From sequence record MT533174.1: a DNA stretch of 64,000 bases; one strand, written 5' to 3'. This DNA comes from Escherichia phage CJ20. This document shows, piece after piece, positions 1 through 64,000 of the stretch. Both the position numbers and the translations under genes were made by a program. Below the pieces are notes generated by a model. The model did not search any database. It had not been told where the DNA came from and was given only the letters and a program-made list of their open reading frames with translations. Each line of letters begins with the position of its first letter. Positions within the stretch are counted from its first letter, which is position 1.

Positions 1-995
1 TTTTCTCCGATAACAACATGAACACCTGTCATGTCATCACGCAACGTTTTTAGACGACCATTAATGGAAGTCGGTTTGGCATCAGTACCAATATCTGTTT
101 CAACTTTCGACAATCTTGTATTCATACCAGAAGTGGTATTTTCTAAATTTGTTGCCTTGGTTTCCAGAGTCCCGACACGGTTTGCGATACTTTGACCTTG
201 GCCAAAACCAATTGCGGTTTTGATATTCCCTATATCAGTTTCATTAGTTCCGGCTTTAGCTTCGACTGCAGTTAAACGAGTATAAACAGGAGATTTACCA
301 ATACCTTCAGTGCGAGGACCAAGTTCTTCGCGCATCTCATTTAATTTAATCGCGAGGCCACCAACATCCGAATCATTATAATTATCTTCGAGAATAGTAA
401 GACGACGTTGCGTGGTTGCAATTGCCGTACTATTATCGATGATAATACGTTTCATCCCGGTGGCATCATTGGTTTCGCCTTCAGGCAACGGGTCGCCATT
501 GATATCTTGGTTTGCATAATGACCCATTTCACGCTTAATACGGTTAATATTGGCACGAACGGTCAAATATGGTCCATCTTCCAGTGGGTTATAATAACCA
601 ACATCTTCCTGTAATTCACCGAGATTTGTGCTGGTATCAAGTAAAGCAATATCAGTTTCGGCTAAACCAGTCTGGAGGCTTACAATATTAATACGGTTAG
701 TTTCAATCTGTTGAATAACGCTTGCATCTGTAGAAATATCCAGAGCTTCTTTAATCTGGTTAACGCTATCGACAATTTCGTTTACTTTGTCTTTAGTGGT
801 CGCGTCATTCTTTTCCAGAGTTTCAACGTTGGTCTGTACACCCAAAGCTGCAGCATTAAGGGCACCATCGTGCCCATATTTGGTAGTGGCTGCAGTTAAG
901 CAATCACCATTGCGAATCCATTCAATTCGTTTTTGGTTAGCTTCTGGCACACCATCGACAAACGGAAGATTCACTAATTCTAATTTGTTAATCAT
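1..995 (-). CDS. wac: fibritin (whisker/neck protein), 3' end of gene lies outside window
   Basis: Minus-strand ORF open to the window edge, ATG at 995 immediately after gp12 stop; translation begins MINKLELVNLPFVDG and has fibritin-like repetitive segments; synteny 12-wac as in T4. Not in the ORF track because no stop lies inside the window. Confidence 0.75.
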   Translation of the reverse strand, partial: MINKLELVNLPFVDGVPEANQKRIEWIRNGDCLTAATTKYGHDGALNAAALGVQTNVETLEKNDATTKDKVNEIVDSVNQIKEALDISTDASVIQQIETNRINIVSLQTGLAETDIALLDTSTNLGELQEDVGYYNPLEDGPYLTVRANINRIKREMGHYANQDINGDPLPEGETNDATGMKRIIIDNSTAIATTQRRLTILEDNYNDSDVGGLAIKLNEMREELGPRTEGIGKSPVYTRLTAVEAKAGTNETDIGNIKTAIGFGQGQSIANRVGTLETKATNLENTTSGMNTRLSKVETDIGTDAKPTSINGRLKTLRDDMTGVHVVIGE

Positions 996-1004
996 TTTTA
1001 TTCC

Positions 1005-2540
1005 TTATCTGACCTTAATAATAAAAAGAATAGACATGGACCATGGGCGGCTTTCATTACCTATCAGACCTTCGCTGTTTAATGTAGTTCGAGAATCACG
1101 ACTGCCATCGCCATCGACTTCATAACCTTCGTTCGTAAAATAAGAACGGTTATCCCAGTCCAAACCTTTACGAGTGCCTGCATAGTTTGAACGAGCTGTG
1201 TTACCAAATGCACCAGCATTATCATGTTCACCAAAACCACCGGCGTGCTTGTGGAAACGGAGTTGTTGTGCCTGTACTGTACCGTGACCATATGAACCAA
1301 CACCTTGACCCAATTTAGGTTTTTGTTTGGAATCATTTCCTTTGGCGTTTCTTATATTAATGTTTGTTTCCCATTCCTTCATAGCACCATCGTTAGAGCT
1401 GTTGGAACCACGAGGAAACAATCCACGAAAATCTGGCTTATTACCAGTTGCGCCCCATTTACCACCAACGACATTTCGGAAACCAGCATCACCGACATTA
1501 CCGCCGTCACAAATTTCCCAACCAGAAGGAATATTACCAGTTTGACCGCCCCACATAATAATAGTTCCGATTGGCACACTATCTTTTAGTTCGTTACGGG
1601 TTACAACATCCTGACCATTTCTGCGTAAAGTTCCATTAACGTTAAGAGTTCCATTAATTGTACCGCCCCCAGTCGAAATGACGTTTGCATTATATGCAAG
1701 AGCTGTATTACCATCACCTGAGCCAACGGTAGTTGTTAATTTAACAACACCAAGGCGACCAGTTGTGCCAGTTCTGGATAAAAGAGTGGACGGAGATAAT
1801 GCAATATTCGAGTTACTTCCCGCAGCTGCCTCGGACGGAGTTGCCAGACGAATAAGACCATTTTGGCTTTGCGTAGAAACGAGTTGTTTCAAGCCAAGCG
1901 GAGAAACTGCAACGCCATCATTCATTGTCCCCTGCTGAACTTCCGCCGGAGTTGCAATTTTAACAATCCCTTGAACAGTGGTTGTTGCGGTGCTATAAGT
2001 TGGAAGTGCAGCCGTGGCTTTACCGATTGCTAATGAAACCTTCAGAGGAGTCATAGCTGTTGTATCATCAGTTCCGGCTAGCGCAGCCGGTTGGGTTGAA
2101 ATCTTAATTACACCATTGCGGTCTTCAGTAGAAGTGCGAGTATTAAATGTATTATCAATGGATGCTTTAAGACTTGACGGGACAATAGCTGCATCGGTTA
2201 CTGTACCATCAATAGCTTCTGCATTGGTTGCGTAACGGGTAATACCAACATATGTTTCGGTAGCTTGTGTCGGGATAGTCAGTCGAGCTTTAAGAGTTTC
2301 TGGAGTTACTGCTGTATTATTACCGAGACCATCAATAACTTCTTGTTCAGTTGCCAGTCGAATAATACCTGGGACTGCAACAGTTGCTTCTGGGATAAAT
2401 CCATCAATAGCAATAGGAGCCAAAGCCCCTAATGCATCTTGAACGTTTGTTACTGTCGGCGAGAATGAAGTTCCCGCCGGGTCAAATGTTTTATATTCGG
2501 ATTTATCGCTAATATGTTTTAGCGTGTTAGTCGTTGTCAT
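1005..2540 (-). CDS. 12: short tail fibre protein gp12
   Basis: 511-aa ORF; C-terminal region closely matches T4 gp12 as I recall it (HKHAGGFGE, NTRRSN-VGTRKGLDWDNRSYFTN, IIKV C-terminus); position between gp11 and wac. Confidence 0.9.
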   Translation of the reverse strand: MTTTNTLKHISDKSEYKTFDPAGTSFSPTVTNVQDALGALAPIAIDGFIPEATVAVPGIIRLATEQEVIDGLGNNTAVTPETLKARLTIPTQATETYVGITRYATNAEAIDGTVTDAAIVPSSLKASIDNTFNTRTSTEDRNGVIKISTQPAALAGTDDTTAMTPLKVSLAIGKATAALPTYSTATTTVQGIVKIATPAEVQQGTMNDGVAVSPLGLKQLVSTQSQNGLIRLATPSEAAAGSNSNIALSPSTLLSRTGTTGRLGVVKLTTTVGSGDGNTALAYNANVISTGGGTINGTLNVNGTLRRNGQDVVTRNELKDSVPIGTIIMWGGQTGNIPSGWEICDGGNVGDAGFRNVVGGKWGATGNKPDFRGLFPRGSNSSNDGAMKEWETNINIRNAKGNDSKQKPKLGQGVGSYGHGTVQAQQLRFHKHAGGFGEHDNAGAFGNTARSNYAGTRKGLDWDNRSYFTNEGYEVDGDGSRDSRTTLNSEGLIGNESRPWSMSILFIIKVR

Positions 2541-3205
2541 TAGTAGACTCGCTTATAGTGATAAAGAGATGTTGGACCATTAACCGAACCACCTTGCAAT
2601 ACTACATCTTGTGCGCCAAGATATTCCCATTGGCCATAACCAGAGCGGGGTTGCTGAACAATAGTCTGTTCCATAACACATCCATATTGGGTCGTAGGAG
2701 CAAAGATGTGATTCTGATAGTCGTTATATGTAATATTTAATATAGACTGGTCCAGTGCATCGATAGCAGTCGCAGAAATAATCATTCCCTGGGAAATTGC
2801 AGTCAAAAGAACGTCATTGACTTTCGATGCAACCAGCACGCTCGAGTCGCCGACAATAACTTCTACCGGGAAACCGAATACTTTAATAAGAACCGTTTCG
2901 CCAAGGTTTTCGCCAGAAATAGACCCAGTGAACTTAATTTTATCAGACTGACTAATAAATCCAGGGGCGGTATTCTCATGACGAGTAATTATCGAACCAA
3001 CAGGAAGTTCTGCACGAAATGCAATATCATCAATTGCACTTTGGACTGTTGGATAGAATACACCATCATTTGTCTGGTTAGCAGACGGGCCACCGATATA
3101 GCGGTTACCCGCTACAGCAGTGGAATCAGTAGTTGTATAATCAAACTGGAGGTAACCAGCATGGCGGGATATTACACCCGCCTTTTTATTTGTCAACGTA
3201 GTCAT
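2540..3205 (-). CDS. 11: baseplate wedge protein gp11 (short tail fibre attachment)
   Basis: About 221 aa from the ATG at 3205 (1-nt TAATG overlap with gp10 stop); NKKAGVISR N-terminal motif resembles T4 gp11; synteny 10-11-12. Confidence 0.8.
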   Translation of the reverse strand: MTTLTNKKAGVISRHAGYLQFDYTTTDSTAVAGNRYIGGPSANQTNDGVFYPTVQSAIDDIAFRAELPVGSIITRHENTAPGFISQSDKIKFTGSISGENLGETVLIKVFGFPVEVIVGDSSVLVASKVNDVLLTAISQGMIISATAIDALDQSILNITYNDYQNHIFAPTTQYGCVMEQTIVQQPRSGYGQWEYLGAQDVVLQGGSVNGPTSLYHYKRVY

Positions 3206-5016
3206 TATGCAATCCTTACCCAACGGTAAACAATCAAATATGGAGGAAGCGTATCTATTGGCTGTGCCAGCGGGTCAAGAGCTTCGTTAATAGTCGCATA
3301 ATCTTCACGATAGTTTGTATAAGCAGGACCTTGCGCATCTGGGTCAACCTGGCAACCACCAACAATAATTGGACCAGTTGCATCAGCTACCAATACTTTT
3401 TCATCGGTCTGAATTTTAGGAATATTGTTTGATTTAATATGAATCTGTACATTACCACCAGTTCCGCCCGCAGTTGCCTGAGGAGCACCAGAAGAATCAA
3501 GGTCGTTATTGTTCGTATGGAAGTTCGAGGCTGGGTCAGCAGACCAACCAATCAAAACACGTTCTTCAAGGCGCTTCCATGTTCCCATACCCATATATGT
3601 TGCAGGGTTATTCGGGTTAGTCGTGTTCTCGTAAATTGTGCCAATTGGATGGAACATATTAAAGAGAATCGAAACAGCAGATGGTTTAATTTCGCTTGGG
3701 TCAACCGGTTCCAGGTTAGGAGCAAACGGATTATCGTAATCCGTAATTCTTATATCGCCGGTGATTGAAACTTCTGGACCCTGGGAAACATAGATGTTAT
3801 TTGTTTCATCTGTAATTTCATCAAGAGTCATTGTGGTGCCGATATCGTTATTATACCAAACGATAGACAGAATATCGCCATCTTCAAATGTGCGAGCAAA
3901 CTCAAAAGATTCAATACGGTTGTCTTCATCAAAGGTTGTTATATAGTCTTCTTTTGATTTAGCCCATTGACCACCATTATCTGTACACTCTTCTGCAGTG
4001 TCACCATCAGCACCTTCGCATGTATAAGCTGGATAGTTTGCAGTTCCTGCTTCGTGTTGTAATATGCTGTTGATATAAACTTCACATGCGTTCGGGTTAA
4101 TTGGACTGCTAGGAGATACCGCTAGTTCAGTAACCATAAATGTGTGTTTAGTAGATAAATCAGCTACAACCAAAGAGCCTTCGACAGGGGTTTCAAGAGT
4201 AAATTTCGAATCACGGATTTGAACATCTCGACGGTTATAAGAACTACGATACTGAGCAATACCATCGTTGAATGTTCTGACAATAACTGTGTCACCAGCT
4301 GCACAAGGCATACGTAAACGAATATTGCGACCGTCAAGGGTTACAATTTCACCAGGCGCAGCACCAGGCGAACCGAATTCAGCATTAACCGGGTCGAAAA
4401 TATCATCTTTGCCATAAAACAGGTCGTTACCACGATGTTTAACTTCGAGGCTTGCAATGTTATAAGGACGACCATTAAACACATCCAGGAAGTCCGTTTG
4501 ACCTTCTGTTGCGATGAATTGCTGGGTCTCAACAGTTGCCACGTCGTTATTTGAAATCTTGTCAATCTGTTTGTTGTCAATGTATTCCCAACGACCTGGA
4601 GAGCAATAAACCAGTTCGATATCTGCCAGGTTACGACGGATAACAACAGGGTCAGGAGAGCCTTTCATTGTGTCACCGACAGCCGGAACAATCGTCACCG
4701 GGGAGACTTGCCATGTTGCAAACACATCACGCAAACGAATAACGTAATTATATTCGGCTGGTGTCCCTTTAGGTAGTTTAACAGTAATCATACCATTTGA
4801 AGTATTCACTGCATAGCTACGACCCATAACGGCTTCCAGAGTTGTACCGTCGGCTACTGACCATGTTTTCCATGCACCAGCAGCATGAGGATTTTCTCCA
4901 TCGCCGAGCTGGTAGTAAAGGTCATCAAAGTTATTATTAATTTTTTGGCCGCCGAGACGAAGATAATCGCCGGTACCATCATCGACCATCACGCCTATTT
5001 TTAAATTTTGTTTCAT
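3205..5016 (-). CDS. 10: baseplate wedge protein gp10
   Basis: 603 aa (T4 gp10 is about 602 aa); N-terminus MKQNLKIGVMVDDGTGDYLR matches the T4 gp10 N-terminus. Confidence 0.9.
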   Translation of the reverse strand: MKQNLKIGVMVDDGTGDYLRLGGQKINNNFDDLYYQLGDGENPHAAGAWKTWSVADGTTLEAVMGRSYAVNTSNGMITVKLPKGTPAEYNYVIRLRDVFATWQVSPVTIVPAVGDTMKGSPDPVVIRRNLADIELVYCSPGRWEYIDNKQIDKISNNDVATVETQQFIATEGQTDFLDVFNGRPYNIASLEVKHRGNDLFYGKDDIFDPVNAEFGSPGAAPGEIVTLDGRNIRLRMPCAAGDTVIVRTFNDGIAQYRSSYNRRDVQIRDSKFTLETPVEGSLVVADLSTKHTFMVTELAVSPSSPINPNACEVYINSILQHEAGTANYPAYTCEGADGDTAEECTDNGGQWAKSKEDYITTFDEDNRIESFEFARTFEDGDILSIVWYNNDIGTTMTLDEITDETNNIYVSQGPEVSITGDIRITDYDNPFAPNLEPVDPSEIKPSAVSILFNMFHPIGTIYENTTNPNNPATYMGMGTWKRLEERVLIGWSADPASNFHTNNNDLDSSGAPQATAGGTGGNVQIHIKSNNIPKIQTDEKVLVADATGPIIVGGCQVDPDAQGPAYTNYREDYATINEALDPLAQPIDTLPPYLIVYRWVRIA

Positions 5017-5885
5017 TAGATTGCTACCCCAATGGTTTGTGTCTCGGCTACCTTAATGGCGAGCTTCATGGAGACTGGTGCGCTTACGGTCGCCGTAACG
5101 AAGTTGTCAGCGCCTATTTTAAAGTTAATGGTATATAACTCATCATCGTCATCCACGTGACCACGACGCAATACACCGTATTCTGTGCTATACACTTGGT
5201 TAGCTTGAGTGTCTACAAAGAGCATGACCTCTGATGCTTTGTATTTAGTTTCATCAGTAGATATAGCGGTTAACAAAAGTTTCATTGTTTTGAAATCACT
5301 GCGCAATGCAATCGGAATATCTCTTGCGTTCAGGCCAATATTATAAGTTCGGTCCAAAGGAATGTGTTTTACACCAAACATATTTTCGATTGAATAATCC
5401 CAGGTACCGACGCCGTTTGCATCATCGATACACCAAAGAGTAATCTTTGTATAAGGGCTGGTGAAGCGAATTTTGTTAGTCGGTGCCGAAACGAAAGTAT
5501 CTGTGCCTTGTAGTTCGATTTCCAGAGATTGAGTCGGTGATAAAGTCCCGTTAGAGTTAATGAAGATAATACCTTCACCCATTTTACCGCGGGCAATCCT
5601 GGCAGTAACAACACCCTTGGAGGTATCAACGTCACGGAGAGAACCGAGCGCAACAGGAGTGTTCCATTCGATTATGTTTGTTGCTTTTTGATAATAACCA
5701 GTAGCATGCAAGACTTGGGATTTCTGACCGTTATCGATTGAATAAAGACGTTGGTCACCGAAGGTATTATAGACGTTATCAAAATCTTCGTTAATTTTAC
5801 GACCACCATCATATAAGATATCGCCGGTGCTGGCGTTACCAATTTCGCCGACATCTATTAGAAGTTTTGGGGTTTGATTAATCAT
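5016..5885 (-). CDS. 9: baseplate wedge protein gp9 (long tail fibre socket)
   Basis: 289 aa (T4 gp9 about 288 aa); N-terminus PKLLIDVGEIGNASTGDILYDGG matches T4 gp9. Confidence 0.9.
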   Translation of the reverse strand: MINQTPKLLIDVGEIGNASTGDILYDGGRKINEDFDNVYNTFGDQRLYSIDNGQKSQVLHATGYYQKATNIIEWNTPVALGSLRDVDTSKGVVTARIARGKMGEGIIFINSNGTLSPTQSLEIELQGTDTFVSAPTNKIRFTSPYTKITLWCIDDANGVGTWDYSIENMFGVKHIPLDRTYNIGLNARDIPIALRSDFKTMKLLLTAISTDETKYKASEVMLFVDTQANQVYSTEYGVLRRGHVDDDDELYTINFKIGADNFVTATVSAPVSMKLAIKVAETQTIGVAI

Positions 5886-5912
5886 AGGTAAGCCTCATTA
5901 TTGATATAGCTA

Positions 5913-5920
5913 TATTTATA
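5913..5920 (-). promoter_or_regulatory. T4-type late promoter (TATAAATA) upstream of gene 9
   Basis: Plus-strand TATTTATA is TATAAATA on the minus strand, about 28 nt upstream of the gp9 ATG, directly after a terminator hairpin. Confidence 0.55.
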
Positions 5921-5946
5921 AAATAAAAAAGGGACCCGAAGGTCCC
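5921..5946 (-). terminator. rho-independent terminator-like hairpin after gene 8
   Basis: Minus-strand reading: GGGACC-UUCG-GGUCCC stem-loop followed by a U-run, between gp8 stop and the gp9 late promoter. Confidence 0.55.
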
Positions 5947-5949
5947 TAG

Positions 5950-6954
5950 TTAGAATTCAAAAATAATATTTACTTCTTCGGTTTGGTCCATTGCACGATA
6001 AACAGGTGGCCTGTTTTCCATGTAAATCATTTCACCAGAATGTCGACTCAAATCAATAGCATCATAATATTCCTTTGTTGCTTTGATGTTTGGGTCATTA
6101 GGAGCAGCTTTAATTTCCAGAGGGTTAGCGACAATTGAAATCTGTCTAAAACCTTTGTTACCTGGAAGACTGAACTGAGGAAAATAAATCGAATCCATGA
6201 AAGCCTTGAAACGAATTGTATTACCCTTGATACGATAGATTAAACCATAATCATTTTGCTGCCATGTCAGGTTATCTTTGTACCCCCAACGTTCTGGGTC
6301 TTCTGCAATTTCTTCTGGCCATGGAACAACGATATATTCGTTTGTGCAGCGGTTAATGGATACGTCAGGTGGAATCTCATAGAGATATTCCCAGAGATAG
6401 CCATCACCCATATCAACACGTCCTTCAGTATCGCCAGTCCCTGATGGAGCCCGGCTGGAAGCATAGTCTGAAGTCCATTTACCACCAAGCTTAAGACATT
6501 CTTGCTTATTAGTGATGGAATAAATCGAACAAGTACCAGATTCAGGAACATCCACACAACGATAAACCATCCAACCTTTACCAACATCAGTTCGGTTATA
6601 TGGTGCGGTATTACTTACGACAATTTCGCCAATCTGGAAGTTCAGCGGGTTAGGATAACGAACATCACCCCAATCCTTACGAGGAACCACGCAGTCAAGC
6701 ATGGATTTATACACCTTGACTGCTCCCATCATATTAGTCCAAACATCTTCAACACCTTGAGCATCATCAACCGGATAAGGTGGAGCAAACCCCGGGTCGT
6801 TCTCGTTTGCAGCCCATGGTTCTGCACGACCGAACGTGACATACATTGTATTTTCAGTGGCGCTATCCCCGATAGCGCCGTAAAAGTTATACATTTTTTC
6901 CGTTCTGAATTTTGATGTAACAATCGAACGGTAAACTACGGTAGAGTTATTCAT
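5950..6954 (-). CDS. 8: baseplate wedge protein gp8
   Basis: 334 aa, identical in length to T4 gp8; position between gp7 and gp9. Confidence 0.85.
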   Translation of the reverse strand: MNNSTVVYRSIVTSKFRTEKMYNFYGAIGDSATENTMYVTFGRAEPWAANENDPGFAPPYPVDDAQGVEDVWTNMMGAVKVYKSMLDCVVPRKDWGDVRYPNPLNFQIGEIVVSNTAPYNRTDVGKGWMVYRCVDVPESGTCSIYSITNKQECLKLGGKWTSDYASSRAPSGTGDTEGRVDMGDGYLWEYLYEIPPDVSINRCTNEYIVVPWPEEIAEDPERWGYKDNLTWQQNDYGLIYRIKGNTIRFKAFMDSIYFPQFSLPGNKGFRQISIVANPLEIKAAPNDPNIKATKEYYDAIDLSRHSGEMIYMENRPPVYRAMDQTEEVNIIFEF

Positions 6955-9900
6955 TTACATTTACCTGTGTAGGATTAACCGGGTCTCTTGGATTACCAAT
7001 ATCATCTTTAAGACGTTGGTCAACTAATGCTCTCCAATTCGAGAATGTAACAGCAGACTGGTCAAACAGTGGACTATATTTTCCACGACGTTGTGACGGT
7101 AACAACCCATAGAACATAGAGAAATCATTCTCGGCATCATAATCCGCAGGTAACGGGAAAGGTTGACCAGCATTAGGAGCGATGTTATATATTGCTTCGC
7201 CTGTGGTAGGGTTTTTCTCAATAGCACCATCAACACCAATCACCGCAACTCGGTCATTCCATTCGGACGGAATACCAGAAGACCATCTATAGTTACTTAA
7301 TTTATTAATGATTGTCTCGGTGTGTTTAAGAGTCAAACCAACGTTAACAAACATTGTCAGCAACGTAATACCGATGAATCCAAATCCAACCGGGTGAACG
7401 AATCTTAAAACGTCATTACGATAACGGGAGGTCGGAAGGTTTGACTTAATTGTCATTACGTAATAAGAGCGATTACGGTTAATATAATCGATGTTGTTAC
7501 TCAACAACTCTTTACCACGAACACCTTGTACAATCATCCCCTCGAATGAGGTTCTTTCTGATTTAATTTCTTGTCCAGCAATAAAACGACCCAGGAGATT
7601 ATGAATCGTGATGCGCCATCTTAATTTACCATCTTTATAATCGCGCTCCATATAAGTCACATTACTGCGCCCGGTAGCGGTATAAATGGTTTGGCCTACA
7701 ATGTCTTCACTGATATTATCAGATTCAACTACGATATCATACTCGGTTCCGTTCTTGGATTCGATGTCAATTTCAACATCTTCATTATATAACAATTTGA
7801 ACAGGAATTTATAAGATGCTTCTGTGCCTTTTGTTGCCCAAAAATCAGACTGTCTGGCTTGGAAGAATCGAACAGCTTCGTCACGTTTTTCCTTGGAAAG
7901 ATAAATGTTGCGTTTGTACATTTCGCTCCAGAGATATTCCCATGCATCTTCCTCTCGCGGATATTGGTTGCGAATAAGATTCAAAAGGTTATTATAGTAT
8001 GTACCGGAACCATCACTGATGAACTGCAAATAGTATTCACAGAATTTTTCAAATTTGCTATCCTGTAAAAGATAACTATCCGGGACCATTTTCGTTAACA
8101 GTGGCTGCAAGTCAGGGTCTTTTTCCTTGTTCTCATTTTCCGGAGTCCATGGAATATCGTGTTCCTGGTTTTGCAGTTCAGCCATAAGCATAATTTCTTT
8201 TGGCTTCCAGATGATGCGCACTTCATCACGCACGCGATAGTCAAACTCAAAATAGCCAATTAATTCCCCGGTATTTTTATGAAGCATAATCCCGGAGGCA
8301 TATTTTTTAAAGCTATTGAATTCGATGTTAGGTGCAGTAATCGTTACTTGACCTTTGTTCCAATATTCATGCACGATACGTTCCGGGGAAGTTCCACCAA
8401 ATGTATCGATGATATATTGATAAAGAACATCATTATAGACGACCATTGCTCGGTCTGAAGTCGTAATCCAACAACGAGTATCGTCACGTCTTGACCAGTT
8501 AAAGAACGGCTCTGCATAGTAAGTCATACGACCTGGTTTGAACTCTTCGAAATCAGAATCTTCACCAGCTCTGAAGCTCATCATCAGGTAATGCTTATCA
8601 TGTATCCATTGCTCATCGTAAACGTATTTGACTGCTTCATTAACTTCATCAGGATATTTAAGAGGTAGTTCAGTATCAGGCTCAACCGAATATTTGAAGT
8701 TACTGGAGCTAAAGAACACTTCGATGCCATCAGTTGACATGCTCGCATAACCGTGTTCGATTCGACGACGTTCTTCTTCTGTATTACCAAAAACTCTCGT
8801 CCATGTATCAGTAGCGGGGTCTAATTTATAAACACCTTTATCCAGAGAGTCAACAACGTTTTCAGGTTTAGTTGGGTCTTGTCTTTCTTCTTTAACTTCA
8901 CCCGTAATTAATGCAAATGTATGACCTTGAACCGAATCCATTTTATAGCAAACTGCTTTAGGGTTCGCCGTAATTGTACTGTAACCAGTTTCAAATAGTT
9001 TTTCACCGAAGGTTGGAGACCCTGGAGTTGTATCAATCGGGGCATCGGAGGTTTTTGCTTTATACACACGACCGCGCGCCGCAACATAAATGAACTCATC
9101 CGAAACCGTAATAGCTTCTGCTATTTGCGAAATATAGGCCGGAAGTCTTGCATAGTTACCGAAGATTTCAATATCAAATCCAAGGTTAATATCCGAACCG
9201 ACTTTAGCAAATGTAATATCTTCAGAACTGAATCGAACATCATCTGCAGACCATCTTATGTCACTTGACTGACGACCATAGAATATGCGGTCATACCCAA
9301 GAACATAAGTTGTGGTATCAGTCTGGTAATACACAGTTCTTGACACAGGGTTACCGATACGCTCATTAAAGAGTCTTATGTAATACCAGTTCTGACCTTT
9401 GTCATTGGAGACTTTAACCATCGGCTGAAAGCGTTCGAACAGATAAAGCACGCCACCAAGTTCAGCAAGCATCGTACGGTTTTGGTCAACACAAACTGCT
9501 TGAATCGGTCCCTGGATTTCGTGATATTGGTCTTCTTGTAAAACATAGTTCGAGATTGAAGACAAATGAGAATATGCAGAGGTCCATGTAAAGTCTTCGG
9601 ACATCAATGAGGCCATAATAGCATCATTGTTAAAGTTGATATATCTCTGATTGTTATTGGTGAATTTTTCTTCAATGAACTTATTGGCCAAGCTAAATTC
9701 GCGCATATGTTCAAAAGTATATGCGTTCGTGGCGAAGGTTTCAAATTCCTCGGTGTATTCCCAATCAGACCGTTCGAAGCCCATTGCCGCAACAGACACG
9801 CGCATCTGATAACTTGTTAACGGACGAATATATTCCTGCTCAAACCATTCATTGTCTGCGGTATAACCAAGGTCACGCCAAATTAAATCTCTAGTTGGGA

Positions 9901-10042
9901 TGTGTACTCCATTTTCTGTGATTTGTGCAATCTCCACAAAATAGTAAAAGTTGGAGCCTACATCATCCCATTTAATACTAACCTGGTTGGCAGATAGTTT
10001 ATCAATCCGCAAGCTAGTAACAGAAGGGGCTTTAACAGTCAT
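6947..10042 (-). CDS. 7: baseplate wedge protein gp7
   Basis: 1031 aa (T4 gp7 about 1032 aa); position between gp6 and gp8; 8-nt overlap with gp8 start. Confidence 0.9.
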   Translation of the reverse strand: MTVKAPSVTSLRIDKLSANQVSIKWDDVGSNFYYFVEIAQITENGVHIPTRDLIWRDLGYTADNEWFEQEYIRPLTSYQMRVSVAAMGFERSDWEYTEEFETFATNAYTFEHMREFSLANKFIEEKFTNNNQRYINFNNDAIMASLMSEDFTWTSAYSHLSSISNYVLQEDQYHEIQGPIQAVCVDQNRTMLAELGGVLYLFERFQPMVKVSNDKGQNWYYIRLFNERIGNPVSRTVYYQTDTTTYVLGYDRIFYGRQSSDIRWSADDVRFSSEDITFAKVGSDINLGFDIEIFGNYARLPAYISQIAEAITVSDEFIYVAARGRVYKAKTSDAPIDTTPGSPTFGEKLFETGYSTITANPKAVCYKMDSVQGHTFALITGEVKEERQDPTKPENVVDSLDKGVYKLDPATDTWTRVFGNTEEERRRIEHGYASMSTDGIEVFFSSSNFKYSVEPDTELPLKYPDEVNEAVKYVYDEQWIHDKHYLMMSFRAGEDSDFEEFKPGRMTYYAEPFFNWSRRDDTRCWITTSDRAMVVYNDVLYQYIIDTFGGTSPERIVHEYWNKGQVTITAPNIEFNSFKKYASGIMLHKNTGELIGYFEFDYRVRDEVRIIWKPKEIMLMAELQNQEHDIPWTPENENKEKDPDLQPLLTKMVPDSYLLQDSKFEKFCEYYLQFISDGSGTYYNNLLNLIRNQYPREEDAWEYLWSEMYKRNIYLSKEKRDEAVRFFQARQSDFWATKGTEASYKFLFKLLYNEDVEIDIESKNGTEYDIVVESDNISEDIVGQTIYTATGRSNVTYMERDYKDGKLRWRITIHNLLGRFIAGQEIKSERTSFEGMIVQGVRGKELLSNNIDYINRNRSYYVMTIKSNLPTSRYRNDVLRFVHPVGFGFIGITLLTMFVNVGLTLKHTETIINKLSNYRWSSGIPSEWNDRVAVIGVDGAIEKNPTTGEAIYNIAPNAGQPFPLPADYDAENDFSMFYGLLPSQRRGKYSPLFDQSAVTFSNWRALVDQRLKDDIGNPRDPVNPTQVNVNE

Positions 10043-10054
10043 TAAGATTCCTTA

Positions 10055-10072
10055 AAGCCTCCGAAGAGGCTT
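10055..10072 (-). other. intercistronic UUCG-tetraloop hairpin at the gp6/gp7 junction
   Basis: Minus strand AAGCCUC-UUCG-GAGGCUU; the stem includes the gp6 stop codon and lies just upstream of the gp7 ribosome-binding site. Confidence 0.5.
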
Positions 10073-12029
10073 ATAATGTAATTGGTTCTAAATTAATAGT
10101 CGTATAATGTGGACGAAGGTCATTTTCGAATACGATAAGCGAACCGTCTTTTGTGTAGATGTTGTCCTGGTCTGGACCCGCATACAGTTCGATTGATTGC
10201 ACTTCAAAACGGTCCGAAGTCAAACCAATCGCGGCAATGTCCCAGAAGATATAATCAGACCAATAATCGATTTCACCGATTACAAAGTATTGAGTCTGGT
10301 CAGCTGGTGCAACCATCTTATTAAAGTCATTACCTGTATAAGGTTGAATATTCGCATTAAGCTGAACATCACCTGGACGGAACGGACCAATGACCATTTT
10401 ACCATCGCCAGAAGAGTTGCGGTCAGTCGCTACAATACGGACGTTATATGAGGTAATGGTATCGCTTTGGTTTGTTGGAACGAATTCGAATTCGCTTGAT
10501 TCCACCGACCTATTAGTATATTGATTATAATATTTAATGCCGGATTCTGGAGTCTTAAAGAAGTTCAAGACCTCGCGAACCATTGTCACCGTTGCAGACG
10601 AACCCAAAATACTATGGTCAGTATTATCCACATAAGTGAGCATTTTCGATTTAGCAAAACTGTGGTTAAACAATTCAACTTCATCAATATAATAGCGGTC
10701 AATCTGGTTAATGATTTGTGCTTGCAACCACTGTTCAGATTCCTGTAATTTATTCAGCGCATAAGACACTTTGATATTGTGTTTAAGGAACAAATAATCA
10801 GGAGAAATAACTGATGGTGTAATTGTCGATACGTTGAACTCACTAAGGTAGTTTTTGATGTCCTCACGCTGCACTGCGGTGAGATACAAGCCCGATTTAG
10901 GTTTAACTGATATAAACGCATACCCAGGTTTATTTGCGTCCGTAAACGTCTGTACGGCTTGTACGATTGAGCCGAATCTTTCTGATACGAAGGTATCATA
11001 ATCGGTCCCGGTGACAGCACGCATCTGCGCTTCACGTTTAACTACAGCCAGTTCACGGATTCGTTCAATATCTTCCGGGTCACCGCCACCATCAGCTCCA
11101 ACGTAATCTTTATCGTTATTGTAGTTTTCGGTAATCTTGTCAACAGTGATATAAGTCAAGGAGTCTGCATAGCTGAAATCAACTGCACCATTTGCATCAG
11201 CCCCTGATGTGCGAAGATATTCGATAACAATTGTCGAATCCTGCACAGGTTTCAATCCACCAATATAGTTGGCTTCCAATACGCCACCGGCAACCGATTT
11301 GGTCGATTCCCCTTCACCAAAGAAGAATTCAGTATTACCATCAACAGTTTCACGCATATAGAAAATGGTGGATGTTGAGCCAGCATGAACCATTGATTTG
11401 TTTGTCCAGTCAGTCCACTCGATACCGTTCACAAAAAGCTTAACTTCTTTTCGGTCAATATCCGGGTCACGAATAAGAATAGGTTGTTTCGGGTCATACA
11501 AAAGTTCGGTACGAATAATGCGGCCTTGTGCAAGGGATACAATCGGCAGATATTGGTTGTTAATGTCTTTTACCGCGATTACATTATCCGTTGTGACAAA
11601 CATATAAGGGTCAGCTGATGTATCACGAGCATAAGCCAGGAACTTAGTCCCGCGCGGGATTTCAATATTCGATGGTTGGAGAGCGTGAGAACATGTCAGC
11701 ATAACCGAAGTCTTTGCGGCTGAACGTGAAGATGGAAGATAACCATTATCCTGTGCAGCTTGAACAACCGAAGACCTTAGGTTTGCAGTTCCGATAAATG
11801 ATTCATAAACTGCCGTATTAGCAAACTGCTGCATATACAATGTATTATATGCAAGCATATCAATCAGGATATTCATTCGCGAACCTACGAAATCATAATC
11901 CTTAAATTCATCCTGGCTTGATAACCAGTCAATGATGTTCTTTTTAATTTCTTCAAACGTAGCTCCCACAAATACTTTTGGGATAGCGTTAACGGTTCTT
12001 GTTAATTGGTAATTCGTAGGAGTAGCCAT
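10071..12029 (-). CDS. 6: baseplate wedge protein gp6
   Basis: 652 aa; high identity over the whole length to the T4 gp6 sequence as I recall it (for example YQLTRT-NAIP, VYESF, ANLRSSVVQ, GADGGGDPEDIERIREL, C-terminal SLIVFENDLRP). Confidence 0.92.
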   Translation of the reverse strand: MATPTNYQLTRTVNAIPKVFVGATFEEIKKNIIDWLSSQDEFKDYDFVGSRMNILIDMLAYNTLYMQQFANTAVYESFIGTANLRSSVVQAAQDNGYLPSSRSAAKTSVMLTCSHALQPSNIEIPRGTKFLAYARDTSADPYMFVTTDNVIAVKDINNQYLPIVSLAQGRIIRTELLYDPKQPILIRDPDIDRKEVKLFVNGIEWTDWTNKSMVHAGSTSTIFYMRETVDGNTEFFFGEGESTKSVAGGVLEANYIGGLKPVQDSTIVIEYLRTSGADANGAVDFSYADSLTYITVDKITENYNNDKDYVGADGGGDPEDIERIRELAVVKREAQMRAVTGTDYDTFVSERFGSIVQAVQTFTDANKPGYAFISVKPKSGLYLTAVQREDIKNYLSEFNVSTITPSVISPDYLFLKHNIKVSYALNKLQESEQWLQAQIINQIDRYYIDEVELFNHSFAKSKMLTYVDNTDHSILGSSATVTMVREVLNFFKTPESGIKYYNQYTNRSVESSEFEFVPTNQSDTITSYNVRIVATDRNSSGDGKMVIGPFRPGDVQLNANIQPYTGNDFNKMVAPADQTQYFVIGEIDYWSDYIFWDIAAIGLTSDRFEVQSIELYAGPDQDNIYTKDGSLIVFENDLRPHYTTINLEPITL

Positions 12030-12030
12030 T

Positions 12031-14094
12031 TTATTTCCTAGTAGGAGATTCTAAACAAGGTATGCAAATGGAAAGGGATGGAAATGCAATCGTTAAACCG
12101 AATATTCCCAGCATCTTATTAATCCATTGTACCACCTTACTTAATGATAATGTTGATATTTGGTTATACATTGATTTGCACAAGTCTTTCATTGACCTGG
12201 AACCATCAGTAAATTCGTGATATAAAGATTTTGCTTTAGTTACTGAGTTCTCGTATATAACCATGATATCATCTACAGTAGCTCCGAGCATACCGAGAAG
12301 TTCTTCCATTTGAGTCACAATAGGAAGCTTTTTGAATTCTTCTAAAGCCATATCTAATACATCAGAAACGGAGGTTTGACTTTCGGTAATAGAGTTCTTA
12401 ATCTGATTATATTTATTCTTTAAAAGTTCAAGTGCAGCTTCAGCTTGTGCTAATGCGGCTTCCTTCTGAGCAGTTAGCTCGTCTGTAACTTTTTCGTACA
12501 TTCCTGAAAGATATTGTTTAAATTCAATAGCTTGTTTTTGTACTTCTTGCTTTTTGAGCTTAATCTCATTCCACAGATTGAGTGCCTGGGTTTTAAGAGC
12601 CTCAATCATTGCATAAGCTTCGTCTATTTTCTGGTCTACCTTTTCCATAACCATTTGATAAACATCTGATGCTGTGAATCCTGGAAAGTTACCGCTCATT
12701 ATCATGTCCAGTGGTTTAACTTGCTTCATCATTTCCTTGACCGCAGTAATAACGCTCCAAACTGGGTTCGGAACTATAGGAGGCATACTCCATATTTGAG
12801 CGAGGTCTACACACAGTTTTGATAATGCAACACCAGCCATAAGCAATTGAGACCAGGCCCAGTCATACAAGTCTGTAATTGCATCAATAAGGTCACGCGA
12901 ATACATCTTGACGCGTTCAACCGAATAATCGTATGCCGACCCAATGGCAGAATAAATCGATTGGATGGTTTCTTCTAAATTAAAGTTTTTCCATGCTTCT
13001 TTTAATTTCTGTACACCATCACCTGAAGTGCAGAGGTCTTCCAGGTCAATAGTCATGCCCATAATAGTAATCGAGGGTAAAAAGCTTTTAAGTAAGTCCC
13101 ACCCACCGCCAACAATATTCAAGACCTGTGATATGGCATCTTTAAATGCAAGAAAAGCCATTTGCTGAACATATTGACACATAGCAACAGCTGAGTTGCC
13201 TAGCTCTTCCATTGCGACCGATAGCTTACTATAACCAGAATCGAAGAATTTTTCCCAATCGGTTCCACCAGATGATGGCCATCCAGGGAGCATATCCCAA
13301 TATAATTTGAATGAATTCCTAGATGTATTCCATGAAGCCATAATCGCATTGGTCAATCCGTTGTAAGGGAATTCCGCTGTAAAAGGAACACAGCTTATTG
13401 CCCTGGCTCGCCCGGTTATTTCTGGCGGTAAAGACCCGATGGATACCGGTCCCGGAATCGGAGTTCCTGGGATACTCATATCAACATCTAGATTTAATAT
13501 CAGTCCAACATAAGTACAAGGTTTTGTCTCATAGTACTTCAAATAAGCCCTGCGGGAGTCACCAAGGCCGTTAAAGTTGACATACATATGATAATCAGCC
13601 GTAACTGCAATCATCGTCCTGGGGTCCATTCTGGGGCCTTGTGACGTCCATACACCGCCACAGTTTTCGATGCGATACATATCATATTCAATAGATGTTT
13701 TATACAATACAGATTTTGATAAATCGGCGCCGTACCAATCATTACCGGACAAAAGAGTTGCACCAATCGATTCTACATAATTTTCTAAATCCAATTGCGT
13801 AATAAAGAATATTCCGAGTTTAGCACACCAGATACCTTGACTTGTTCCATCTTCCGGCGGGGGAGGTGCAGGAAAAGTTTCGGACTTATTACCAAATGGA
13901 TTTTGTGTGTATAAATGTGTAGCTAGTGGAATAATCTCGGTATCCCATTCAACGCCATTCCCAGGTTGAATAAAAGCACCTGTTGGGTTATATAATTCCC
14001 ATTTAACCCGGCGATATTCACCGGGTCCTACTGCGTCATCACAGGGACTTGTTACAGTCCCTACCACTTCATCAACTTTATTGTAGTAATTCAT
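12031..14094 (-). CDS. hypothetical 687-aa protein embedded in the baseplate operon (central coiled coil, hydrophobic Cys-containing C-terminus)
   Basis: Long uninterrupted ORF; ATG at 14094 lies 1 nt after the gp5 stop and its own stop lies 1 nt before the gp6 ATG; I recognise no homolog; occupies the slot where T4 has genes 5.1 to 5.4. Confidence 0.7.
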   Translation of the reverse strand: MNYYNKVDEVVGTVTSPCDDAVGPGEYRRVKWELYNPTGAFIQPGNGVEWDTEIIPLATHLYTQNPFGNKSETFPAPPPPEDGTSQGIWCAKLGIFFITQLDLENYVESIGATLLSGNDWYGADLSKSVLYKTSIEYDMYRIENCGGVWTSQGPRMDPRTMIAVTADYHMYVNFNGLGDSRRAYLKYYETKPCTYVGLILNLDVDMSIPGTPIPGPVSIGSLPPEITGRARAISCVPFTAEFPYNGLTNAIMASWNTSRNSFKLYWDMLPGWPSSGGTDWEKFFDSGYSKLSVAMEELGNSAVAMCQYVQQMAFLAFKDAISQVLNIVGGGWDLLKSFLPSITIMGMTIDLEDLCTSGDGVQKLKEAWKNFNLEETIQSIYSAIGSAYDYSVERVKMYSRDLIDAITDLYDWAWSQLLMAGVALSKLCVDLAQIWSMPPIVPNPVWSVITAVKEMMKQVKPLDMIMSGNFPGFTASDVYQMVMEKVDQKIDEAYAMIEALKTQALNLWNEIKLKKQEVQKQAIEFKQYLSGMYEKVTDELTAQKEAALAQAEAALELLKNKYNQIKNSITESQTSVSDVLDMALEEFKKLPIVTQMEELLGMLGATVDDIMVIYENSVTKAKSLYHEFTDGSRSMKDLCKSMYNQISTLSLSKVVQWINKMLGIFGLTIAFPSLSICIPCLESPTRK

Positions 14095-14095
14095 A

Positions 14096-15883
14096 TTAAC
14101 CGACCTGTACGTTGCCACCAGATACTTTAGCTAATGAACCGCCATCCATATGCACAGTATTTGATGCGTTTAAATTAATGTTCGTCGCTGCAAAATTTAA
14201 ATCTTGTTCGACATTTACATCCATATTTTGAGCATTGATTGTGGCCTTTTGTTTAACGCTTATATCTGCATTCTGGTTGACATTAACTGTTGTATCTTTT
14301 TCAACCGTAATATATGCTTCTTGTTCAACAGTTATATCAGCAGTACCCATAATAACTATTTTAACATTTCCTTTAACAAGCAGAGTTCCATTACCTTCTA
14401 CAGTTTTGGTTTCATTCCCTCTGATATGAATACTTTCGTTTCCATCGGTCTGACGACGAACGTTAGCCATATTATAATAGGTTTCATCACCACCAACGTT
14501 GACTTTATTATTACCGCCAACGTAAGTACTCGAATCGCCCTGGGTCATATAATAACCATCAGCCACTGTCTTCGAAGTCTTACGACCATCTGGCGCAACT
14601 TCCTCATAGGAACCGGTCGGATGAATCAGTCGATAACGTTCTTGACCTGGGGTGTTATCGAATTCCTGTACATGCCCGCCTTCGGTTTGCATTGTCTGCA
14701 CATAAGGATATTCGCCCTTGTAACTTGATTCTGGCTCTTTAAATAGAATCCTTGTATCTTCTGGAGTCCACGGGTCGGCTGGGTCAGAATTTGTAGGGGC
14801 CACAAAGGTTTGAATCATCCTATACGAACGCCCTTTAAATTCTATTTCTTTTGGGGCCATAATACCGTATGATTCCATATTACCTGTAAGGATAATCATT
14901 GATACCCTTGATGCACGCCCTTTAGTTTGGTTAAACCATACTGAATTACGAGCTTCCTCAAATGCCTTTTTATAATCACCTACTAACATTGCGCTAAGCA
15001 TTCCACGGAATTTAGTTAATCCGCCTAATCCCATTTGGAAAGCCATGTTTTCAAGAGCCATTTGTCTCGAACGGTTTTCTTTATTATAAACCGGACCAAC
15101 AACACTGTGTTTGCCTATATCATTTTGAACTTTTTTAAGGTCTTCTTGGAATAACTTAGAAGCCTCGTCCATTGATATTGCACCAGGGTTACCTTTAACT
15201 TCACGGCCTATTTGATTAGATAATATTTTGTTTATCTGATTCATATCTCTAATAGGTTGTGGTGCAATTAAGTGGCCTATACCTATAGTTGGATATCCTT
15301 CGGTGTCCCAATATACCTTCAGTCGAAGACCTTCATCACGGTGAAGCATATTTTCAATTGTGAAATTAGGGTTATCATCTGGTTTAACCTGACTCAAATC
15401 AAGACCATCAGGGTTAATACCAAGGTCAAGGTTTGCATCCTGAATTACGTTCGAAGTTGCATCATAACCGACTTCACCGCCACGGTTAAGCGCCGCCGCA
15501 TCATTACCAACATAAAGTGGGTATTGCCCTGTGGGGTCAGAGAAACCTTCGTTAGGATTTGCTTTTTGTCTTGAGGCTGAACCATACGTACCAATAACAA
15601 GACCGTTGAGCTTCCACTTGTCTAAAAAGTGACCATATACTTGAGTACCTGGGACCATACCAGTCATGGCAGTTTGAATCCCAGAAACTGATGCAGATGA
15701 TGTTGGCATCAATACAGACATCCAAGGAAGGTCTTCGGTTCTGATACCTTTAACAGGCCCTTGTGCTTTCTCATATGGATGCATACCCCATACACGAACA
15801 CGAACACGACCTTGCTGAAGTGGGTCCATTCGGTCTTCGACAACCCCGACGAACCAACTTACATTATCTGACATGTTAATCAT
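14096..15883 (-). CDS. 5: baseplate hub and tail lysozyme gp5
   Basis: 595 aa; N-terminus WFVGVVED-MDP...GRVRVRV and internal T4-lysozyme-like motif DEGLRLKVYWDTEGYPTIGIGHL. Confidence 0.92.
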   Translation of the reverse strand: MINMSDNVSWFVGVVEDRMDPLQQGRVRVRVWGMHPYEKAQGPVKGIRTEDLPWMSVLMPTSSASVSGIQTAMTGMVPGTQVYGHFLDKWKLNGLVIGTYGSASRQKANPNEGFSDPTGQYPLYVGNDAAALNRGGEVGYDATSNVIQDANLDLGINPDGLDLSQVKPDDNPNFTIENMLHRDEGLRLKVYWDTEGYPTIGIGHLIAPQPIRDMNQINKILSNQIGREVKGNPGAISMDEASKLFQEDLKKVQNDIGKHSVVGPVYNKENRSRQMALENMAFQMGLGGLTKFRGMLSAMLVGDYKKAFEEARNSVWFNQTKGRASRVSMIILTGNMESYGIMAPKEIEFKGRSYRMIQTFVAPTNSDPADPWTPEDTRILFKEPESSYKGEYPYVQTMQTEGGHVQEFDNTPGQERYRLIHPTGSYEEVAPDGRKTSKTVADGYYMTQGDSSTYVGGNNKVNVGGDETYYNMANVRRQTDGNESIHIRGNETKTVEGNGTLLVKGNVKIVIMGTADITVEQEAYITVEKDTTVNVNQNADISVKQKATINAQNMDVNVEQDLNFAATNINLNASNTVHMDGGSLAKVSGGNVQVG

Positions 15884-16482
15884 AGAGCCTTCTCCATTTC
15901 ACGGATAAGCGCAGAAATAAATGACTCAATATCTTCTGGGTCAATTATTTTTATTTCGCGTTTGTATTCATTTTTACGAATAGCATCTTCATAGATATCC
16001 ACTGCAGCCAATGGGCCTTCGTATTGTGGATATAATTTGTTCTTATCACCTTTATCGTACCAGGTGTATGGATTATCAGGATAAGAAACAAGATTCCAGA
16101 ATTTTTCACCATCTTCATTCACATGATAAAGGACCTGGTTACCACCTATATTCGAATAGCGTTGAATTGATGCCTGATACGATGATTCTTGTGAACATAT
16201 CCAACCATAATAAGGGTCATAGATATTATTAAGCATAAGGAGAACCCAATAGAGTTGCGTGTTTCCATAGAGCTGGTATGCAAGTTCTTCAGGTCTCGGA
16301 GCTCCGGCGATGTAATATGTTTTTGGTGTATAATTAACCGCAACCTTATCAAAATAGGCACGATAGTTTCTGAAGATGTCAGTCATTGGGATGCTTAAGA
16401 CATCTTCTTTCGTTAATGATGCCGAGTTTTTTCTGATTGTTTTAGCATCATAATCAATTGGGTTAAAAAATGAAAAAAGCAT
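15880..16482 (-). CDS. 53: baseplate wedge protein gp53
   Basis: About 200 aa from the ATG at 16482 with GGAGG 5 nt upstream; the track's start at 16512 is a non-ATG codon; position between gp5 and the divergent gp4. Confidence 0.75.
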   Translation of the reverse strand: MLFSFFNPIDYDAKTIRKNSASLTKEDVLSIPMTDIFRNYRAYFDKVAVNYTPKTYYIAGAPRPEELAYQLYGNTQLYWVLLMLNNIYDPYYGWICSQESSYQASIQRYSNIGGNQVLYHVNEDGEKFWNLVSYPDNPYTWYDKGDKNKLYPQYEGPLAAVDIYEDAIRKNEYKREIKIIDPEDIESFISALIREMEKAL

Positions 16483-16494
16483 AAAGCCTCCATT

Positions 16495-16502
16495 TATAAA
16501 TA
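16495..16502 (+). promoter_or_regulatory. T4-type late promoter (TATAAATA) for gene 4, in the divergent 53/4 intergenic region
   Basis: Exact TATAAATA about 29 nt upstream of the gp4 ATG; the same palindromic TTTATAAA core reads TATAAATG on the minus strand toward gp53. Confidence 0.5.
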
Positions 16503-16530
16503 AGTATATCAATATTTATTAGGAGGCTAT

Positions 16531-16980
16531 ATGGCATACTCCGGGAAATTTAAGCCCACCAATATAGAAAAATATAAGGGCGACTGGAAGAAAATACAAT
16601 ACCGGTCAAGCTGGGAGGCGTGGTTGATGAGATGGCTCGACAACCATCCGAACGTTGTTCAATGGGGCTCTGAGACTGTCATTATCCCCTACTTTAGCAA
16701 TGCCGATGGTAAAAAGCGCAGATATTATATGGATTTCTGGGTTAAGTTTGATACGGGACAACAGTTCTTTTTCGAAGTTAAGCCATTAAAAGAAACAAGA
16801 CCTCCAACCAAACCGGCCAATAATACCACTGCGAGTAAAAAGAGATTTATTAATGAGATGTACACCTGGAGCGTTAACTCTGACAAATGGAAAGCTGCGC
16901 AAGCTACCGCTGATAAGATGGGTATAACGTTCAGGATAATCACTGAAAACTCACTGAAAAAATTAGGATGGAAAGGATGA
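16531..16980 (+). CDS. 4: head completion protein gp4
   Basis: 149 aa; synteny 53 / 4-2-3-1 as in T4; GGAGG ribosome-binding site. Confidence 0.8.
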
Positions 16981-17801
16981 GTATTTTTACATTTATCAAT
17001 GAATCTGCAGATAAACCAGGTCCGAAACCCAGTAAATCCGAACAACAATGGGTTGAAATAGGGGTTGAATTTTATACAGCAAAAGAAAAGGGAATGACCT
17101 CGAAGAAGTTTGCTGAAGAGAAAGGAATCAATTATTCGACCTTTACCAAAAGCATGTCAAGATACCATTCGAGAATTCAGACTGCTTATAAAGTATCCAA
17201 GCTCAAAAAGAAACCTGCTGGTAAACTTACGAAGGCTGAACGCCAGCTGATAATGGTGAATAGTTTTAGGAAGAGCATAAGAGATAAGATTGCTAACGAA
17301 GGTGCAGCAAGCAACACCAAATCTGCCAGATGGTTTGCTGAGACAATTAAGAAATCAGTTCGCGGTCACGTAACGGCTAAACCTCAACCAGGTAAGATTT
17401 ATGCTTATATCTATGATGCAAAGCATAAGGATACTCTTCCGTACTGGGACAAATACCCGTTAATCATTTATCTTGGGCTAGGTAAGCATAATTTGATGTA
17501 TGGTTTGAACTTGCACTATATTCCACCGAAGGCACGCCAAGAGTTCCTTGAGGAACTTCTTAAGCAATATGCTAATACTCCTACGATTACGAACAAGACT
17601 CATCTGAAGATTGATTGGTCAAAGGTGAAGGGATTTAAAGGGGCTGACCAGATGATTAAAGCATATATACCTGGCAATATAAAAGGTACTATCACTGAAA
17701 TCAAGCCCAGCGACTGGGCAAACGTTGTTATGCTTCCGTTGCAAGCTTTTTACAGCAAAGGCAAAAAATTCTCTGCACAAAAAGTTTGGAGAAATTCATA
17801 A
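16977..17801 (+). CDS. 2: DNA end protector protein gp2
   Basis: 274 aa from the ATG at 16977 (ATGA overlap with gp4 stop), the same length as T4 gp2; synteny. Confidence 0.8.
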
Positions 17802-17886
17802 TCTATTATCGGTCAGTGTTATTGGTAAGGACAAAAGGTCTAGAACCATTATAACACTGATTGGTTTAAAGCAAACAAGGTGCACT

Positions 17887-18486
17887 ATGTCAGGTTTATA
17901 TAATCAAACTAACACGACTAACTTTATATTAGAGGTAAGCGATTCAAACCTCACACAGACTTTTAAACTCAACGTTCAAGACGTTACCCTCCCAGGGGTT
18001 CACATTCCTGTGACGGATGTCCCCGGCGGAACGCAAGGTATAAATCGCTCCAGTCTTCCTGGTAGTACAATAGAATTCGACCCGCTGATTGTTAACTTTC
18101 TGTGTGACAAAGACCTAAGAGCATGGCTTGACATCTATAAATGGATGCTCTCGCTCAACAACTACATCACACACGAATCAAAAGCATGGCATCCAAAGGG
18201 TCGTCCTGAAGCGGTCACGCTTCATATCTTAGATAACAACAAGGACAAAATTGTCATGTCAATCCATTACTATGGAGCATGGCCGTCCGACCTGTCAGAG
18301 ATTCAGTATTCATATAAAGAAGATTCTGACCCGGCTATCAACGCAACAGCAACTTTTAACTTTAAGTCTTTTGCTGTAGAAATTGATGGTATAATAATAG
18401 AAGGTAGACCACAGATTGATAGTAATGCAGCAATGCAACAGGAAATCAGGTCTAAGTCAATGCATCCATCTATGAGAAACGTATGA
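17887..18486 (+). CDS. 3: putative tail completion / sheath stabiliser gp3
   Basis: 199-aa ORF from the internal ATG at 17887, between gp2 and gp1; assigned by synteny only, and longer than T4 gp3. Confidence 0.55.
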   Translation: MSGLYNQTNTTNFILEVSDSNLTQTFKLNVQDVTLPGVHIPVTDVPGGTQGINRSSLPGSTIEFDPLIVNFLCDKDLRAWLDIYKWMLSLNNYITHESKAWHPKGRPEAVTLHILDNNKDKIVMSIHYYGAWPSDLSEIQYSYKEDSDPAINATATFNFKSFAVEIDGIIIEGRPQIDSNAAMQQEIRSKSMHPSMRNV

Positions 18487-19159
18487 AATTAATTGCGATT
18501 GTGGGTAAAAAACGCAGTGGTAAAGATACGACTGCTGATTATGTTATTAGTCAAAACGGAACAAAGTGGCAGCTTGCAGGTCCGATTAAAGAAGCGCTTT
18601 ATAAAGCGTGGATTCGTCAAGACCTGCCACACAATTTGACCCTGGAAAATTTTGATGGGCAAGGTTATGACCGTGAAAAAACCTTGATAATGAACAACAC
18701 CGAAGCTTATATTCTTCTGGTTGATGCTCTTGAATGGTTAAAACAACAATATAATCTTGACCTTCCGAATCCAGATATGGTTCGTAAAATTATTGAATTT
18801 CACACACTAAATAATGTTGAGCCCTGGACGGTTAGACGTTTCATGCAGACCCTTGGAACTGACATCGTTTGTACAGAGTTCGACAGCATGTTTTGGATTA
18901 AAACTTTTGCATGCGATTATCTTGACAACCTCTATTCTGGATATAAATATTACGTTGTCCCGGATGTTCGCCAAAAGAACGAACTTGATTCGCTTCGGGC
19001 GATGGGTGCTACAATAATCTTTGTAGAACGCGATGAAGCAAATCATTCTACTGATACACACATTACGGAAGCTGGACTTCCACCACTAGCTAGTGACATT
19101 GTTATTAAAAACGATGGCACACTCGATGAACTTTTTGATAAAATTAATAAGGTAATATA

Positions 19160-19160
<1 letters not shown>
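18483..19160 (+). CDS. 1: deoxynucleoside monophosphate kinase gp1
   Basis: 225 aa; N-terminal P-loop MKLIAIVGKKRSGKDTTADYV resembles T4 gp1. Confidence 0.88.
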
Positions 19161-19844
<684 letters not shown>

Positions 19845-19845
<1 letters not shown>

Positions 19846-19874
19846 TGTACAAATGAGTGTAGGTGCAGTATTAT
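19845..19874 (+). promoter_or_regulatory. early-promoter-like element (GTGTAC -35, TATTAT -10) inside an inverted repeat
   Basis: AGTAGTGTAC followed 18 bp later by TATTAT; the -10 sits in the palindrome GTGTAGG...CCTACAC. Confidence 0.4.
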
Positions 19875-19905
19875 GCTCCTACACCAACGAACAAACGGAG
19901 TTAAA

Positions 19906-20238
19906 ATGAACATAAAGACTTACAACGAGTTTTTAGCCGAATCCGCCATCAATGAGACCAAATCAATTGATGATAGTGAAGGCTCTCTGAAATTTGGTTT
20001 AACCAAAAATGCAGATGGTGTTTTCTTTCAGATTGGTAATGAACGTTTTCAAACGTCCAAATATTCCAAAGCTGCAGTTGAAGCTGTCCTGAAATCTGGT
20101 GGCAAGTGGAAAGGCAAAGAAGGTACTAAAGAAATTGGCATCGCTGTTGACGGTGGTATGGCTTATTTTAAAATTGGCGATGAACAATTTATTATGTCTG
20201 CTCGCGGACGTAAAGAACTGGCAAAACTTTATAAATAA
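19906..20238 (+). CDS. internal-protein-like small protein with capsid-targeting-type N-terminus (MNIKTYNEFLAES)
   Basis: N-terminus resembles the T4 internal protein targeting sequence MKTYQEFIAEA with Glu at the protease-site position; located at the T4 ipI locus next to 57B. Confidence 0.6.
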   Translation: MNIKTYNEFLAESAINETKSIDDSEGSLKFGLTKNADGVFFQIGNERFQTSKYSKAAVEAVLKSGGKWKGKEGTKEIGIAVDGGMAYFKIGDEQFIMSARGRKELAKLYK

Positions 20239-20246
20239 GGTTTCTT

Positions 20247-20519
20247 ATGAAAACTTTCAATGAATTTTTCAACGAGTCCCAACTGAATGAAGAAGTAAAA
20301 ATTAGTAAAGCAGTCAAAGCTATGATTGACAATATCAATCACCTGTACAGCATTGACTTGACTGACCATATAACAATTGGTAACAAACGCAACTTTTTCG
20401 CGTTTGACATCTCTGAACTTGACCAGAACCAAATTAATAACATTGAGCGTTTTGCCAATGACAAGGGTCTCCGCCATGAGACAGCTGGTTATAAAAAATA
20501 TGCAATTTATCTAAAATAG
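20247..20519 (+). CDS. internal-protein-like small protein (MKTFNEFFNES)
   Basis: Capsid-targeting-like N-terminus; tandem with neighbours. Confidence 0.6.
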   Translation: MKTFNEFFNESQLNEEVKISKAVKAMIDNINHLYSIDLTDHITIGNKRNFFAFDISELDQNQINNIERFANDKGLRHETAGYKKYAIYLK

Positions 20520-20527
20520 GATTTCAA

Positions 20528-20827
20528 ATGCAAACTTTTCATGAATTTTTGGTAGAAAACAATTACCTGGCGGAAGCAAAAACCTGGCCTCTGGGTCTTC
20601 AGAAGAAAAACACCTATAAATGGGTTGACTTCAAAGGTAAAGGCGACGCTGAAGACTTTGACCAGCTGCGTAAAAATGGTTATACCTTCCTTGACTCTAA
20701 CTATAACAAAATTACCTCTTTTAGTCAGAAGTCAAGCATTGCCTTCATTGAAACTGGTAAGAACTCTCCTAAAGATATTTCTGACGACTTCGCCGCTTAT
20801 GGTGTAATTCGTGGTTCAAAAATGTAA
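20528..20827 (+). CDS. internal-protein-like small protein (MQTFHEFLVEN)
   Basis: Capsid-targeting-like N-terminus; GDAEDF...NGY-F motif shared with the ORF at 34591. Confidence 0.55.
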   Translation: MQTFHEFLVENNYLAEAKTWPLGLQKKNTYKWVDFKGKGDAEDFDQLRKNGYTFLDSNYNKITSFSQKSSIAFIETGKNSPKDISDDFAAYGVIRGSKM

Positions 20828-20856
20828 TGTACATGATGGGATAGTTGCAGTATAAT
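20828..20856 (+). promoter_or_regulatory. early-promoter-like element with -10 inside the palindrome GGGATAGTTGCAGTATAATTATCCC
   Basis: TGTACA then 17 bp then TATAAT; palindromic -10 region; followed by the leader CCATCAACTACTGGAG. Confidence 0.45.
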
Positions 20857-20882
20857 TATCCCATCAACTACTGGAGCTACTA

Positions 20883-21161
20883 ATGAAAACTTATCAAGAA
20901 TTTATTAACGAATCAATTAGTCACCCGGATATGCTGGAAGACCTGAAAGGACATCTGATGGTTAAGGCCAAACCGGTTGATGGTGGCGCATTTGAGTTGT
21001 TTCTTGTTAAAGGCGAAAACGGTCCTGATAACAAGAAAGTTTCAGCAATGATGTTGACTAAAGGTTACAAAGTCAGTTCTTCCTGGAATGCTCCATTCAC
21101 TTACGCGGTAAGCCCTCGTGAACTGAAAAAAGTTAAAGCTGGACAATATACAAAAATTTAG
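20883..21161 (+). CDS. internal-protein-like small protein (MKTYQEFINES)
   Basis: Capsid-targeting-like N-terminus. Confidence 0.6.
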   Translation: MKTYQEFINESISHPDMLEDLKGHLMVKAKPVDGGAFELFLVKGENGPDNKKVSAMMLTKGYKVSSSWNAPFTYAVSPRELKKVKAGQYTKI

Positions 21162-21190
21162 TGTACGTGATGGGATAGTTGTAGTATGAT
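21161..21190 (+). promoter_or_regulatory. early-promoter-like element (GTGTAC, 18 bp, TATGAT)
   Basis: Same architecture as the 20828 element; followed by the leader CATCAACTACTGAGGAGAATAAAATG. Confidence 0.45.
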
Positions 21191-21218
21191 TATCTCATCA
21201 ACTACTGAGGAGAATAAA

Positions 21219-21404
21219 ATGAAACGTTGCGAATTAATTAGAAATGTTACTGCCCTTGTTGCTGTTACCACTTTTGGTTTTAGCATGTTTGCTGGCTTTA
21301 TGTTGAATATGCTTTCAACTTCTGAGAATATAATCTCTTTAGTAGTTGCATTTTTAATTGGTTCAATCTCTTTCGTTATGGATAAAATCTCTAAAGGTGA
21401 GTAA
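21219..21404 (+). CDS. small hydrophobic membrane protein
   Basis: 61 aa from the ATG after GAGGAGA; two hydrophobic segments. Confidence 0.5.
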   Translation: MKRCELIRNVTALVAVTTFGFSMFAGFMLNMLSTSENIISLVVAFLIGSISFVMDKISKGE

Positions 21405-21405
21405 A

Positions 21406-21786
21406 ATGTATAAAGTGTATGCGGATTATCAGGCAAATCCATCTGAAAAACCAGATTGCCAAATTGGGTGGGCGCATGACACCCTGCTTGAAGCGGTAGA
21501 TGAAGCTCAAAAATTAGGGTATAGTTATGTGGATATTGTTCAACCTGGTGGAACAGTTATTACTCTTGAAGAATTCAAGAATATCAAAACAAACTTTTTA
21601 CTCTTTGCTGGCGATAACTATTATCCTCGTGGCGGTTATGCTGACTTAATTGCAAAAGCGGCGACTGAAGATGAACTGCGTGATATCATTAAAGAAAACG
21701 AGAAGAAGCCTTGTTATGGTTCCAACCGTTTTGACTGGTGGCAGATTGTTAATGCCAATACACATACTATTGTTGATGAGGGCTGA
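21406..21786 (+). CDS. hypothetical protein
   Basis: 126-aa ORF starting MYKVYADY; no recognised domain. Confidence 0.55.
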   Translation: MYKVYADYQANPSEKPDCQIGWAHDTLLEAVDEAQKLGYSYVDIVQPGGTVITLEEFKNIKTNFLLFAGDNYYPRGGYADLIAKAATEDELRDIIKENEKKPCYGSNRFDWWQIVNANTHTIVDEG

Positions 21787-21788
21787 TT

Positions 21789-22265
21789 ATGAATATTAAA
21801 TTTGGTCAGACCATCCCTAAAGGTTATGTGATTGAAATTGAAACCTGGGAAAATGATGGTGACAACTATAAAACCCAAACGGTATTTGGCGTAGAAGAAC
21901 AAGAAATCCAACAGTACAAATATATCCTGGAACTTTTCCATGGTTCACATTGTAACAACCGCAATAAATGTGGTAATTCAGAATGGGATGTGGTTAAACA
22001 CTTGGTTATCGCCCACATTGCATCTGGTGTAAAATCTGGGCAGTTGACTTATGAATTTTTGGATAAAGTTCTTGGTATTGCAGATTTGGAAGCCTTGTTG
22101 AATGACGATGATGAAGAATACTACCTGAATGAAGCTCTGACTGAACTTTTAGGTATGGCTTGCGAATATGATGGCGATTTCATGCGTGTAATTTCTTATG
22201 TTAAGCTATATATAATCGAAGAAGAAATCCGAATCCCATCTGTTAAAGCGCTTGACATGCTTTAA
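21789..22265 (+). CDS. hypothetical protein
   Basis: 158-aa ORF; acidic; no recognised domain. Confidence 0.55.
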   Translation: MNIKFGQTIPKGYVIEIETWENDGDNYKTQTVFGVEEQEIQQYKYILELFHGSHCNNRNKCGNSEWDVVKHLVIAHIASGVKSGQLTYEFLDKVLGIADLEALLNDDDEEYYLNEALTELLGMACEYDGDFMRVISYVKLYIIEEEIRIPSVKALDML

Positions 22266-22303
22266 CAAAAACGCGTTATTATTAATAAGTACCCTCTATT
22301 ACC

Positions 22304-22330
22304 AAAGGTTCTTCCCTCAAAGAACCTTTC
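22304..22330 (+). other. inverted repeat / RNA stem-loop (AAAGGTTCTT...AAGAACCTTT)
   Basis: 10-bp perfect inverted repeat in the intergenic region after the 21789 gene; no U-run follows. Confidence 0.4.
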
Positions 22331-22386
22331 ATAATAGCATGTGCTATTAATCAAACTTACTTTACTTAATTTTATTTGAGGTGTTT

Positions 22387-22656
22387 ATGTTAGTATTAAA
22401 ATTAGCTTTTTATGACCCTAAAACAAAGACAACCACTACCAAACGTTGCTCTATTTCGTATGAGTGTCAATTTGGCGAAATTCAGCATCCAACAGGCGAA
22501 ACTTTTATGTCAATTGGTTGTTCAACATTCAATAAAGTCAAATTAATCCCGTTGGTTAATACGGCGGCTTATCTGGTTGCACCAGAAGAAATGACTTATC
22601 ATACAATTCAGCATATGGTTAAAGATGATAATGCTCCCGCTGGATTTGTAATTTAA
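22387..22656 (+). CDS. hypothetical protein
   Basis: ORF immediately upstream of the tRNA genes. Confidence 0.5.
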   Translation: MLVLKLAFYDPKTKTTTTKRCSISYECQFGEIQHPTGETFMSIGCSTFNKVKLIPLVNTAAYLVAPEEMTYHTIQHMVKDDNAPAGFVI

Positions 22657-22661
22657 TTTTA

Positions 22662-22735
22662 GGCCCTGTAGCTCAATTGGTTAGAGCATCCGGCTCATAA
22701 CTGGCAGGTTTCCGGTTCAAGTCCGGATGGGGCCA
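22662..22735 (+). tRNA. tRNA with CAT anticodon (Met or Ile2-type)
   Basis: Manual fold: D-arm GCTC/GAGC, anticodon loop CTCATAA, T-arm TCCGG-TTCAAGT-CCGGA, 7-bp acceptor stem with two G-U pairs; T4 encodes a CAU-anticodon tRNA-Ile. Confidence 0.7.
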
Positions 22736-22737
22736 CC

Positions 22738-22814
22738 CGGGGTGTAGCTTAATTGTATAGAGCAACGGTCTTCTAAACCGTAGGTTGTGGGTTAGAATCC
22801 CGCCACCCCGACCA
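22738..22814 (+). tRNA. tRNA-Arg (TCT anticodon)
   Basis: Manual fold: acceptor CGGGGTG/CACCCCG, anticodon stem ACGGT/ACCGT with loop CTTCTAA, T-arm GTGGG-TTAGAAT-CCCGC, encoded CCA; T4 also encodes tRNA-Arg(UCU). Confidence 0.8.
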
Positions 22815-22829
22815 ATTACTGAGGATATT

Positions 22830-23069
22830 ATGGTTATTAGTGAATCATATGCAGTTATGGATATAACCAGCAACGAGCTGGTTTATAGCTTTGATGAGTT
22901 TGATGAAAATGATAAACAAGTCCCATGGTTTGCATTAACTGCTCCACCTGAGCATAATAAATATCTAAGTTTCCCGACACGTAGATTAGCAGCAAATTTT
23001 ATGGAATTCAATGACCTTGATTCCAATTATAAGGTTGTTAAAGTCAAATTAGCTATTACAATTGAATGA
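22830..23069 (+). CDS. hypothetical protein
   Basis: 79 aa from the ATG at 22830 after GAGGA; the upstream part of the track ORF overlaps the tRNA. Confidence 0.5.
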   Translation: MVISESYAVMDITSNELVYSFDEFDENDKQVPWFALTAPPEHNKYLSFPTRRLAANFMEFNDLDSNYKVVKVKLAITIE

Positions 23070-23368
23070 GAAACCGGGTCGCTACCGGTAAGTCGTCGGA
23101 CTGATGTTCCCTGCGTAAGGACTGGTCTTAATAAATCTTTACGATTTGTTAATATCCCCTTACATCACAGCAGAAACGGCGCACAGAATTATCGATTCGA
23201 GGAAATATCTTTGCCGTAAGCCGAGTAGCGTTTTTGACGGAACGTTCGGATATGGTCGAGATATGGCCTTTTAAAAATATTGAGTAGCGTCAACTGCTTA
23301 ATAACCGGGTTCGAATCCCGGCGTTTCGTACAAACACTTGCCTTGCAGGTGGAACCCCGACAAGGTAT
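23070..23368 (+). ncRNA. possible stable small RNA(s) downstream of the tRNAs (position of T4 RNA C / RNA D)
   Basis: About 300 bp without a convincing ORF start; contains a tRNA T-arm-like CCGGGTTCGAATCCCGG; ends at a terminator hairpin; T4 has stable RNAs in the equivalent place. Confidence 0.3.
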
Positions 23369-23397
23369 AGCCCCTTCCGAAAGGTTGGGGCTTTTTT
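23369..23397 (+). terminator. rho-independent terminator
   Basis: GCCCC...GGGGC stem followed by TTTTTT. Confidence 0.6.
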
Positions 23398-23420
23398 ATA
23401 AATCAACTAAAGAGAAACGT

Positions 23421-23975
23421 ATGAAACTGTTAAAATATTTGAGTTGGATTCTGTTAGTTCCGCTGGATTTTATCTCCATGATTCTGGCCGTTATCCTGGC
23501 TCCATTTGTAGTTCCGTTCCATAATAAAAAGACTGGTAAACTTCCGTTTGGGTTTGATTGGATGATGACTTATGATAATCCGATTGATGGTGACCGGGGT
23601 CATGTCAAACGTTGGTCAAAAATCCGAAAATGGCCATTAGGTGTTTACTTCCAACGAGTAGCCTGGCTCTGGCGAAACAAAGCATACAATTTTGCTTACC
23701 ACAAGCTCGGCCGTGATTGCAATTCAGAATTCCATTATAAAGGTAATCCTGATGTCGAATCTGGTTCCCCGGATAAAGCTCATCACGGTTGGCTCTTTAT
23801 GTGGACGGACAATGCCTGGGGTGTTTTTGCTTCTGTTCCTTATCTTAAGGTCGGTGGAATCACCTTTTATCTGCGTGTTTATTGTGGCTGGAAGCTCAAG
23901 AGTCTTCTGTCCCGACCTATCCCTAAGGCTATGCTCGCCTTCCATATAAATCCGTTCCGCTTTTATAAGAACTAA
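23421..23975 (+). CDS. hypothetical membrane-anchored protein
   Basis: 184 aa from the ATG after AAAGAGAAA; N-terminal hydrophobic helix; the track ORF's 5' extension overlaps the RNA region and is rejected. Confidence 0.6.
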   Translation: MKLLKYLSWILLVPLDFISMILAVILAPFVVPFHNKKTGKLPFGFDWMMTYDNPIDGDRGHVKRWSKIRKWPLGVYFQRVAWLWRNKAYNFAYHKLGRDCNSEFHYKGNPDVESGSPDKAHHGWLFMWTDNAWGVFASVPYLKVGGITFYLRVYCGWKLKSLLSRPIPKAMLAFHINPFRFYKN

Positions 23976-23976
23976 C

Positions 23977-23999
23977 AGCCCGCATTGCGGGCTTTTTTA
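23977..23999 (+). terminator. rho-independent terminator
   Basis: AGCCCGC-ATT-GCGGGCT hairpin followed by TTTTTT. Confidence 0.7.
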
Positions 24000-24035
24000 T
24001 ACCCTGAATAAATTTGAAATTTTCTTCAAAAAGTA

Positions 24036-24065
24036 GTGTACATCCGAATTGACCGGGTGCATAAT
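24036..24065 (+). promoter_or_regulatory. early-promoter-like element (GTGTAC, 18 bp, CATAAT) with conserved leader
   Basis: Followed by the leader GATTCCATACTGAGTTA...GGAGAAATAAAATG that recurs at 24573, 24945, 25478, 44478 and 45061. Confidence 0.45.
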
Positions 24066-24116
24066 GATTCCATACTGAGTTACACACTGAATCAAACAAA
24101 ACTTTGGAGAAATAAA

Positions 24117-24542
24117 ATGAACTTTCTGACCCTGACCTCTGCATTCTCTGTTACCCGCATCACTAACAAAATGGTTGCTGACGAAGTATGTGAAATCTGC
24201 ATTCGTGAAGATGCACTTATTCATCTGACTTCAACCCAGATTGTTGCCATCGCCAAGTCCCTTAATTCTGAACTGAAGGTAAACACCAAACAGTCAAAAG
24301 AATCTATCATTGAATTAATCCAAGCTGAAATGATTGAATTTCCAATTGAAGAAGTTAAAGAAGAAAAAATCCAGTCCAAATCTGGTAACGCTCGTGACAT
24401 TTGCTTCCAGGCATTTGCAGAAATTGATATGAATGATAATGCAGCTCGCCGCGCTCTGATTGATGTTCTGGTTACCACCCATGATATCAAAAAGACTGTT
24501 GTTCAGTCATATGCATCCAACTTCCGCAAAGCTCAAAAATAA
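24117..24542 (+). CDS. hypothetical protein, paralog family A (shared C-terminal module ending SYASNFRK)
   Basis: 141 aa; C-terminal 50 residues are paralogous to the C-terminus of the 24995 ORF. Confidence 0.6.
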   Translation: MNFLTLTSAFSVTRITNKMVADEVCEICIREDALIHLTSTQIVAIAKSLNSELKVNTKQSKESIIELIQAEMIEFPIEEVKEEKIQSKSGNARDICFQAFAEIDMNDNAARRALIDVLVTTHDIKKTVVQSYASNFRKAQK

Positions 24543-24553
24543 TTGAGAAAAGT

Positions 24554-24583
24554 GTTTTACTTCCAGGTGGGATAGTGTATAAT
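24554..24583 (+). promoter_or_regulatory. early promoter-like (GTTTTAC, 17 bp, TATAAT within palindrome GGGATAGTGTATAATTATCCC)
   Basis: T4-early-type -35/-10 spacing; the palindrome occurs in reverse-complement orientation at 34868. Confidence 0.5.
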
Positions 24584-24624
24584 TATCCCATACTGAGTTA
24601 ACAAATAAAACACTGGAGAATAAA

Positions 24625-24921
24625 ATGTTCAACGCACCTGCATGGCACGCTACCCAAGCTCAAGAAGAAAACAAAGCAATCATTTCTGCTAAAATTGAAG
24701 CTCAACTGAATGAATTGTGTGAAACTGCTTCTGAAGAAGTTGTTGCAATCATCAAACAGTATCCTGCATCCAACTACTCCCTGGCATGCATCAAAACAGA
24801 AATGGTTAACTTGTGGCGTAAGAACAAGAAAACTTTCTTGGGTATGCAGTACCAAGCAATCGCGTCTGCAGTAGTAAACATGTATGACTTTGAAGTTTAT
24901 TTCCCAACTTCTGAAAATTAA
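24625..24921 (+). CDS. hypothetical protein
   Basis: 98-aa ORF behind the conserved leader. Confidence 0.55.
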   Translation: MFNAPAWHATQAQEENKAIISAKIEAQLNELCETASEEVVAIIKQYPASNYSLACIKTEMVNLWRKNKKTFLGMQYQAIASAVVNMYDFEVYFPTSEN

Positions 24922-24994
24922 TGTGTACTTTGGAATTTAACTAAGACATAATGATTCCATACTGAGTTAACAAATAAACAAACGGGATAATAAA

Positions 24995-25438
24995 ATGAAA
25001 ACTTCAAAACTGGTTAAGTATGTTAAACTGGCATTAAACAACTCTTCTGAAGCTGAAGCACAATCCGCAGCACGTATGTTCTTCAAACGTCTGACAGCTG
25101 AAGGTATTTCATTTAACCCGGCAGTATTTGGTATCACTCGTGGCGAAGCTGCTAAACTGGCAACACTGGCAGGTAAAATTTTTAAAGGTCTGAATGATGG
25201 ACAGGTTAAACCAGAAGTTAAACCTACTCCTAAGACTGAACCAAAAGCTGAACGTAAGGCACCTAAACGCTCCGGTATGAGCAACAAAGATTTATGCTAT
25301 GATATGTTCAAAACTGTTAATATGTCTAATGGTGCTGCTCGCAGAGCTGTTATTGATATGATTGTGCGTGAGTTTGGATTCAACAAAGCATCAGTTCAGT
25401 CTTATGCTTCCAACTTCCGCAAAGAATTTGAAATTTAA
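24995..25438 (+). CDS. hypothetical protein, paralog family A
   Basis: 147 aa; C-terminal module GAARRAVIDMIVREFGFNKASVQSYASNFRKEF parallels the 24117 ORF. Confidence 0.6.
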   Translation: MKTSKLVKYVKLALNNSSEAEAQSAARMFFKRLTAEGISFNPAVFGITRGEAAKLATLAGKIFKGLNDGQVKPEVKPTPKTEPKAERKAPKRSGMSNKDLCYDMFKTVNMSNGAARRAVIDMIVREFGFNKASVQSYASNFRKEFEI

Positions 25439-25522
25439 TTCAAAAAGGGGGGTATACAAGCCCCCTGCTTTAAGGCATAATGATTCCATACTGAGTTACA
25501 CAATAAAACACTGGAGAATAAA

Positions 25523-25828
25523 ATGAAATTCATCATCAACCTGGCGCTTGTTGACTTTGATAAAACTGGTAATTTCGCATCTGCTGAAAATATGATTCGT
25601 AACACCAAGTTTAAAGTGCAAGTTCAACAGGCGGTAGCAAAAGAGTTCTTTACTGATAAATTAACTAACGTTGTCAATCACCTGAATGTGCAAGTTAAAT
25701 TTACTCGTGAAGCAGAAACTACTGTTGCATTTGATTTTGACTGCCAATACCATGATGAATATGTTCGCCGTATCCTGGATATTGTGTCTGATGAACTGTA
25801 TTATGGTGTGCAGGAAAACAAAATCTAA
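25523..25828 (+). CDS. hypothetical protein
   Basis: 101-aa ORF behind the conserved leader. Confidence 0.55.
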   Translation: MKFIINLALVDFDKTGNFASAENMIRNTKFKVQVQQAVAKEFFTDKLTNVVNHLNVQVKFTREAETTVAFDFDCQYHDEYVRRILDIVSDELYYGVQENKI

Positions 25829-25904
25829 ATCAGTGTACGCTTTAATGGGAACATGATAGTATGTTCCCTGGATAATAAAACATTAACCAACTGAAGGAAA
25901 TACC

Positions 25905-26498
25905 ATGAATACTTTAAAGAAAATTGTTGAATTCATCCGCTCCAAACTGGGTACTGCAATGGCAAAAAACCTGTCTATTGAAGACCAATATACTCAAGCG
26001 GCTTCTACCCTGATTGACAAGATTACTGAGCTCCAGACTGCCCACGTTAAGTCTATTAATGAAGAAAAACGCATCCGCGAGTTGGCGAATGAAAAAGACC
26101 AACTGGCAGCTTCAAAAGAGCGTGAAATCCGCAAACTGATTGCTGATGGTGCGGATGTCCAGGTCCATGCTAAACTGGGTCTCCTGTATCGCCGCACCGC
26201 TAAACAACTTCGTAAGAAGGCAGATGATTATGTTGAAATGCGTAATGAAATTAAATTGAAAGTTAAAGAGCTGGATGACTCTCGTCAGGAACTAGCTGTT
26301 AAACTGGAATACATCCGCGAAACCCGTAAAGTATCTGCTCTGGGTATTGCGACCGCAGATGATGTTGTTGAAATCGCTGCATTGACTAAGATTGATATTG
26401 AAGACACTCTGATGCGTGTTGAAACCTTCAAAGGTCCACAGGTTGGTGTGGATACCACGTCCGCTGACATTGAAGAATACATCAATTCACTTAAGTAA
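25905..26498 (+). CDS. hypothetical coiled-coil protein
   Basis: 197 aa; heptad-like charged helices. Confidence 0.55.
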
Positions 26499-26502
26499 GA
26501 TA

Positions 26503-26520
26503 AAGGGGGCTTTGCCCCCT
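26503..26520 (+). other. GC-rich hairpin (AAGGGGGC-TTT-GCCCCCT)
   Basis: Perfect stem directly after the stop of the 25905 ORF; no clear U-run. Confidence 0.4.
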
Positions 26521-26540
26521 AATTGGGAGAGGAGAAAATT

Positions 26541-27095
26541 ATGAGCTTATATACTGACCTTATATCAAATGTAGACTGGTTTGGCGGTAGTGGTCTTGCT
26601 ACTGAAACTAATACAGTTCTTTATAGAATCCGCGGTGATTTGGGTTATTCCAATGATTTCTTAAGAAGAACGACAAGTCGCGGTGATACTACAAAATTGC
26701 CTTTTATTTTTGCTTTAGCTGAAGACCTTTCTTTTGCAGATGCCTTGGAAATTATTGATGTAAATCTGGGTATTCAACGAGTGGAATTCGCTGGACTACG
26801 TTATTCAGTATATGCTTTAAACGAGAGCGATGATTGTATACTTCTTAATATGGCAGATGATGATTACCATTTAGTATGTTATGTGACGCTAGAAAATGGT
26901 GATGTATTTGGAATGGTTGACCGCCGGCCAGCTTATACTGATATTAAAAATTATGATAAAGATGAGCTTACTATTTTGGCTAATGAGTACACATTAGAGA
27001 GTCGTAAACGGAAACGTAAGCTTAATCGTTTTATTGCTGAATGTCGTGAATATGCTAAAGGGGTTCATAATGCGAACGTTATATCTGCCAAGTAA
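26541..27095 (+). CDS. hypothetical protein with C-terminal FIAECR tail
   Basis: 184 aa from the ATG after GGGAGAGGAG. Confidence 0.55.
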   Translation: MSLYTDLISNVDWFGGSGLATETNTVLYRIRGDLGYSNDFLRRTTSRGDTTKLPFIFALAEDLSFADALEIIDVNLGIQRVEFAGLRYSVYALNESDDCILLNMADDDYHLVCYVTLENGDVFGMVDRRPAYTDIKNYDKDELTILANEYTLESRKRKRKLNRFIAECREYAKGVHNANVISAK

Positions 27096-27429
27096 ACCAG
27101 AAAAATTTGTATACGCAGACAAGATTGATAAAGACCTTATGCCTCCATTTGGAGCTTTGTCCATGTGCATCGTTGGGGTTATAATGATGGTGCTTTGTGG
27201 GGATATGAATATCATTAGTGTTGGAGTCGCCTGGACGCTAGTAATTGCAGCTCCTTTTATTACAGTCCTGTGTATGGTATTGATAAATGTGTGGCATCAA
27301 AATCATATGAATAAAGGTTATCGTGGGCGAGTTAAAGCGTGGGAACAAAAATGTGTTTCCCTGCAAGAAGAGCACAAAATTAAATGTGCCGAAGAATTTA
27401 TTAAGGAGGTTCGTAATGGAACGGCCTAG
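27070..27429 (+). CDS. small membrane protein (C-terminal FIKEVR)
   Basis: 119 aa from the ATG at 27070; two hydrophobic helices. Confidence 0.5.
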   Translation: MRTLYLPSKPEKFVYADKIDKDLMPPFGALSMCIVGVIMMVLCGDMNIISVGVAWTLVIAAPFITVLCMVLINVWHQNHMNKGYRGRVKAWEQKCVSLQEEHKIKCAEEFIKEVRNGTA

Positions 27430-27769
27430 TCTTGCATCACATGTTTATCAATTGGTTGAATATGATATTGGTGCCAATTTATTATTAGGGATTGTCACTG
27501 CCATGCTTGGTGGTTTGGTTGGTCTGGTAATGACCACGGTTATGGCTGCAATCGAGGGAGTCATGCCCATTGAGATGGGTTTCTTTATGATAATCGCTCC
27601 GGCTGTTGTGTCTTATTTTATCCCTGTTGTGTATGATATCTGTCACACAAATGCCGTGAATGCTCCTAGTCGGAAGAGATACGCTTCAGCAATGGCTGAG
27701 TATAATAAGTTCCTAGACAAAACAAAACGTAATGACCTTGAAACCTTTATTAAGGAATGTAAATCATGA
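27416..27769 (+). CDS. small membrane protein (C-terminal FIKECKS)
   Basis: 117 aa from the ATG after AAGGAGG; two or three hydrophobic helices. Confidence 0.55.
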   Translation: MERPSLASHVYQLVEYDIGANLLLGIVTAMLGGLVGLVMTTVMAAIEGVMPIEMGFFMIIAPAVVSYFIPVVYDICHTNAVNAPSRKRYASAMAEYNKFLDKTKRNDLETFIKECKS

Positions 27770-28056
27770 ATAAAATTGAAATTGCTATCCCCAAGTATTA
27801 TGATGAGAAATCTGCAGAAAAAGCCATCTATTCTCTTCTAAATAAGACCTCTGAAATTGAAAAACACTGTGAAGAAATCGCAGATGAATATGGTATCCAA
27901 TTCGGTACCGGTGATTATGGTTCAGGCCGCACATATTATCCTGTCGGTTATGAATGCTCCCAGTGGTTTAAAAATGAAATTGAAAACAACGGTGGTGAAG
28001 TTGAAAACGGTGTCGTTACAGTTGGTGCTTGGGTCTCCTCTTCGGCAATGTGCTAA
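27766..28056 (+). CDS. small protein, tandem paralog family B (C-terminal W-x-SS-x-x-C)
   Basis: 96 aa; ends WVSSSAMC. Confidence 0.55.
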   Translation: MNKIEIAIPKYYDEKSAEKAIYSLLNKTSEIEKHCEEIADEYGIQFGTGDYGSGRTYYPVGYECSQWFKNEIENNGGEVENGVVTVGAWVSSSAMC

Positions 28057-28065
28057 GGAAACGCT

Positions 28066-28347
28066 ATGATGAATGATTACCGTAAAAATAAAGAACTGGC
28101 TAACGCAGTAAATGACATCCATAAAGCTATTCGTCGTGCCGAGGAAATTGCAGACAAATATGAGACTCATTTTAATATATACCCTGCTCGCGGTATGGGC
28201 GGTGACTATTATTCTCCTGGCGCCTTGAAAGCTGACCTTGCCCATTGGGAAGAACATGGTCATCCTGAATGGGCTATTGTTAATACTCATGACTATACAA
28301 CTGACCTGGAAAATGGTGGTTGGGTGTCCTCCTCTTACGAATGCTAA
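28066..28347 (+). CDS. small protein, tandem paralog family B
   Basis: 93 aa; ends WVSSSYEC; EEIADKYE helix shared with the neighbour. Confidence 0.55.
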   Translation: MMNDYRKNKELANAVNDIHKAIRRAEEIADKYETHFNIYPARGMGGDYYSPGALKADLAHWEEHGHPEWAIVNTHDYTTDLENGGWVSSSYEC

Positions 28348-28356
28348 GGAAATAAA

Positions 28357-28584
28357 ATGACTGCTAAAACTGTTAAAGAAATTGAAAACCAAATCCGTGC
28401 ACTAATCTGTGAAGGTGAGCAGCTGGCCGATAAAACTGGTGAATACTTTCATGTGTATGCTGATAGTCTTCAACGATATATTCCCGCAGGTTGTCCAGAA
28501 TATGAAGAATATGACTGGATTCGCGGTGATTACGGTATCCCAGATGGTAAAGGCTTCTGGTTTAACTCCTCTATGACTTGTTAA
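28357..28584 (+). CDS. small protein, tandem paralog family B
   Basis: 75 aa; ends WFNSSMTC. Confidence 0.55.
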   Translation: MTAKTVKEIENQIRALICEGEQLADKTGEYFHVYADSLQRYIPAGCPEYEEYDWIRGDYGIPDGKGFWFNSSMTC

Positions 28585-28593
28585 GGTGATAAA

Positions 28594-28827
28594 ATGACTA
28601 CTGCTGTTGAACATGCTGAATTAGAAAAAGCTGCCCTTGAACTGGCTGCGCTGTATAAGAAAGTAAAAGATATGGCTTCTGCCCAAGATTTCGGTGTTGA
28701 GCTTGACGATTATGATGGCGAAGTCCGTCTTGAAGATTGGTTGAATAGCTCTTGTTACGGTGAAGAAGCTGGTCGTACCTTCGTTGCTCGTGCCGATGGT
28801 AAAATCTGGTACCCGAGCTCATGCTAA
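28594..28827 (+). CDS. small protein, tandem paralog family B
   Basis: 77 aa; ends WYPSSC. Confidence 0.55.
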   Translation: MTTAVEHAELEKAALELAALYKKVKDMASAQDFGVELDDYDGEVRLEDWLNSSCYGEEAGRTFVARADGKIWYPSSC

Positions 28828-29048
28828 AATTAAAGAAAAGATATATTCGTAAAATAAATGGTCTTCGTGATTATGCCAAAGGTTGGCCATTAAGTATTAT
28901 TATGGCTGATAGACATCCACGTTATAATAACGAGTTGACTTATTACAAAAAGTATGATTCGTATTGTCGGTCTAAAGCGGGTCGTTTAGATGGTTCCTAT
29001 GAAGAATATTTCGGTAAAAAACCTACTCGTATTTCGTTAGGAAAATAA
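28821..29048 (+). CDS. hypothetical basic protein
   Basis: 75-aa ORF rich in Lys/Arg/Tyr. Confidence 0.5.
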   Translation: MLKLKKRYIRKINGLRDYAKGWPLSIIMADRHPRYNNELTYYKKYDSYCRSKAGRLDGSYEEYFGKKPTRISLGK

Positions 29049-29078
29049 TTTAATCACAAGGATGTGGTAGGAGGAATT

Positions 29079-29408
29079 ATGCATAAAGATTCGGTATTCA
29101 AATATCTTTTGAAAACAGATAAAGAATTCTATATGAATGGGCAAGCCTTCTTGTTCGTTCGTGGTAAACGTGAGATGTTTTACAAATGCGACCTCTCAAT
29201 GCATCATCATATGTATCATACCCACGGTGAGCATATACTGGGGTTCTCCGGTGACGAGACTAGACATATAGCTATGTACTATGACCATTTTAAGCTTAAT
29301 GATTGTGGTGACAATGCTTTAGTCTGGAACTCATCTTGGCGCCGATGGGACGTAGTAGACAACAATAAATTATTTTTAGAATATTGTCGAAGCAGTATAC
29401 AAGTCTAA
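29079..29408 (+). CDS. hypothetical His-rich protein
   Basis: 109 aa from the ATG after GGAGGA; HHHMYHTHGEH segment suggests metal binding. Confidence 0.5.
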   Translation: MHKDSVFKYLLKTDKEFYMNGQAFLFVRGKREMFYKCDLSMHHHMYHTHGEHILGFSGDETRHIAMYYDHFKLNDCGDNALVWNSSWRRWDVVDNNKLFLEYCRSSIQV

Positions 29409-29472
29409 AAAACTGTGTTACTATACTCCTATCAACTGATGACAATCACGTTATCAGAACAGGAGAATAAAA

Positions 29473-29673
29473 ATGTCTATCGCAAACGAATTAATCAAAG
29501 TTCTGAACGAAGCCAAAGTCAACCAACTGGAGGTTAATCTCCAGGAAGTTTCTGATGGCATTAAAGTAACCATCAGTGGTGATTACGCAGGCGTCACAGA
29601 ACGTGTTTGTGATTCTCTGGAAGAAGTAGTTTCCTGCATTAAAAGAGATATTTACGCATACGGTATTATTTGA
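29473..29673 (+). CDS. hypothetical protein
   Basis: 66-aa ORF after CAGGAGAATAAAAATG. Confidence 0.5.
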   Translation: MSIANELIKVLNEAKVNQLEVNLQEVSDGIKVTISGDYAGVTERVCDSLEEVVSCIKRDIYAYGII

Positions 29674-29683
29674 GGAAAATATT

Positions 29684-29914
29684 ATGTGGTATTACGCCCC
29701 AATGGCTGATGAGCCCGTAAAAATTAGTCGTGCTAAGTTTACAAAGATTTACGGTCTCGTTTATAAGAAGTCTGATTACGGTGTTCGTTTTGAAGATGCG
29801 CACTGTATCAACGACCCTTATAATGAAGACCTCTATGGCAAATTGGTTCCTATCGTTAAGGGGTCCGCTTCTGAGATGATAGATGAATCTAATATCTCTG
29901 CTGCTGAAATTTAA
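29684..29914 (+). CDS. hypothetical protein
   Basis: 76-aa ORF. Confidence 0.5.
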   Translation: MWYYAPMADEPVKISRAKFTKIYGLVYKKSDYGVRFEDAHCINDPYNEDLYGKLVPIVKGSASEMIDESNISAAEI

Positions 29915-29932
29915 GTTACTGAGGAAAATATT

Positions 29933-30892
29933 ATGATGTTAGTTATTGGCTCTCGCGCATTGCATAACGCCGGTCTGATTGAAAGTAAGAAAATTGAAAA
30001 CTCTGATTGGGACTTTATAGCAGACCAAGGTTCCTGGAACAACTTTAAAACCCAGATGATGGGGCAGCATGTTCCTGTGGATAACCCAGATGTGCAAGCT
30101 TTTAAGTGTATGCACAACGGTAAAGAAACCTATTTTGAAGCATACATCGTCCGAGCCCTGACAAGTGTTCGTGAGCTGACTGATGAGCTACAAGAGGAAG
30201 ATTTTACTTCCAGTTATCGTCTGCTCAAATATGCGAAGGCAAATATTCAGAAAGACCGTCTATCTGGTTTTTACTGGGCGACCCCTGATATTTGTCTGGC
30301 AATTAAATTGTCTCATCGTTACCTGAAGAACAATCCATTCTTCCTGAAGACAATGAGCCATATTAATTACCTTCGTAATAAGGGTGTTGTTCTTAATGAT
30401 GAACTACAAAAAATCATGCAACAACGACAGGCAGAAACACTGTCATATAGCCACCCTAAACTAGACGTGGGCAAGAAAACTTTCTTTAATGATACAATCT
30501 ATACCCTTGACCATGACTCCATCCACGAGGCCGTGGCGCTTGCTGATAAGCCTGCATATAAGTTCTATATGAAGGATGATTCAGAAGTTATGACCTCGCG
30601 TGAAAAATTTGAAGCACTCCCTGAGATTATTAAACTGGCAGGGGTTTATGAAGAAGCATGTGTGCTCGCTCTGGAGCGTTCGCAGGTTCCTAATGAGTTC
30701 AATATTTCTCCATCCGTGAGCTTCCATATTGCACTGGAAAAAGTCTGTACCTCCATTACTTCTGGATGGTTCCGTGAGTATGCCTGGGAACATTACCAGG
30801 AAGTGGTTAATATGTACAACACCCTGGGTCACGAAGACTATGTTAAACGTTTCAAGGCTAACCAACATTTAATTCGTCCTTTCGAAAAATAA
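29933..30892 (+). CDS. hypothetical 319-aa protein
   Basis: Long ORF; N-terminal IGSRAL...SDWDFIAD is weakly reminiscent of nucleotidyltransferase-fold motifs. Confidence 0.6.
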   Translation: MMLVIGSRALHNAGLIESKKIENSDWDFIADQGSWNNFKTQMMGQHVPVDNPDVQAFKCMHNGKETYFEAYIVRALTSVRELTDELQEEDFTSSYRLLKYAKANIQKDRLSGFYWATPDICLAIKLSHRYLKNNPFFLKTMSHINYLRNKGVVLNDELQKIMQQRQAETLSYSHPKLDVGKKTFFNDTIYTLDHDSIHEAVALADKPAYKFYMKDDSEVMTSREKFEALPEIIKLAGVYEEACVLALERSQVPNEFNISPSVSFHIALEKVCTSITSGWFREYAWEHYQEVVNMYNTLGHEDYVKRFKANQHLIRPFEK

Positions 30893-30951
30893 TTGTGTAC
30901 ATCCAAGTGGGGCTATGACACAATGGTCCCACAATCAATGAGGAAAATATT

Positions 30952-31644
30952 ATGAACAGTCCAAAAACTTTTAATAGTCAAATGCGTGAAGTTGGTCAAT
31001 TTGCTCAATATGTCAGTAATGACGAAATCAAAAATGAACCGATGTTCTTTAACTGCTATCCAGAATTTGCGCATAAGCATGGTGGCCCAATCACGCGCAG
31101 TTTTCTTGATAACCTACCAAAAGAATGGACTGATGGTCCTGATAATTTGGTGTTTGACTCTCGCGTCCATATGTTGATGCCTGGTTGGTATCCTGCTATC
31201 CCTGGGTATCACCATGATGATGTACCACGTCCAGATATTCCAGCAGGACAACATTTTATTACAGCAGGACAACCTGATTATGATAACCCTCGTTACCATT
31301 CTGAACACATCCTGGGTCTGGTTAACGCTTCTGTTTGCCCTACTAATTTTGCTCTGGGAACTTCAGAATTCAGTCAGATTCCTGATGGCGAACTTATCTA
31401 TCGCCAGTGGCACCAGGAAGTTCTGGAAAAAATCAAGGCGGGTGAACTTTTAGTTCAAGAAGCTCCTGACCGCACATTATGTGAATTCAACTGGCAGACC
31501 TGGCATACTGGAACAAAAACAGTTAGTAACGGTTGGCGCTGGTTTGGTCGCGTATCTCGTAAAACAGACCGTGTTAATAAAGTTACCAATGAAATCCGCG
31601 TTAATGCTCAAGTATATCTGGAATTCCCCATGGAGGGCTGGTAA
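30952..31644 (+). CDS. hypothetical 230-aa protein
   Basis: Long ORF with GAGGAAA ribosome-binding site; His/Asp-rich segment PGYHHDDVP. Confidence 0.6.
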   Translation: MNSPKTFNSQMREVGQFAQYVSNDEIKNEPMFFNCYPEFAHKHGGPITRSFLDNLPKEWTDGPDNLVFDSRVHMLMPGWYPAIPGYHHDDVPRPDIPAGQHFITAGQPDYDNPRYHSEHILGLVNASVCPTNFALGTSEFSQIPDGELIYRQWHQEVLEKIKAGELLVQEAPDRTLCEFNWQTWHTGTKTVSNGWRWFGRVSRKTDRVNKVTNEIRVNAQVYLEFPMEGW

Positions 31645-32231
31645 TGGCCCTTTATGAACCTGGGTGTATGGGTGTTGATGTAAACTTCATCCGTCGCCCA
31701 GAAAATGCAGGAATTATTGTCTCAAGAGACGAATTTATGATTACCAAAAGATATTGGGCGGACCTTGATGATGGTGATGAAGGAATCAAGGTTGAAAACG
31801 TTGATTGGTCGCGATGCAATCGTCATGTGAAAGAGCTTTTAATTAAGGAATATAAAATGGGATATATTGTTAATGGGTATCAACCGGAACCACTCAAAGA
31901 ACAGACACCCGACCCATTAATTTCTTATAGCAAGAAATATGGATTTCGTACCTGGAAAGATGAATTTGATAAGTTAATTTGTTCCAGGTTTTATGTGTGG
32001 GCTGGAATCTTATTTTTACCAATCCTGTTGTTTTTCTTGACAGGTAAAAATGAAGCACCTGTGGCTGTAATGGGTGCGTGCATTTCTTCTGCTGCTGTTG
32101 GACTTATTGCATCATTTTTATGGACTATGGCTATTGAAGTACCTTTTCGTATTTCTAAAGTTAAAAAGGTATACGACGATATCGCTAAGAAAAATACATT
32201 AAATTCTTTTATTGAGGAATGCCGTAAATGA
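31644..32231 (+). CDS. membrane protein (C-terminal FIEECRK)
   Basis: 195 aa; two hydrophobic helices; C-terminal tail matches the family at 26541-27769. Confidence 0.55.
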   Translation: MALYEPGCMGVDVNFIRRPENAGIIVSRDEFMITKRYWADLDDGDEGIKVENVDWSRCNRHVKELLIKEYKMGYIVNGYQPEPLKEQTPDPLISYSKKYGFRTWKDEFDKLICSRFYVWAGILFLPILLFFLTGKNEAPVAVMGACISSAAVGLIASFLWTMAIEVPFRISKVKKVYDDIAKKNTLNSFIEECRK

Positions 32232-32464
32232 GTATTGCAATTTATATTAAATCTGAGTCGTGTGATTCTTATCTGTATTCCTATGACACCGGAACATCAG
32301 AAGAGAAAATCAAAGAAGATTTGGAAAGTGACTTGGATATGTTCCGGCCTATTTCCGATTATATGGTCCAAATATCTGATAGTGAAAGCCCATCAACAGA
32401 AACATGCGTTGAAATTATTATGGCCGAAATCTTTAAAAAATCTTGGGAACGTGATGATGAGTAA
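32228..32464 (+). CDS. hypothetical acidic protein
   Basis: 78-aa ORF, ATGA-coupled to the previous gene. Confidence 0.5.
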   Translation: MSIAIYIKSESCDSYLYSYDTGTSEEKIKEDLESDLDMFRPISDYMVQISDSESPSTETCVEIIMAEIFKKSWERDDE

Positions 32465-32909
32465 GAAAGTGAAGGAATTATCTGCTGGCATTATTTTCAT
32501 GACTGAAGATAAAGAGTTATTTATGGGGCGTGTGACTGGTTCTCGTAAACCAGGTATGCCTGCGCACAAATGGGACATCCCTAAGGGTCATGTTGAAGCT
32601 GGTGAATCCCCGATTGAAGCTGCTATCCGTGAAACCGAAGAAGAAACCGGGTTTACCCAATATGACCCGGCATTCTTAAAAGACCTGGGTGAGTTCCGTT
32701 ATTCAGATAACAAAAACCTTCACCTGTTTTTGTATACGGTTCCTGTCGAGCATGAACAATTCAGACATAGTAAATGCTCTGCCTATCATACCTTCCCGGA
32801 TGGCAGTTCGGTCCCAGAGTTTGATGCGTTTGCTCTGATTAAACCGAGCCAATGGCAGTACGTGATGGGCAAATCGATGTACAAGGTACTGACTCAAATT
32901 TTCGGATAA
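32454..32909 (+). CDS. nudE: Nudix hydrolase NudE
   Basis: 151 aa, the same as T4 NudE; Nudix box GHVEAGESPIEAAIRETEEETG; adjacent to gene e as in T4. Confidence 0.88.
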   Translation: MMSKKVKELSAGIIFMTEDKELFMGRVTGSRKPGMPAHKWDIPKGHVEAGESPIEAAIRETEEETGFTQYDPAFLKDLGEFRYSDNKNLHLFLYTVPVEHEQFRHSKCSAYHTFPDGSSVPEFDAFALIKPSQWQYVMGKSMYKVLTQIFG

Positions 32910-32935
32910 TAAATACCCCTATATAAGGGGGTATT

Positions 32936-33427
32936 ATGAATATATTCGAAATGTTACGCATAGATGAAGGTTGTAAGTTGGATTTGTATAAAGATACTGA
33001 AGGCTATTGGACCATTGGTATCGGGCAACTGATAACTAAGAACCCATCAAAAGATGTTGCTCGTGCCGAGCTCGACAAGCTCATGGGTCGCGTCTGTAAT
33101 GGTCGCATAACCCAGCACGAAGCTGAAACATTGTTTAACCGTTCGGTCGAAAAAGCTAAAGCCGGAATCTTGAGACACCCTGTCTTAAAACCTGTTTATG
33201 ATGTGCTAGATGAAGTTCGTCGTTGTGCACTCATTAATATGGTATTCCAGATGGGTGTTGCTGGTGTTGCTGGTTTTCCTAAGGGTATGCGATTGTTGAA
33301 GGCCAAATCGTGGGAAGCCGCCGCCAAGGAACTGGCCGACTCGAGATGGTATAAAGTCCAGACTCCGAACCGAGCCAAACGAGTTATAGAAACGTTCCGT
33401 ACCGGAACTTTTAGCGCATACAAATAA
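32936..33427 (+). CDS. e: endolysin (T4 lysozyme e)
   Basis: 163 aa; [12 protein letters not shown]...[13 protein letters not shown]...[12 protein letters not shown]...[14 protein letters not shown] closely matches T4 lysozyme with Glu11, Asp20 and Thr26 conserved. Confidence 0.95.
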
Positions 33428-33435
33428 GGTAAAAT

Positions 33436-33738
33436 ATGAAAACGTATAAAGAATTTATCACCGAAGCGCGCGTAAGTGCAGGTAAATTAGAAGCCGCTGT
33501 AAATAAAAAGGCCCATTCATTTCATGATTTACCAGATAAAGACCGTAAGAAACTTGTAAGCCTTTATATTGACAAAGAGCGTATTCTAGCTCTCCCTGGC
33601 GCTAACGAAGGTAAACAGGCCAAGCCTTTGAATTCTGTCGAAAAGAAAATTGATAACTTTGCTTCTAAGTTCGGCATGTCTATGGATGACCTTCAGCAAG
33701 CGGCTATCGAAGCAGCTAAAGCAATTAAAGGTAAATAA
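33436..33738 (+). CDS. internal protein (ipII/ipIII-like) with capsid targeting sequence [11 protein letters not shown]
   Basis: 100 aa; targeting-type N-terminus; located between e and denV, where T4 has ipIII and ipII. Confidence 0.7.
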
Positions 33739-33740
33739 CA

Positions 33741-33769
33741 GTTTACTTCCACGATACGTGTGATATAAT
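33741..33769 (+). promoter_or_regulatory. early promoter (GTTTAC, 17 bp, TATAAT) upstream of denV
   Basis: Canonical -35/-10 spacing, followed by the hairpin GTTCTCCTAC...GGAGAAC and the denV ribosome-binding site. Confidence 0.5.
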
Positions 33770-33797
33770 GTTCTCCTACAAACATAGGAGAACAAAC

Positions 33798-34214
33798 ATG
33801 ACTCGCATTAATTTAACCCTGGTATCTGAACTCGCTGACCAACATCTTATGGCTGAATATCGTGAACTTCCTCGCGTGTTTGGTGCTGTTCGTAAGCATG
33901 TGCAAAATGGTAAAAAGGTGTCTGACTTTAAAATCCCATCATCTTTTCTTTTAGGGACTGGTCATGTCACCTTCTTTTATGATAAGCTTTTGTTCCTTAA
34001 AAACCGGCATCAAGAACTTATTGCGGAATGTTTAAAGCGAGGGTTTAACATAAAAGATATTTCTACCCAAGATTTAAATGATATTCCTGATGAATGGAAG
34101 AATGATTATCAACCATCAATCTGGTCAATTGAAATCAGTCAAGCCAGACTGAATGAGAAAATTTCTCAAAAGCCTACCTGGTACAAATACTATGGGAAAG
34201 CTGTGTACGCTTAA
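33798..34214 (+). CDS. denV: endonuclease V (pyrimidine dimer DNA glycosylase)
   Basis: 138 aa; near-identical to T4 DenV over most of its length ([35 protein letters not shown]..., [12 protein letters not shown]). Confidence 0.95.
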
Positions 34215-34262
34215 CTAAAAAGGTTGTATAATGATTTTATCAACCAAACAATGGAATATAAA

Positions 34263-34577
34263 ATGAAAACTTATCAAGAATTTATTACTGAATCTACCCA
34301 AAAACGTGTTGAAGGCGGTTATGTCTGGATTGAACAATTAACCCCACCAAGTGAAACGAGCACGGGTTCGTGGAAAATTACTGTTGATGGCCCTGGTGGA
34401 AAACGTAAGACTATTAAAGAAATTAAAGGCTATTATGATGAAGCCAAATCATGGGCTGGTAGTCATGTAATGCAGATTAAAATTGCAAACCCGGATAACG
34501 TTCATGCGGCAAAAGCATTCCGTCGCATTGGTAATAAACTTTATGATGCGTTTTTGCGTGATTTCCCTAAAGAGTAA
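34263..34577 (+). CDS. internal-protein-like protein (MKTYQEFITES)
   Basis: 104 aa from the ATG at 34263; targeting-type N-terminus. Confidence 0.6.
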   Translation: MKTYQEFITESTQKRVEGGYVWIEQLTPPSETSTGSWKITVDGPGGKRKTIKEIKGYYDEAKSWAGSHVMQIKIANPDNVHAAKAFRRIGNKLYDAFLRDFPKE

Positions 34578-34590
34578 TTAAAGAGACATT

Positions 34591-34854
34591 ATGAAAACTT
34601 ATCAAGAATTTATTACTGAATCTGCTAAAGCTCCTACCGGTGCTTTTAAAGTCCGCGCCTTCGCTGGTGATGCTGAAGACTTTGGCACCATGAAGCGCAA
34701 TGGTTATTCTTTCTTTGGTGGCGATGGTAAAGAAATTGTTACCTATGCAAAACGCCGCGAAATCGCATTCGTGGTTGCTGGTAAGAAAGTTGATGTTGAC
34801 GATATTGAATGGGATTTTGATACCTTTGGTATTGTTTCTGGCGGTAAAGCATAA
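34591..34854 (+). CDS. internal-protein-like protein (MKTYQEFITES)
   Basis: 87 aa; targeting-type N-terminus; paralogous to the ORF at 20528. Confidence 0.6.
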   Translation: MKTYQEFITESAKAPTGAFKVRAFAGDAEDFGTMKRNGYSFFGGDGKEIVTYAKRREIAFVVAGKKVDVDDIEWDFDTFGIVSGGKA

Positions 34855-34857
34855 CTG

Positions 34858-34888
34858 TTTACTTTATGATGGGATAATTATACACTAT
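34858..34888 (+). promoter_or_regulatory. early promoter-like (GTTTAC) with palindrome GGGATAATTATACACTATCCC
   Basis: Reverse-complement copy of the 24573 palindrome; followed by the leader CCATCAACTTGGAGCGAATAAATG. Confidence 0.45.
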
Positions 34889-34910
34889 CCCATCAACTTG
34901 GAGCGAATAA

Positions 34911-35210
34911 ATGAAAACTTATCAAGAATTTATTACTGAAGCCAAAGCTCCTAAAGCATTTCAAATTGGGGTTCAGGGTAATTTAGACCAACAATATGTT
35001 GATGCTATTGTAGCAAGCCTCGGCAAGCAGGGTGTACAAGTGGATTTGGTTGATTTTACTAAAGGTAATACTTTTAATATTGTTACATCTAAAGGTTCTT
35101 TAGCTAAAGTTAAAAAGGCCTTTGGTGTAGCACAAGCATACGAAATCGACCATTCTGAATTAGAAAATAAAGGTCGCCAGAACACAATTAAAGGCTCTGG
35201 TTCTTTTTAA
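34911..35210 (+). CDS. internal-protein-like protein (MKTYQEFITEA)
   Basis: 99 aa; targeting-type N-terminus. Confidence 0.6.
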   Translation: MKTYQEFITEAKAPKAFQIGVQGNLDQQYVDAIVASLGKQGVQVDLVDFTKGNTFNIVTSKGSLAKVKKAFGVAQAYEIDHSELENKGRQNTIKGSGSF

Positions 35211-35372
35211 TAAAGGCAAACCGACCCTCTCCTCATGAACGTCGCGTCCTCTGAGTGATGGACCTTTCCCTACCTGTAATAAGGTCGAGCCCGAGTGCGG
35301 TAAGGGGTTTACATTCGGATACATGGATGAATTATGTGCCAAGGAACGGCCCCAACTTAAAAAGAGACAATT
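35211..35372 (+). other. atypically GC-rich intergenic segment, possible structured RNA or regulatory region
   Basis: About 160 bp with no convincing ORF, markedly higher GC than its surroundings, and a GTTTAC -35-like hexamer near its 3' end. Confidence 0.3.
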
Positions 35373-35918
35373 ATGAAAACGTTTTTAACCGGTAGTTATC
35401 TATCCCTGATGAATGCTTTTGCAAACCATTCTGATGCTAGAGTAGAGCACATTTGTAATAGTGGGTTTTATGTACCTGATTCACAAACCCTGTTTAAAGA
35501 ATGCTGCACCCTAAAACTTGATGGTGGACGCCAATCTGGTAAAACAAGGGCAGTATCCATTTTTGCGTCTGATTGGCTCGCAGGTGGTGGGACTGTAATT
35601 ATTTTGTCTAATTGCGCCGCGTATGCTAATGTTTCGGCTACTGCAATCCGAAAGGAATATTTTAATAACCATACAGAAAGTATTAAGCACCGTTTGTACA
35701 CTGATTCTGTTCGTAGTTTTATTGGTAACACTGCATGCAAATTCCGTGGATTATCACTTTCACGGGTTCTGTATATAATTGATGAGCCTGTTAAAACACC
35801 TGATATGGATAAGATTTATGATGCCCACATAAAGGTTGTGCATTATTGCTGTCGTGCATCATGTGAAGAAACCAATCAAACCACACGTCCTCTGTTCTTT
35901 GTGATAGGAATGCAATGA
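35373..35918 (+). CDS. putative small P-loop NTPase
   Basis: 181 aa; Walker A GGRQSGKT and Walker B-like VLYIIDEP. Confidence 0.55.
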   Translation: MKTFLTGSYLSLMNAFANHSDARVEHICNSGFYVPDSQTLFKECCTLKLDGGRQSGKTRAVSIFASDWLAGGGTVIILSNCAAYANVSATAIRKEYFNNHTESIKHRLYTDSVRSFIGNTACKFRGLSLSRVLYIIDEPVKTPDMDKIYDAHIKVVHYCCRASCEETNQTTRPLFFVIGMQ

Positions 35919-36211
35919 TGACTGATGAAGAACTTTTTGAGTTCTGTTATTTCTCACGTAAGGTCCGAAGAGAGGACCTTACTACAAATTTCGAATATGC
36001 TTATTTCTATCCGTTAGAATATGTATTCATGACAGGGCCCTTTAAGGGCTCTCGTTTTAGATGTCATGCACCAAGCATCCGATTAATGAAACAGGTTCCT
36101 TACTTTACTCTGGAATTTATTTCTGGGCCGTGTAAGGGTATTATCACTCGCAGTCTCTTAACTTATGACCAAGAGATTCATATGATTTCTGACTGGAAAA
36201 AATATGTCTAA
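35915..36211 (+). CDS. hypothetical protein
   Basis: 98-aa ORF, ATGA-coupled. Confidence 0.5.
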   Translation: MMTDEELFEFCYFSRKVRREDLTTNFEYAYFYPLEYVFMTGPFKGSRFRCHAPSIRLMKQVPYFTLEFISGPCKGIITRSLLTYDQEIHMISDWKKYV

Positions 36212-36418
36212 ATTGACAATTGAAGGCTCTGATGAAGCTCTGAAGATGTTTGTTGACTGGTTCCACGAACAGGGCGAACAAGGCTTTATGGAATGTTGGG
36301 ATGGTGGGCAATGGAACGGTAAAGAAATTGTTTATCCGAGCACATATATCTCTGTTCGTGGTGGATATGATGGCCTTCGTTTGGTAGAATATGATACTGC
36401 ATCTGATGAGGAAGTAAA

Positions 36419-36422
<4 letters not shown>
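36204..36422 (+). CDS. hypothetical protein
   Basis: 72-aa ORF. Confidence 0.5.
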
Positions 36423-37002
<580 letters not shown>

Positions 37003-37031
37003 TGTACAAGCAGGTTGAAATGAGTTATGAT
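37003..37031 (+). promoter_or_regulatory. early-promoter-like element (GTGTAC, 17 bp, TATGAT) upstream of regB
   Basis: Same architecture as the other repeated elements. Confidence 0.45.
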
Positions 37032-37058
37032 TATCCCATCAAACAAAAGGAGATAATC

Positions 37059-37517
37059 ATGACTACTATCGATTCAAGTGTTTACATTCGCCGCAATAAA
37101 CTTCGTCGTATTTTTGAAACGGAGTTCCTCAAAATTAATAATGCTATCAACAAGGCTTGTAAAGAAGCAGGTCTTGAAGCATTCTTCATTAAGTACAGTC
37201 CGCACCTGTTGGACCGTGCAATCCAACGTGAAATTGACGAACAATATGTTTTTGACTTGTTTGGAAAAATCACACCACATGTAAAAGAAATCGTTGAATT
37301 CCTGGAGATGAAACCACTCCCGGAAGTTGAAGCACAAATTGACCCGAGTGTGAACTACCGTCCACTTCGTCTGGAAATCACAGACAAGAACCTATGGTTA
37401 GGAATGACAGTTAACCCAGCTCTTCCTGGGAAGTCTCCAACCATGTGTTGTCGTATGGCGTTTGTTAACTCTAATCGTCTTGAAGGAAAAATTAGCACAA
37501 AAGTGATTTATATCTAA
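37059..37517 (+). CDS. regB: RegB site-specific endoribonuclease
   Basis: 152 aa; strong match to T4 RegB (FIRRNKLRR, YSPHLLDRAIQREIDE, RPLRLEITDKNLWLG, CRMA-NS-RL-GK). Confidence 0.9.
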   Translation: MTTIDSSVYIRRNKLRRIFETEFLKINNAINKACKEAGLEAFFIKYSPHLLDRAIQREIDEQYVFDLFGKITPHVKEIVEFLEMKPLPEVEAQIDPSVNYRPLRLEITDKNLWLGMTVNPALPGKSPTMCCRMAFVNSNRLEGKISTKVIYI

Positions 37518-37527
37518 TGGGGAATTC

Positions 37528-38070
37528 ATGAAAAAAGTAATAGCCACTTTACTATTGACAGTTAGTATGTCTGCCCATAGCGTAGAGCCTACTTTCAGTA
37601 ATGAACAAATGGAAAATCTTCAATATGCTTATGCGTTTGGAGAACAGTTCCAGAAAAATGGTAAGTACAAAGAAAATCCGCACCAACATAATGGTTTGGG
37701 ATATATCATGGCTGGTTTAACCTGGCAGGAATCATCTGCTGGTGTTAATACAGGATTAAATAAAGATAAGCATCATGCATATGGTATATTCCAAAATTAT
37801 CTTCCAACCGTGCGTGAGCGCGTAAAACAGGTTGGGTGGACAATGACAGATAAAGAAATAATCAAGATGATAAGCAAGAGAGAGAACAGTGCACGCTGGG
37901 CTTATATTGAGCTTTCATACTGGTTGAACATTCACAAGGGGGACATAAGAAAAACACTATCATCATATAACGCAGGGTGGAATGTGAAAGCTGGAAACAC
38001 GTATGCTTCGCAAGTCCTAGAAAAAGCTAACTACTTAAAATCACGAGGCCTATTAAAAACGGTGGATTAA
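37528..38070 (+). CDS. secreted lytic-transglycosylase-like protein (T4 vs.1 position)
   Basis: 180 aa; N-terminal signal peptide; position after regB. Confidence 0.55.
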   Translation: MKKVIATLLLTVSMSAHSVEPTFSNEQMENLQYAYAFGEQFQKNGKYKENPHQHNGLGYIMAGLTWQESSAGVNTGLNKDKHHAYGIFQNYLPTVRERVKQVGWTMTDKEIIKMISKRENSARWAYIELSYWLNIHKGDIRKTLSSYNAGWNVKAGNTYASQVLEKANYLKSRGLLKTVD

Positions 38071-38430
38071 ATGGTAAGAGTCATAACTTTAGCCATAGGG
38101 TTAGTATTTAGCACGGGAGGAATAGCTTCAGTACAGAGCGATGATAATAATAGCATCATAGAATATGCAACGAGGACGGCCAAAGATTATTGCGCATCAA
38201 GCAATGTGGATTGTGTAATCCAGTTCAGTGCCAAACTCACTGCTGCCTATAAAGACGGTCAAAATGATGTTGAACACACTCTTATGAAAAAGAGTATTTT
38301 ATCCAACAAATATGAAAAGAAACTATTTGAAATGGATTGTATTCTGTCGAGTGCCAAATATAAAGCGGCCTGTACCAGTATGGTTGACAGGTTAGTCGAT
38401 TCCTATAACAGAGGATTGAACTCTAAATGA
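38071..38430 (+). CDS. hypothetical secreted protein (T4 vs position)
   Basis: 119 aa; signal-peptide-like N-terminus; several Cys. Confidence 0.5.
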   Translation: MVRVITLAIGLVFSTGGIASVQSDDNNSIIEYATRTAKDYCASSNVDCVIQFSAKLTAAYKDGQNDVEHTLMKKSILSNKYEKKLFEMDCILSSAKYKAACTSMVDRLVDSYNRGLNSK

Positions 38431-38906
38431 TTGTTAACTATATTAAGGGCGATATAGTCGCCCTCTTTCTCGAAGGAAACATCATAGCTCATGGCTGTAA
38501 TTGTTTCCATACAATGGGTTCAGGTGTCGCTGGCCAACTGACAAAGGCTTACCCAAAAATTTTAGAAATGGATAAGACATCAACTGAATACGGTTCCCGA
38601 GAAAAACTCGGTGATATGTCTATCGTTTTTAAACATAAGCCAACTGGATTTGGTATGTGCTATAACCTTTATACCCAGTATGAACCGGGTCCAAATCTGG
38701 ATTATGGCGCTTTAGTAAATTGCATGATAGAATTAAATCTACAAGCAGAATCACTTTTGTTCAAGCCTGTGATTTATATTCCCAGGATTGGATGTGGTAT
38801 TGCAGGTGGTGATTGGGATAAGGTTTCCCGGTTAATTGATATGTTTACTCCTGATATTGATTTGGTGGTAGTTGATTATGAAAGCACATTATCCACATCC
38901 GTTTGA
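38427..38906 (+). CDS. putative macro-domain (ADP-ribose binding/processing) protein
   Basis: 159 aa; N-terminal IKGDIVAL...IIAHGCNCFHTMGSGVAGQL fits the macro-domain GDIT...AIVNAAN...GGGVxGAI pattern. Confidence 0.5.
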   Translation: MIVNYIKGDIVALFLEGNIIAHGCNCFHTMGSGVAGQLTKAYPKILEMDKTSTEYGSREKLGDMSIVFKHKPTGFGMCYNLYTQYEPGPNLDYGALVNCMIELNLQAESLLFKPVIYIPRIGCGIAGGDWDKVSRLIDMFTPDIDLVVVDYESTLSTSV

Positions 38907-39090
38907 CCCTAAAAACAAAGCTACAATTATTCGACACTGGTCCGAAACACGGGTAACCAAGTGTCCTATAAAAAGTCCTCACAATGTAGATAAGTGGTAT
39001 ATCGGCGAGTATGTTGAATATACTTTTATTGACAAAAACAAACGTAAACAGTATGTAGAAGAATACTGCTTAAAGGTACAATGGTTATGA
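38878..39090 (+). CDS. hypothetical protein
   Basis: 70 aa from the ATG at 38878. Confidence 0.45.
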   Translation: MKAHYPHPFDPKNKATIIRHWSETRVTKCPIKSPHNVDKWYIGEYVEYTFIDKNKRKQYVEEYCLKVQWL

Positions 39091-39293
39091 GCCAAGCCCG
39101 AATTCTTAAAACGGCCAAATGTGAAAAATGTGAATGGCCAGTAATCGCAGCTTTATGCAACGATGAAATGAATTGCGAATTTGATTACCGGTGGTACTGT
39201 TCTAATAAAGGATGTTCTAATCATAAGGGTGAAGGTTTTCATTCTGGCGATTGCGAACATCCTAAATTTGTGCGATATGGGGAACCGAAATGA
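39081..39293 (+). CDS. Cys-rich small protein (possible zinc binding)
   Basis: 70 aa with 9 Cys including C-x2-C pairs. Confidence 0.5.
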   Translation: MVMSQARILKTAKCEKCEWPVIAALCNDEMNCEFDYRWYCSNKGCSNHKGEGFHSGDCEHPKFVRYGEPK

Positions 39294-39475
39294 GTTTAAG
39301 CATTAGTCAGAAAAGTAGATTATTTGAGCTTATCCATGAGCTTTTGGATGAGCATACAGAAGCAAACGCTTTTTATGATGAATACGGTCCAATAGATGCC
39401 GAACATCAGGAAGAATTTGCCAATCGATTTGATGCGAAAGAAAACGAATTAATAGCTTATGTGAATACGCTTTAA
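39290..39475 (+). CDS. hypothetical protein
   Basis: 61-aa ORF. Confidence 0.45.
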   Translation: MSLSISQKSRLFELIHELLDEHTEANAFYDEYGPIDAEHQEEFANRFDAKENELIAYVNTL

Positions 39476-39484
39476 GAAGGTGAT

Positions 39485-40057
39485 ATGGCGAGTTTAATTT
39501 ATCATTACGCAGCAATGAATGCAGGCAAAACAGCTTCATTGCTGACTGCAGCTTATTCCTATAAAGAGCGTGGAATGAGTGTGCTTTTGCTAAAACCTGT
39601 TATTGATAATCGGGACTCGGAAGGCGAAATTAAATCACGCATCGGTATTAGCCAGGAAGCAAACCTGGTAACGGCCGACATGAACCTGTTTGAATTCTAT
39701 AAATGGGCCGAGTCTCAAAAGGATATCCATTGTGTCCTGGTCGATGAAGCTCAATTTTTGTTACCAGAGCAAATTGACCAGTTAGCTCAAGTGGTTGATA
39801 ATTACAATATCCCCGTTATGTGTTACGGGTTAAGAACAGATTTTCGGGGTCAATTATTTCCCGGTTCGGCCAGACTTCTGGCTATTTCGGATAAACTGGT
39901 TGAATTAAAGGGCGTCTGTCATTGCGGCCGGAAAGCAACCATGACCGCTCGAGTAATCGACGGTGCTGCTGTAAAGGACGGCGAGCAAGTGTTAGTCGGT
40001 GGGAATGAATCGTACGTATCTTTATGCAGGAAACATTGGCTCGAATTGACAAGCTGA
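39485..40057 (+). CDS. tk: thymidine kinase
   Basis: 190 aa; close match to T4 Tk (MASLIYHYAAMNAGKTASLL, KERGMSVLLLKP, DIHCVLVDEAQF, YGLRTDF, CHCGRKATMTAR, YVSLCRKHW). Confidence 0.95.
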   Translation: MASLIYHYAAMNAGKTASLLTAAYSYKERGMSVLLLKPVIDNRDSEGEIKSRIGISQEANLVTADMNLFEFYKWAESQKDIHCVLVDEAQFLLPEQIDQLAQVVDNYNIPVMCYGLRTDFRGQLFPGSARLLAISDKLVELKGVCHCGRKATMTARVIDGAAVKDGEQVLVGGNESYVSLCRKHWLELTS

Positions 40058-40064
40058 GGTTCGC

Positions 40065-40340
40065 ATGGTATACAAGGTTTGGACGTATATCTCTATTTTT
40101 GTTATTGCTGGAATTGCATTTATCCCCACACAAACAGATAGCGAGAGATATGAAAGGGAAATTGAAATAGTAGCAAGCACGTACCATTCTGTTAATAAAG
40201 AATGCCCGAATAAAAATGGAATAAATTTACAAAAATCACATTATATGCTGACTGTTACTAGTCCAGTGCAAAGAATATGGGTTGATAGACATTTTTCTGA
40301 TTTATTTGCAATGTATTGTTTCAAATTTAAAAGATTATAA
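40065..40340 (+). CDS. small membrane protein (rI.1 position)
   Basis: 91 aa; N-terminal transmembrane helix. Confidence 0.5.
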   Translation: MVYKVWTYISIFVIAGIAFIPTQTDSERYEREIEIVASTYHSVNKECPNKNGINLQKSHYMLTVTSPVQRIWVDRHFSDLFAMYCFKFKRL

Positions 40341-40414
40341 ATACAGTTACTAACTAGTATTCCGCTATGTTAAGGCTGCAAAGCGTAATCATGACCAACA
40401 ATAAGGAGTCCTTT

Positions 40415-40711
40415 ATGGACCTTATTCGAGGACTTTCTCTAAGTCTATTACTAATGGGCTGTTTGGGCCCAAACATGTCCTCTGCTACAGATGGTAAATT
40501 TACCCAGTATGCAGATAGTGCGATGCAAATCTATTCGCAATTCAAAGAACCTAGCGTCGCGCAGTCCGAACAATTTTGGGCTTTTATTAAAACTGAATGG
40601 AACAATAAGAGTCAATGTGTAAATGAAATCACATGTCAAATTGATGGCCGGGCTGCTGCAGTCGAATACGCTAAATTAATGAAGGTAAAATTGGAAGATG
40701 AAATTCGATGA
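40415..40711 (+). CDS. rI: lysis inhibition regulator RI (antiholin)
   Basis: 98 aa from the ATG after AAGGAG; signal-anchor N-terminus; SEQFWAFIKTEW and AKLMKVKLEDE match T4 RI motifs SEQFYSFMRTTY and ARIMNIKLETE; adjacent to tk as in T4. Confidence 0.75.
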   Translation: MDLIRGLSLSLLLMGCLGPNMSSATDGKFTQYADSAMQIYSQFKEPSVAQSEQFWAFIKTEWNNKSQCVNEITCQIDGRAAAVEYAKLMKVKLEDEIR

Positions 40712-41081
40712 TTTCGTAACAGGTCGTGGGTCTGAGGTGGATTCATACATTGGGTGGCTATTAGTCTCTTTGGCTTATTTTAAATCCGCCCATCTTGAAA
40801 CCAAAAGTTACGCCCGCCATAAAGCTTATGATTTCTACTTCACAGAAATCCAAGGTCCACTCGACCAGTTCAGTGAGCAATGGTTAGGTTACAGCGGGAA
40901 ACAATACAAAGCTGCATTACCGTCCGCCTCGGACTTGCCGAAAGATACAATTTTGTTTTTAGATGAAATGATTAAAAGCTCGGAAAGAGTCTATAAAGTT
41001 GTACCCAAGGCTATTCAATCGACTCTGGACGATATCGTTGGAGTTTTCTTTCAGACTAAGTATCTGTTAACATTAGAGTAA
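40698..41081 (+). CDS. hypothetical protein (rI.-1 position)
   Basis: 127-aa ORF. Confidence 0.5.
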   Translation: MKFDDFVTGRGSEVDSYIGWLLVSLAYFKSAHLETKSYARHKAYDFYFTEIQGPLDQFSEQWLGYSGKQYKAALPSASDLPKDTILFLDEMIKSSERVYKVVPKAIQSTLDDIVGVFFQTKYLLTLE

Positions 41082-41086
41082 TTCAA

Positions 41087-41114
41087 AAGGTCTGCCTTCG
41101 GGTGGACCTTTTTT
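41087..41114 (+). terminator. rho-independent terminator with UUCG loop
   Basis: GGTCTGCC-TTCG-GGTGGACC followed by TTTTTT. Confidence 0.65.
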
Positions 41115-41181
41115 CATTTAGGGGTTTACATCCTCATCAAAAGGGTGTACTATTATCCCATCAACTACTGAGGAGAACACA

Positions 41182-41385
41182 ATGAGAATTAAAAATATCA
41201 AGATTGATGCAGTTAATACTGGTGATGAGGTTGTTATCTATCTTAATGATTATGCAATCTTTATGGACAGTGCCACTGATGAAGAAGTGGTTGAACTCTT
41301 ACAGAAAGCTCCATTTGAACTGTGTGAAGAAGATGCTACCCATCTTTCATCAGCAATTTTCTCATTATCATATGTGGTGGAATAA
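41182..41385 (+). CDS. hypothetical acidic protein
   Basis: 67-aa ORF after the leader ACTACTGAGGAGAACACAATG. Confidence 0.5.
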   Translation: MRIKNIKIDAVNTGDEVVIYLNDYAIFMDSATDEEVVELLQKAPFELCEEDATHLSSAIFSLSYVVE

Positions 41386-41621
41386 TGAAACTTACAAATA
41401 CCATGGTTTCATTGGAATATGAAACCAATAATCATATTCTTGAAATTAAGATATTTGATGACAGAAGTATATTTGCTGATTACAGGGGATACAGAATCCG
41501 CCTGGAAAAGGAACAGCTTAAAGATGTTGAGCTTTTTAAAGAAACATTAAAAAGTTGTGGGTGTAAACTGAAAAATACTCAAGTCCAAGAATTAATTTCT
41601 ACCATCAACAAATACTGGTGA
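41385..41621 (+). CDS. hypothetical protein
   Basis: 78-aa ORF. Confidence 0.5.
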   Translation: MKLTNTMVSLEYETNNHILEIKIFDDRSIFADYRGYRIRLEKEQLKDVELFKETLKSCGCKLKNTQVQELISTINKYW

Positions 41622-41625
41622 TATT

Positions 41626-41808
41626 ATGTTAACTACTGAACAAATTGAAAAAATTATTAAACTCGCCTGGCATATTGAAAATGCATCTAATGACCTGGCA
41701 GTGGAATTATGTGAAGGCTATTCATATTCTGGAATAGAACAGTGTAAGCGTGATTTGAATAGTTCTAAAGCTAATTTGGTTGAGTATCTGAATGAGTTGA
41801 AAGAATAA
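41626..41808 (+). CDS. hypothetical protein
   Basis: 60-aa ORF. Confidence 0.45.
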   Translation: MLTTEQIEKIIKLAWHIENASNDLAVELCEGYSYSGIEQCKRDLNSSKANLVEYLNELKE

Positions 41809-42065
41809 TGGCTGTTGGATTTGCAAAAGATGGTGCTGAACAGTTAGAGATGGAAGCGGTTGTCCAAGCCGCTATCACCCATGCGAGAGCACAAGTTGCA
41901 GTTGAAAGGGAGTCTGCTGAATTCTGTTTTGACTGCGACGAAAAAATTCCTGAAGCGCGGAGACAAGCGATTAAAGGTGTGATATATTGTGTTGGTTGTC
42001 AATCAATGCATGATGAAATTTTTAAACGTGAGCCACGAAACTGTTGGCACAGGAGCATGAGATGA
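41808..42065 (+). CDS. DksA/TraR-type C4 zinc-finger protein
   Basis: 85 aa; CFDC then 17 residues then CVGC, matching the TraR/DksA zinc-finger spacing, preceded by a helical N-terminus. Confidence 0.55.
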   Translation: MAVGFAKDGAEQLEMEAVVQAAITHARAQVAVERESAEFCFDCDEKIPEARRQAIKGVIYCVGCQSMHDEIFKREPRNCWHRSMR

Positions 42066-42156
42066 TTTACTATCTTGAACCTTGGGCTTGGTTAACAATG
42101 GCTATAGGGCCTGTTTTAATTGGTTTATTCTTTTCATGGTTAGCGAGGAAACTGTA

Positions 42157-42372
42157 ATGTTGTATGACCCAAGTGGTAATTCTGAAAATGGTGTGATTGT
42201 TCTGGAACCTGAGCATCCAGTTGGTGACGTATACCGCCCAGTTGAAGTGTGCGAATGTAATTTTGTTAAAGGTAATACTGGTGGGATTTCCATTGAGCAA
42301 GATGATGATGTTATTTACCTGGATGCAAGCCAAGTAGAAGCGCTTTATAGTATTTTAAAACATAACCGTTGA
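42157..42372 (+). CDS. hypothetical protein
   Basis: 71 aa from the ATG after GAGGAA. Confidence 0.45.
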   Translation: MLYDPSGNSENGVIVLEPEHPVGDVYRPVEVCECNFVKGNTGGISIEQDDDVIYLDASQVEALYSILKHNR

Positions 42373-42382
42373 GGAACAGAAA

Positions 42383-42943
42383 ATGATTATTGAAACAACT
42401 GAATTGTTTGGCGAACTGACCGCTGAAGTAGTTAATAACGCAATTGAGCTTTGTCAAGAAGACGATAAAATCGTACTGACTATCGCTGATATTAAACCGC
42501 TTTATGATTTAATGGTTTTGGATAAAGATGAATATCTTAACGGTAGTTTTAGTGGTGTATTTGATATTAACGATGATGTATGCGCTCGCATTTATAAGCA
42601 CGACGCTGGGTTTAATATTGAAACAGATGAAAAATGTCTGAGCATCAGCGATTCTGATAAATTCTTTGATTGTATTTTCAAACTGTTCCAGGAAGAATGC
42701 AAGCCAGAAGTTGAATGGAAAGTCCCTGGTCAAGACGCACTGATTCGCTCTAGCGAAACGTTTGAAGGCGATGAAGAGGAATTAGATTATAATACTGAAC
42801 TGACTGTGCATCAACATAACGGCCGTGACTTGTTGTCCATTGTCCAAAGACATGACGGTGAAAGTGAAGTGGTATTTACTAAGGACGAGCTAAAAGTTTT
42901 AGTCTCTTATCTGAACTCTGTTATCCCAACTATGAACTCTTAA
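42383..42943 (+). CDS. hypothetical acidic protein
   Basis: 186-aa ORF. Confidence 0.55.
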   Translation: MIIETTELFGELTAEVVNNAIELCQEDDKIVLTIADIKPLYDLMVLDKDEYLNGSFSGVFDINDDVCARIYKHDAGFNIETDEKCLSISDSDKFFDCIFKLFQEECKPEVEWKVPGQDALIRSSETFEGDEEELDYNTELTVHQHNGRDLLSIVQRHDGESEVVFTKDELKVLVSYLNSVIPTMNS

Positions 42944-42953
42944 GGAAAATATT

Positions 42954-43406
42954 ATGATTATCAATTCAAACTCTTGGCACGTTAAATTACATGACCGTTT
43001 TTATGACCGTCATTCTCGACCACACTCTCTGTGCGCTTATTTCTGGAAAATGGTTTGGGCTTGTTTCGTTTGTGCTATTGTTGCAGGTGGTACGCTTTTT
43101 GGATTAACTGTTGCAGGAGCTAGTGTATTAGAGCATTTCTTTGTATTAAGTACTCCTGTTCTGTTGAGTCTCGGGTTTGTTTTAGGGTTGGTTGCAATAG
43201 CTCTTATTATTGCGATATCCATTGGTTTGGCCTTCGGTGCGATGAATTTACACGCGTGGTATGATTTACATAAAGAAGAAAAGGAATGGCAACGTATTAA
43301 AGCCAAACGTGAAGGAAAGGAAATTAAAGAAAACATCGTTATCCAATACATTAAAGCTCGTAAATCTAAGATGTGTCCGGTAATCCATTTTGAGGCGAAG
43401 AAATGA
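42954..43406 (+). CDS. integral membrane protein
   Basis: 150 aa; three or four hydrophobic helices; 4-nt overlap with the downstream ORF. Confidence 0.55.
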   Translation: MIINSNSWHVKLHDRFYDRHSRPHSLCAYFWKMVWACFVCAIVAGGTLFGLTVAGASVLEHFFVLSTPVLLSLGFVLGLVAIALIIAISIGLAFGAMNLHAWYDLHKEEKEWQRIKAKREGKEIKENIVIQYIKARKSKMCPVIHFEAKK

Positions 43407-44413
43407 GAACAGTTATGAAAGGCTACTTCGGTAGCCATCTTTATGGAACAAGTACTCCGGAATCTGATGTCGATTTTAAAGAAATCTTTGTTCCTCATCC
43501 GCGAGATATCCTGCTCGGGACCGCGATGAACCATACCAACCTGAACACGAATAACACGGCTACCAAAAATACAAAAGATGATGTTGACCATGAACTTTAT
43601 AGTCTGAAATATTTCTTTAAACTGGCAGCCGAAGGCGAAACCGTTGCTCTGGACATGATTCACACACCGGCTGACCTGGTTGTCAAATCCGATTTACCAG
43701 ATGTATGGAAGTTTATCCAGGATAACCGTTCACGGTTCTATACAACTAACATGAAAGCCTATTTGGGGTATGTCCGTAAGCAAGCTTCTAAGTATGGTGT
43801 TAAAGGTTCTCGATTGGCTGCACTGCGTGGTGTACTGGCAATTGTTAACCAGATTCCTGAACAGTGGGTCGATTATCAAGAAGATGGTTCTACTAAGCAA
43901 CGACGTACTAAGGTAGAAGATATCAAACACCGGCTCCCTGAAAACGAGTTCTGTGAATGGGTATTTCATAACCATGAGAAAACAGGTCCTCAAACATTCT
44001 ATACTGTTCTCGGTCGTAAATACCAAACTACCCTGTCTTTAATCGAGCTCAAGCAGTCTCTGAATAAACTTGATGCCGAATATGGTGAACGTGCTCGTAA
44101 GGCTGAAGCCAATGAAGGTATTGACTGGAAAGCTCTGAGTCATGCTTATCGTGCCGGATACCAGTTGAAGGAAATCTATCAAACTGGTGACCTCCAATAT
44201 CCTTTACGTACAGCACCGTTTATCCTTGAAATCAAACAAGGGCTTCATGCTTTTAAAGATGTACAGGCCGAACTTGAAGCTATCGTTGATGAAGTCGAAA
44301 CTAATGCCATCTGGGCCGCTAAGAATGGTATGCCTGAGAAGGTAGACATGAAGTTCTGGGACAAGTTCGTTGAAGAGGTATACCTTGACAACCACAATTC
44401 CTATTATCGTTAA
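43403..44413 (+). CDS. putative nucleotidyltransferase-fold protein
   Basis: 336 aa; N-terminal GSHLYGTSTPESDVDF matches the Pol-beta-superfamily G[GS]...D-x-D motif. Confidence 0.55.
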   Translation: MRTVMKGYFGSHLYGTSTPESDVDFKEIFVPHPRDILLGTAMNHTNLNTNNTATKNTKDDVDHELYSLKYFFKLAAEGETVALDMIHTPADLVVKSDLPDVWKFIQDNRSRFYTTNMKAYLGYVRKQASKYGVKGSRLAALRGVLAIVNQIPEQWVDYQEDGSTKQRRTKVEDIKHRLPENEFCEWVFHNHEKTGPQTFYTVLGRKYQTTLSLIELKQSLNKLDAEYGERARKAEANEGIDWKALSHAYRAGYQLKEIYQTGDLQYPLRTAPFILEIKQGLHAFKDVQAELEAIVDEVETNAIWAAKNGMPEKVDMKFWDKFVEEVYLDNHNSYYR

Positions 44414-44418
44414 ATTCT

Positions 44419-44445
44419 AAGGACCCTTCGGGGTCCTTTTTTATT
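44419..44445 (+). terminator. rho-independent terminator with UUCG loop
   Basis: GGACCC-TTCG-GGGTCC followed by TTTTTT. Confidence 0.7.
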
Positions 44446-44457
44446 TTAAAAAAAGTA

Positions 44458-44487
44458 GTGTACAACCAGATGGTCATGAGGCATAAT
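44458..44487 (+). promoter_or_regulatory. early-promoter-like element (GTGTAC, 18 bp, CATAAT) with conserved leader
   Basis: AAAGTAGTGTACA...GCATAATGATTCCATACTGAGTTA, the same cassette as at 24036. Confidence 0.45.
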
Positions 44488-44526
44488 GATTCCATACTGA
44501 GTTACCAAATAAAAACGGAGAATAAA

Positions 44527-44733
44527 ATGTTAGAATTAATCAAAGCTGCTGGTGAAAAAGGTCTGATGGTTAACACTCGTGACCCTGAACAACGTCAAGC
44601 ATTTGGCGAGTTAAAAGCCAAAGGTCTGGTTAAAGCATCCCTTGGTATTGGTAATGCTTTGCGTGTGACTTTGACCCCTGCAGGTAAAGCAATGTTCTTC
44701 CCTAAACCATTACCAAAACGTCGTCGCAAGTGA
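44527..44733 (+). CDS. hypothetical basic protein
   Basis: 68 aa from the ATG after the conserved leader. Confidence 0.5.
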   Translation: MLELIKAAGEKGLMVNTRDPEQRQAFGELKAKGLVKASLGIGNALRVTLTPAGKAMFFPKPLPKRRRK

Positions 44734-44739
44734 GGAATT

Positions 44740-45042
44740 ATGAAAAAGTATGAACTTGACATGATTGAGGCATGTCTGAAATCTGCTGACCATTTTAAGT
44801 TGAAAATGCACAAGTTAAGAGGAATGGTCAAAACTCCAGAAGAGAAGAAGCGATACGCTCTAAAGGAGAAATGTAAAGCTCTTATCATGATGGATAAGCT
44901 GCAAATGGTCGCCGCAGAAGCCCACAGGACGCGTAAAGCTGAGGCCCTTGGTGTTTATATGGCAGAGCAGCTCCATCGCGCACAGCAAGCCGTTAAGAGC
45001 GTCTGGTTCAGCGGTGAAAATACTGAAAGAACTTTTAATTAA
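44740..45042 (+). CDS. hypothetical protein
   Basis: 100-aa ORF. Confidence 0.5.
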   Translation: MKKYELDMIEACLKSADHFKLKMHKLRGMVKTPEEKKRYALKEKCKALIMMDKLQMVAAEAHRTRKAEALGVYMAEQLHRAQQAVKSVWFSGENTERTFN

Positions 45043-45045
45043 ATG

Positions 45046-45075
45046 TTGTACATAGTATGGGGATAGACGTATAAT
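45046..45075 (+). promoter_or_regulatory. early-promoter-like element (TTGTAC, 18 bp, TATAAT) with conserved leader
   Basis: Followed by GTTCCCATACTGAGTTACC...GGAGAATAAAATG. Confidence 0.45.
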
Positions 45076-45111
45076 GTTCCCATACTGAGTTACCAAATAC
45101 TGGAGAATAAA

Positions 45112-45636
45112 ATGGACGCAAAATCAATCTTTAATCTGATTAATTACAATAATGGTAATTTTAAATCAGAAGCACAAAGTAAGTTCTTTAATGATGTTGC
45201 TTGTGCGGGTGAGATTACAGTATCAGGTGGTCAAACTTATAAAAACGCCTGGAACTGGATTGTGACTGTTGATTCAGTTGGTATTGTTGATGTGTATAAA
45301 AACACCAACAAAAACCGCTCTTTGTTCTGGTCAAGAGAGACTAATGCAGAATATCAAGCGGCAAGAGCGAAGAAAAATATGCCTACTGAATCTGATGTAC
45401 AAAACATCAAATCAGATATCCAATATTATGATGGTCTGATTGCTGAACAACAAGCGGTGCTTGATAAGTTCAATGAAATCAAGGCGTGTAAAGAGATTCC
45501 TGAATTCATGAGGGAATCAGTTAATGAACAATACAATCTCACTTCAGAGCGTATTGAAACCTATACCAAACAAAGAGCAGAGCGCCAGGTACTCCTTCAG
45601 AAGTTTGAAGAGCGTTTAAAGACGGTTCTCGCATAA
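45112..45636 (+). CDS. hypothetical protein
   Basis: 174-aa ORF. Confidence 0.55.
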   Translation: MDAKSIFNLINYNNGNFKSEAQSKFFNDVACAGEITVSGGQTYKNAWNWIVTVDSVGIVDVYKNTNKNRSLFWSRETNAEYQAARAKKNMPTESDVQNIKSDIQYYDGLIAEQQAVLDKFNEIKACKEIPEFMRESVNEQYNLTSERIETYTKQRAERQVLLQKFEERLKTVLA

Positions 45637-45637
45637 A

Positions 45638-45662
45638 CGCTTTATACCAAGGATGGTATAAT
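45638..45662 (+). promoter_or_regulatory. middle-promoter-like element (MotA-box variant CGCTTTA, 12 bp, TATAAT)
   Basis: Spacing fits T4 MotA-dependent middle promoters. Confidence 0.4.
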
Positions 45663-45699
45663 GGTTCTGACCTTTGATTAATCTATTGAGGAAATTATT

Positions 45700-46545
45700 A
45701 TGTCGCAAGCAATTAATGAAATTCGTTCTGAAGTTAAAAAAGTTGTTAAATTTAACAGCATTCCAAGCACTAAAGATGTGGTTTTAAAGGTTCTATATAT
45801 GATGTGGGATAAGTTCAATGTTTGTACTAATTCTGCTGAATTCACTAAAATCTTTGAAAAGACCAAAGGCCTTCTTACATTAGAAGACCGAGTCATGAAA
45901 TCTCTTCATCGTTCAGGTATGTTGTCTCGTGCTAATGCTAAAATTCTACTTAAAAATTATAACAAAGGCTATGACCTTTATGGTCGTGCGATTAGCACCA
46001 TGACGTTTGATGAAGTGGTTAAAGACCTTTGGAAGAACCAACGACGTTTACTGGCTCTTGGTGCTCGTTTGGCAAGCGGTCAAGATAAACAAATGACCTT
46101 TAAAACCAATAATTCTTTAGATTATAAACTATTTAATGTTATTAAAGGTCAAAATGAAGGCGAATACAGTATTTCTTCTTTTAGTGGATGTCAATACGAA
46201 AACTGGAAATTCCACCTCCGTTTGGCTTTGTCTGAACTCGAACATCATGGGGTTCTTACCTTTTATGATGTTAAAACTGGAGGCGTCCAGCGTATTAAAC
46301 TATGTCAAATTAAAGACCGAGTTGAAGTCAGTCCTTCAGAACAAGCTCCTAAAATGGAACAGGTTCCAGTGCGAAGCAATGAAAAATATTCAGAGCAAAT
46401 TGAGCTTTTCACTAAACAGATTGAAGAACTTAACATCACCATCCAGCAGCAAGATGATGAAATTTTCCGCCTGACAGGATTGAACAGTGCAGCGAAAGCT
46501 GAACGTCAGAAACTGATGAACGTTATTGAATTGCTTAAGGATTAA
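45700..46545 (+). CDS. hypothetical 281-aa protein with C-terminal coiled coil
   Basis: Long ORF; no recognised domain. Confidence 0.6.
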   Translation: MSQAINEIRSEVKKVVKFNSIPSTKDVVLKVLYMMWDKFNVCTNSAEFTKIFEKTKGLLTLEDRVMKSLHRSGMLSRANAKILLKNYNKGYDLYGRAISTMTFDEVVKDLWKNQRRLLALGARLASGQDKQMTFKTNNSLDYKLFNVIKGQNEGEYSISSFSGCQYENWKFHLRLALSELEHHGVLTFYDVKTGGVQRIKLCQIKDRVEVSPSEQAPKMEQVPVRSNEKYSEQIELFTKQIEELNITIQQQDDEIFRLTGLNSAAKAERQKLMNVIELLKD

Positions 46546-46546
46546 T

Positions 46547-46762
46547 ATGACCATTTTTATTATCAGTATTATTTTTGGTTATCTTTTGACGGGATTTATT
46601 ACTACCCTATTGCTCCACAAGTTTGATAGTCCCTACGAAAGTGGGGACGAGTATGATGCAGTGTTCACTACATTTGCATGGCCTTTGTTTTGGATAATCG
46701 CTGTTATAATGTTTGTGACCTGGCCTTTTGCTAAACTCTATGAAAAATTATTTGGATTATGA
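46547..46762 (+). CDS. small membrane protein
   Basis: 71 aa; two hydrophobic helices; start overlaps the upstream stop. Confidence 0.5.
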   Translation: MTIFIISIIFGYLLTGFITTLLLHKFDSPYESGDEYDAVFTTFAWPLFWIIAVIMFVTWPFAKLYEKLFGL

Positions 46763-46763
46763 T

Positions 46764-47663
46764 ATGAAAATTAAAACTCGTGCTGAATATGCTAGTAGTT
46801 ATGAACCACATGACGGTCGTGTGACTCGTCTTATCGCAATGAATTCTTTGGTTAACTTTGGCAAAATTAAATCAGGTTCTGCCACCCAGGGGTATGGACA
46901 ACGTATTGTAAAGATTGATTCTTTGAATGATTACTGCCGCCGCCCGGCGTTTTTGTTTGGTGCCACGGTTCGTAAGAGTATCAAGGAAATTCTGGCCGGT
47001 GGATTTCGTATTCGCAAAGCTCCGGTTAACATCAAGAACTATAATTTTAACTCTGACAACTTGATTATCAATATCAAGAATGATGGTATACAGATTAAGT
47101 TCAAACCAACCACCAAGGGCGATGTTGCTCTTTGCCATAACTTTAAAGAGGTTATGGGTATTGCACTGTTTTATATGCGTCATGCTGTTGAATCTTACAC
47201 GTTTGATGAAGATACAAATTATATCCACCAAACGGAAAAATTCCTCAAAACTATAGTCATTGATATTAAATTAACTAAAGAATATCTTTTGTCTTATGCT
47301 CCTTATCAAGAGAAAAATGAACCAGAAGAGGAAAAGGAACCAGAAATGGAACGTATCCCTACCGCATCATATGGCCCAGCATTTGCAGGTCAATTTAAAT
47401 CTTATGACCAGACTAAAATTTCACCACATGACGTTAAAAATATGTACAAATGGAACGTCCAGCCAAACAGCTCTCTTGAAATCTTTAACCCACCAATGAA
47501 GCCTATTGAGAGCTATCATGCTGATGCTATCCGGGAATCAGTTAACCGCTTAAATGGTCTGATTGAAGATGAGAAAAAGGGTATCCAGGATGTTCTGAAT
47601 CGCATCAAGAATATGGAAAAACAACGCAATAAATTGCAAGCTGCAATCAAAGCATTAAAATAA
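46764..47663 (+). CDS. hypothetical 299-aa protein with C-terminal coiled coil
   Basis: Long ORF from the ATG at 46764. Confidence 0.6.
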   Translation: MKIKTRAEYASSYEPHDGRVTRLIAMNSLVNFGKIKSGSATQGYGQRIVKIDSLNDYCRRPAFLFGATVRKSIKEILAGGFRIRKAPVNIKNYNFNSDNLIINIKNDGIQIKFKPTTKGDVALCHNFKEVMGIALFYMRHAVESYTFDEDTNYIHQTEKFLKTIVIDIKLTKEYLLSYAPYQEKNEPEEEKEPEMERIPTASYGPAFAGQFKSYDQTKISPHDVKNMYKWNVQPNSSLEIFNPPMKPIESYHADAIRESVNRLNGLIEDEKKGIQDVLNRIKNMEKQRNKLQAAIKALK

Positions 47664-47664
47664 T

Positions 47665-47694
47665 GTTTACTTCCAAGGATGGAGGGAGTATAAT
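47665..47694 (+). promoter_or_regulatory. early promoter (GTTTAC, 18 bp, TATAAT)
   Basis: Followed by the leader ...TTTATGAGGAGAACACTATG. Confidence 0.5.
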
Positions 47695-47721
47695 GAATTC
47701 CTACTTTATGAGGAGAACACT

Positions 47722-48711
47722 ATGACACGTAATGAATATATCCAGGCCTTTAACACCACTATCGATGCAAAAGTAAAACCATTAACAGGTGAATCGGCTA
47801 TCCTTTCAATTATCAATTCCTGGTTAAATCAGATTGATTCGACTATTGTTGCATCTTGTCGCTTTGAAAAAGACATCGCAACTATTGCGAGTCGCGCCGG
47901 TAATGATGATATCAAGAAAACTTTTAAAGGTTCCCGAGTCCTGGCATACCTGGTTAATAAAGACCTTCTTAACAAGTTTGGTGTTGAATCCAGACGCGGT
48001 AAAGGTACAATTGGCTATCATTGGTTTGGTGATGTTGAAAAATACTATCTTGATAAACAAGGCTATACTGTTTCTGAATTCGCAAATTGCTGGGCGCGTG
48101 AATTCAGAGATAACAAAATGTCTATCATCAAATCAGCGACAAAATTGATGGATGGTGATTATCGCACTATCTCCCATTTGGCTGAGCACATGGTCAAGGT
48201 TAAAGAGTCTGGGGAAAACCAGGTAATTATTACAGTTAAGCATGAGTTCTTTACTCCAGTAGCTACCCCAGAAAATGTCAAAAAGTATTTGGATGCTGCG
48301 AGCATGCTTACTTCACAACTGCAGTGTGCCCTTAACTATATGCGTACTGTTGAAAAAATTAAAGTAGACCCTATTACCAGTACTCATGGTTGGAAAGGTT
48401 GGAAATTTGTGGTGACATTACGCGAAGTTAAATGTGCAAAGCAACCAACTGTTGCAGAAATCCATAAAAAGAAAAGTGAGGAAATTATGAATGCACCACA
48501 AGAAACCACCCTTGAAGACCTGATTGATAATCTGAATAATGAGCCAGTGGAACAAAAAGCGCCTGAAATTGTTGCTCTGGAAATGGCGTATAATAAAGCT
48601 CTTGCTGTTAATAAAAAGGCAACTGAAGACTATACCAAAGCCAAGCGACTTTGGGAAGAATCAACTAATCGTCTGGATAAACTGGAACAGGCTCTGGAGC
48701 TGCTGAAATGA
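47722..48711 (+). CDS. hypothetical 329-aa protein with C-terminal coiled coil
   Basis: Long ORF. Confidence 0.6.
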   Translation: MTRNEYIQAFNTTIDAKVKPLTGESAILSIINSWLNQIDSTIVASCRFEKDIATIASRAGNDDIKKTFKGSRVLAYLVNKDLLNKFGVESRRGKGTIGYHWFGDVEKYYLDKQGYTVSEFANCWAREFRDNKMSIIKSATKLMDGDYRTISHLAEHMVKVKESGENQVIITVKHEFFTPVATPENVKKYLDAASMLTSQLQCALNYMRTVEKIKVDPITSTHGWKGWKFVVTLREVKCAKQPTVAEIHKKKSEEIMNAPQETTLEDLIDNLNNEPVEQKAPEIVALEMAYNKALAVNKKATEDYTKAKRLWEESTNRLDKLEQALELLK

Positions 48712-49010
48712 AACAACGTTTAAGAGAAGACATTGCTTCAGCATCTAATACAGGTTTATTGAACTTTATTAAAGGAGCCGAATTGATTGGTAAGATTCAC
48801 GGTTGTGATGATTATAGCCAAGATATTCCTGATTGGAATGCGATTATTAAAATTGTCGAACGTCGTGAAAAAGCTTCTAAGAACGTTCCGAACTGTCCTG
48901 AATGCGGAACTGAACAGGTCCAATTGACTTATTGGCGTAGCTCTCCGCTTCAATATAAATGCAGACATTGTAAACACAAATTTGAGCGAGATGAAAATGG
49001 CAAAGCGTAA
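48708..49010 (+). CDS. zinc-ribbon protein
   Basis: 100 aa; C-terminal CPECG...CRHCKHKF. Confidence 0.55.
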
Positions 49011-49239
49011 AGAATATGTTGAGACCGCCGAAAGGGTGGTCCGTGAATTAACTCTGGCTTATTATAAAGAACACGGTAAACTTCCGGATAGTTATTCAGT
49101 ATTGAAATCTGCTTTAACTCGTTCATATAATAATATGCGTTCAGAAGTTTATGGTATTATGGTCAAACATAAAGAACAAACCGGTCAATACTCCGATTAT
49201 ACTGAGACCTTCAAACAAGTATTAGGAATTAAGGAATAA
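48991..49239 (+). CDS. hypothetical protein
   Basis: About 82 aa; start uncertain (TTG at 48982, ATG at 48991 or 48997). Confidence 0.45.
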
Positions 49240-49240
49240 T

Positions 49241-49504
49241 ATGTTTAAAGTATATGGTTATGATTCATCTATCCATCGCTGTGTTTTCTGTGATAATGCA
49301 AAACGTTTACTTGACGTTAAAAAACAACCTTACGAATTCATTAACGTTATGCCGGAAAAAGGTGTGTTTGATGATGAGAAGATTGCTCAACTCCTGGTTG
49401 CACTTGGTCGTGAATCCCAAATTGGTTTGACCATGCCGCAAGTATTTGCCCCTGATGGAAGTCATATTGGTGGCTTCGACCAACTGCGAGCTTATTTTAA
49501 ATGA
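49241..49504 (+). CDS. nrdC: thioredoxin/glutaredoxin NrdC
   Basis: 87 aa; near-identical to T4 NrdC (MFKVYGYDS-IH-CV-CDNAKRLL, GLTMPQVFAPDGSHIGGFDQLR-YFK). Confidence 0.95.
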   Translation: MFKVYGYDSSIHRCVFCDNAKRLLDVKKQPYEFINVMPEKGVFDDEKIAQLLVALGRESQIGLTMPQVFAPDGSHIGGFDQLRAYFK

Positions 49505-49668
49505 TTGAATTATCGTTGGGTGTTTTGTATCTTATCATCGGTATTGGTTATGCTAAGACCCTAGCTAAATTAGATGATTTCGGTGCAGGTGACTTTTGTT
49601 GGTGGCTGACGTCTATGATTTGTTGGCCTTTATTTCTGGTTGGTGCTTCATTCTGGAACTTTAAATGA
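49501..49668 (+). CDS. small membrane protein (MIELS...)
   Basis: 55 aa; ATGA overlaps on both sides; not in the track because it is under 60 aa. Confidence 0.4.
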   Translation: MIELSLGVLYLIIGIGYAKTLAKLDDFGAGDFCWWLTSMICWPLFLVGASFWNFK

Positions 49669-49973
49669 TTGAATTAAGCGGACAAACAATTTATCTGGGC
49701 GATGGCAACGAAGACGACCTGGAATATAAACTCTACGAATACATGGTCGCCCTGGCGAAAGCAGAAGGTATTGACTTTGCTGTGGCTAACCCGTATGGTG
49801 AGAACACTGTTGTAATCGGCGGCACTGCTTATGAAGTCCAATGGCAATACGTTGGGCTTGAATCTGAAGAATATGAAGAAGATAAGCATGGCGATTGGCA
49901 TCCGGTTGGTCCTTGGTACTGGGACGACGGTGAGCCTGATTTTGAAGTATCAAGCTATTGGAGTGACCAATGA
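49665..49973 (+). CDS. hypothetical acidic protein (MIELS...)
   Basis: 102-aa ORF. Confidence 0.5.
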   Translation: MIELSGQTIYLGDGNEDDLEYKLYEYMVALAKAEGIDFAVANPYGENTVVIGGTAYEVQWQYVGLESEEYEEDKHGDWHPVGPWYWDDGEPDFEVSSYWSDQ

Positions 49974-50290
49974 CTATTGAAAATGAATTAGATGTTGATG
50001 CTGTTTTAAGCGAAATCATTGAAGACCATGATGCGTTTACTGAATCATACGAGTTTGAATTTTCGGACTATCTGGTTCCGGTTGAATTAGGCGAATGGAC
50101 ACAAACCGGCAAATACCAATATCGCCAGGCAATTTATTTCAGCAAAAAACATAATGTGCATGTGGCTGTAAACGAAACTCGTACCGGCTCTTATCATACC
50201 GACTGGGACCATATGGTCCCGACTGTTGAACTGGTTAAGCCCCAAGAACGCGTCGTAACCCAAACTATCAGAGAATGGATTACGCTATAA
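49970..50290 (+). CDS. hypothetical protein
   Basis: 106-aa ORF. Confidence 0.5.
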   Translation: MTIENELDVDAVLSEIIEDHDAFTESYEFEFSDYLVPVELGEWTQTGKYQYRQAIYFSKKHNVHVAVNETRTGSYHTDWDHMVPTVELVKPQERVVTQTIREWITL

Positions 50291-50401
50291 AACCATGGTA
50301 TACCGCTCGATGGGAAACTGTCGAGCCAGAGGAACCTGTTTACATCGGTTCCGAAACAGAGTATAATGAACCTTCAAACAATGATTTAATTGATATGGAA
50401 T

Positions 50402-50581
50402 ATGGCTATGAGTACCAAAATTGAAATTGGTCGTCATAAAGGCCGTCTGATTGAACATTCGCTTTACGAGTTATCGGATTCGGGTTCTTTACCTGACCTA
50501 GAATCCGATTTGATTAAAGCTGCAGCCGATTATATTCATTGGCTTGAAGCTCAACTCCGCTTTTCCGATGAGGTCTTCTGA
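50402..50581 (+). CDS. hypothetical protein
   Basis: ORF from an internal ATG; start uncertain. Confidence 0.4.
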   Translation: MAMSTKIEIGRHKGRLIEHSLYELSDSGSLPDLESDLIKAAADYIHWLEAQLRFSDEVF

Positions 50582-50757
50582 TGAAAACTGTATTAGTCTA
50601 TACCGAAAAGTTAAACGGTGACAAGGTCTGGAAACTTCTTATCAAAGGAAGTCCTACCGACCAGTTTATGGCCACCTGTGTGGGATTGTATACTCGTCCT
50701 ACCAAAAAGATGATTCGTCAATTTAAACGGTTACATCGCTCGTTCTACGGGGTCTGA
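50581..50757 (+). CDS. hypothetical small protein
   Basis: 58 aa; ATGA overlap with the upstream stop. Confidence 0.4.
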   Translation: MKTVLVYTEKLNGDKVWKLLIKGSPTDQFMATCVGLYTRPTKKMIRQFKRLHRSFYGV

Positions 50758-50886
50758 TATGGATGCTCTTATTACGGTATTTTGGGTCGGAGTCGTTTTA
50801 TTCGGATTGTTGTTAGTGCTAAGTTGCACTGCTAAACTATTGGGATATTAATAAATACCCTTATCTAATAATGGTAAGGGTTTATT

Positions 50887-51360
50887 ATGTTGTTGACTGG
50901 CAAATTATACAAAGAAGAAAAACAAAAACTTTATGATGCACAAGCTGGTAAGTGTCCAATTTGCCACCGTGATTTGGACTCTGATGTTCAGGCCAACCAT
51001 CTTGATCATGACCACGAATTGAACGGACCAAAAGCCGGTAAGGTTCGCGGGTTACTATGCAATCTGTGCAATGGAACAGAAGGACAAATGAAGCATAAGT
51101 TCAGCCGTTCGGGTCTAAAAAGTCGCGATGTTGACTACCTGGAATGGTTAGAGAGTTTGCTTGTCTATCTGAAATCTGATTATACCGAAAACAATATTCA
51201 CCCCAATTTTGTAACAGACAAAGCCAAAGAGTTTGGCCGCCTGGGGAAAGAAGAAATGATTCGGGAAATGCTTTTGAATGGTATGACTTATAATGAATCT
51301 GACACCAAAACACAATTAATGGCTTCATTTAAGAAGCAGCTTAGAAAGAGTTTAAAATGA
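50887..51360 (+). CDS. 49: endonuclease VII (Holliday junction resolvase) gp49
   Basis: 157 aa; near-identical to T4 endo VII (MLLTGKLYKEEKQK-YDAQ, HLDHDHELNGPKAGKVRGLLCNLCN, KKQLRKSLK). Confidence 0.95.
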   Translation: MLLTGKLYKEEKQKLYDAQAGKCPICHRDLDSDVQANHLDHDHELNGPKAGKVRGLLCNLCNGTEGQMKHKFSRSGLKSRDVDYLEWLESLLVYLKSDYTENNIHPNFVTDKAKEFGRLGKEEMIREMLLNGMTYNESDTKTQLMASFKKQLRKSLK

Positions 51361-53174
51361 CAATTGAAAACGAAATTGAAGGATTGATTCATAAAACTAA
51401 TAAAGACCTTTTAAACGAGAATGCTAATAAAGATTCTCGTGTTTTTCCAACTCAACGTGACCTTATGGCTGGTATTGTATCTAAACACATTGCCAAAAAT
51501 ATGGTCGCGTCTTTTATTATGAAAGCACATGAAAGCGGAATTATTCATTTCCATGATATTGATTATTCCCCTGCTCTTCCATTTACTAATTGTTGTTTAG
51601 TAGATTTAAAAGGAATGCTTGAGAATGGATTTAAGCTCGGTAATGCGCAGATTGAAACTCCTAAATCAATTGGCGTTGCTACTGCAATTATGGCGCAAAT
51701 TACTGCACAGGTTGCTTCTCACCAATATGGCGGAACGACTTTTGCTAATGTAGACAAAGTATTTTCTCCTTATGTTAAACGCACCTATGCAAAACATATT
51801 GAGGATGCAGAAAAATGGCAAATCACTGATGCGTTGAATTATGCCCAATCTAAAACAGAAAAAGATGTATACGATGCATTCCAAGCTTATGAATATGAAG
51901 TAAACACTCTCTTTAGTTCAAACGGACAGACCCCTTTTGTGACAATTACATTTGGTACTGGAACTGATTGGACTGAACGAATGATTCAGAAAGCAATTCT
52001 GAAAAATCGTATTAAAGGTCTTGGTCGTGATGGGATAACTCCTATTTTCCCTAAGCTTGTTATGTTTGTTGAAGAAGGTGTTAATCTTTATAAAGACGAC
52101 CCGAACTATGATATTAAGCAGCTTGCTCTAGAGTGTGCAAGCAAAAGGATGTATCCTGATATTATTTCAGCTAAGAACAATAAAGCTATCACTGGTTCAT
52201 CTGTTCCTGTTTCTCCAATGGGTTGCCGTAGTTTCTTGAGCGTATGGAAAGATTCGACTGGCAATGAAATTCTTGATGGACGTAATAATCTTGGTGTTGT
52301 AACACTGAATCTTCCTCGTATTGCATTAGATTCTTATATTGGAACACAGTTCAATGAACAGAAATTTGTTGAGCTATTTAATGAACGAATGGATTTATGT
52401 TTTGAAGCTTTAATGTGTAGAATTAGTTCCTTAAAAGGAGTTAAAGCGACTGTTGCTCCTATTCTTTATCAAGAAGGTGCATTCGGGGTTCGTCTTAAAC
52501 CTGATGACGATATAATTGAGTTATTTAAAAACGGTAGAAGTTCAGTGTCTTTAGGATACATTGGTATTCACGAATTGAATATTCTTGTCGGTCGTGATAT
52601 TGGACAAGAAATTTTGACTAAAATGAATGCTCGTCTTAAGCAGTGGACTGAAAGAACCGGATTTGCTTTTAGTTTGTATTCTACTCCTGCTGAAAACCTG
52701 TGCTATCGCTTCTGTAAACTTGATACCGAAAAATATGGAAGTGTAAAAGATGTTACTGATAAAGGCTGGTACACTAATAGTTTCCACGTTTCAGTAGAAG
52801 AAAATATTACTCCGTTTGAAAAGATTTCTCGCGAAGCCCCATATCATTTCATTGCAACAGGTGGTCACATTTCTTATGTTGAACTTCCTGATATGAAAAA
52901 TAACTTAAAAGGTCTTGAGGCTGTATGGGATTATGCTGCACAACATTTAGATTATTTTGGTGTTAATATGCCAGTAGATAAATGTTTTACGTGTGGAAGT
53001 ACCCATGAAATGACTCCTACTGAAAACGGATTTGTTTGTTCTATTTGTGGAGAAACTGACCCTAAAAAGATGAACACAATAAGAAGAACATGCGGCTATT
53101 TGGGGAATCCGAACGAACGTGGATTTAATCTCGGCAAAAATAAAGAAATCATGCATAGGGTTAAACACCAATGA
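51357..53174 (+). CDS. nrdD: anaerobic ribonucleoside-triphosphate reductase NrdD
   Basis: 605 aa, the same length as the T4 NrdD protein; C-terminal glycyl-radical motif RTCGYLG and Cys cluster CFTCG...CSICG. Confidence 0.92.
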   Translation: MTIENEIEGLIHKTNKDLLNENANKDSRVFPTQRDLMAGIVSKHIAKNMVASFIMKAHESGIIHFHDIDYSPALPFTNCCLVDLKGMLENGFKLGNAQIETPKSIGVATAIMAQITAQVASHQYGGTTFANVDKVFSPYVKRTYAKHIEDAEKWQITDALNYAQSKTEKDVYDAFQAYEYEVNTLFSSNGQTPFVTITFGTGTDWTERMIQKAILKNRIKGLGRDGITPIFPKLVMFVEEGVNLYKDDPNYDIKQLALECASKRMYPDIISAKNNKAITGSSVPVSPMGCRSFLSVWKDSTGNEILDGRNNLGVVTLNLPRIALDSYIGTQFNEQKFVELFNERMDLCFEALMCRISSLKGVKATVAPILYQEGAFGVRLKPDDDIIELFKNGRSSVSLGYIGIHELNILVGRDIGQEILTKMNARLKQWTERTGFAFSLYSTPAENLCYRFCKLDTEKYGSVKDVTDKGWYTNSFHVSVEENITPFEKISREAPYHFIATGGHISYVELPDMKNNLKGLEAVWDYAAQHLDYFGVNMPVDKCFTCGSTHEMTPTENGFVCSICGETDPKKMNTIRRTCGYLGNPNERGFNLGKNKEIMHRVKHQ

Positions 53175-53641
53175 ATTATGATAGATTTTATCCTTGCGAT
53201 TTTGTGAATGGCCCTGGATGCAGGGTCGTTCTTTTCGTTACAGGTTGTTTGCATAAATGCGAAGGGTGTTATAATAAATCAACATGGAATGCTAGAAATG
53301 GTGTTCCATTTACTGGTGAAACACTAGAACAATTAATTGAATGTTTGAATAATGATTATATAGAAGGATTAACTATAACCGGAGGAGACCCTCTCTATCC
53401 TGATAACCGAGATGTTATTCACTCTGTGGTTCAAACTATTAAAAATCTTTATCCCAATAAAAGCATTTGGATGTGGACGGGATATAAGTTTGAAGATATT
53501 AAACAACTAGAAATGCTTAAATATGTTGATGTTATTATTGATGGGAAGTATGAGAAAAATCTTCCGACCAAAAAACTGTGGCGAGGGTCAGATAATCAGC
53601 GACTTTGGTCAAATACCGATGGGGTGTGGAAACATGATTAA
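53171..53641 (+). CDS. nrdG: anaerobic RNR activating protein NrdG (radical SAM)
   Basis: 156 aa; radical-SAM Cys motif CLHKCEGC; ATGA-coupled to nrdD. Confidence 0.9.
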   Translation: MNYDRFYPCDFVNGPGCRVVLFVTGCLHKCEGCYNKSTWNARNGVPFTGETLEQLIECLNNDYIEGLTITGGDPLYPDNRDVIHSVVQTIKNLYPNKSIWMWTGYKFEDIKQLEMLKYVDVIIDGKYEKNLPTKKLWRGSDNQRLWSNTDGVWKHD

Positions 53642-53755
53642 ATTGAATTACATTATGGATACTATAAATGATATGATTTTTCGTTTTGGTCCAGAATTTT
53701 ATTCGCAGTATAGTTTAGTGTTTATCAATGCTTGGTTAATCAATTAAGGGTAAAT

Positions 53756-53971
53756 ATGAATAAATTTCGTAATGCTACAGCAGATATTCTGGCAAACATA
53801 ACGCTTGTGTTGTTCATCGTTTGTCTGCTTATTCTGGCTATCCCGTTTGGTTTGCTGTTTGTTATTATCGGTTGGTTAAGCACCAATCCTGGCCTCGAAA
53901 GCTCTGAATTCAACAAAAGAATCCAGACTATTCATAGTACCATTGCAAAAATGCTGAAGGTGAAAGAATGA
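53756..53971 (+). CDS. small membrane protein
   Basis: 71 aa from the ATG after AAGGG; one long hydrophobic segment. Confidence 0.5.
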   Translation: MNKFRNATADILANITLVLFIVCLLILAIPFGLLFVIIGWLSTNPGLESSEFNKRIQTIHSTIAKMLKVKE

Positions 53972-54267
53972 AACGTTTTGAAGAATATGTAGCTACTAAT
54001 TGGACCGCATGGGACAAGTTCGGTGATGAATGGTACTTCCACGACTGTGACCTGGACCCGGAATTCTTTGTCGGTAAGGAAGAAGACCTTAAAGACATCT
54101 ATGCATTGTCTGAGATTCATGGAATCAAACCGACGGTTTATTTCTCTTTCGATGACACGGGTTTCCTTATTCAGGTTTATGTCCCGTACGCAACTGCCAG
54201 CGATGAAGAAGTTATTAAAACCTGGAACTACCAAGGAGTGATTTCCTGTGGACCAAAACTCGACTAA
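53968..54267 (+). CDS. hypothetical acidic protein
   Basis: 99-aa ORF. Confidence 0.5.
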   Translation: MKRFEEYVATNWTAWDKFGDEWYFHDCDLDPEFFVGKEEDLKDIYALSEIHGIKPTVYFSFDDTGFLIQVYVPYATASDEEVIKTWNYQGVISCGPKLD

Positions 54268-54565
54268 GATTGAAATCTATGGTATCCCCGAAGAAGTCGG
54301 TCGATGCCCAGGTTGTATGCACGTCAGGAGCCTTCTGGGCTCCTTAAACCTTCCTTATACATTCTATTCAGTCCTTAACAAACAAGGCTCTGAAATCGCT
54401 TATGACAGGCCATTAATCGTGTCTTTGGCTAAGCGTGCTGGATATCCTACCCTTAACATTCGTTACCCAGTGATTTTTGTCAATGATGAAAAAATGACAA
54501 ATATTCCTGCCTTTAAAACAAAACTGATATCCCTGGGGTATGACCAGGACTTAATTGAAGATTAA
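54248..54565 (+). CDS. nrdH: glutaredoxin-like protein (NrdH-like)
   Basis: About 105 aa with redox motif CPGC near the N-terminus; the start appears to be GTG, so the start is uncertain. Confidence 0.6.
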   Translation: MDQNSTKIEIYGIPEEVGRCPGCMHVRSLLGSLNLPYTFYSVLNKQGSEIAYDRPLIVSLAKRAGYPTLNIRYPVIFVNDEKMTNIPAFKTKLISLGYDQDLIED

Positions 54566-54571
54566 AAAGGG

Positions 54572-54601
54572 GTGTACAAGCCCCTTTGAACGGTGTATCA
54601 T
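54572..54601 (+). promoter_or_regulatory. early-promoter-like element with -35 GTGTAC inside a GGGG/CCCC stem-loop
   Basis: AAAGGGGTGTACAAGCCCCTTT stem-loop, 18 bp, TATCAT, then the leader CCATCAACTACTGATGAGGAAAAC. Confidence 0.45.
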
Positions 54602-54632
54602 TATCCCATCAACTACTGATGAGGAAAACAAA

Positions 54633-54815
54633 ATGGTTATTGAAGATAAAGAAATTAAAGCCGACCAGTATTATTCAGTAAATGGCTATCCTGTGCAAGT
54701 AACCAAAGTGACGGACCAAGATGTATGGTATCGTCCTTTGAAATGGCCTGATGCTCCGTTGATGGTGTGTGACCGTAGCTTGTTCAATACAGTTGCAAAA
54801 GGACCTAAATTATGA
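54633..54815 (+). CDS. hypothetical small protein
   Basis: 60 aa from the ATG after the conserved leader. Confidence 0.45.
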   Translation: MVIEDKEIKADQYYSVNGYPVQVTKVTDQDVWYRPLKWPDAPLMVCDRSLFNTVAKGPKL

Positions 54816-55066
54816 GCCTGAAATTACATTCAATGAAAAATGTCGCCACCCTTAATCTTGATGATGAACGTTTGATTTTTATCACCGTCACAGATAAAAA
54901 TATTGAAATTGCAAATGGTCCTAAGACTTATTGTTGCCCAGTGAAGAATTGGAAACATGTAACCTTTTTGACCCTGGGTGACCGTCTGAAAGACCTTAAG
55001 TTGGATTTAGATGTCAAAGATATTCAGTACATTAAAAATCTTATTGGATACAAACTGCTGAGGTAA
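54812..55066 (+). CDS. hypothetical protein
   Basis: 84-aa ORF. Confidence 0.5.
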   Translation: MSLKLHSMKNVATLNLDDERLIFITVTDKNIEIANGPKTYCCPVKNWKHVTFLTLGDRLKDLKLDLDVKDIQYIKNLIGYKLLR

Positions 55067-55068
55067 TT

Positions 55069-55362
55069 ATGGGTAAAACTATTCGTCGCAAAGAATTGTC
55101 TGTAAAAGATTTTTATTATTCAGGGCGTCGTCAGGCGCCTGATGGTGTAAGTCAGGAACAAGTTGAAGAAAATATCTTCCGTTCAGACAAATGGAAGCGT
55201 ATGCGTGGCGTTGATTCAGAAGTCAAGAATGAGATGAATCGTCAACTGCGTAAAGAAGTTCGTCAGTTGAAAAAAGATGTATACGTTGAGGATGATTTTG
55301 ATTATAATACTTCTCACTGTGTTGCAAAACGTAAATCAAACGAGTGCTATCGTTACAGCTGA
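55069..55362 (+). CDS. hypothetical basic protein
   Basis: 97-aa ORF. Confidence 0.5.
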   Translation: MGKTIRRKELSVKDFYYSGRRQAPDGVSQEQVEENIFRSDKWKRMRGVDSEVKNEMNRQLRKEVRQLKKDVYVEDDFDYNTSHCVAKRKSNECYRYS

Positions 55363-55369
55363 GGAAAAC

Positions 55370-55501
55370 ATGAATATCAAACGAATGCTTTTTAAACAAG
55401 GATTATACGCTTTAAATTCTGCTCCAAAAGGCGATACAACCAAGTGGTCAGTAAATGACTGGATTGAATTTATTGATGAAAACGGTAACTGGAAAATTTA
55501 A
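55370..55501 (+). CDS. hypothetical small protein
   Basis: 43 aa from the ATG after GAGGAAAAC. Confidence 0.35.
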   Translation: MNIKRMLFKQGLYALNSAPKGDTTKWSVNDWIEFIDENGNWKI

Positions 55502-55502
55502 A

Positions 55503-55700
55503 ATGAATCCACAATCTAAATTGTCACAACGTATTGCAGAAGAACGTGCCAAATTTTTCCAGAACATGAAACACTCTGGCATTGAGGATGAAGTTTTTCT
55601 GAACTGGTTTTGGAATAATAAGTATGCAGCATGTGAAGGCGCACTGCTTTTGTCCGTTGCAATGATGTATGAAGGCTGGAAAGCGGCTAAAGCGCAATAA
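55503..55700 (+). CDS. hypothetical small protein
   Basis: 65 aa from the ATG at 55503. Confidence 0.45.
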   Translation: MNPQSKLSQRIAEERAKFFQNMKHSGIEDEVFLNWFWNNKYAACEGALLLSVAMMYEGWKAAKAQ

Positions 55701-55772
55701 AAACCAACGGGGTCATGGTATAATGACCCCAGGATAATAAAATTTTAATTTAATGAGACTGAGGAATATATC

Positions 55773-56099
55773 ATGACTGCATCTATCACTAACATCATCG
55801 CTAATTTCGCATTTGCTAAAGTTAACACTCTGATGAAATCTGGTTTTGTTACTCCTGAGATTCTGGACCAGTGGGAAGGCGATGTACAGAAACTGATTAT
55901 TGCGGAAGGTCAGACAATGGGTAAAGCGCGTATTCGTGAAAGCCTTGTCCAGTATATTCTGAATGAATTTGATGTAGTAGCGTTTGGTTTACCGCTTCTG
56001 CGCGAAAACAAAGAAGTTTCTGATAAAGCTATCAAGCGTATGAAGTCCCAGCGCAAGAAAGGTTTTGTTGACCTGAAAATTATTAAGGGTGCGAAATGA
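55773..56099 (+). CDS. hypothetical protein
   Basis: 108-aa ORF. Confidence 0.55.
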   Translation: MTASITNIIANFAFAKVNTLMKSGFVTPEILDQWEGDVQKLIIAEGQTMGKARIRESLVQYILNEFDVVAFGLPLLRENKEVSDKAIKRMKSQRKKGFVDLKIIKGAK

Positions 56100-56341
56100 A
56101 TAATTTACCAGAAGGTGTATCAGCCATAATCGTCCTTAAAGCTTTATCTGGCTTCCAACGTACATCTATGATGGTTAATAGTGAAACTATTATAAAAGAG
56201 GCTAAGATGCTAAGTGGAAGTCATCGTGATTTCAGGATACTTCCTATAAGCTCTAAGACCACTTATATGCAAATGCCTGACCCTAAAATAGCCTGGGACG
56301 AAGGCATGACATTAAATGAATTTGAGGATTATCTTAAATGA
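56096..56341 (+). CDS. hypothetical protein
   Basis: 81-aa ORF. Confidence 0.5.
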   Translation: MNNLPEGVSAIIVLKALSGFQRTSMMVNSETIIKEAKMLSGSHRDFRILPISSKTTYMQMPDPKIAWDEGMTLNEFEDYLK

Positions 56342-56604
56342 TTAAAATAAAACTCTCTAATTACGATAAAAACTTGGAAATGATTACTATGAAAGAAGAA
56401 CTCCTGAATGATGTTCGCTTTACGGGTTATGCAGTTCAATTTAATGGTGATGGGGTTCTCCAGATTGAAGGTGACCACTTTATTATTGAATACGAATTCC
56501 ACCAGTATTGGTTGTATGCTAAAGATGAAGTTGGTGGGATTGATTATATTGACCAGTTTGATAAGCTTGATGATGTTTTAGAAGCTGCTCAATTGGTGTA
56601 CTGA
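56338..56604 (+). CDS. hypothetical acidic protein
   Basis: 88-aa ORF. Confidence 0.5.
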   Translation: MIKIKLSNYDKNLEMITMKEELLNDVRFTGYAVQFNGDGVLQIEGDHFIIEYEFHQYWLYAKDEVGGIDYIDQFDKLDDVLEAAQLVY

Positions 56605-56870
56605 TGCACATCAATCATACAATGATATCCATCCAGGACCTGGGAACGTTTTGGGTGGATGAATTCATGAAAATAACATTCTTCCCACACGTAGAAGGGT
56701 ATGGCTCGTGGGAGTCCCATATCGGCATGTTGAATGAAGGACAATACCGCAACGAGCATGACCGTTTGATGGAATTCATTAGTGATGCTGAGGTTATCCC
56801 TTATATTGACATCCACGAATTTAAGGCAATTATGGAGAAGGTCTTCCAGGCTTACTGTTTACTTCGCTAA
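56604..56870 (+). CDS. hypothetical protein
   Basis: 88-aa ORF. Confidence 0.5.
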   Translation: MHINHTMISIQDLGTFWVDEFMKITFFPHVEGYGSWESHIGMLNEGQYRNEHDRLMEFISDAEVIPYIDIHEFKAIMEKVFQAYCLLR

Positions 56871-56895
56871 TGCTTTGTATAAAGGATGATATAAT
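56871..56895 (+). promoter_or_regulatory. middle-promoter-like element (MotA box TGCTTTG, 12 bp, TATAAT) upstream of gene 55
   Basis: Spacing fits T4 middle promoters; a GTTTAC hexamer lies just upstream. Confidence 0.45.
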
Positions 56896-56918
56896 ATTCA
56901 TATACTAAGTGAGGCGAT

Positions 56919-57476
56919 ATGAACGAAATTAAATTAACCAAGAATAACTATGTAAATAATAAAGAGCTTTTGAAAGCTATTTCGGAGTGGAAACAGAAGC
57001 TGAATGCGAACACTGACCCGAACAAAATTATTCGCCAGAACGATGTTATTGGTCTGGCGATTATGCTTATAGCCGAAGGTCTTAGCAAACGTTTCAACTT
57101 CTCCGGATATACCCAATCCTGGAAGCAAGAAATGATTGCAGACGGAATTGAGGCCGCAATAAAAGGTCTTCACAACTTCGACGAAACAAAATACGATAAT
57201 CCACATGCTTACATAACAATGGCTTGCTTCAATGCTTTCGTTCAACGTATCAAAAAAGAACGTAAAGAAATGGCAAAGAAATATAGCTACTTCGTCCATA
57301 ACGTATACGATTCACGTGATGACGATATGGTGGCTCTGGCTGATGAAACATTTATCCAGGACATCTATGACAAAATGACACAGTACGAATCCTCCTTAGT
57401 TAAAGTGCCAGGGTCTGATAAGAGCGCCAAAGATAAAGAGGGTGATTTGGATTTTTTATATGGAACATCAATTTGA
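56919..57476 (+). CDS. 55: late sigma factor gp55
   Basis: 185 aa; near-identical to T4 gp55 through the centre ([58 protein letters not shown]). Confidence 0.95.
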
Positions 57477-57693
57477 TATTACCGATTTTTTAGATAAAAT
57501 CGAGGAAGACTTTACGGCTCTCCCATATTTCATTAAACTTTATCTGCGAGACATAAAAGGTCTTCCAATTGATATCGACCCTTTAAACGTCCGGAATCTG
57601 GAATTTACTTCACCGGATAATAACGTTGATTATCGTTATCATGTGGATAATGCTAATCTATATTTTACAATTGAGTTAACTCCCAAGGATTAA
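57460..57693 (+). CDS. hypothetical protein
   Basis: 77 aa from the ATG at 57460. Confidence 0.45.
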
Positions 57694-57694
57694 T

Positions 57695-58006
57695 ATGCAA
57701 GCTCCAGATATTTCTCAACTGACCGATAAGCAGATTGAAGAAGCACAGGAACGTCTCGAAGAAGCGAACGCACTCGAAGCAACCAGTCAAGCAGCGAAGA
57801 TTCTGAAAAAGAATGCTCGTGAAATTGCACGACTGAATAAGCATGCTCAAGGCGCAGTGCTGGAAAACAATTTTGAAGCATACAAATATGCTCTTGTTAA
57901 ACTGCGTGGGATTTACCGCCAACCCGTTACGGAAGACCTGATTAAGTTGATGTGGGATTCTACTCGCAAACAAATTTGGGAAATCGTAAATGGCATTAGT
58001 AAATAA
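57695..58006 (+). CDS. hypothetical helical protein
   Basis: 103-aa ORF. Confidence 0.5.
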   Translation: MQAPDISQLTDKQIEEAQERLEEANALEATSQAAKILKKNAREIARLNKHAQGAVLENNFEAYKYALVKLRGIYRQPVTEDLIKLMWDSTRKQIWEIVNGISK

Positions 58007-58190
58007 ACCTTTTAAACGGCTTCTTGTTGGAGCCGCTTTCAGACTTCGCTCATACGGTAATATCTGTATCAAGCAGACCGAAACCGAATACAAAATGATG
58101 GGCCAATATTCTGATGGTATTTTTAAGATTGAGCCTGTAGCCAAGGTTTGGGTCGATTCTCATCAACTTAAGAAATGGTGGCAGCGATGA
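57990..58190 (+). CDS. hypothetical protein
   Basis: 66-aa ORF. Confidence 0.45.
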   Translation: MALVNKPFKRLLVGAAFRLRSYGNICIKQTETEYKMMGQYSDGIFKIEPVAKVWVDSHQLKKWWQR

Positions 58191-58271
58191 ATATCATTTG
58201 CTTTGAAGACGAACACCCGGATTTTTAAGCTTATGAATGACGAATATGAAAAAGTTTAAGAGGCTATATGA

Positions 58272-58445
58272 ATGACGAATTCGACGGATTTTGATAAGAT
58301 TAAATCTGACAAAAATGAGATGATACTTCAATTTGAAGCCGCTCGCATTAAAGCAGAAAATGAAGGTACTATTACCTATAAGCCTATCAAGTTCAGGTCT
58401 TCTCACGAACCTCTGTACGGTGTATTAATTGGAAAGGAAGCCTAG
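58272..58445 (+). CDS. hypothetical small protein
   Basis: 57 aa; AAGAGG ribosome-binding site; followed by a terminator; not in the track because it is under 60 aa. Confidence 0.4.
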   Translation: MTNSTDFDKIKSDKNEMILQFEAARIKAENEGTITYKPIKFRSSHEPLYGVLIGKEA

Positions 58446-58458
58446 TGCTTCCTTTTTT
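58436..58458 (+). terminator. rho-independent terminator
   Basis: GGAAGC-CTAGT-GCTTCC followed by TTTTTT. Confidence 0.65.
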
Positions 58459-58502
58459 GCTTTATATTCGGGATGATAAAATGAACCAACTGAGGAGAAC
58501 AT

Positions 58503-58646
58503 ATGGAATTATTTTTAGGATATGTCGTGTTATTCATGGCATTCTACACATTCACACGAGCTTGTTGGATAGGATTCTTTTCCACTCCTGACGGGTTCAT
58601 TTCAATAATTTTATTTTGCACTGCGATAACGGCGCTTGGCTTATGA
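58503..58646 (+). CDS. small hydrophobic peptide upstream of gene 47
   Basis: 47 aa; GAGGAGA ribosome-binding site; stop overlaps the gp47 ATG. Confidence 0.35.
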   Translation: MELFLGYVVLFMAFYTFTRACWIGFFSTPDGFISIILFCTAITALGL

Positions 58647-59662
58647 AAATTTTAAATTTAGGTGATTGGCACTTAGGTGTCAAAGCTGACGACCCATGGG
58701 CTCAAAACATTCAACGCGATGGTATTTTACAGGCGATTGCATATTCCAAAGCGAATGGGATTAAAGTCTGGATTCAATATGGCGATATTTTTGACGTCCG
58801 TAAGGCCGTAACACATAAGACGATGGAATTCAGCCGTGAGATTATGGAACTCCTTCGTGAAGCAGGAATTACTATGCACACGATAGTCGGGAACCATGAC
58901 ATGAATCTGAAGAATAAGATTCATCCTAATGCTATCACTGAACTCCTGAATAAGTATGACCATGTTAAAATCTACGATAAGCCAACGACTGTTGATTTTG
59001 ACGGTTGTCAGATTGATATGATTCCATGGATGTGCGACGAGAACGCAACTGACATTCATCAACACATCAAAACTTCTGGGGCTGAATATTGCATCGGTCA
59101 CTGGGAATTAACCGGGTTTTATTTCTATAAAGGATTGAAATCCCATGGACTTGAGCCTGATTTCCTTAAGAAGTACAAGCAAGTTTGGTCTGGACACTTC
59201 CATACCATTTCAGAAGCTGCAAACGTTAAGTACATAGGAACACCATGGACATTAACAGCAGGTGATGAGAACGACCCACGCGGGTTCTGGGAATTTGATA
59301 CCGAAACCGAAGAGATGAAATTTATTCCGAATGAAACCACCTGGCATCGGAAGATTTTCTATCCAAACGAAACTATTAACTACGACGACTTCAAAGACTT
59401 ATCAGTCCGTGTTATTGTAGAAAAAGTCGATAAAGACCTGACCAAGTTCGAATCTGAATTAGAAAAGCGTGTACATGAATTGCGTGTTGTCAATAAGGTT
59501 GATAACAGTGTTGATACGACTGACTCCGAAGAAGAGTTAGACATAAAACGCTTAACTGATATGATGGCAGAATATATTGATGCATTACCTGACACCAATG
59601 AGAAAGAATCAAAAGCTCTTAAAGCATTGGCCAACAAATTATATCTTGAGGTGCAACCGTGA
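58643..59662 (+). CDS. 47: recombination endonuclease subunit gp47 (Mre11/SbcD-like)
   Basis: 339 aa from the ATG at 58643, the same as T4 gp47; metallophosphatase motifs LGDWHLG, GDIFD, GNHD. Confidence 0.9.
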   Translation: MKILNLGDWHLGVKADDPWAQNIQRDGILQAIAYSKANGIKVWIQYGDIFDVRKAVTHKTMEFSREIMELLREAGITMHTIVGNHDMNLKNKIHPNAITELLNKYDHVKIYDKPTTVDFDGCQIDMIPWMCDENATDIHQHIKTSGAEYCIGHWELTGFYFYKGLKSHGLEPDFLKKYKQVWSGHFHTISEAANVKYIGTPWTLTAGDENDPRGFWEFDTETEEMKFIPNETTWHRKIFYPNETINYDDFKDLSVRVIVEKVDKDLTKFESELEKRVHELRVVNKVDNSVDTTDSEEELDIKRLTDMMAEYIDALPDTNEKESKALKALANKLYLEVQP

Positions 59663-59922
59663 GACTTTATGATTTTAATGAAGCGGGGCTTGAGCATATC
59701 CGCGAATGTGATGTGGTTGACGACGATAATCAACCGAATATTATTAAGTATTGGTTTGAAGCTATCACTGACCGGGAAACCGGTCAACTTATCAAAGTCT
59801 ATGTAGTCACCGATTGGGTCGTAGAATTTAGTTTTAATGTAATGGAAGATGATACTCCAGAAACATTAATCCATATGGCTGAATCATGCATCAAGGATGC
59901 TTATAATGATGAAAATGTATAA
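59659..59922 (+). CDS. hypothetical protein (46.1 position)
   Basis: 87-aa ORF. Confidence 0.5.
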   Translation: MRLYDFNEAGLEHIRECDVVDDDNQPNIIKYWFEAITDRETGQLIKVYVVTDWVVEFSFNVMEDDTPETLIHMAESCIKDAYNDENV

Positions 59923-60121
59923 ACATGATTTTCATATTGGCGATGGCTGGTTCGGTAATGTAGAATGGGACGTGGATGGTTCTTGGTATACCGGAACTAT
60001 GTATGTCACTTCTGAATATTCTGAAGGTGTTTCATGGGCCATGGAACTTGACGACGTGTTTGCTTCTTCCGAAGAAATGCTAGAATATGTTGAACAAACA
60101 ATTCGTGAGAACAATACATGA
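59906..60121 (+). CDS. hypothetical protein (46.2 position)
   Basis: 71 aa from the ATG at 59906. Confidence 0.45.
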   Translation: MMKMYKHDFHIGDGWFGNVEWDVDGSWYTGTMYVTSEYSEGVSWAMELDDVFASSEEMLEYVEQTIRENNT

Positions 60122-61800
60122 AAACGTTTAAGTTAAAGAAAGTAACGTATAAAAATATTATGTCTGTAGGCCAGCAACCTATTACAATCCAACTTGATAA
60201 GGTCCAAAAGACCTTAGTCACTGGTAAAAATGGCGCTGGTAAATCGACATTCCTTGAAGCTGTTACTTTTGCTTTATTTGGTAAGCCTTTTCGTGATGTT
60301 AAGAAAGGGCAATTAATTAACTCAAGTAACAAGAAAGACCTTTTGGTCGAACTGTGGATGGAATATGATGGAAAAGAATACTATATCAAACGCGGGCAAA
60401 AACCCAATGTTTTTGAAATCTCTTGTGGCGGTAAACGTCTTGATGAATCTGCCAGCAGTAAAGACTTCCAAGCGGAATTTGAACAGCTCATCGGAATGTC
60501 CTATGCGAGCTTCAAACAGATTGTCGTACTCGGCACAGCTGGATATACCCCTTTTATGGGCCTATCCACTCCTGCAAGAAGAAAACTTGTCGAAGACCTT
60601 TTAGAGGTTTCTGTACTGGCCGATATGGATAAGCTGAACAAATCTCTTATCCGCGAAGTCAATAGCCAAATCCAGGTGATGGATGTGCAGCATGATGGTA
60701 TTGTTCAACAGATTAAAATCTATCAGGACAACGAAGACCGTCAAAGAAAATTATCAGGTGATAATCTGTTGCGGCTGCAAACGATGTATGATGAACTTGC
60801 CACAGAAGCACGTGGAATCAAGACGACTATCGAAGAAGCAACGACAAGACTGACCGAGATAATCTTGGGAGAAGACCCTGAGCATGAACTCACGAAGTTA
60901 AAGCAGGAATCATTCCTGATTAAGTCGAAGATAGACGATTACCGAAAGGTTGTTGGTCTGTACGAGAAAGGTGGTTGCTGTCAGACTTGTGCCAGTCAGT
61001 TGCATCCAGGAGACCCTATTGTCGCCAGGATTGAGTCAAAGATTGAAGAATGTAATGTATCAGCTGATAACCATAAAGCTCGCCAGAATGCTGTTCAGGA
61101 GCAATTTGATGCGTATTCTGCGGCAAGACAAAAACAACGTACAATAGCTCAAGACATTCAAACTAAGAAACAAACATTAGTCCAGACTGTTGAAAAGGCT
61201 AAAAAGGTTAAAGCATTAATCGAGCAAGCTAAGTCAGAATTCATTGACCATGCAGCAGACATTAAAATGCTTCAAGACCAGCTTGATAAAATAGTCAAAC
61301 AGAAATCCGACCTTGTGATGGAAAAATATCAGCGTGGTATCCTAACGGATATGTTGAAAGATTCTGGAATCAAGGGTGCGATTATTAAGAAATATATTCC
61401 TATCTTTAATAAGCAGATAAACGCTTACCTTAAAGTTATGGAAGCTGATTATAGCTTTACGTTAGATGAAGAGTTCAACGAAACGATTAAATCTCGTGGA
61501 CGTGAAGACTTTAGCTATGCATCATTTAGCCAGGGTGAAAAAGCTCGTATCGATATTGCATTGCTGTTTACATGGCGCGATATTGCTGCGAAAGTATCTG
61601 GTGTTAATATTAATACCTTGATTCTGGATGAAGTTTTTGACTCGGCCACTGATGTAGAGGGTGTTAAAGCAATTGCTACCATCCTGAACAAATTGGAAGA
61701 CACCAACATCTTTATTATCAGTCACCGAGACCATGACCCGGAAGCCTACGGGCAACATCTCCAGATGAAAAAAGTTGGTCGATTCACTGTTATGGAATAA
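60118..61800 (+). CDS. 46: recombination endonuclease ATPase subunit gp46 (Rad50/SbcC-like)
   Basis: 560 aa, the same as T4 gp46; Walker A GKNGAGKST, central coiled coil, zinc hook CCQTC, Walker B LILDEVFD. Confidence 0.92.
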   Translation: MKTFKLKKVTYKNIMSVGQQPITIQLDKVQKTLVTGKNGAGKSTFLEAVTFALFGKPFRDVKKGQLINSSNKKDLLVELWMEYDGKEYYIKRGQKPNVFEISCGGKRLDESASSKDFQAEFEQLIGMSYASFKQIVVLGTAGYTPFMGLSTPARRKLVEDLLEVSVLADMDKLNKSLIREVNSQIQVMDVQHDGIVQQIKIYQDNEDRQRKLSGDNLLRLQTMYDELATEARGIKTTIEEATTRLTEIILGEDPEHELTKLKQESFLIKSKIDDYRKVVGLYEKGGCCQTCASQLHPGDPIVARIESKIEECNVSADNHKARQNAVQEQFDAYSAARQKQRTIAQDIQTKKQTLVQTVEKAKKVKALIEQAKSEFIDHAADIKMLQDQLDKIVKQKSDLVMEKYQRGILTDMLKDSGIKGAIIKKYIPIFNKQINAYLKVMEADYSFTLDEEFNETIKSRGREDFSYASFSQGEKARIDIALLFTWRDIAAKVSGVNINTLILDEVFDSATDVEGVKAIATILNKLEDTNIFIISHRDHDPEAYGQHLQMKKVGRFTVME

Positions 61801-61824
61801 TGCTTTAAACAAGGATGTTATAAT
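61801..61824 (+). promoter_or_regulatory. middle promoter (MotA box TGCTTTA, 11 bp, TATAAT)
   Basis: Close match to the T4 MotA-dependent middle promoter consensus. Confidence 0.5.
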
Positions 61825-61834
61825 AGAGGCTATT

Positions 61835-62026
61835 ATGGCTGACTTCTTAACCGGGCAGCATTTACTGGCTGTCCCTGAAATTAAACGGTATGTGTTAGTT
61901 AATACCTTTTCGAAAGATGAACACCTTGTTACTGAACGTGACTTACAAAACGCTTTCGGTGAAGAATATGTTAAAATAATCGCGAACAGACACAATGCCT
62001 GGTTCGCATATGAATACTTTGATTAA
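61835..62026 (+). CDS. hypothetical protein (45.2 position)
   Basis: 63 aa from the ATG at 61835. Confidence 0.5.
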   Translation: MADFLTGQHLLAVPEIKRYVLVNTFSKDEHLVTERDLQNAFGEEYVKIIANRHNAWFAYEYFD

Positions 62027-62050
62027 TTGATAATGAATAGAGAGAATATT

Positions 62051-62458
62051 ATGAACAACGTAACTGCTAAAGATATCCAAGTTAAAACCATCCGCACCGA
62101 CGCCAACCCACATAACCAAAACCGCATCCGCAAATCCTGGGTCCTGGCATGTGATGAAGCATCTGCTACCCGTCTGCAGTCTCTGCCGCAAGAAATTAAA
62201 TTCATGCTGTACGGTGTGATTGATACTGATGTATCTGATAAGTGGATTGAACTGATGCGTAATCACTACAACGATTCACTGGCTGCTGGTGCTAAACTGG
62301 TTATCGACCGTGACGGTTCCGAACGTCTTGAAGATGATTATTGTGTTAACTCTGACGACCATCTGGTGCAAGCTGGTTCTATTATTGCTGCACAACTTCC
62401 AGAGTATATTGAATCTCTTCCAGAAGCTATCCGCAAACAAATGGCAGTTGTTGCTTAA
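62051..62458 (+). CDS. rpbA: RNA polymerase binding protein RpbA
   Basis: 135 aa from the ATG at 62051; assigned by size and synteny immediately upstream of gene 45. Confidence 0.6.
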   Translation: MNNVTAKDIQVKTIRTDANPHNQNRIRKSWVLACDEASATRLQSLPQEIKFMLYGVIDTDVSDKWIELMRNHYNDSLAAGAKLVIDRDGSERLEDDYCVNSDDHLVQAGSIIAAQLPEYIESLPEAIRKQMAVVA

Positions 62459-62488
62459 TTAATTTTGATTTGAATAAAAGGTAATTAA

Positions 62489-63184
62489 ATGAAATTCTCT
62501 AAAGACACTATCGCAGTTCTGAAAAACTTCACTTCCATTTACTCTGGCATTATGCTTAAGCCGGGTAATACCATCCTGACTCGTTCTGTAACTGGAGCGT
62601 CATATGGTGAATCTGAAATCAATGATACAATCGACTTTGAAGCTGCAATTTATGACCTGAACGGCTTCTTAAGTATCCTGGGCCTGGTAACTGACCAAGC
62701 TGAAGTATCTCTGGCTGAAGATGCATCGAATATCATTATCAAAGACCAACGTTCAACGATTCACTGGCCTGCGGCTGACCCGAGCACTATCGTGTTCCCT
62801 GCTAAGAAGATTCCTTTCCCGGTAGCTAAGGTTATCTTCGACCTGAAAGGCAGTGACCTGCAGCAGCTTCTGCGTGTGGCTGGTGGTTTGTCTCTGGATA
62901 CTTTTGCAATCACCAACAAAGACGGTAAGATTGTTATCCATGGTTATAACCAGCTCGAAGATAAAGAATTAGCACGTCCATTGTATTCCCTGGTGTGTGG
63001 TGATTATGAAGGCGATGCAGCGTTTAAATTTATCATTAACAAACTGAACATGAAAATGATTCCGGCTGATTACCGTGTTATGCTTTGGGCGAAAGACGAT
63101 AAATTTGCTACGAAGTTTGAAGGTACACAAGCAAGCTATGTGATTGCAATGGAACAAGGCTCTAGCCACGAATTCCAAGATTAA
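62489..63184 (+). CDS. 45: sliding clamp gp45
   Basis: 231 aa; close match to T4 gp45 (VIDF-AAIYDLNGFL, STI-WPAADPSTIV, DLQQLLRV, KFIIN, MLWAK). Confidence 0.93.
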   Translation: MKFSKDTIAVLKNFTSIYSGIMLKPGNTILTRSVTGASYGESEINDTIDFEAAIYDLNGFLSILGLVTDQAEVSLAEDASNIIIKDQRSTIHWPAADPSTIVFPAKKIPFPVAKVIFDLKGSDLQQLLRVAGGLSLDTFAITNKDGKIVIHGYNQLEDKELARPLYSLVCGDYEGDAAFKFIINKLNMKMIPADYRVMLWAKDDKFATKFEGTQASYVIAMEQGSSHEFQD

Positions 63185-63186
63185 TA

Positions 63187-63204
63187 AATGGGGCTTCGGC
63201 CCCA
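63187..63204 (+). other. intercistronic GGGGC-UUCG-GCCCC hairpin between genes 45 and 44
   Basis: Perfect ATGGGGCTTCGGCCCCAT palindrome; C(UUCG)G hairpins are known as exceptionally stable RNA structures. Confidence 0.65.
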
Positions 63205-63240
63205 TGGAGTACAAAGTAGAAACTAATATGAGGAAAATAT

Positions 63241-64000
63241 ATGTTAACGGTTAATGACAAAGAATTCATGTGGGAACAAAAATACCGCCCAGGTACATTA
63301 TCAGAGTGTATTCTCCCGGCTCATGATAAAGAAACATTAGAGGCGATTGTTAAAAAAGGTTTGATTCCTAACTTGATTCTGGTCAGTAGTTCCCCTGGTA
63401 CTGGTAAAACAACAGTTGCAAAAGCTATGTGCGCAGATACGAATTCTGATATGCTGTTTGTTAACGGCTCCGATTGCCGAATTGACTTTGTGCGTAATGA
63501 ATTGACTCGCTTTGCATCATCCAAATCAATCGAAGGTCGCCGCAAGGTAATCGTTATCGATGAGTTCGACCGGGCAGGTCTGGCTGAATCACAACGGCAC
63601 CTCCGTAGCTTTATGGAAGCTTATTCGAGTAACTGTTCAATCATTATGACCGCGAACAATATTGATGGCATCATTACTCCGTTGCAGTCTCGTTGTCGCG
63701 TCATTAAGTTCGGTGAAGCAACTCCGGCTGACCAGACTACCATGATGAAAGAGATGATTCATCGTGCAGTTGCGGTATGTAAAAACGAAGGCGTTGAAAT
63801 CGAAGACCTGAAAGTTGTTGCTGCTCTGGTTAAGCATAACTTCCCGGACCTGCGTAAGACAATTAACGAGCTTGACCGTTACTCTGCAAAGGGTGTTATC
63901 GATTCTGGTATTCTGAGTATCGTGACAAACAATCGCACGCCAATTGATGATGTGATTGATGCCCTTAAGGACCGTAACTTTAAAGTTCTCCGTGGTCTGG
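63241..64000 (+). CDS. 44: clamp loader large subunit gp44 (AAA+), 3' end outside window
   Basis: ORF open to the window end; EQKYRP, Walker A SPGTGKTT, VIVIDEFDRAGLAESQRHLRSFMEAYSSNCSII, QSRCRVI closely match T4 gp44; not in the track because no stop lies inside the window. Confidence 0.92.
   Translation, partial: MLTVNDKEFMWEQKYRPGTLSECILPAHDKETLEAIVKKGLIPNLILVSSSPGTGKTTVAKAMCADTNSDMLFVNGSDCRIDFVRNELTRFASSKSIEGRRKVIVIDEFDRAGLAESQRHLRSFMEAYSSNCSIIMTANNIDGIITPLQSRCRVIKFGEATPADQTTMMKEMIHRAVAVCKNEGVEIEDLKVVAALVKHNFPDLRKTINELDRYSAKGVIDSGILSIVTNNRTPIDDVIDALKDRNFKVLRGL

Follow-up and report, generated by a model that had tools for sequence, protein, structure and literature searches.

The window is the whole stretch of DNA analysed here, 64,000 nucleotides (64 kb) from Escherichia phage CJ20 (record MT533174.1). 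It comes from a Gaprivervirus and is 95% identical to Shigella phage SP18. Four of its open reading frames, called A, B, C, and D, are the counterparts of the T4 genes e.5, e.4, e.3, and e.2. Compared with T4, their order is conserved, and all four stand 3' of e.6 (Table 1). A and B overlap by 26 nt and B and C by 14 nt, and C and D each overlap the following gene as ATGA. Reading on from e.6 into A meets two stop codons in the spacer. The hairpin genes (B, C, and D) encode small inner-membrane products and lie upstream of nudE and the lysozyme gene e. In T4, the products of e.2, e.3, e.4, and e.5 are catalogued as hypothetical or predicted membrane proteins, and databases keep them as four unrelated families without an assigned function.

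Table 1. Genes, predicted transmembrane (TM) segments, tail motifs, and Shine-Dalgarno elements, in window coordinates
Feature	Position	Strand	Description
e.6	25905..26498	+	197 aa, all-helical, highly conserved
ORF A	26541..27095	+	184 aa, soluble, e.5 position, probable remote e.5 homologue
ORF B	27070..27429	+	119 aa, T4 e.4 homologue, two-TM hairpin
ORF C	27416..27769	+	117 aa, T4 e.3 homologue, two-TM hairpin
ORF D	31644..32231	+	195 aa, full-length form of T4 e.2
TM segments of B	~27145-27201, ~27235-27291	+	Kyte-Doolittle
TM segments of C	~27479-27535, ~27575-27631	+	Kyte-Doolittle
TM segments of D	TM1 ~31989-32045, TM2 ~32061-32117	+	Kyte-Doolittle
Tail motif of A	27021..27047	+	L-N-R-F-I-A-E-C-R
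Tail motif of B	27388..27414	+	A-E-E-F-I-K-E-V-R (V for C)
Tail motif of C	27737..27763	+	L-E-T-F-I-K-E-C-K
Tail motif of D	32199..32225	+	L-N-S-F-I-E-E-C-R
Shine-Dalgarno of B	27057-27063		AAAGGGG, 6 nt before ATG 27070
Shine-Dalgarno of C	27403-27409		AAGGAGG, within the K-E-V codons of the B tail; ATG 27416
Shine-Dalgarno of gene after C	27752-27757		AAGGAA, within the C tail; ATG 27766
Shine-Dalgarno of gene after D	32214-32219		GAGGAA, within the D tail; ATG 32228

The four proteins end in similar tails: A in ...LNRFIAECREYAKGVHNANVISAK, B in ...AEEFIKEVRNGTA, C in ...LETFIKECKS, and D in ...LNSFIEECRK. In A, a 17-residue extension separates the motif from the stop codon, and this extension is an out-of-frame reading of the start of B. 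The original prediction held that these four ORFs share an F-I-x-E-C tail, and counting bears this out. A six-frame translation of the window contains the pattern FI.E[CV][RK] exactly four times, each at one of these C-terminal sites. The prediction also named what would refute it, namely shuffled or unrelated proteins carrying the motif about as often. In 2000 residue shuffles of the 128 putative genes of the window, the mean number of C-terminal matches was 0.007 and the maximum 1, compared with the four observed. A looser regular expression picked out two further proteins of the window (19873-20238 and 1005-2540), both unrelated.

The tail is also found beyond this phage. A stricter pattern, [FW][IV]..C[RK] near the C-terminus, was counted in about 60 related loci plus the window; it is present in 158 of 1825 ORFs on the + strand and in none of 773 on the - strand. 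When the full genome of a close relative (TH41, 170.5 kb) was searched, the strict C-terminal motif turned up in e.5, e.3, and e.2 and in no other real gene. The e.4 gene of TH41 has V for C, and two 51-aa ORFs that are probably spurious match the strict motif as well.

The identity of each ORF follows from homology or position. B matches phrog_2604 (E = 1.2e-44) and is labelled e.4 in SP18; phmmer retrieves T4 e.4, with which it has the N-terminal LYLPSKP in common. C matches phrog_2330 (E = 2.5e-45), and phmmer retrieves T4 e.3 at E < 1e-5. D matches phrog_2203 over residues 32-195 (E = 1.9e-66), is labelled e.2 in SP18, and is located just upstream of nudE and e. Homologues of D carry a precomputed assignment to PF26896 (Phage_T4_Y06M), a family absent from the local Pfam copy, so that D itself has no Pfam match. 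Another family, PF26873, is found on a natural e.4/e.2 chimera (P0046). The T4 reference e.2, unlike D, is only 102 aa long, truncated such that TM2 and the tail are missing, and relatives of T4 have a 162-aa e.2 ending in NFITECRKLK. Within the e.2 family (~25-30% identity), no column is invariant except C193 and R194. The tails in T4 read ...KFVKECREY..., ...KFVKESRCK..., and ...EFVIDCRKIK.

ORF A is the most remote case. It matches phrog_8788 (E = 6.6e-113) and sits directly after e.6, as T4 e.5 does. T4 e.5 is not reached from A by jackhmmer, and the other PHROG matches are weak (phrog_2607, E = 0.015; phrog_13418, E = 0.026). The family of A is very narrow, with relatives at 68% identity or more in word-indexed searches. 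An alignment of seven e.5 sequences has a central block in common (RYSVYALNE / EWSVCYLND / KYSIYAFNE) in addition to the tail. When A is aligned with T4, RB69-like, and RB49-like e.5 at ~18% identity, the invariant positions are M1, N94, F123, F164, C168, and R169, the last three of which belong to the tail. For A to D and e.6, no Pfam, NCBIfam, or PHROG family of known function gave a significant match, only sub-threshold noise such as DUF3487 and SieB.

Across the ~60 related loci, the motif can be generalised to Φ-x-x-[F/W]-[I/V]-x-x-C-R-[K/R], numbered here from F at position 0. Position -3 is L, I, V, or F in 96 of 103 non-redundant tails. The truly conserved residues are the hydrophobic one at -3, followed by F, I/V, C, and R; the spacing of -3, 0, +1, and +4 places them on one face of a helix. 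The Glu of the proposed F-I-x-E-C does not hold up outside this lineage. It is present at +3 in only 43/103 tails, and its codons coincide with the Shine-Dalgarno sequence of the next gene. In the e.4 subfamily the Cys position is occupied by V, S, M, A, or I, and for that reason the Cys may be only a small hydrophobic residue on the helix face. The motif is followed by 0-15 residues after C-R in the 103 tails, and by 24 in BHU20.

Membrane topology largely agrees with what was predicted. By Kyte-Doolittle hydropathy, B, C, and D have two hydrophobic segments each and A has none, in line with the three of four said to carry transmembrane helices. The description of the family as membrane proteins is therefore right for B, C, and D and wrong for A, which is soluble; small soluble members are found in other phages too. 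A cytoplasmic location of the tail is supported by the positive-inside rule: in 48 two-TM members, the mean number of K+R is 2.4 in the N-terminal flank, 0.5 in the loop, and 2.5 in the C-terminal flank. The e.4, e.3, and e.2 types are thus predicted to be N-in/C-in two-helix hairpins of the inner membrane.

Between TM2 and the motif lies a charged, helical stalk of 15-45 residues, and this variation rules out a fixed TM2-to-motif "ruler". D has in addition a cytoplasmic N-terminal domain (~residues 31-70) and a long C-terminal helix after TM2. Its AlphaFold2 model contains helices at 105-133 and 139-194, with a pLDDT of ~90 over the last 40 residues, and shows the tail as the last part of an uninterrupted helix that extends from TM2. 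The tail segment has an amphipathic character (helical hydrophobic moment 1.2-1.8) and a mean hydropathy of -0.5 to -1.3.

Outside the tail, the proteins have little in common. C and D aligned with their tails give P = 3e-6 over 19 columns in hhalign, and most of this similarity is gone without them. With the tails removed, profile-profile comparison gives P values of only 0.003-0.012: 0.003 for B-C (75 collinear columns), 0.012 for B-D, and 0.0035 for C-D (8 columns). The proteins are accordingly "otherwise divergent", as had been proposed. Matches across families exist at the PHROG level (B to phrog_2330, 8.6e-4; C to phrog_2203, 6.8e-4), although TM composition may inflate these scores. The e.2, e.3, and e.4 hairpins have their architecture in common, plus a P-x-R after TM2, and in their combined alignment F is the sole invariant column. 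By these comparisons the tail is the most conserved, and often the sole invariant, part of the proteins, and likewise the region under the strongest purifying selection.

In several genes the same nucleotides also serve translation. The tails of B, C, and D contain the Shine-Dalgarno sequence of the gene that follows, whereas the tail of A is not that of B, which uses a separate element. One might thus suppose that the peptide motif is a by-product of the initiation regions of downstream genes, made of an A/U-rich leader and a Shine-Dalgarno sequence. The K/E-E codons of B, C, and D do lie 6-8 nt upstream of the following ATG; a Shine-Dalgarno-like core begins at codon +2 in 35 of 73 tails and at the Arg codon in 13 of 73; and ATGA overlaps make up 34 of 89 downstream starts. 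Moreover, the initiation region AARGRGGTTCRWAATG is repeated, and the e.4 gene, missing from JS98-like phages, is absent exactly between two of its copies.

Codon usage speaks against such an origin. Among 112 distinct tail DNAs, F is encoded by TTT (84) and TTC (26), C by TGT (59) and TGC (46), and R by CGT (37), AGA (25), AGG (17), CGC (11), CGA (10), and CGG (2), and the I/V position uses six codons. Since six Arg and two Cys codons are in use, synonymous changes keep the peptide and not the RNA, and selection acts on the former. In A and many other e.5 proteins the motif is not a Shine-Dalgarno sequence, yet F, C, and R are retained, and elsewhere the register between the two varies. Compared as DNA, the window's four tails agree at only 13-20 of 27 nt, which argues against the RNA-level account and also rejects gene conversion or a DNA repeat as the origin of the tail. 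As the main cause, RNA-level constraint is rejected on codon usage and is left with a very small probability. It probably accounts for K/E-E being favoured at +2/+3 in this lineage, whereas F, I/V, C, and R are not explained by it. The locus is thus a clean example of double duty, in which one stretch encodes a peptide motif under selection and also provides the following gene with its ribosome-binding site.

The motif is the hallmark of a tandem, fast-diverging family of accessory genes located between e.6 and e in T4-type phages. This family consists of T4 e.5, e.4, e.3, and e.2, together with extra paralogues in other genera. A profile search with the hairpin-plus-tail alignment against 1.84 billion representatives returned only 25 clusters. 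All of those inspected belong to T4-type phages or to T4-like contexts, and none is a bacterial or annotated relative. Word-indexed searches found T4-type phage proteins only.

The family is closely associated with e.6, which is found in 1110 phage records and in every fetched locus directly precedes the tail family. With few exceptions among the loci inspected, the first gene downstream of e.6 encodes the motif, even where identity in e.6 falls to 31-32%; distant instances are ...AYIDQCREEY in Cronobacter phage VP8 and ...KFIHSCKK in BHU20. In RB49-like loci only the pair of e.6 and e.5 is retained.

The preferred reading, to which a probability of roughly 0.55 is given, is that the shared tail is a docking motif for a common partner. 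In this model, the end of a cytoplasmic alpha helix would display the motif, with e.5 as a soluble protein and the e.4, e.3, and e.2 types carrying it on a stalk beyond TM2. Through this docking peptide, a single cytoplasmic partner at the inner membrane face would be shared by all members of the family. The strong purifying selection on the tail fits a specific shared interaction of this kind. Of the original suggestion of a common interaction partner or signal, the partner is thus retained and a signal specific to the C-terminus is not, as the motif lies up to 24 residues from the end. The variable stalk counts against the docking reading in so far as it implies no fixed geometry. The substitutions of the Cys in the e.4 subfamily speak against it as well. 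The preferred candidate for the partner is e.6, encoded as it is immediately upstream in every locus fetched. This choice is speculative. Synteny is conserved in T4-type phages in general, and adjacency is accordingly weak evidence of partnership.

An alternative without any external partner is that the tail is an oligomerisation helix, by which members pair with themselves or each other through the L/F/I/C face, so that e.5, for instance, is recruited to the hairpins. The hydrophobic residues at -3, 0, +1, and +4 form a heptad-like a/d/e/a pattern, the tail helix of D is predicted with high confidence by AlphaFold2, and several members are co-encoded and translationally coupled. The substitutions of Cys in the e.4 type are also those of a core position. 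However, about nine conserved residues are short for a coiled coil, and the strict conservation of Cys and Arg exceeds what hydrophobic packing needs. RB49-like phages have one tail-bearing protein in the stretch examined, so hetero-oligomerisation is not the general role, though homo-oligomerisation is still compatible with it. On balance this alternative is doubtful. Less likely again is a C-terminal signal, either a degradation tag or an amphipathic membrane-targeting helix. MuA-type ClpX signals are basic C-termini, and MinD and FtsA have amphipathic membrane-targeting helices. The tails do end in basic residues (CRK, CRKLK, VRRK), and an amphipathic segment could bring the soluble e.5 to the membrane. 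The variable number of residues after C-R makes a degradation or recognition tag read at the free C-terminus unlikely. As for a membrane-targeting helix, the segment is too polar for lipid binding, and in the hairpins a continuous helix holds the tail 15-45 residues away from the membrane. Generic signals, in addition, conserve physico-chemical character and not an invariant Cys-Arg pair.

The original prediction guessed at a role in superinfection exclusion or in the timing of lysis. This found no support and is now very unlikely. In such a role the tail would touch the machinery of either process. What speaks for it are the small inner-membrane proteins upstream of nudE and the lysozyme gene, a sub-threshold match of C to SieB (PF14163; E = 0.19), and the label "holin" given to the counterpart of D in one GenBank record. 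The SieB match scores 11.8 bits against a cutoff of 26, with no match from the other ORFs, and there is no significant match to the exclusion and lysis families covered by Pfam, NCBIfam, and PHROG. The label is automatic, and the same record has evidently spurious "malate synthase" and "transposase" labels on 75-aa ORFs. Furthermore, the core of the family is the soluble e.5 paired with e.6, which neither function explains. It is extremely unlikely that the tail mimics the T4 capsid-targeting sequence, a site of the prohead protease (gp21). T4 internal proteins start with MKTY-x-EFI-x-E and are cleaved after I-x-E. The F-I-x-E is indeed common to both, and Ip-like ORFs of the window (33436 and 34911) were caught by the loose regular expression. 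Those sequences are N-terminal, though, and the tail motifs sit at the C-terminal end, for the most part of membrane proteins. The conserved C and R are absent from the capsid-targeting sequence, and other genera do not retain the Glu (FIKGCRK, FVDQCR, FIKNCRR, FVDYCRR); the reading is rejected on the position of the motif and the scarcity of the Glu.

The model of e.6 is a long helical hairpin; in Foldseek, its nine best hits are Vipp1 without exception, and the archaeal ESCRT-III protein CdvB2 comes next. This resemblance to Vipp1/PspA is not statistically secure, and the fold match is ambiguous with respect to BAR-like bundles. At the sequence level, membership of e.6 in the PspA/Vipp1/ESCRT-III superfamily finds no support. 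There is no Pfam match at E <= 0.1, a profile search of PDB sequences found neither PspA nor Vipp1, and hhalign gave non-significant values against E. coli PspA (P = 0.22) and a 79-sequence enterobacterial PspA alignment (P = 0.11), the latter being shallow because the contig scan yielded only sequences of at least 83% identity. That e.6 is a phage PspA/Vipp1/ESCRT-III-like protein that remodels or protects membranes, and which the hairpins and e.5 recruit or regulate at the inner membrane through the tail, is improbable. Were it true, the system might keep the infected membrane energised against injection damage, holin leakage, or abortive-infection effectors that attack membranes.

Although no lytic phage has been studied better than T4, its genes e.2 to e.6 are without an assigned function. 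A motif uniting e.2-e.5 and the small soluble proteins was not found in the annotations or literature searched, and the literature covered (on e.2-e.6, the e-segB intergenic region, hyperplastic regions, phage PspA/ESCRT-III, and CRISPRi-ART/HIDEN-SEQ) has nothing on these genes. The tail ties four families catalogued as unrelated, and their paralogues, to one strongly selected nine-residue motif that is probably cytoplasmic. Since the tail families almost always travel with e.6, a block of ORFans becomes a single testable module. Should e.6 be a genuine relative of PspA/ESCRT-III, the module would amount to a membrane-remodelling system encoded by the phage and equipped with a dedicated family of adaptors.

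Among known systems, e.6 and the tail proteins would parallel PspA with PspB/PspC in E. coli, or LiaH with LiaI in B. subtilis, where a soluble protein that remodels membranes is encoded together with small membrane adaptors. It is these adaptors that recruit the PspA homologue or regulate it (review PMC7619361). The e.6 locus likewise has a conserved, soluble helical hairpin protein, with an N-terminal helix, beside several small membrane proteins with cytoplasmic C-terminal helices. It differs in that e.6 has no sequence homology to PspA, nor B, C, and D to PspB, PspC, or LiaI, and that the soluble, tail-bearing e.5 has no counterpart there.

The T4 proteins Imm, Sp, RI, and holin T, whose roles are known, and lambdoid SieB are also small inner-membrane phage proteins from non-structural regions. 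There is no detectable homology to them, and those families have neither a shared C-terminal motif nor a soluble paralogue.

An analogy for the motif itself is provided by the MIM helices of ESCRT-III proteins, which bind MIT domains and exemplify a short docking motif common to several clients of one hub. Like a MIM, the T4-type tail is a helix of ~9 residues with few invariant positions, located at the C-terminus or close to it in proteins that are otherwise unrelated, though the sequence pattern is different.

At the level of genes, the comparison is with the hyperplastic regions of T4, which undergo modular shuffling of the PeSL type (PMC2839356, PMC4122927). The array of e genes similarly gains and loses members by recombination at short repeated regulatory sequences, as in the loss of e.4 in JS98-like phages and the chimera of P0046. 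In PeSL the repeat is a cassette of promoter and stem-loop, whereas in the e-gene array it is a ribosome-binding region that overlaps the coding tail.

Four ORFs in the window, here called A, B, C and D, share a C-terminal peptide. Their tails read LNRFIAECREY... in A, AEEFIKEVRNGTA in B, LETFIKECKS in C and LNSFIEECRK in D. The original prediction of a common tail holds: a six-frame translation of the 64 kb contains its pattern, FI.E[CV][RK], exactly four times, at these sites only, and 2000 residue shuffles of 128 putative genes gave a mean of 0.007 C-terminal hits and a maximum of one. As had also been noted, three of the four carry hydrophobic segments upstream, two each in B, C and D and none in A.

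Positions 26400-32300 match 268 T4-type phage records; with Shigella phage SP18 (Gaprivervirus, Tevenvirinae) the identity is 94.7%. The genes are collinear with the T4 order e.6, e.5, e.4, e.3, e.2, nudE, e, and the + strand of the window has the orientation of early transcription in T4.

Features of the e.6 to lysozyme region, in window coordinates
Feature	Position	Strand	Remark
e.6	25905-26498	+	directly upstream of A
GC stem-loop	26506-26520		between e.6 and A
A	26541-27095	+	e.5 position
B	27070-27429	+	e.4 (PHROG and phmmer matches)
AAGGAGG	27403-27409	+	6 nt before C ATG
C	27416-27769	+	e.3 (PHROG and phmmer matches)
AAGGAA	27752-27757	+	8 nt before ATG 27766
Small-ORF insert, ~3.9 kb			between C and D
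Four tandem ORFs (96, 93, 75, 77 aa)	27766-28827		match phrog_899
DUF7275/DUF7277 protein, 319 aa	29933-30892		constant member of region
phrog_1843 protein, 230 aa	30952-31644		abuts e.2 start directly
D	31644-32231	+	e.2 (PHROG and phmmer matches)
GAGGAA	32214-32219	+	8 nt before ATG 32228
78-aa ORF, then nudE		+	between D and lysozyme e
Lysozyme e	32936-33427	+	last gene of the e.6 to e order
ORF, ~100 aa	33436-33738		probably Ip-like head protein
ORF, ~100 aa	34911-35210		probably Ip-like head protein

Several other elements accompany these genes. B has two candidate starts: ATG 27052, which gives a 125-aa protein in some records and matches the T4 e.4 start in position, and ATG 27070, the only one with a good SD (AAAGGGG, 6-nt spacer). 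The perfect stem-loop GGGGGC TTT GCCCCC lacks a T-run on the + strand, and a strong SD for A (GGAGAGGAG) comes after it; a role in RNA stability or processing is possible. The phrog_1843 protein ends ...RVNAQVYLEFPMEGW. It adjoins the e.2 start also in several genera (L009, L017, L020), is separated from it by a short gene or spacer in L057 and L066, and is missing from T4. Of the two Ip-like ORFs, the first apparently starts with the T4 internal-protein capsid-targeting sequence; the apparent targeting start of the second comes from a loose-regex match at the same N-terminal offset alone.

The motif was followed through about 60 loci fetched via e.6, plus three very distant loci from GenBank. 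In T4, the tail reads ...KFVKECREY... in e.5, ...KFVKESRCKSQS in e.4 and ...EFVIDCRKIK in e.3. With 102 residues, the e.2 of the T4 reference (NC_000866 67652-67960; L003 2153-2461) is truncated and lacks the second transmembrane helix (TM2) and the tail; in T4 relatives e.2 has 162 residues and ends NFITECRKLK. The tail family lies immediately downstream of the strongly conserved e.6 in all fetched loci. The protein directly after e.6, which is soluble, 93-323 aa long and barely alignable across genera, carries the motif in nearly all inspected loci (FVDQCR, FVESCRK, FVDYCRR, FINLCR, FVKMCR; FIHSCKK in BHU20), including Cronobacter VP8 (YIDQCREEY) at just 31% e.6 identity. The sole exception, L056, has two short ORFs without the motif in this slot. 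Each locus also encodes zero to six tail-bearing hairpins with two transmembrane helices, and some encode additional small soluble proteins with the tail, for example ...LDAFIKQCRRNQNVS.

A profile of 103 non-redundant tails, numbered from F/W as 0, has L, I, V or F in 96 at position -3, which the search left free. The search pattern [FW][IV]..C[RK] pre-set positions 0, +1, +4 and +5, where the counts inform only about the choice made inside each class: 102 F and one W at 0, 87 I and 16 V at +1, C at +4, and 91 R and 12 K at +5. The Glu of the proposed F-I-x-E-C consensus is found in just 43 of the 103. The search pattern matches 158 of 1825 + strand ORFs versus 0 of 773 on the - strand; both in the complete genome of TH41, a close relative, and in T4 over its first 100 kb, it is limited to the e.6-e locus.

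Two further C-terminal patterns were seen alongside. In 230-kb Aeromonas-type phages (L049/L050 4651-5932), the two proteins after e.6 end SFINYCI... and SFVEYCI..., without Arg, a variant that could aid mapping of the motif residues that matter. The four phrog_899 ORFs share a second motif, W-x-[S/N/P]-S-S-x-x-C, at the extreme C-terminus (WVSSSAMC, WVSSSYEC, WFNSSMTC, WYPSSC), and their family is mixed among the F-I-x-x-C-R proteins in most T4-type loci inspected.

Conservation in these proteins is highest in the tail. Among e.2 homologues (23 sequences, ~25-30% identity) C193 and R194 are the sole invariant columns; in e.5-position proteins (n=7, ~18% identity) F164, C168 and R169 are three of six; and across 15 aligned hairpins the only invariant residue is the Phe. 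Profile-profile comparison of C with D gives P = 3e-6 over 19 columns, all in the tail. Without tails the values are 0.003 (B-C), 0.012 (B-D) and 0.0035 (C-D), which suggests that the hairpins are probably old paralogues whose homology is barely detectable beyond the tail. They have a common architecture, with P-x-R following TM2, and e.3 and e.4 share a K-P-S-x-x-L-P-S-K-P-like start. When 1.84 billion representative proteins were searched exhaustively with a profile, just 25 clusters emerged, so the family appears restricted to T4-type phages.

The predicted cytoplasmic location of the tail agrees with positive-inside counts. Over 48 two-TM members the mean K+R is lower in the loop (0.5) than in the N-flank (2.4) or the C-flank (2.5), which would place both termini in the cytoplasm. 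The AlphaFold2 model of D (23-sequence alignment, mean pLDDT 76) has a small confident N-domain (residues 31-70), the first transmembrane helix at 105-133, and a single unbroken helix from TM2 through the tail (139-194, pLDDT ~90). In this modelled helix, positions -3, 0, +1 and +4 share one face.

The arrays appear to gain and lose genes. The initiation regions of B and C (27057-27072, 27403-27418) are near-identical repeats (AARGRGGTTCRTAATG). In JS98-like phages e.4 is absent exactly between two copies of the repeated region AARGRGGTTCRWAATG (L009 10123-10202), and their e.5 therefore ends FIAECREYAKEVQNGTA. The position of this absence points to a gene cassette gained or lost through recombination at a ribosome-binding site. 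A natural chimera in phage UFV05 (P0046) joins an e.4 N-terminus to an e.2 C-terminus.

Tail codons overlie the regions where translation of each following gene is initiated. That the motif is an RNA-level by-product is a rival reading. In a set of 112 distinct tails, ATGA overlaps make up 34 of 89 downstream starts; of 73 cases, 35 have an SD-like core starting at codon +2 and 13 have one starting at the Arg codon. This dual use probably accounts for the K/E-E preference of the window's lineage; it is insufficient to explain the motif as a whole. Codon usage weakens the RNA reading: Arg uses all six codons (CGT 37, AGA 25, AGG 17, CGC 11, CGA 10, CGG 2), Cys both TGT (59) and TGC (46), Phe TTT (84) and TTC (26), and I/V six codons. 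A retains the motif although it is not the SD of B. Gene conversion as the source of the shared tails is ruled out, since the window's four share just 13-20 of 27 nt. A C-terminal signal is likewise weakened, because the distance from motif to C-terminus varies. The 17 residues beyond the motif in A are an out-of-frame reading of the B start (MRTLYLPSKP), and the T4 e.5 end, ...CREYVKAITIPSK, likewise overlaps the e.4 start.

Together, this shows a specific cytoplasmic-side peptide motif under strong selection, common to a soluble protein and co-encoded hairpins. Its most economical explanation would be a docking motif for one shared partner; rivals are self- or cross-oligomerisation through the tail and the two weakened readings, a C-terminal signal and an RNA-level by-product. 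The suggested roles in superinfection exclusion or lysis timing found no support. Databases list the genes under separate families of unknown function (PF26896 Phage_T4_Y06M; PHROGs 2203, 2330, 2604, 8788), and no mention of the shared motif or of a PspA-like e.6 was found in papers or annotations, within incomplete literature coverage.

The preferred candidate for the docking partner, with low confidence, is e.6. It is present in 1110 phage records; 30 aligned sequences are 46-83% identical to the window protein (mean column identity 64%). Its AlphaFold2 model (mean pLDDT 73, hairpin 81-96) runs from an N-terminal helix through a long hairpin (25-80, 86-145) to short helices at the C-terminus. 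Foldseek matches in the PDB speak for a PspA-like fold: the best nine are all Vipp1 (E = 5.7e-3 to 7e-2), and archaeal ESCRT-III CdvB2 comes next. Against it, no sequence method used found a link to PspA. The modelled fold is therefore best called membrane-remodeller-like, with PspA as a candidate family. The e.6 C-terminus has a similar amphipathic pattern (I-E-E-Y-I-N-S-L-K), a likeness to the tail that may be generic.

This candidate is favoured because e.6 and e.5 form the conserved core of the module, and because PspA-type proteins usually work together with small adaptors in the membrane, PspB/C and LiaI among them (PMC7619361). RB49-like phages retain just the e.6 and e.5 pair in the stretch examined.

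Follow-up and report, generated by a model that had tools for sequence, protein, structure and literature searches.

The question raised by this locus concerns four small open reading frames (ORFs) lying side by side in the genome of Escherichia phage CJ20 (MT533174.1), within a stretch of 64,000 nucleotides that was analysed as a whole and is referred to here as the window. The encoded proteins end in similar tails containing a tryptophan, two serines and a cysteine. An initial annotation, made from the letters of the sequence, took them for a locally amplified and diversifying family of the kind seen among host-interaction genes, and attributed to the cysteine a catalytic, metal-binding or disulfide role. 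We asked whether these genes are true paralogs, how they have evolved, whether they belong to a larger unit and what their common tail may do.

The Cys-tailed genes and their family

The region is an accessory-gene block bounded by a tRNA cluster and by e.2/nudE/e, and is approximately 96% identical to the corresponding regions of Shigella phage SP18 and Escherichia phage P896 (T4-like, Gaprivervirus). The four ORFs, named A to D, lie on the plus strand and are surrounded by small, mostly unannotated accessory genes. A (27766..28056) encodes an A-type protein of 96 amino acids (aa) ending in GAWVSSSAMC, B (28066..28347) a protein of 93 aa ending in GGWVSSSYEC, C (28357..28584) a protein of 75 aa ending in GFWFNSSMTC, and D (28594..28827) a protein of 77 aa ending in DGKIWYPSSC and belonging to the D-type subfamily. 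The positions, lengths (75 to 96 aa), N-terminal helix strings and C-terminal tails initially given were all verified. The cysteine had been placed within the last one to three residues; it is conserved and, more exactly, terminates each of the four proteins, which are all acidic (pI of about 4.4 to 5.2).

The four genes are co-directional, start with ATG, stop with TAA and are separated by spacers of 9 nucleotides throughout. Within the array, the TAA stop codon doubles as part of the Shine-Dalgarno sequence of the next gene (TAAGGA or TAAGGT). The start of A overlaps the stop of an upstream membrane-protein gene (ATGA), and the stop of D overlaps the start of the next ORF (ATGCTAA). Because of these shared and overlapping signals the block looks translationally coupled, and A to D are real, co-translated genes. 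Scans for promoters and terminators gave no enrichment over shuffled sequences, and the interval from 24 to 32 kb contains neither a T4-type late nor a MotA-box promoter.

By BLASTP, A, B and C resemble each other over nearly their full length (E values of 1e-5 for A-B, 7e-5 for B-C and 7e-4 for A-C), and D shows weak pairwise similarity to the other copies (E values of 0.05 to 0.1). All four proteins match PHROG 899, a family of unknown function (A, 5e-23; B, 4e-20; C, which has orthologues, 1e-14; D, 9e-10), in alignments that reach, or nearly reach, the C-terminal end of the profile. The similarity is therefore not confined to the last residues. Scans of Pfam, NCBIfam and PADLOC gave nothing significant for A to D. 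Among the window's ORFs of 30 aa or more, only these four encode the tail motif; the 667 others lack it. On the plus strand, it is encoded at positions 28030-28053 in A (WVSSSAMC), 28321-28344 in B and 28558-28581 in C. D carries it twice, as an internal copy (DWLNSSCYGE, with WLNSSC at 28738-28755) and as a terminal copy (DGKIWYPSSC, with WYPSSC at 28807-28824).

Word-indexed homologue searches retrieved only close T4-like relatives, and an exhaustive profile search was needed to reveal the breadth of the family. Searching 1.84 billion cluster representatives with an HMM profile (E ≤ 1e-3) yielded 199 representatives, nearly all of 70 to 120 aa and with a match extending to the last residue. 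A C-terminal logo of 137 representatives has tryptophan at -7 in 133, serine at -4 in 137 and at -3 in 135, and cysteine at position 0 in 137; glycine is frequent at -9/-8, and threonine was never seen in place of either serine. This near-invariance among diverged representatives bears out the view that A to D are true paralogs with a constrained C-terminal cysteine, and makes a chemical, metal-binding or thiol role for this residue a reasonable proposal.

The motif cysteine is the last residue except in about 4% of the members, which have one residue beyond it, and is the sole cysteine in 77 of 142 members. The median net charge is -9 and the median pI 4.4 (182 members). We define the family here as acidic proteins of 60 to 150 aa ending in G-x-W-x-[SAP]-S-S-x-x-C or, for the D-type, in D-G-x-x-W-x-x-S-S-C. 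A to D all fit this definition, including the position within about 3 kb upstream of, and on the same strand as, the nucleotidyltransferase (NTase) gene described below. D-type proteins contain the motif twice, internally as D-W-x-[NS]-S-S-C-Y-G-E and terminally as D-G-S-x-W-x-x-S-S-C, and W49, S52, C54, W72, S75 and C77 are invariant in an alignment from 11 phages. Together with the spacing variants, these copies indicate that the motif unit is W-x-x-S-S followed, after 0, 2 or 3 residues, by cysteine, and that a terminal position is unnecessary. Longer, N-terminally extended family members contain no known domain, and a search of PDB sequences with the family profile returned only coiled-coil noise.

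An AlphaFold2 model of A, obtained from an alignment of 36 sequences, has a pLDDT of 91.8, with values of 89 to 97 over residues 11-90. It predicts a long helix (residues 14-42), a small beta-sheet with the tryptophan in its last strand, and, at the terminus, a short helical turn over S-S-A-M. The tail, which forms the last block, has a pLDDT of 80, below that of the body, which is consistent with an exposed end. The predicted fold has no relative in the PDB, and a BFVD search returned uncharacterised family members only. The small proteins have neither the beta-grasp fold nor the C-terminal Gly-Gly of ubiquitin-like proteins and sulfur carriers (ThiS, MoaD). No thioredoxin-fold match was obtained for them, and they lack a redox motif of the C-x-x-C or C-x-x-S type, since over half of the members have a single cysteine and the motif cysteine is the last residue in all the others than those few mentioned above.

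Age, selection and copy number of the paralogs

Identity among A, B, C and D is 24-31%, at which level dN/dS between the copies themselves is meaningless, and orthologues from seven relatives were compared instead. The dN/dS values were 0.00-0.24 for A, 0.10-0.43 for B, 0.04-0.33 for C and 0.03-0.25 for D, as compared with 0.04-0.13 for orthologues of the NTase. The four genes are under purifying selection, somewhat relaxed, and their description as diversifying is not supported.

A recent local amplification is not supported either. Besides this low identity, orthologues in other genera are found for each of the types A, B, C and D, as well as for a fifth one, X, which occurs in SP18, and arrays of two to six copies are normal throughout the family. 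The A-type is the most widely conserved, with orthologues in 13 phage groups, and the A-type plus D-type pair spans Aeromonas, Karamvirus, Serratia and Pectobacterium phages as well as the non-T4-like Phapecoctavirus phages. This pair is the oldest and widest, and the paralog types are old orthologous lineages.

The only recent change in copy number seen is the loss of one unit. SP18 and several relatives have five copies, against four in the window. The missing unit X (65 aa) was lost via recombination inside a 16-nucleotide stretch, TGGGTGTCCTCCTCTT (28321..28336, plus strand), which contains the codons for W-V-S-S-S and is identical in SP18 B and X. In the DNA alignment the window corresponds to SP18 B upstream of this stretch and to the end of X and the start of C of SP18 downstream of it. 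Paralog B is thus made of the B body and the X tail (SSSYEC), and the B/C junction stems from the deleted X copy. As this five-to-four crossover took place in motif-coding DNA, the conserved motif DNA is itself a substrate for copy-number change.

These data bear directly on the possibility that A to D are independent, diversifying host-interaction proteins, such as anti-defence proteins, and that their proximity to the NTase gene is merely inherited synteny. Small acidic proteins encoded among other small accessory genes, most of them unannotated, with a copy number varying among close relatives, are what one would expect in that case. However, the selection is purifying, the paralog types are old and the linkage described in the next section persists through a total change of genomic context and of phage lineage, so that we consider this explanation improbable.

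The linked nucleotidyltransferase and possible functions of the tail

The decisive context for the array is a linked NTase gene (29933..30892, plus strand), which starts 1.1 kb downstream of the end of the array at 28827. Its product of 319 aa belongs to phrog_2141 and consists of DUF7277 and DUF7275 (Pfam PF23942 and PF23940). Four ORFs of 75, 114, 66 and 76 aa (phrog_7065, 9796, 14244 and 3723) lie in between (28821..29914, plus strand). They are outside the conserved module, since they are missing or substituted in other genera and no third conserved component emerged from neighbourhood clustering at 89 loci.

The same order, with one or more Cys-tail genes followed by the NTase gene, was found in Mosigvirus and Karamvirus, and is kept amid entirely different genes in Aeromonas phage 60AhydR15PP, where it lies beside nrdD. 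Further instances with wholly different surroundings, in unrelated phages, are Pseudomonas Otagovirus phiPsa347, E. coli Phapecoctavirus EP57, Stenotrophomonas YB07 (Menderavirus), Salmonella jumbo phage Munch, an Acinetobacter T4-like phage and a marine metagenome contig. Eighty viral-contig loci were retrieved with the NTase alignment, and 74 of them contain at least one member of the small family, nearly always on the same strand, upstream and within 3 kb. The number of copies per locus ranges from one to six, with modes at 2 and 5. The last small gene commonly abuts or overlaps the NTase start (0 to 16 nucleotides), which suggests translational coupling. When neighbouring ORFs were clustered at the 89 loci, comprising 18 NTase clades at 60% identity, the small family was found beside the NTase in 16 clades, with 184 member ORFs upstream versus 4 downstream, whereas the next most widespread neighbour family was present in only 5 clades.

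A motif-first scan with a degenerate DNA pattern for the tail gave 30 matches, 27 of which are true members, and the NTase is present at every locus with enough downstream DNA. The association is asymmetric, in that the small family was never seen without the NTase, whereas the NTase sometimes occurs without the small family. One seemingly partner-less locus (L044) has a D-type member missed by the HMM. No partner was found within about 6 kb in one NTase clade (L059/L060/L068), at a Karamvirus-like locus (L038) or for homologues from actinophages. Among approximately 186,000 bacterial and archaeal species genomes the NTase had 5 matches, all on MAG contigs. The array and the NTase gene look like a conserved, phage-only two-part module that has hitherto been undescribed.

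Our literature search found no publication on either family, the tail motif or the gene linkage. A comparative genomics paper on jumbo phages describes RlaP and CCA-adding NTases, but not the DUF7277/DUF7275 family. Neither the small family nor the NTase was found in T4 at 1-76 kb and 119-169 kb (about 75% of the genome), and this absence may explain the lack of prior study. The T4 genes nrdC.1-nrdC.3, where small genes precede a gene of 308 aa, were considered as a counterpart and match neither profile.

The NTase has a MenT/ANT-like, alpha-beta fold with the signature of the pol-beta superfamily, namely G6-S7, D25-x-D27 and a third acidic residue, E69, all invariant. Given these invariant residues, the protein is probably an active enzyme. 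Its most conserved part is the C-terminal DUF7275 domain, with H128, H174, D193-H194-D195, H198, E240-E241, E248-R249, C272 and the string TSITSGWFRE. A Pfam scan at E ≤ 1 gave only DUF7275 and DUF7277 as significant matches, Retrotrans_gag (E = 0.076) falling far below threshold, and PADLOC and NCBIfam gave no match. The only PDB match of the DUF7275 profile was RNase L, which is insignificant (E = 0.36), and the search established neither an HD nor a HEPN identity for this domain.

MenT toxins extend the 3' ends of tRNAs by adding nucleotides, and the short antitoxin MenA1 blocks MenT1 (PMC10435456). By analogy, the phage enzyme could be a MenT/AbiEii-like, tRNA-modifying toxin, and the small proteins its inhibitors, with tails plugging or clamping the enzyme, in a manner resembling the neutralisation of MenT1 by MenA1. 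Such a toxin would need one inhibitor, whereas each phage enzyme is accompanied by 2-6 long-conserved, non-redundant paralogs, and it would be left unneutralised in the NTase clades that lack a nearby small partner. Moreover, the small proteins resemble no PDB entry in sequence or fold, the MenAT1 complex included, there is no match to Pfam DUF1814, PADLOC or NCBIfam, and the module is found in virulent phages and is missing from bacterial genomes. We therefore regard a toxin-antitoxin-like role as unlikely.

On balance, the small proteins are probably clients of the NTase, with the tail as a common recognition or chemistry element. They would then be substrates or adaptors of the enzyme and not independent host-interaction genes. 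The actinophage homologues agree with this partnership, as the loss of C272 and H174 in them goes together with the lack of small partners. The invariant tail would be the handle by which a single NTase recognises all paralogs, and its cysteine, placed by the tryptophan anchor and the Ser-Ser turn, would be the site of a common chemistry, while the differing acidic bodies could direct each paralog to a separate target in the infected cell. As the partner is a pol-beta NTase, the transfer of a nucleotide to the tail would be the most natural and likeliest chemistry; a thiol- or metal-mediated attachment of the tail to the NTase is an alternative. The fact that the serines are never replaced by threonine is more easily reconciled with a structural helix N-cap than with an acceptor hydroxyl, so that the serines may be structural and the cysteine the reactive or ligand residue. 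The variable spacing between the serines and the cysteine, the extra residue in about 4% of the members and the internal copy in D make a strictly terminal-carboxylate chemistry unlikely.

Two arguments go against the small proteins being clients. The NTase evidently can work without them, as indicated by the partner-less clade, locus L038 and the actinophage homologues, and the MenT fold match, taken by analogy, points to tRNA 3' ends rather than to proteins as the substrate. We propose more tentatively still that the module may constitute a new phage post-translational system, in which one NTase attaches a covalent mark to a set of effectors with the common tail W-x-S-S-(S-x-x)-C, or is guided by them. 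If this is true, the tail would be a dedicated tag of large virulent phages for recognition and modification by the enzyme, and the paralogs would each take either the modification or themselves to a distinct host target.

The cysteines might also serve for assembly instead of modification. The tails would then join the small proteins, and possibly C272 of the NTase, through a metal ion, an Fe-S cluster or disulfides, A contributing one cysteine and D two. The single cysteine of so many members (77 of 142), the two invariant motif copies in the D-type and the minimal conserved set of A-type, D-type and NTase would agree with this arrangement. So would the behaviour of C272, which is retained in the presence of partners and has been lost from the actinophage DUF7275 proteins, which are shorter, also lack H174 and have no small partner nearby. 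Yet the correlation for C272 concerns two lineages only, and C243, the other conserved cysteine of the NTase, is replaced in two partner-bearing phages. Serine is a poor metal ligand, disulfides are disfavoured in the cytoplasm and the proposal is purely inferential; we give it little credence.

The least probable of the explanations considered, and a very improbable one, is that the module makes peptides resembling ribosomally synthesised, modified ones (RiPP-like). The NTase would nucleotidylylate a tail serine to yield dehydroalanine, to which the cysteine would add, closing a lanthionine-type ring. A single enzyme accompanied by several precursor genes is a hallmark of RiPPs, ring formation tolerates a variable spacing between serine and cysteine, and a C-terminal S-x-x-C resembles the precursors of lanthionine and AviCys rings. 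However, the Pfam scan of the neighbours in the window revealed no dehydratase, cyclase, protease or exporter, and no third neighbour gene is conserved. In addition, the would-be leader is a well-folded domain of 70-90 aa with a pLDDT above 90, and the serine is never exchanged for threonine. To our knowledge, there is no precedent for an NTase-driven thioether chemistry of this type.

Hundreds of sequenced large virulent phages, infecting Escherichia, Shigella, Klebsiella, Enterobacter, Aeromonas, Acinetobacter, Pseudomonas and Stenotrophomonas, carry the module, which also occurs in marine contigs, and many of these phages are candidates for phage therapy. Through the linkage, two Pfam DUFs and two large PHROGs are placed in a functional context. 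The invariant Cys tail, a fold without a solved relative and a single conserved NTase offer a concrete experimental entry point, which may lead to a new protein modification, or to a new regulation or targeting of a tRNA-type NTase during infection.

Comparison with known systems

Both families are known solely as catalogue entries without function (PHROG, Pfam DUF). A to D fall in phrog_899, and the partner is a full-length member of phrog_2141 with both DUF7277 and DUF7275. The aminoglycoside and lincosamide nucleotidyltransferases ANT(2'') (4XJE) and LnuA (4WH5), whose substrates are small molecules and which lack dedicated protein partners, show no detectable sequence similarity to the phage NTase.

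The likeness to the MenAT and AbiE systems, represented by MenT1-MenA1 of M. tuberculosis (PDB 8AN4), lies in the enzyme fold and the gene order. The phage NTase, however, is outside the DUF1814 sequence family, and its large, highly conserved C-terminal DUF7275 domain has no counterpart in MenT. The phage small proteins are unrelated in sequence and fold to MenA1, the MenA3 kinase and the AbiEi wHTH, and the phage module has several paralogs per enzyme and occurs in virulent phages only. As neither DUF1814 nor an antitoxin of these types was detected, the module should not be filed as MenAT/AbiE.

HypE uses a C-terminal cysteine as a carrier, and in lanthipeptide and AviCys precursors chemistry takes place on a C-terminal cysteine or Ser...Cys tail. 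The small phage proteins share with them a strictly conserved cysteine at the extreme C-terminus, preceded by serine, but have no homology to them, and in place of a leader peptide they have a folded domain as their body. No genes of the HypF, LanB, LanC, LanM or LanD type (or of the LanKC or LanL type) were found among the neighbours. By the defining features examined, the module is not of the lanthipeptide, ubiquitin-like or thioredoxin type.

GlnD and GlnE modify PII and GS, respectively, and MNT antitoxins poly-AMPylate HEPN toxins. These systems set an example of pol-beta NTases that act on a partner protein whose gene lies beside their own, and the possible combination of an NTase with a second, His/Asp-rich domain in the phage enzyme recalls the NTase plus HD architecture of GlnD.

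Residues of the nucleotidyltransferase and the Cys-tail partner

The predicted pol-beta nucleotidyltransferase (NTase; window 29933-30892) contains two residues, H174 and C272, that are conserved across all partner-bearing phages, i.e. NTase phages with Cys-tail genes nearby. Both are substituted in the shorter actinophage homologues that were compared (L011 and L012), and no Cys-tail partner was found near the NTase homologues of actinophages. A third residue, C243, is not required, since it is replaced by Tyr in YB07 and in the Acinetobacter phage.

Gene context of the module in other phages

Beyond the enterobacterial T4-like phages, the module, composed of Cys-tail gene(s) upstream of the NTase gene, is recurrently surrounded by nucleotide and NAD metabolism genes (loci L005, L008, L010, L006, L013 and L009). 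The sets of neighbours include nrdD with glutaredoxin and NAMPT; NMNAT-like with NAMPT and a dNMP phosphatase; Prs with NAPRT and an ADP-ribosyltransferase; a class Ia or class II RNR with ThyX; and RNA ligase with a kinase.

In the marine contig L013 one family member lacks the Cys in its tail, ending in ...GEWTSSSQN, and a PF26820 (Phage_T4_Y00F) gene separates the small genes from that of the NTase (L013 4202-4384 and 4424-4864 for these observations). One clade of NTases, which share about 41-43% identity with the window enzyme, and a single Karamvirus-like locus have no Cys-tail gene in the 6 kb upstream (L059, L060, L068, L088 and L038); in L088 a family match occurs on the other strand, 5.3 kb downstream.

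Features 5' of the array

The array is immediately preceded by two overlapping membrane-protein genes (window 27034-27769), the first e.4-like (phrog_2604) and the second belonging to phrog_2330; the stop of the second overlaps the start of the first Cys-tail gene, A. Each matches the family of the other weakly (E 0.001), which makes them a further neighbouring paralog pair. A perfect GC-rich hairpin, GGGGGCTTTGCCCCC (window 26504-26520), located between an ORF ending at 26498 and the next starting at 26523, could serve as a terminator or in RNA processing.

Further upstream, tRNA-Met (22662-22737) and tRNA-Arg (22738-22814) follow each other without a gap. As the close relative Shigella phage SP18 carries the order Met-Asn-Arg, tRNA-Asn appears to have been deleted in the window.

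Comparison with T4

T4 nrdC.11 (T4 locus L134, 5936-6946), carries a nucleotidyltransferase annotation but gives no match to the DUF7277/DUF7275 profile. The resemblance of T4 nrdC.1-nrdC.3 to the layout of small genes followed by a gene of ~310 aa is only superficial, and these genes are unrelated.

Follow-up and report, generated by a model that had tools for sequence, protein, structure and literature searches.

Eight small genes, four around denV (the endonuclease V gene) and four at a second locus, most likely encode T4-type internal head proteins, which would be packaged in the head and injected, would most likely act against host nucleases, and would be carried as swappable cassettes. 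We put the probability of this reading at roughly 0.85. The genes (B1–B4 and A1–A4) were analysed in a window of 64 kb, which is the whole stretch of DNA studied here. The finding is real and had been read correctly in the original prediction; it is already known, both in kind and in its individual members. Polymorphic leader-bearing genes at 'two Ip loci' are described in Silas 2025 (PMC12373910) and, as summarised in PMC3012670, by Repoila 1994. An anti-restriction role of T4 Ip1–3 has also been published (Silas 2025, PMC12373910).

Gene order and phage background

The stretch from e to vs.8 spans positions 32936-35918, with all genes on the plus strand (Table 1). The gene order is nudE-e-B1-denV-B2-B3-B4-vs.8, and the other locus reads 1-57A-57B-A1 to A4. 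The arrangement that had been predicted, one targeting-sequence ORF between e and denV and three after denV, was confirmed, the latter three lying between denV and vs.8. The denV gene itself does not encode an internal protein and is a conserved anchor that splits the cluster between B1 and B2. A search of the 64 kb in six frames with a relaxed leader pattern returned exactly the eight genes that had been counted before, namely B1–B4 and A1–A4 directly after gene 57B, and none elsewhere. The two Ip loci of the window (e-denV-vs.8 and downstream of 57B) were compared with the gene order of T4 and VR7. In T4, both ipII and ipIII are located between denV and e, and nothing is located between denV and vs.8. 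In VR7, the order past denV is ip10, ORF127c, ip7 and vs.8, which is collinear with B2, B3 and B4. A search against Rfam yielded two tRNAs only.

Table 1. Positions of leader-bearing genes, neighbouring genes and promoter-hairpin elements in the window. Body lengths and pI values are those of the predicted mature proteins.
Feature	Position	Strand	Product	Remarks
A1	19906-20238	+	110 aa, MNIKTYNEFLAE	first leader ORF of the ipI-locus cluster; phrog_3966
A2	20247-20519	+	90 aa, MKTFNEFFNE	phrog_7673 'internal head protein', E 2e-56; dN/dS 0.06
A3	20528-20827	+	99 aa, MQTFHEFLVE	B3 paralogue; phrog_2667
A4	20883-21161	+	92 aa, MKTYQEFINE	phrog_15565
Promoter-hairpin elements flanking A4	20817-20873 and 21151-21207			mutually 89% identical
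Further promoter-hairpin element	24554-24600			sequence features present
e (lysozyme)	32936-33427	+		upstream of B1
B1	33436-33738	+	100 aa; body 90 aa, pI 9.7	phrog_7857 'internal virion protein', E 1e-54
denV (endonuclease V)	33798-34214	+		77.5% aa identity to T4 DenV; annotated denV in relatives
B2 (Ip10-type)	34263-34577	+	104 aa; body 94 aa, pI 9.6	phrog_3966, E 2.5e-32; body dN/dS 0.37
B3 (VR7 ORF127c / RB69 ORF125c type)	34591-34854	+	87 aa; body 77 aa, pI 6.2	phrog_2667
Promoter-plus-hairpin before B4	34857-34894	+		GTTTAC, 17 nt, TACACT; inverted repeat GATGGGATA/TATCCCATC spanning the -10 region
B4 (Ip7-type)	34911-35210	+	99 aa; body 89 aa, pI 9.3	phrog_2667 'internal head protein', E 8e-43
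vs.8	35373-35918	+		downstream of B4, after a 162-nt spacer

Over 25 kb, the window shares about 96% nucleotide identity with Shigella phage SP18 and Escherichia phage VR20, and the source phage is assigned by this likeness to the SP18/VR20-like Gapriverviruses (subfamily Tevenvirinae). The gene for the protease (gene 21) and the scaffold genes for gp22, gp67 and gp68 lie outside the 64-kb window; they are expected in the source genome because SP18 and VR20, to which the window is ~96% identical, are complete T4-type genomes.

Each of B1, B2, B3 and B4 is present at 100% amino acid identity in deposited genomes, and the subsets differ among closely related Gapriverviruses. TH57 has B2, B3 and B4 at 100% identity without B1; MN01 has B1 and B4 without B2 and B3; and TH44 and phage 212 have B3 and B4 alongside other inserts. 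The August 2025 phage collection held no record with B1, B2, B3 and B4 together, and no single record in it covered 80% of the region in one place. The components of B1–B4 are all known, and their combination alone is new.

The amino-terminal leader

B1–B4 start with MKTY(K/Q)EFITE, which takes the form MKTYQEFITE in B2, B3 and B4; the leaders of A1–A4 are variants with positions 4, 7 and 10 kept. With a criterion of ~10 residues, the consensus MKT(Y/F)xEF(I/L)xE and an aromatic residue at positions 4 and 7, the leader is identified from its sequence as the T4 capsid targeting sequence (CTS), whose last three residues form the prohead-protease site (I/L)xE. For T4 IPIII, a stretch of 10 N-terminal residues is enough for packaging (PMC9026906). 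The predicted cleavage motif is ITE at residues 8–10 in B1–B4, and LAE, LNE, LVE and INE in A1–A4; all eight leaders are closed, at residue 10–15, by (I/L)xE or an equivalent site. The start of A1 at 19906 (MNIKTYNEFLAE) lies two residues before the canonical leader, which is a small correction to the ORF at the ipI locus.

The leader was surveyed in 80 denV loci and 28 57B loci from IMG/VR. The surveyed loci were also searched again with bodies alone, which was meant to lessen the circularity of a collection based on the leader. The body-only queries recovered 150 distinct ORFs in related loci: 127 with a strict leader, ~20 with close variants (MLTYQEFITE, MKNYNEFITE, MKMYQEFITE, MMTFNEFLME and others) and ~3 without a leader, i.e. 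a recognisable leader in ~147 of the 150. The 127 leaders represent 85 distinct 30-mers and encode 41 peptides; pS was 0.56 and pN 0.14, with pN/pS biased downward by the initial gathering of the set through the leader pattern. Positions 2, 3, 4, 6, 7 and 10 are near-invariant, and positions 5 and 9 are free. This pattern corresponds to the mutational data for T4, where residues 4 and 7 serve targeting and residues 8 and 10 serve cleavage (PMC9026906).

In principle, the common N-terminus could be a module for recombination or translation initiation, kept alike at the nucleotide level by gene conversion and without any role in protein targeting. The 30-nt leader is identical in B2, B3 and B4; when up to 3 mismatches were allowed, it was counted 4 times, and 100 shuffles gave an expectation of 0.00. 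In addition, the ribosome-binding site and leader mark the point where the B1 cassette starts to match T4. Where the bodies are unrelated, leaders from the same locus in a single genome also differ slightly less (4.86 differences, 6% identical pairs) than leaders from different genomes (5.52 differences, 0.3% identical pairs); this homogenisation within a locus is a small effect, suggestive in a comparison without phylogenetic control. Across phages, however, the synonymous sites of the leader vary freely while the peptide is kept, and the divergent leaders MQTFHEFLVE and MKTFNEFFNE still have an aromatic residue at both position 4 and position 7 and Glu as residue 10, the sites that experiments in T4 showed to be critical. 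The original prediction had raised the case of a likeness at the nucleotide level only. The observed variation argues for constraint on the leader at the protein level and not by nucleotide identity alone, and makes the module without targeting very improbable; the two roles are not mutually exclusive.

Bodies, cassettes and exchange between the loci

B1 is, by sequence, the orthologue of T4 ipII, with 94 of 100 residues identical over the full length (94.4% at the nucleotide level) and six substitutions (Q5K, A9T, G14S, R47K, A67S and D99G). The two proteins have the same length of 100 residues, the same leader logic and the same position between e and denV, and the T4 ipII/ipIII position suggested for this ORF thus holds. 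B1 is also 100% identical in amino acid sequence to the 'internal protein II' of MN01, which is annotated between e and denV. Unlike T4 ipII, B1 is carried by a Gaprivervirus, starts 8 nt past the stop codon of e, is not accompanied by ipIII and has no promoter-hairpin element of its own. No solved structure was found for the Ip2 sequence. The nucleotide identity to T4 of 94.4% in the B1 cassette compares with 60–71% in nudE, e, denV, vs.8 and vs.7 (68–71% for e and denV). The stretch of high identity sets in at the ribosome-binding site just before the leader and stops at the -35 box (GTTTAC) of the denV promoter, just past the stop codon. The B1 cassette is the clearest sign of recent transfer, between phage genera, with its edges at the leader and the promoter box.

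The three MKTY(K/Q)EFITE ORFs past denV had been proposed as internal head proteins, and the VR7 genes bear this out, ip10, ORF127c and ip7 matching B2, B3 and B4 in order. B2 is 99% identical to VR7 ip10 at the amino acid level (100% to TH57), B3 96.6% to VR7 ORF127c (100% to TH57) and B4 97% to VR7 ip7 (100% to TH57, TH44 and MN01). B4, B2 and B3 thus resemble the putative internal head proteins of the Ip7, Ip10 and RB69 ORF125c types (T2, Pol, JS98, RB69, VR7); at 97–99% identity to the VR7 genes and in matching order, the combination is the only difference. The structure models of B3 and B4 gave no functional clue. The model of B3 (pLDDT 67) had no fold match in the PDB with E below 1. The AF2 model of B4 (pLDDT 74, core ~80–90) has a predicted beta-alpha-beta-beta-alpha-beta, ferredoxin-like arrangement. 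A function for B4 based on its fold was rejected, as the matches were generic ones only (ferredoxin-like, ACT, S6 and BMC, TM 0.4–0.54).

Pairwise alignment of all eight bodies had been suggested as a check. An all-versus-all BLAST after removal of the leaders yielded A3/B3 as the sole homologous pair, and the eight leader genes hence represent seven body families in one genome. All eight proteins match a PHROG, and for five of them the family carries the annotation internal head protein or internal virion protein; none of the eight reached the gathering score of a Pfam family. The predicted mature bodies are 8.3–10.7 kDa, and seven of the eight are basic (pI 8.3–9.7), B3 being the exception. 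The dN/dS of the bodies is 0.26–0.38 within families, apart from the lower value of A2, and this purifying selection indicates that the leader ORFs are real genes.

The 122 leader-bearing ORFs collected from 88 related loci fall into 22 body families. Remote homology between the families was sought with hhalign and rejected, the best probability among all 22 family profiles being 12%. Since no profile links were obtained among the 22 families, phrog_2667 (A3, B3, B4) and phrog_3966 (A1, B2) probably join unrelated bodies via the common leader. For at least five body families, the locus (denV or 57B) varies with the phage: family 0 (Ip7/B4; denV locus in 13 loci and 57B locus in 4), family 6 (A3/B3), family 10 (A1; denV locus in L037 and L038), and families 11 and 14. 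Family 16 was discounted as a further case because the same stretch had been fetched twice. The B2 body family (family 4) comprises B2 and 8 further members (9 in total), and these 8 come from the denV locus without exception. Exchange of cassettes between phages and loci is real, judging from the families found at either locus together with the 94% nucleotide identity of B1 between flanks of 68–71%. The comparison of loci across T4-like genomes, which the original prediction had called for, was run on these 88 loci, and the reading of a further cluster in addition to that of the ipI locus, with cassettes passing between both, stands.

A motif GDAEDF...NGY.F...IAF had been noted in the ORFs at 34591 (B3) and 20528 (A3). 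BLASTP bore it out: over the full length A3 and B3 are 33% identical (99 aligned columns, E 2e-16), and the bodies alone, with the leader removed, are 38% identical over 61 residues (E 6e-15), GDAEDF, NGY and IAF being invariant. A3 orthologues were found in VR25 and VR20, and both A3 and B3 are present in these relatives. On account of this shared presence and of an identity of only 37–38%, A3 and B3 are old paralogues in the Ip gene pool and not a recent duplication in the source genome. Of the predicted duplication and exchange between the loci, exchange is thus borne out by the families at either locus, and recent duplication is not. A profile search against 1.84 billion representatives found no leader-less cellular homologue of the A3/B3 body; the credible matches inspected were small phage proteins with a leader, save two N-terminally truncated fragments (P0037 and P0039). 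Long multi-repeat matches to this body (P0028, P0029, P0034, P0044 and others) were rejected as compositional false positives.

Some of the cassettes are bordered by promoter-hairpin elements, which consist of a -35-like box (GTTTAC or GTACAT), a TATAAT-like box and a 9-bp inverted repeat. The element before B4 was read from the sequence together with a pattern search; such elements are absent from B1, B2 and B3, and elements of like design precede T4 ipII and ipIII. According to a published proposal, modules of T4-type phages, the IP palette included, are shuffled by way of PeSL (promoter-early stem-loop) cassettes (PMC4122927). The elements of the window are putatively similar, with a predicted early sigma-70-like promoter and stem-loop at cassette borders in a hyperplastic region. 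They differ in that the stem overlaps the spacer and the -10 box, whereas the stem-loop of the published PeSL lies upstream of the promoter.

An exact match to the late-promoter consensus of T4, TATAAATA, was found only before A2 (20230); the denV locus has one-mismatch versions only, and directly upstream of B2–B4 there is no late-promoter consensus. The latter result would suit the view that some ORFs, such as the short, acidic and hypothetically annotated B3, are decaying remnants of cassettes that are not expressed, as would the annotation as hypothetical protein only in several relatives. We regard this as extremely unlikely, since the ORFs are intact, closely spaced to the upstream gene and provided with a ribosome-binding site, and B3 is 96–100% identical in the close relatives examined. 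Moreover, the B3 body family has a dN/dS of 0.38 and has been kept in several clusters at 50% identity, none of which lacks the leader.

Proposed function in the head and in the host

In the proposed scheme, a cassette would consist of a ribosome-binding site, the conserved 10-codon CTS and an unrelated small body of 8–11 kDa that is usually basic. By analogy with T4, the CTS would dock the nascent protein on the prohead's scaffolding core, and gp21, the prohead protease, would cut after the Glu of the terminal (I/L)xE. Hundreds of copies of the mature body would then remain inside the DNA-filled head and be injected along with the DNA. For T4 itself, docking of the leader to the prohead core, its removal by gp21, retention of the body in the head and injection have been reported (PMC3012670; PMC9026906). 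Swapping between phages and Ip loci may also use the conserved leader, together with the promoter elements at the flanks, as homology patches. A literature search found no proteomic paper on Gapriverviruses.

The injected bodies would most likely be pre-made inhibitors of host defence nucleases. T4 Ip1, Ip2 and Ip3 each inhibit a distinct type IV restriction enzyme of the GmrSD family, without cross-protection, the target of Ip2 being GmrSD/BrxU from E. coli ECOR21 (PMC12373910). B1, as the orthologue of Ip2, would very probably be directed against a type IV restriction enzyme of the GmrSD/BrxU type; the targets of B2, B3 and B4 would be other variants or systems, one for each protein. For B2–B4 the anti-defence role is a reasonable extrapolation from T4 Ip1–3, for which it is direct. 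The window genes are similar to those of T4 IPI* (Ip1) and IPIII (Ip3) in the leader-and-cleavage architecture and in the two loci; their bodies are not homologous, and the mode of delivery is presumably common. No window protein was homologous to T4 IPI or IPIII beyond the leader, and in BLASTP of IPI against the eight window proteins and the 122 collected leader proteins the leader alone aligned.

The packaged proteins could instead be purely structural, i.e. basic counter-ions associated with the DNA or helpers in the assembly of the prohead core, without specific targets in the host. The basic character of seven of the eight mature bodies (pI 8.3–9.7) would fit such a role, and in T4 heads assemble more slowly when IPIII is missing, and internal-protein lysines touch the DNA phosphates (PMC9026906; PMC3012670). 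Generic charge, however, does not explain 22 unrelated body families, the differences in presence and absence among near-identical phages or the purifying selection on each specific body; in addition, B3 (pI 6.2) is not basic, and all three Ips of T4 have specific enzyme targets (PMC12373910). We consider a purely structural role improbable and favour that of injected inhibitors.

All genes of 'the two Ip loci' have been proposed to target variants of the GmrSD system (PMC12373910). Gapriverviruses are reported to be without known enzymes for non-canonical bases (PMC8056088), which makes it uncertain whether GmrSD-type enzymes are their relevant enemy. That B2, B3 and B4 (and A1–A4) are directed at other defence systems, and not at GmrSD variants, is a tentative proposal that we rate as rather doubtful. 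It would matter because Gapriverviruses are reported to have no known hydroxymethylcytosine pathway. If it is true, the A3/B3 pair would neutralise two variants of one system, and its presence in one genome would provide a natural handle on the specificity of the inhibitors.

Overall, the source phage would carry the standard T-even arsenal of injected proteins at both known loci. The ipII cassette, with 94% nucleotide identity to T4 inside flanks of ~70%, offers a clean example of recent cassette transfer. With eight leader-tagged genes and a known target for the Ip2 orthologue only, seven candidates for injected anti-defence proteins may be taken into screening on wild Enterobacteria.

Conserved spacer between B4 and vs.8

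The spacer that separates B4, the last of the leader-bearing ORFs around denV, from the downstream gene vs.8 is conserved at the nucleotide level across about 35 T4-like loci, T4 among them, and has a GC content of 49%, against 40% for the window as a whole. Since its reading frame is broken in the window and the alignment contains indels with lengths that are not multiples of three, the spacer looks like a conserved non-coding element. The T4 counterpart is annotated as codons 1 to ~40 of vs.8, and the annotated start of T4 vs.8 may thus be over-extended. A structure drawn by hand (helix 57-60/96-99 around the hairpin ACCU..AGGU) contains three base pairs with compensatory changes. The MFE z-score of the spacer was not significant, and no match to it was found in Rfam; the Rfam matches in the window were confined to two adjacent tRNA genes, which, as in T4, have the ipI-locus cluster on one side and the e.x genes on the other.

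Coordinates of non-coding features in the window
Feature	Position	Remarks
Early-promoter-like elements, intergenic	20817-20873, 21151-21207, 24554-24600, 34857-34894; also 24036, 24923, 25452, 30895	
Exact T4 late-promoter consensus	20230-20237	TATAAATA; overlaps A1 stop codon
tRNA genes, two adjacent	22662-22811	Rfam
Hairpin upstream of e	32908-32935	CCCCTATATAAGGGGG, within tacccctatataagggggta
B4-vs.8 spacer	35211-35372	162 nt

Promoter-like elements and the region before e

The early-promoter-like elements form a family with the boxes GTGTAC/GTTTAC ... TATAAT and flank small variable genes. In several of them a 9-bp inverted repeat spans the -10 box. Elements of the same design are present at T4 ipII and ipIII, but there the palindrome is different (AGAATTGTGA/TCACAATTCT). 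The exact late-promoter consensus lies only 9 nt upstream of the start of A2, the second leader-bearing ORF of the ipI locus, which is too near for a normal 5' leader. A version with one mismatch (TACAAATA) is found at the same relative position at B1, the ORF that follows the lysozyme gene e. The start codon of e itself is directly preceded by a hairpin, and 5' of the hairpin lies AATAAATA, the T4 late promoter consensus with one base changed. This looks like the arrangement at T4 e, whose ribosome-binding site is sequestered in early transcripts.

Protein families and variants of the targeting leader

PHROG 2667 unites B4 with the paralogous A3 and B3, and PHROG 3966 unites A1 with B2. When the leader (the N-terminal capsid targeting sequence) was removed, similarity was undetectable between B4 and A3/B3, or between A1 and B2. 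In the remote-homology clustering, proteins that are unrelated are probably linked through the 10-residue leader they share. P0035 (194 residues) is related to the A3/B3 body; its leader has diverged (MKSFDQYIME), and it carries an additional C-terminal domain of ~100 residues, which suggests that an A3/B3-type body can belong to a larger, putatively injected protein. The Ip7 orthologues of phages VR7 (locus L002, 3144-3443) and VR25 (L006) start with MLTYQEFITE, with Leu replacing Lys at position 2; further natural variants begin with MKNY or MKMY, and A1 carries an MN- prefix. Together, these leader variants provide a ready-made set for probing the rules of targeting.

What the first reader, a model, noticed from the sequence alone, without database searches (positions are those of the whole stretch)
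38427..38906. Candidate macro-domain protein in the tk-proximal early region
The N-terminus IKGDIVAL...IIAHGCNCFHTMGSGVAGQL follows the macro-domain signature (GDIT...AIVNAAN...GGGVxGAI). T4-like phages ADP-ribosylate host proteins, and some bacterial defences act through ADP-ribosylation, so a phage macro domain could reverse or read such marks.
Basis: inference. Interest (0 to 1): 0.5.

Follow-up and report, generated by a model that had tools for sequence, protein, structure and literature searches.

The report
Phage macrodomain Tk.4, anti-DarT2 eraser

Summary
The ORF at 38427..38906 (+, 159 aa) exists as described. It passes the Pfam Macro model (33.2 bits against a cut-off of 22). The AlphaFold model is confident (pLDDT 94.4), and its best structural matches are BT1257, DarG, Poa1p and TARG1, all macrodomains of the ALC1-like class.

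It is the ortholog of T4 tk.4: 60% identity over 155 residues with no gaps, in the same gene order regB-vs.1-vs-tk.4-tk.3-tk.2-tk. The window comes from a VR7/SP18-like (Gaprivervirus) phage.

A 2025 preprint found tk.4 as the only T4 transposon-screen hit on a DarTG2 host. A clean knockout made T4 sensitive, and the gene was named adfM. The likely function is therefore removal of ADP-ribose from thymidines that DarT2 places on phage single-stranded DNA.

One refinement comes from this work. The family has an invariant Gln (Q84) where DarG and TARG1 have the catalytic Lys, as in the Streptomyces thymidine-ADPr hydrolase SCO6735. It scores only about 29 bits on DarG models. The PhiKZ protein also called AdfM scores about 135 bits and is Lys-type. 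Bacterial relatives are standalone and not next to DarT.

The gene is already known, so interest is low to moderate.

The parts
38427..38906 (+). tk.4 / adfM ortholog: 159-aa single-domain macrodomain protein (coordinates include the stop codon)
38411..38415 (+). GAGGA, a possible Shine-Dalgarno sequence 11 nt upstream of the ATG, inside the end of the vs gene
   Evidence: Read directly from the sequence. Inference only.
38427..38430 (+). ATGA overlap: the tk.4 start codon (38427-38429) overlaps the vs stop codon TGA (38428-38430), which suggests co-transcription and translational coupling with the upstream gene
   Evidence: Sequence. ORF ends. VR7 annotation shows the same 4-nt overlap of vs and tk.4.
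38490..38504 (+). H22-G23-C24-N25-C26 motif. It corresponds to SCO6735 H24-V25-C26-N27. The Asn is the conserved catalytic-site Asn of active macrodomains: SCO6735 N27S and PhiKZ AdfM N23A both lose activity.
   Evidence: H22, G23, N25 and C26 are invariant in 94 family members and in 79-80 of 80 bacterial relatives (though this motif was one of the retrieval patterns). Alignment. Published mutants.
38517..38525 (+). G31-S32-G33, the first glycine-rich ADP-ribose-binding loop (MGxG)
   Evidence: G33 is invariant and G31 at least 90% conserved. It aligns to the MGAG and WGKG loops of TARG1 and SCO6735.
38664..38678 (+). N80-L81-Y82-T83-Q84 motif. Q84 occupies the position of the catalytic Lys of TARG1 (K84) and DarG (K80), and of the essential Gln85 of SCO6735.
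   Evidence: MAFFT and two hhalign runs agree on the equivalence. N80, Y82 and Q84 are invariant in 94 family members and in 80 of 80 bacterial relatives, and this motif was not used to retrieve them. SCO6735 Q85A is inactive.
38781..38816 (+). P119-R-I-G-C-G-I-A-G-G-D-W130, the phosphate-binding loop. It differs at two of twelve positions from SCO6735 PRIGCGLAGGTW. A126 occupies the position of TARG1 catalytic D125.
   Evidence: P119, G122 and G124 are invariant. A Gly to Glu change in this loop of SCO6735 (G128E) reduces its activity.
38878..38906 (+). 29-nt overlap between the end of tk.4 and the start of tk.3 (38878..39090, DUF7202), consistent with a tightly packed operon
   Evidence: Sequence. 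VR7 annotation. Pfam DUF7202 124.9 bits.

Best explanation
The ORF is the ortholog of phage T4 tk.4 (adfM) in a VR7/SP18-like T-even phage. It encodes a standalone macrodomain of the ALC1-like class. Its gene order and overlapping start and stop codons suggest it is co-expressed with the neighbouring regB-vs-tk genes. Its most likely job is to neutralise the bacterial DarTG2 defence. DarT2 attaches ADP-ribose to thymidine in single-stranded phage DNA and so blocks replication. The macrodomain would bind the ADP-ribose through its two glycine-rich loops (MGSG, and PRIGCGIAGGDW) and hydrolyse the ribose-thymine bond, releasing ADP-ribose and restoring the base. The catalytic centre is Gln-type (Q84, positioned with N25), as in Streptomyces SCO6735, not Lys-type as in DarG. 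The chemistry is therefore probably water-mediated and substrate-assisted rather than going through a lysine intermediate. Status of each step: macrodomain identity, clade, orthology, synteny and residue equivalences are shown here. The requirement of tk.4 for growth on DarTG2 hosts is shown in the literature for T4. Thymidine-ADPr hydrolysis is shown in the literature for the Gln-type SCO6735 and for the Lys-type PhiKZ AdfM. That this protein has the same activity and phenotype is inferred.
Against: No biochemical assay exists for any member of the Tk.4 family. The T4 paper infers the enzymatic mechanism and compares Tk.4 only with Mtb DarG. This protein is 40% different from T4 Tk.4 and has not been tested on DarTG2. 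The SCO6735 residues proposed to hold DNA are not conserved: K34 corresponds to S32, and K89 lies in a 5-residue loop segment absent here. DNA recognition must therefore differ if DNA is the substrate. ALC1, a non-catalytic binder, also has Gln at this position, so Gln alone does not prove catalysis. Catalytically dead SCO6735 still inhibits DarT by binding, so a non-enzymatic contribution cannot be excluded.
Confidence: 0.75

Rival explanations
1. It is an ADP-ribose-1''-phosphate phosphatase like yeast Poa1p. This is the source of the 'phosphatase' label in RefSeq and PHROG annotation. It would process a by-product of 2'-phosphotransferase reactions.
Against: The only phenotype known for the T4 ortholog is specific to DarTG2. 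From general knowledge, no source of Appr-1''-p is known in T-even infection, and weak Appr-1''-p phosphatase activity is a common side activity of macrodomains. BT1257, TARG1 and SCO6735 are closer to the family profile than Poa1p is.
Confidence: 0.05
2. It mainly erases or reads ADP-ribose on proteins or RNA. The marks could be the phage's own (Alt, ModA, ModB, including RNAylation) or those made by other ADP-ribosylating host defences. Its action on DarT2 marks would then be one of several activities.
For: SCO6735 and TARG1 also de-ADP-ribosylate proteins. T-even phages encode three ADP-ribosyltransferases (general knowledge). Bacterial relatives are standalone genes in housekeeping neighbourhoods with no DarT nearby, which suggests a broader cellular role for the clade.
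Against: Alt and Mod enzymes make arginine-linked ADP-ribose, which macrodomains are not known to cleave (general knowledge). tk.4 was non-essential on plain K-12 and was the only hit on DarTG2. No data link it to any other defence.
Confidence: 0.12
3. It protects mainly without catalysis, by binding and blocking DarT2 or by shielding ADP-ribosylated DNA.
For: Catalytically dead SCO6735 Q85A, DarG K80A and TARG1 K84A all inhibit DarT in vitro by interaction, and SCO6735 does so most strongly. Other phage anti-DarT factors (AdfA, AdfB) are thought to be binders.
Against: Active-site residues (N25, Q84, loop glycines) are strictly invariant across phage and bacterial members that share only 33-60% identity, which argues for selection on catalysis. 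The protein lacks the C-terminal DarT-binding domain of DarG: it is 159 aa and matches only positions 2-147 of the 338-position DarG model.
Confidence: 0.08

Closest known systems
Phage T4 Tk.4 = AdfM (anti-DarT factor Macrodomain), bioRxiv 10.1101/2025.11.20.689424
   Same: Ortholog: 60% identity end to end with no gaps. Same position between vs and tk.3. Same PHROG 335. All family-invariant residues are shared.
   Different: 40% of residues differ. The phosphate-binding loop here is the family consensus GCGIAGGDW, whereas T4 has GAGIGKGNW. The anti-DarTG2 phenotype has been tested only for T4.
Streptomyces coelicolor SCO6735 (PDB 5e3b) and Bacteroides BT1257 (2afc/2fg1): standalone Gln-type ALC1-like macrodomains. 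SCO6735 is a thymidine-ADPr DNA hydrolase.
   Different: Only 26-28% identity. The loop after the Gln is 5 residues shorter here, matching TARG1 in length, and lacks SCO6735 K89. SCO6735 K34 corresponds to S32.
DarG antitoxin macrodomain (DarTG2; T. aquaticus 5m31, M. tuberculosis 5m3i)
   Different: DarG uses a catalytic Lys (K80) and this protein has Gln. There is no C-terminal DarT-binding domain and no adjacent darT. It scores 29 bits against a cut-off of 250 on NCBIfam DarG and 28 bits on PADLOC DarG.
PhiKZ gp104, also named AdfM (Cell Rep 2026, PMC13309987)
   Same: Phage-encoded single macrodomain that counters DarTG2. Removal of T-ADPr from DNA has been shown in vitro. The catalytic-site Asn is conserved.
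   Different: A different lineage. It is Lys-type (FPTK) and scores 137.8 bits on the NCBIfam DarG model and 132.9 bits on the PADLOC one. BLASTP against the window protein gives only 23 bits. It is also imported into the phage nucleus.
Human TARG1/OARD1 (4j5r)
   Same: Best Foldseek match (E 1.7e-10). Same loop length after the catalytic position. PRIGCG loop. Also able to remove thymidine-ADPr from DNA (cited).
   Different: TARG1 has the catalytic dyad K84/D125, and this protein has Q84/A126.

Membership tests
Macro domain superfamily (Pfam PF01661) | Profile match above the curated gathering score | tested here: met
   33.2 bits against a cut-off of 22, E 5.6e-8, profile positions 2-117 of 118
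Macro domain superfamily (Pfam PF01661) | Three-layer alpha/beta/alpha macro fold | tested here: met
Macro domain superfamily (Pfam PF01661) | Binds ADP-ribose | not testable with these tools
   Both glycine-rich binding loops are conserved, but binding itself needs an experiment.
ALC1-like macrodomain class (TARG1, DarG, SCO6735, BT1257, Poa1p) | Closest structural and sequence relatives are members of this class, clearly separated from the MacroD, viral and PARG classes | tested here: met
T4 Tk.4/AdfM orthologous group | Full-length sequence similarity and conserved genomic position between vs and tk.3 | tested here: met
   60% identity over 155 aa with no gaps. Synteny. PHROG 335 at E 9e-70.
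T4 Tk.4/AdfM orthologous group | Required for phage growth on DarTG2-expressing hosts | not testable with these tools
   Shown for T4 only.
DarG antitoxin (NCBIfam NF048014 equivalog) | Score above the equivalog cut-off | tested here: not met
   29 bits against a cut-off of 250. PADLOC DarG gives 28.4 bits, whereas PhiKZ gp104 gets 132.9.
DarG antitoxin (NCBIfam NF048014 equivalog) | Catalytic lysine (K80) in the macrodomain | tested here: not met
   Q84 sits at that position by MAFFT and hhalign. The equivalence of K80, K84 and Q85 is from PMC9411070.
DarG antitoxin (NCBIfam NF048014 equivalog) | C-terminal DarT-binding domain and an adjacent darT toxin gene | tested here: not met
   The protein is 159 aa and matches only model positions 2-147 of 338. 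Its neighbours are vs and tk.3.
SCO6735-type Gln hydrolases of thymidine-ADPr | Essential Gln at the catalytic position, positioned by the conserved Asn, and Gly in the phosphate-binding loop | tested here: met
   Q84, N25 and G124/G128 are conserved.
SCO6735-type Gln hydrolases of thymidine-ADPr | Extended mobile loop with DNA-contacting Lys89, plus Lys34 | tested here: not met
   The loop is 5 residues shorter, and K34 corresponds to S32.
SCO6735-type Gln hydrolases of thymidine-ADPr | Hydrolysis of ADP-ribose from thymidine in ssDNA | not testable with these tools
   Needs an in vitro assay.
PhiKZ-type AdfM (gp104) | Close sequence relationship and the Lys-type FPTK motif | tested here: not met
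   BLASTP gives 23 bits. hhalign probability is 96%, which shows only superfamily-level homology. The window protein has LYTQ.

The most novel reading that the evidence does not exclude
The Tk.4-type AdfM is not a captured DarG antitoxin. It belongs to a separate clade of standalone Gln-type macrodomains whose bacterial members sit in housekeeping contexts. It may therefore be a broad ADP-ribose eraser, acting on thymidine-ADPr DNA and also on protein- or RNA-linked ADPr. That would let it protect T-even phages against ADP-ribosylating defences beyond DarTG2, using a lysine-independent, water-mediated mechanism. The clade placement is largely shown here. The probability given refers to the broad substrate range and the extra defence targets.
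Probability: 0.25. Interest if true: 0.55.

Novelty: already known. Interest (0 to 1): 0.25.

Why it matters
ADP-ribosylation of phage DNA by DarT toxins is a widespread bacterial defence, and phage-encoded erasers help decide host range. This gene family occurs in 2768 of 50,697 phage records. They include T-even, Felix-O1-like, Vibrio, Acinetobacter, Aeromonas and Pseudomonas phages, some of which are candidates for therapy. Much annotation still calls the gene 'phosphatase' or 'hypothetical protein', and that could be updated. The small addition from this work is that two unrelated macrodomain lineages, Gln-type Tk.4 and Lys-type PhiKZ gp104, have each been named AdfM. The Tk.4 lineage resembles SCO6735 rather than DarG at the catalytic position, which matters for choosing mutants and for mechanistic claims.

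Tried and rejected
1. DarG membership is rejected. Scores on the DarG models are low, the catalytic Lys is replaced by Gln, and there is no C-terminal domain or darT neighbour.

2. I tested whether the bacterial relatives are DarT-linked antitoxins. Neighbour ORFs of 80 bacterial loci were clustered. The largest conserved neighbour cluster covered only 8 loci and consisted of lineage-specific housekeeping genes such as IleRS and RpoC. No toxin partner appeared.

3. Pairwise HMMER and hhalign against PhiKZ gp104 placed the Q84 region ambiguously. I did not rely on them. MAFFT with references and hhalign against TARG1 and SCO6735 agree with each other.

4. The consensus promoter and terminator scan of 35-41 kb gave counts close to shuffled expectation (23 against 18.0 ± 3.7, and 5 against 4.5 ± 2.0), so I assign no promoter.

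5. The Poa1p structure paper is not in the library. The residue at the Q84-equivalent position of Poa1p was therefore not determined.

6. Rfam and tRNA scans found nothing in or near the gene.

Full report
**Observation**

The window holds an ATG-initiated ORF at exactly 38427..38906 on the + strand. Its ATG overlaps the stop codon of the upstream ORF (ATGA at 38427-38430). Its last 29 nt overlap the start of the next ORF. A GAGGA lies 11 nt upstream.

**Source genome and gene order**

- The 2.6 kb around the ORF is 93-96% identical to Gaprivervirus phages (VR7, VR26, SP18, P479) of the Tevenvirinae.
- The local order is regB (Pfam REGB_T4), vs.1, vs, this ORF, tk.3 (DUF7202), a 70-aa zinc-binding ORF, tk.2 (DUF7438), then thymidine kinase (Pfam TK, 196.6 bits).
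- In VR7 and SP18 the gene is named tk.4 and is annotated as 'hypothetical protein' or 'phosphatase'. In other phage records it is annotated 'macro domain' or 'Poa1p-like'.

**Is it a macrodomain?**

Yes.

- Pfam Macro (PF01661) matches at 33.2 bits, above the gathering score of 22, across almost the whole profile.
- PHROG 335 matches at E 9e-70.
- Direct sequence search of the PDB finds BT1257 (2e-10), yeast Poa1p (3e-9), SCO6735 (2e-7), M. tuberculosis DarG (1e-5) and human TARG1 (2e-3).
- An AlphaFold2 model built on a 94-sequence alignment is confident (pLDDT 94.4, pTM 0.89).
- Foldseek against the PDB returns TARG1 (E 1.7e-10, TM 0.72-0.82), BT1257, Poa1p and both DarG macrodomains first.

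**Orthology to T4 tk.4**

The window protein and T4 Tk.4 align over 155 residues at 60% identity with no gaps (E 1e-71). With the shared gene order, this establishes orthology.

**What the ortholog does**

- The HIDEN-SEQ preprint (bioRxiv 10.1101/2025.11.20.689424) infected a DarTG2-expressing host with a T4 transposon library. tk.4 was the single significant hit.
- A clean tk.4 knockout made T4 sensitive to DarTG2.
- The authors noted structural similarity to M. tuberculosis DarG and named the gene adfM. They inferred, but did not show, enzymatic removal of ADP-ribose from DNA.
- This fits earlier work in which T4 lacking adfA and adfN stayed resistant to DarTG2, so that a further factor was predicted (PMC11825919).

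**Mechanism and catalytic residues**

A 94-member family alignment shows invariant H22, G23, N25, C26, G33, A35, N80, Y82, Q84, P119, G122 and G124.

MAFFT with solved references, and two independent hhalign runs, agree on these points:

| Window residue or feature | Equivalent in relatives |
|---|---|
| Q84 | TARG1 K84, SCO6735 Q85 |
| A126 | TARG1 D125 |
| Loop after Q84 | Same length as TARG1; 5 residues shorter than SCO6735 |

PMC9411070 supplies the functional context:

- TARG1 K84, DarG K80 and SCO6735 Q85 are equivalent positions.
- SCO6735 cleaves thymidine-linked ADP-ribose on DNA.
- Q85A abolishes this activity, and N27S and G128E impair it.
- Catalysis is proposed to be water-mediated, with Gln positioning the distal ribose.

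The window protein keeps the counterparts of these residues: N25, Q84, and a PRIGCGIAGGDW loop that differs from SCO6735 PRIGCGLAGGTW at two of twelve positions. It does not keep SCO6735's proposed DNA-contacting K34 (S32 here) or K89 (in the missing loop segment). Details of DNA binding must therefore differ.

**Relation to DarG and to the other 'AdfM'**

| Protein | NCBIfam DarG (bits) | PADLOC DarG (bits) |
|---|---|---|
| Window protein | 29.0 | 28.4 |
| T4 Tk.4 | 30.3 | 36.0 |
| SCO6735 | 28.6 | not scanned |
| PhiKZ gp104 | 137.8 | 132.9 |

- PhiKZ gp104 was independently named AdfM (Cell Rep 2026, PMC13309987). It removes DarT2-made T-ADPr from an oligonucleotide in vitro, and its N23A mutant has reduced activity.
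- gp104 carries the Lys-type FPTK motif.
- Its relation to the window protein is only at superfamily level: BLASTP 23 bits, hhalign probability 96%.
- Two macrodomain lineages in phages therefore seem to have converged on the same defence. The Tk.4 lineage is not a DarG member by any of the defining features tested.

**Bacterial relatives**

- A scan of one genome per species found at least 493 loci encoding relatives. The best 80 share 33-43% identity with the query.
- They are standalone ORFs of about 150 aa.
- Clustering of all neighbouring ORFs found no conserved partner. The largest cluster covers 8 of 80 loci and consists of lineage-specific housekeeping genes.
- They keep K60, G62, N80, Y82 and Q84 in 77-80 of 80 sequences, and these positions were not used for retrieval.
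- The clade therefore looks like a standalone cellular macrodomain family that phages also carry, not a toxin-antitoxin module.

**Rival explanations**

- Appr-1''-p phosphatase. This rests on homology to Poa1p and on the annotation label. No relevant substrate is known in T-even infection.
- Eraser of protein or RNA ADP-ribose. This is possible as an extra activity, because SCO6735 and TARG1 act on proteins. However, macrodomains are not known to cleave the arginine-linked marks made by Alt and Mod enzymes.
- Non-catalytic inhibitor of DarT2. Dead SCO6735 does inhibit DarT in vitro. The strict invariance of active-site residues argues for catalysis.

**Verdict**

The gene is already known: it has a macrodomain or A1pp annotation in public records, and the function of its T4 ortholog has been published. 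Interest is therefore low to moderate. The Tk.4 family is Gln-type and SCO6735-like rather than DarG-like. It is also distinct from the PhiKZ protein that shares the name AdfM.

Noticed in passing
window 39081..39293 (+): A 70-aa Cys-rich ORF (Pfam PF23895 Phage_zn_bind, 95 bits) lies between tk.3 and tk.2. It is present in SP18, P479 and TH41, which cover the query 100%. It is absent from VR7 and VR26, which cover 92% in two pieces, and VR7 annotation goes straight from tk.3 to tk.2. This is a presence/absence polymorphism within the genus.
   Followed up: partly
window 39290..39475 (+): The tk.2-like ORF (DUF7438, 57.4 bits) also has a sub-threshold hit to PF09720 'Putative addiction module component' (16.9 bits, below GA 23.3). 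This is probably noise but is noted.
   Followed up: no
literature; PhiKZ gp104 versus T4 Tk.4: Name collision. 'AdfM' has been given independently to T4 Tk.4 (Gln-type, about 30 bits on DarG models) and to PhiKZ gp104 (Lys-type FPTK, about 135 bits on DarG models). The two are related only at superfamily level.
   Followed up: yes
loci L003-L082 (bacterial genomes): Standalone bacterial homologs (33-43% identity) occur in Ruegeria, Desulfobacter, Hyphomicrobiaceae, Verrucomicrobia and others. They keep the invariant NxYTQ motif and have no conserved neighbour or DarT gene. Their cellular role is unknown.
   Followed up: partly
window 22662..22814 (+): The window holds only two tRNA genes, adjacent to each other: tRNA-Met (cat) and tRNA-Arg (tct). 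ARAGORN and Rfam both find them.
   Followed up: no
T4 Tk.4 (L001 5923..6390, - strand) versus window 38781..38816: T4 Tk.4 departs from the family consensus in the phosphate-binding loop (GAGIGKGNW against consensus GCGIAGGDW, which the window protein has). A Lys replaces the otherwise at least 90% conserved G127. The significance is unknown.
   Followed up: no
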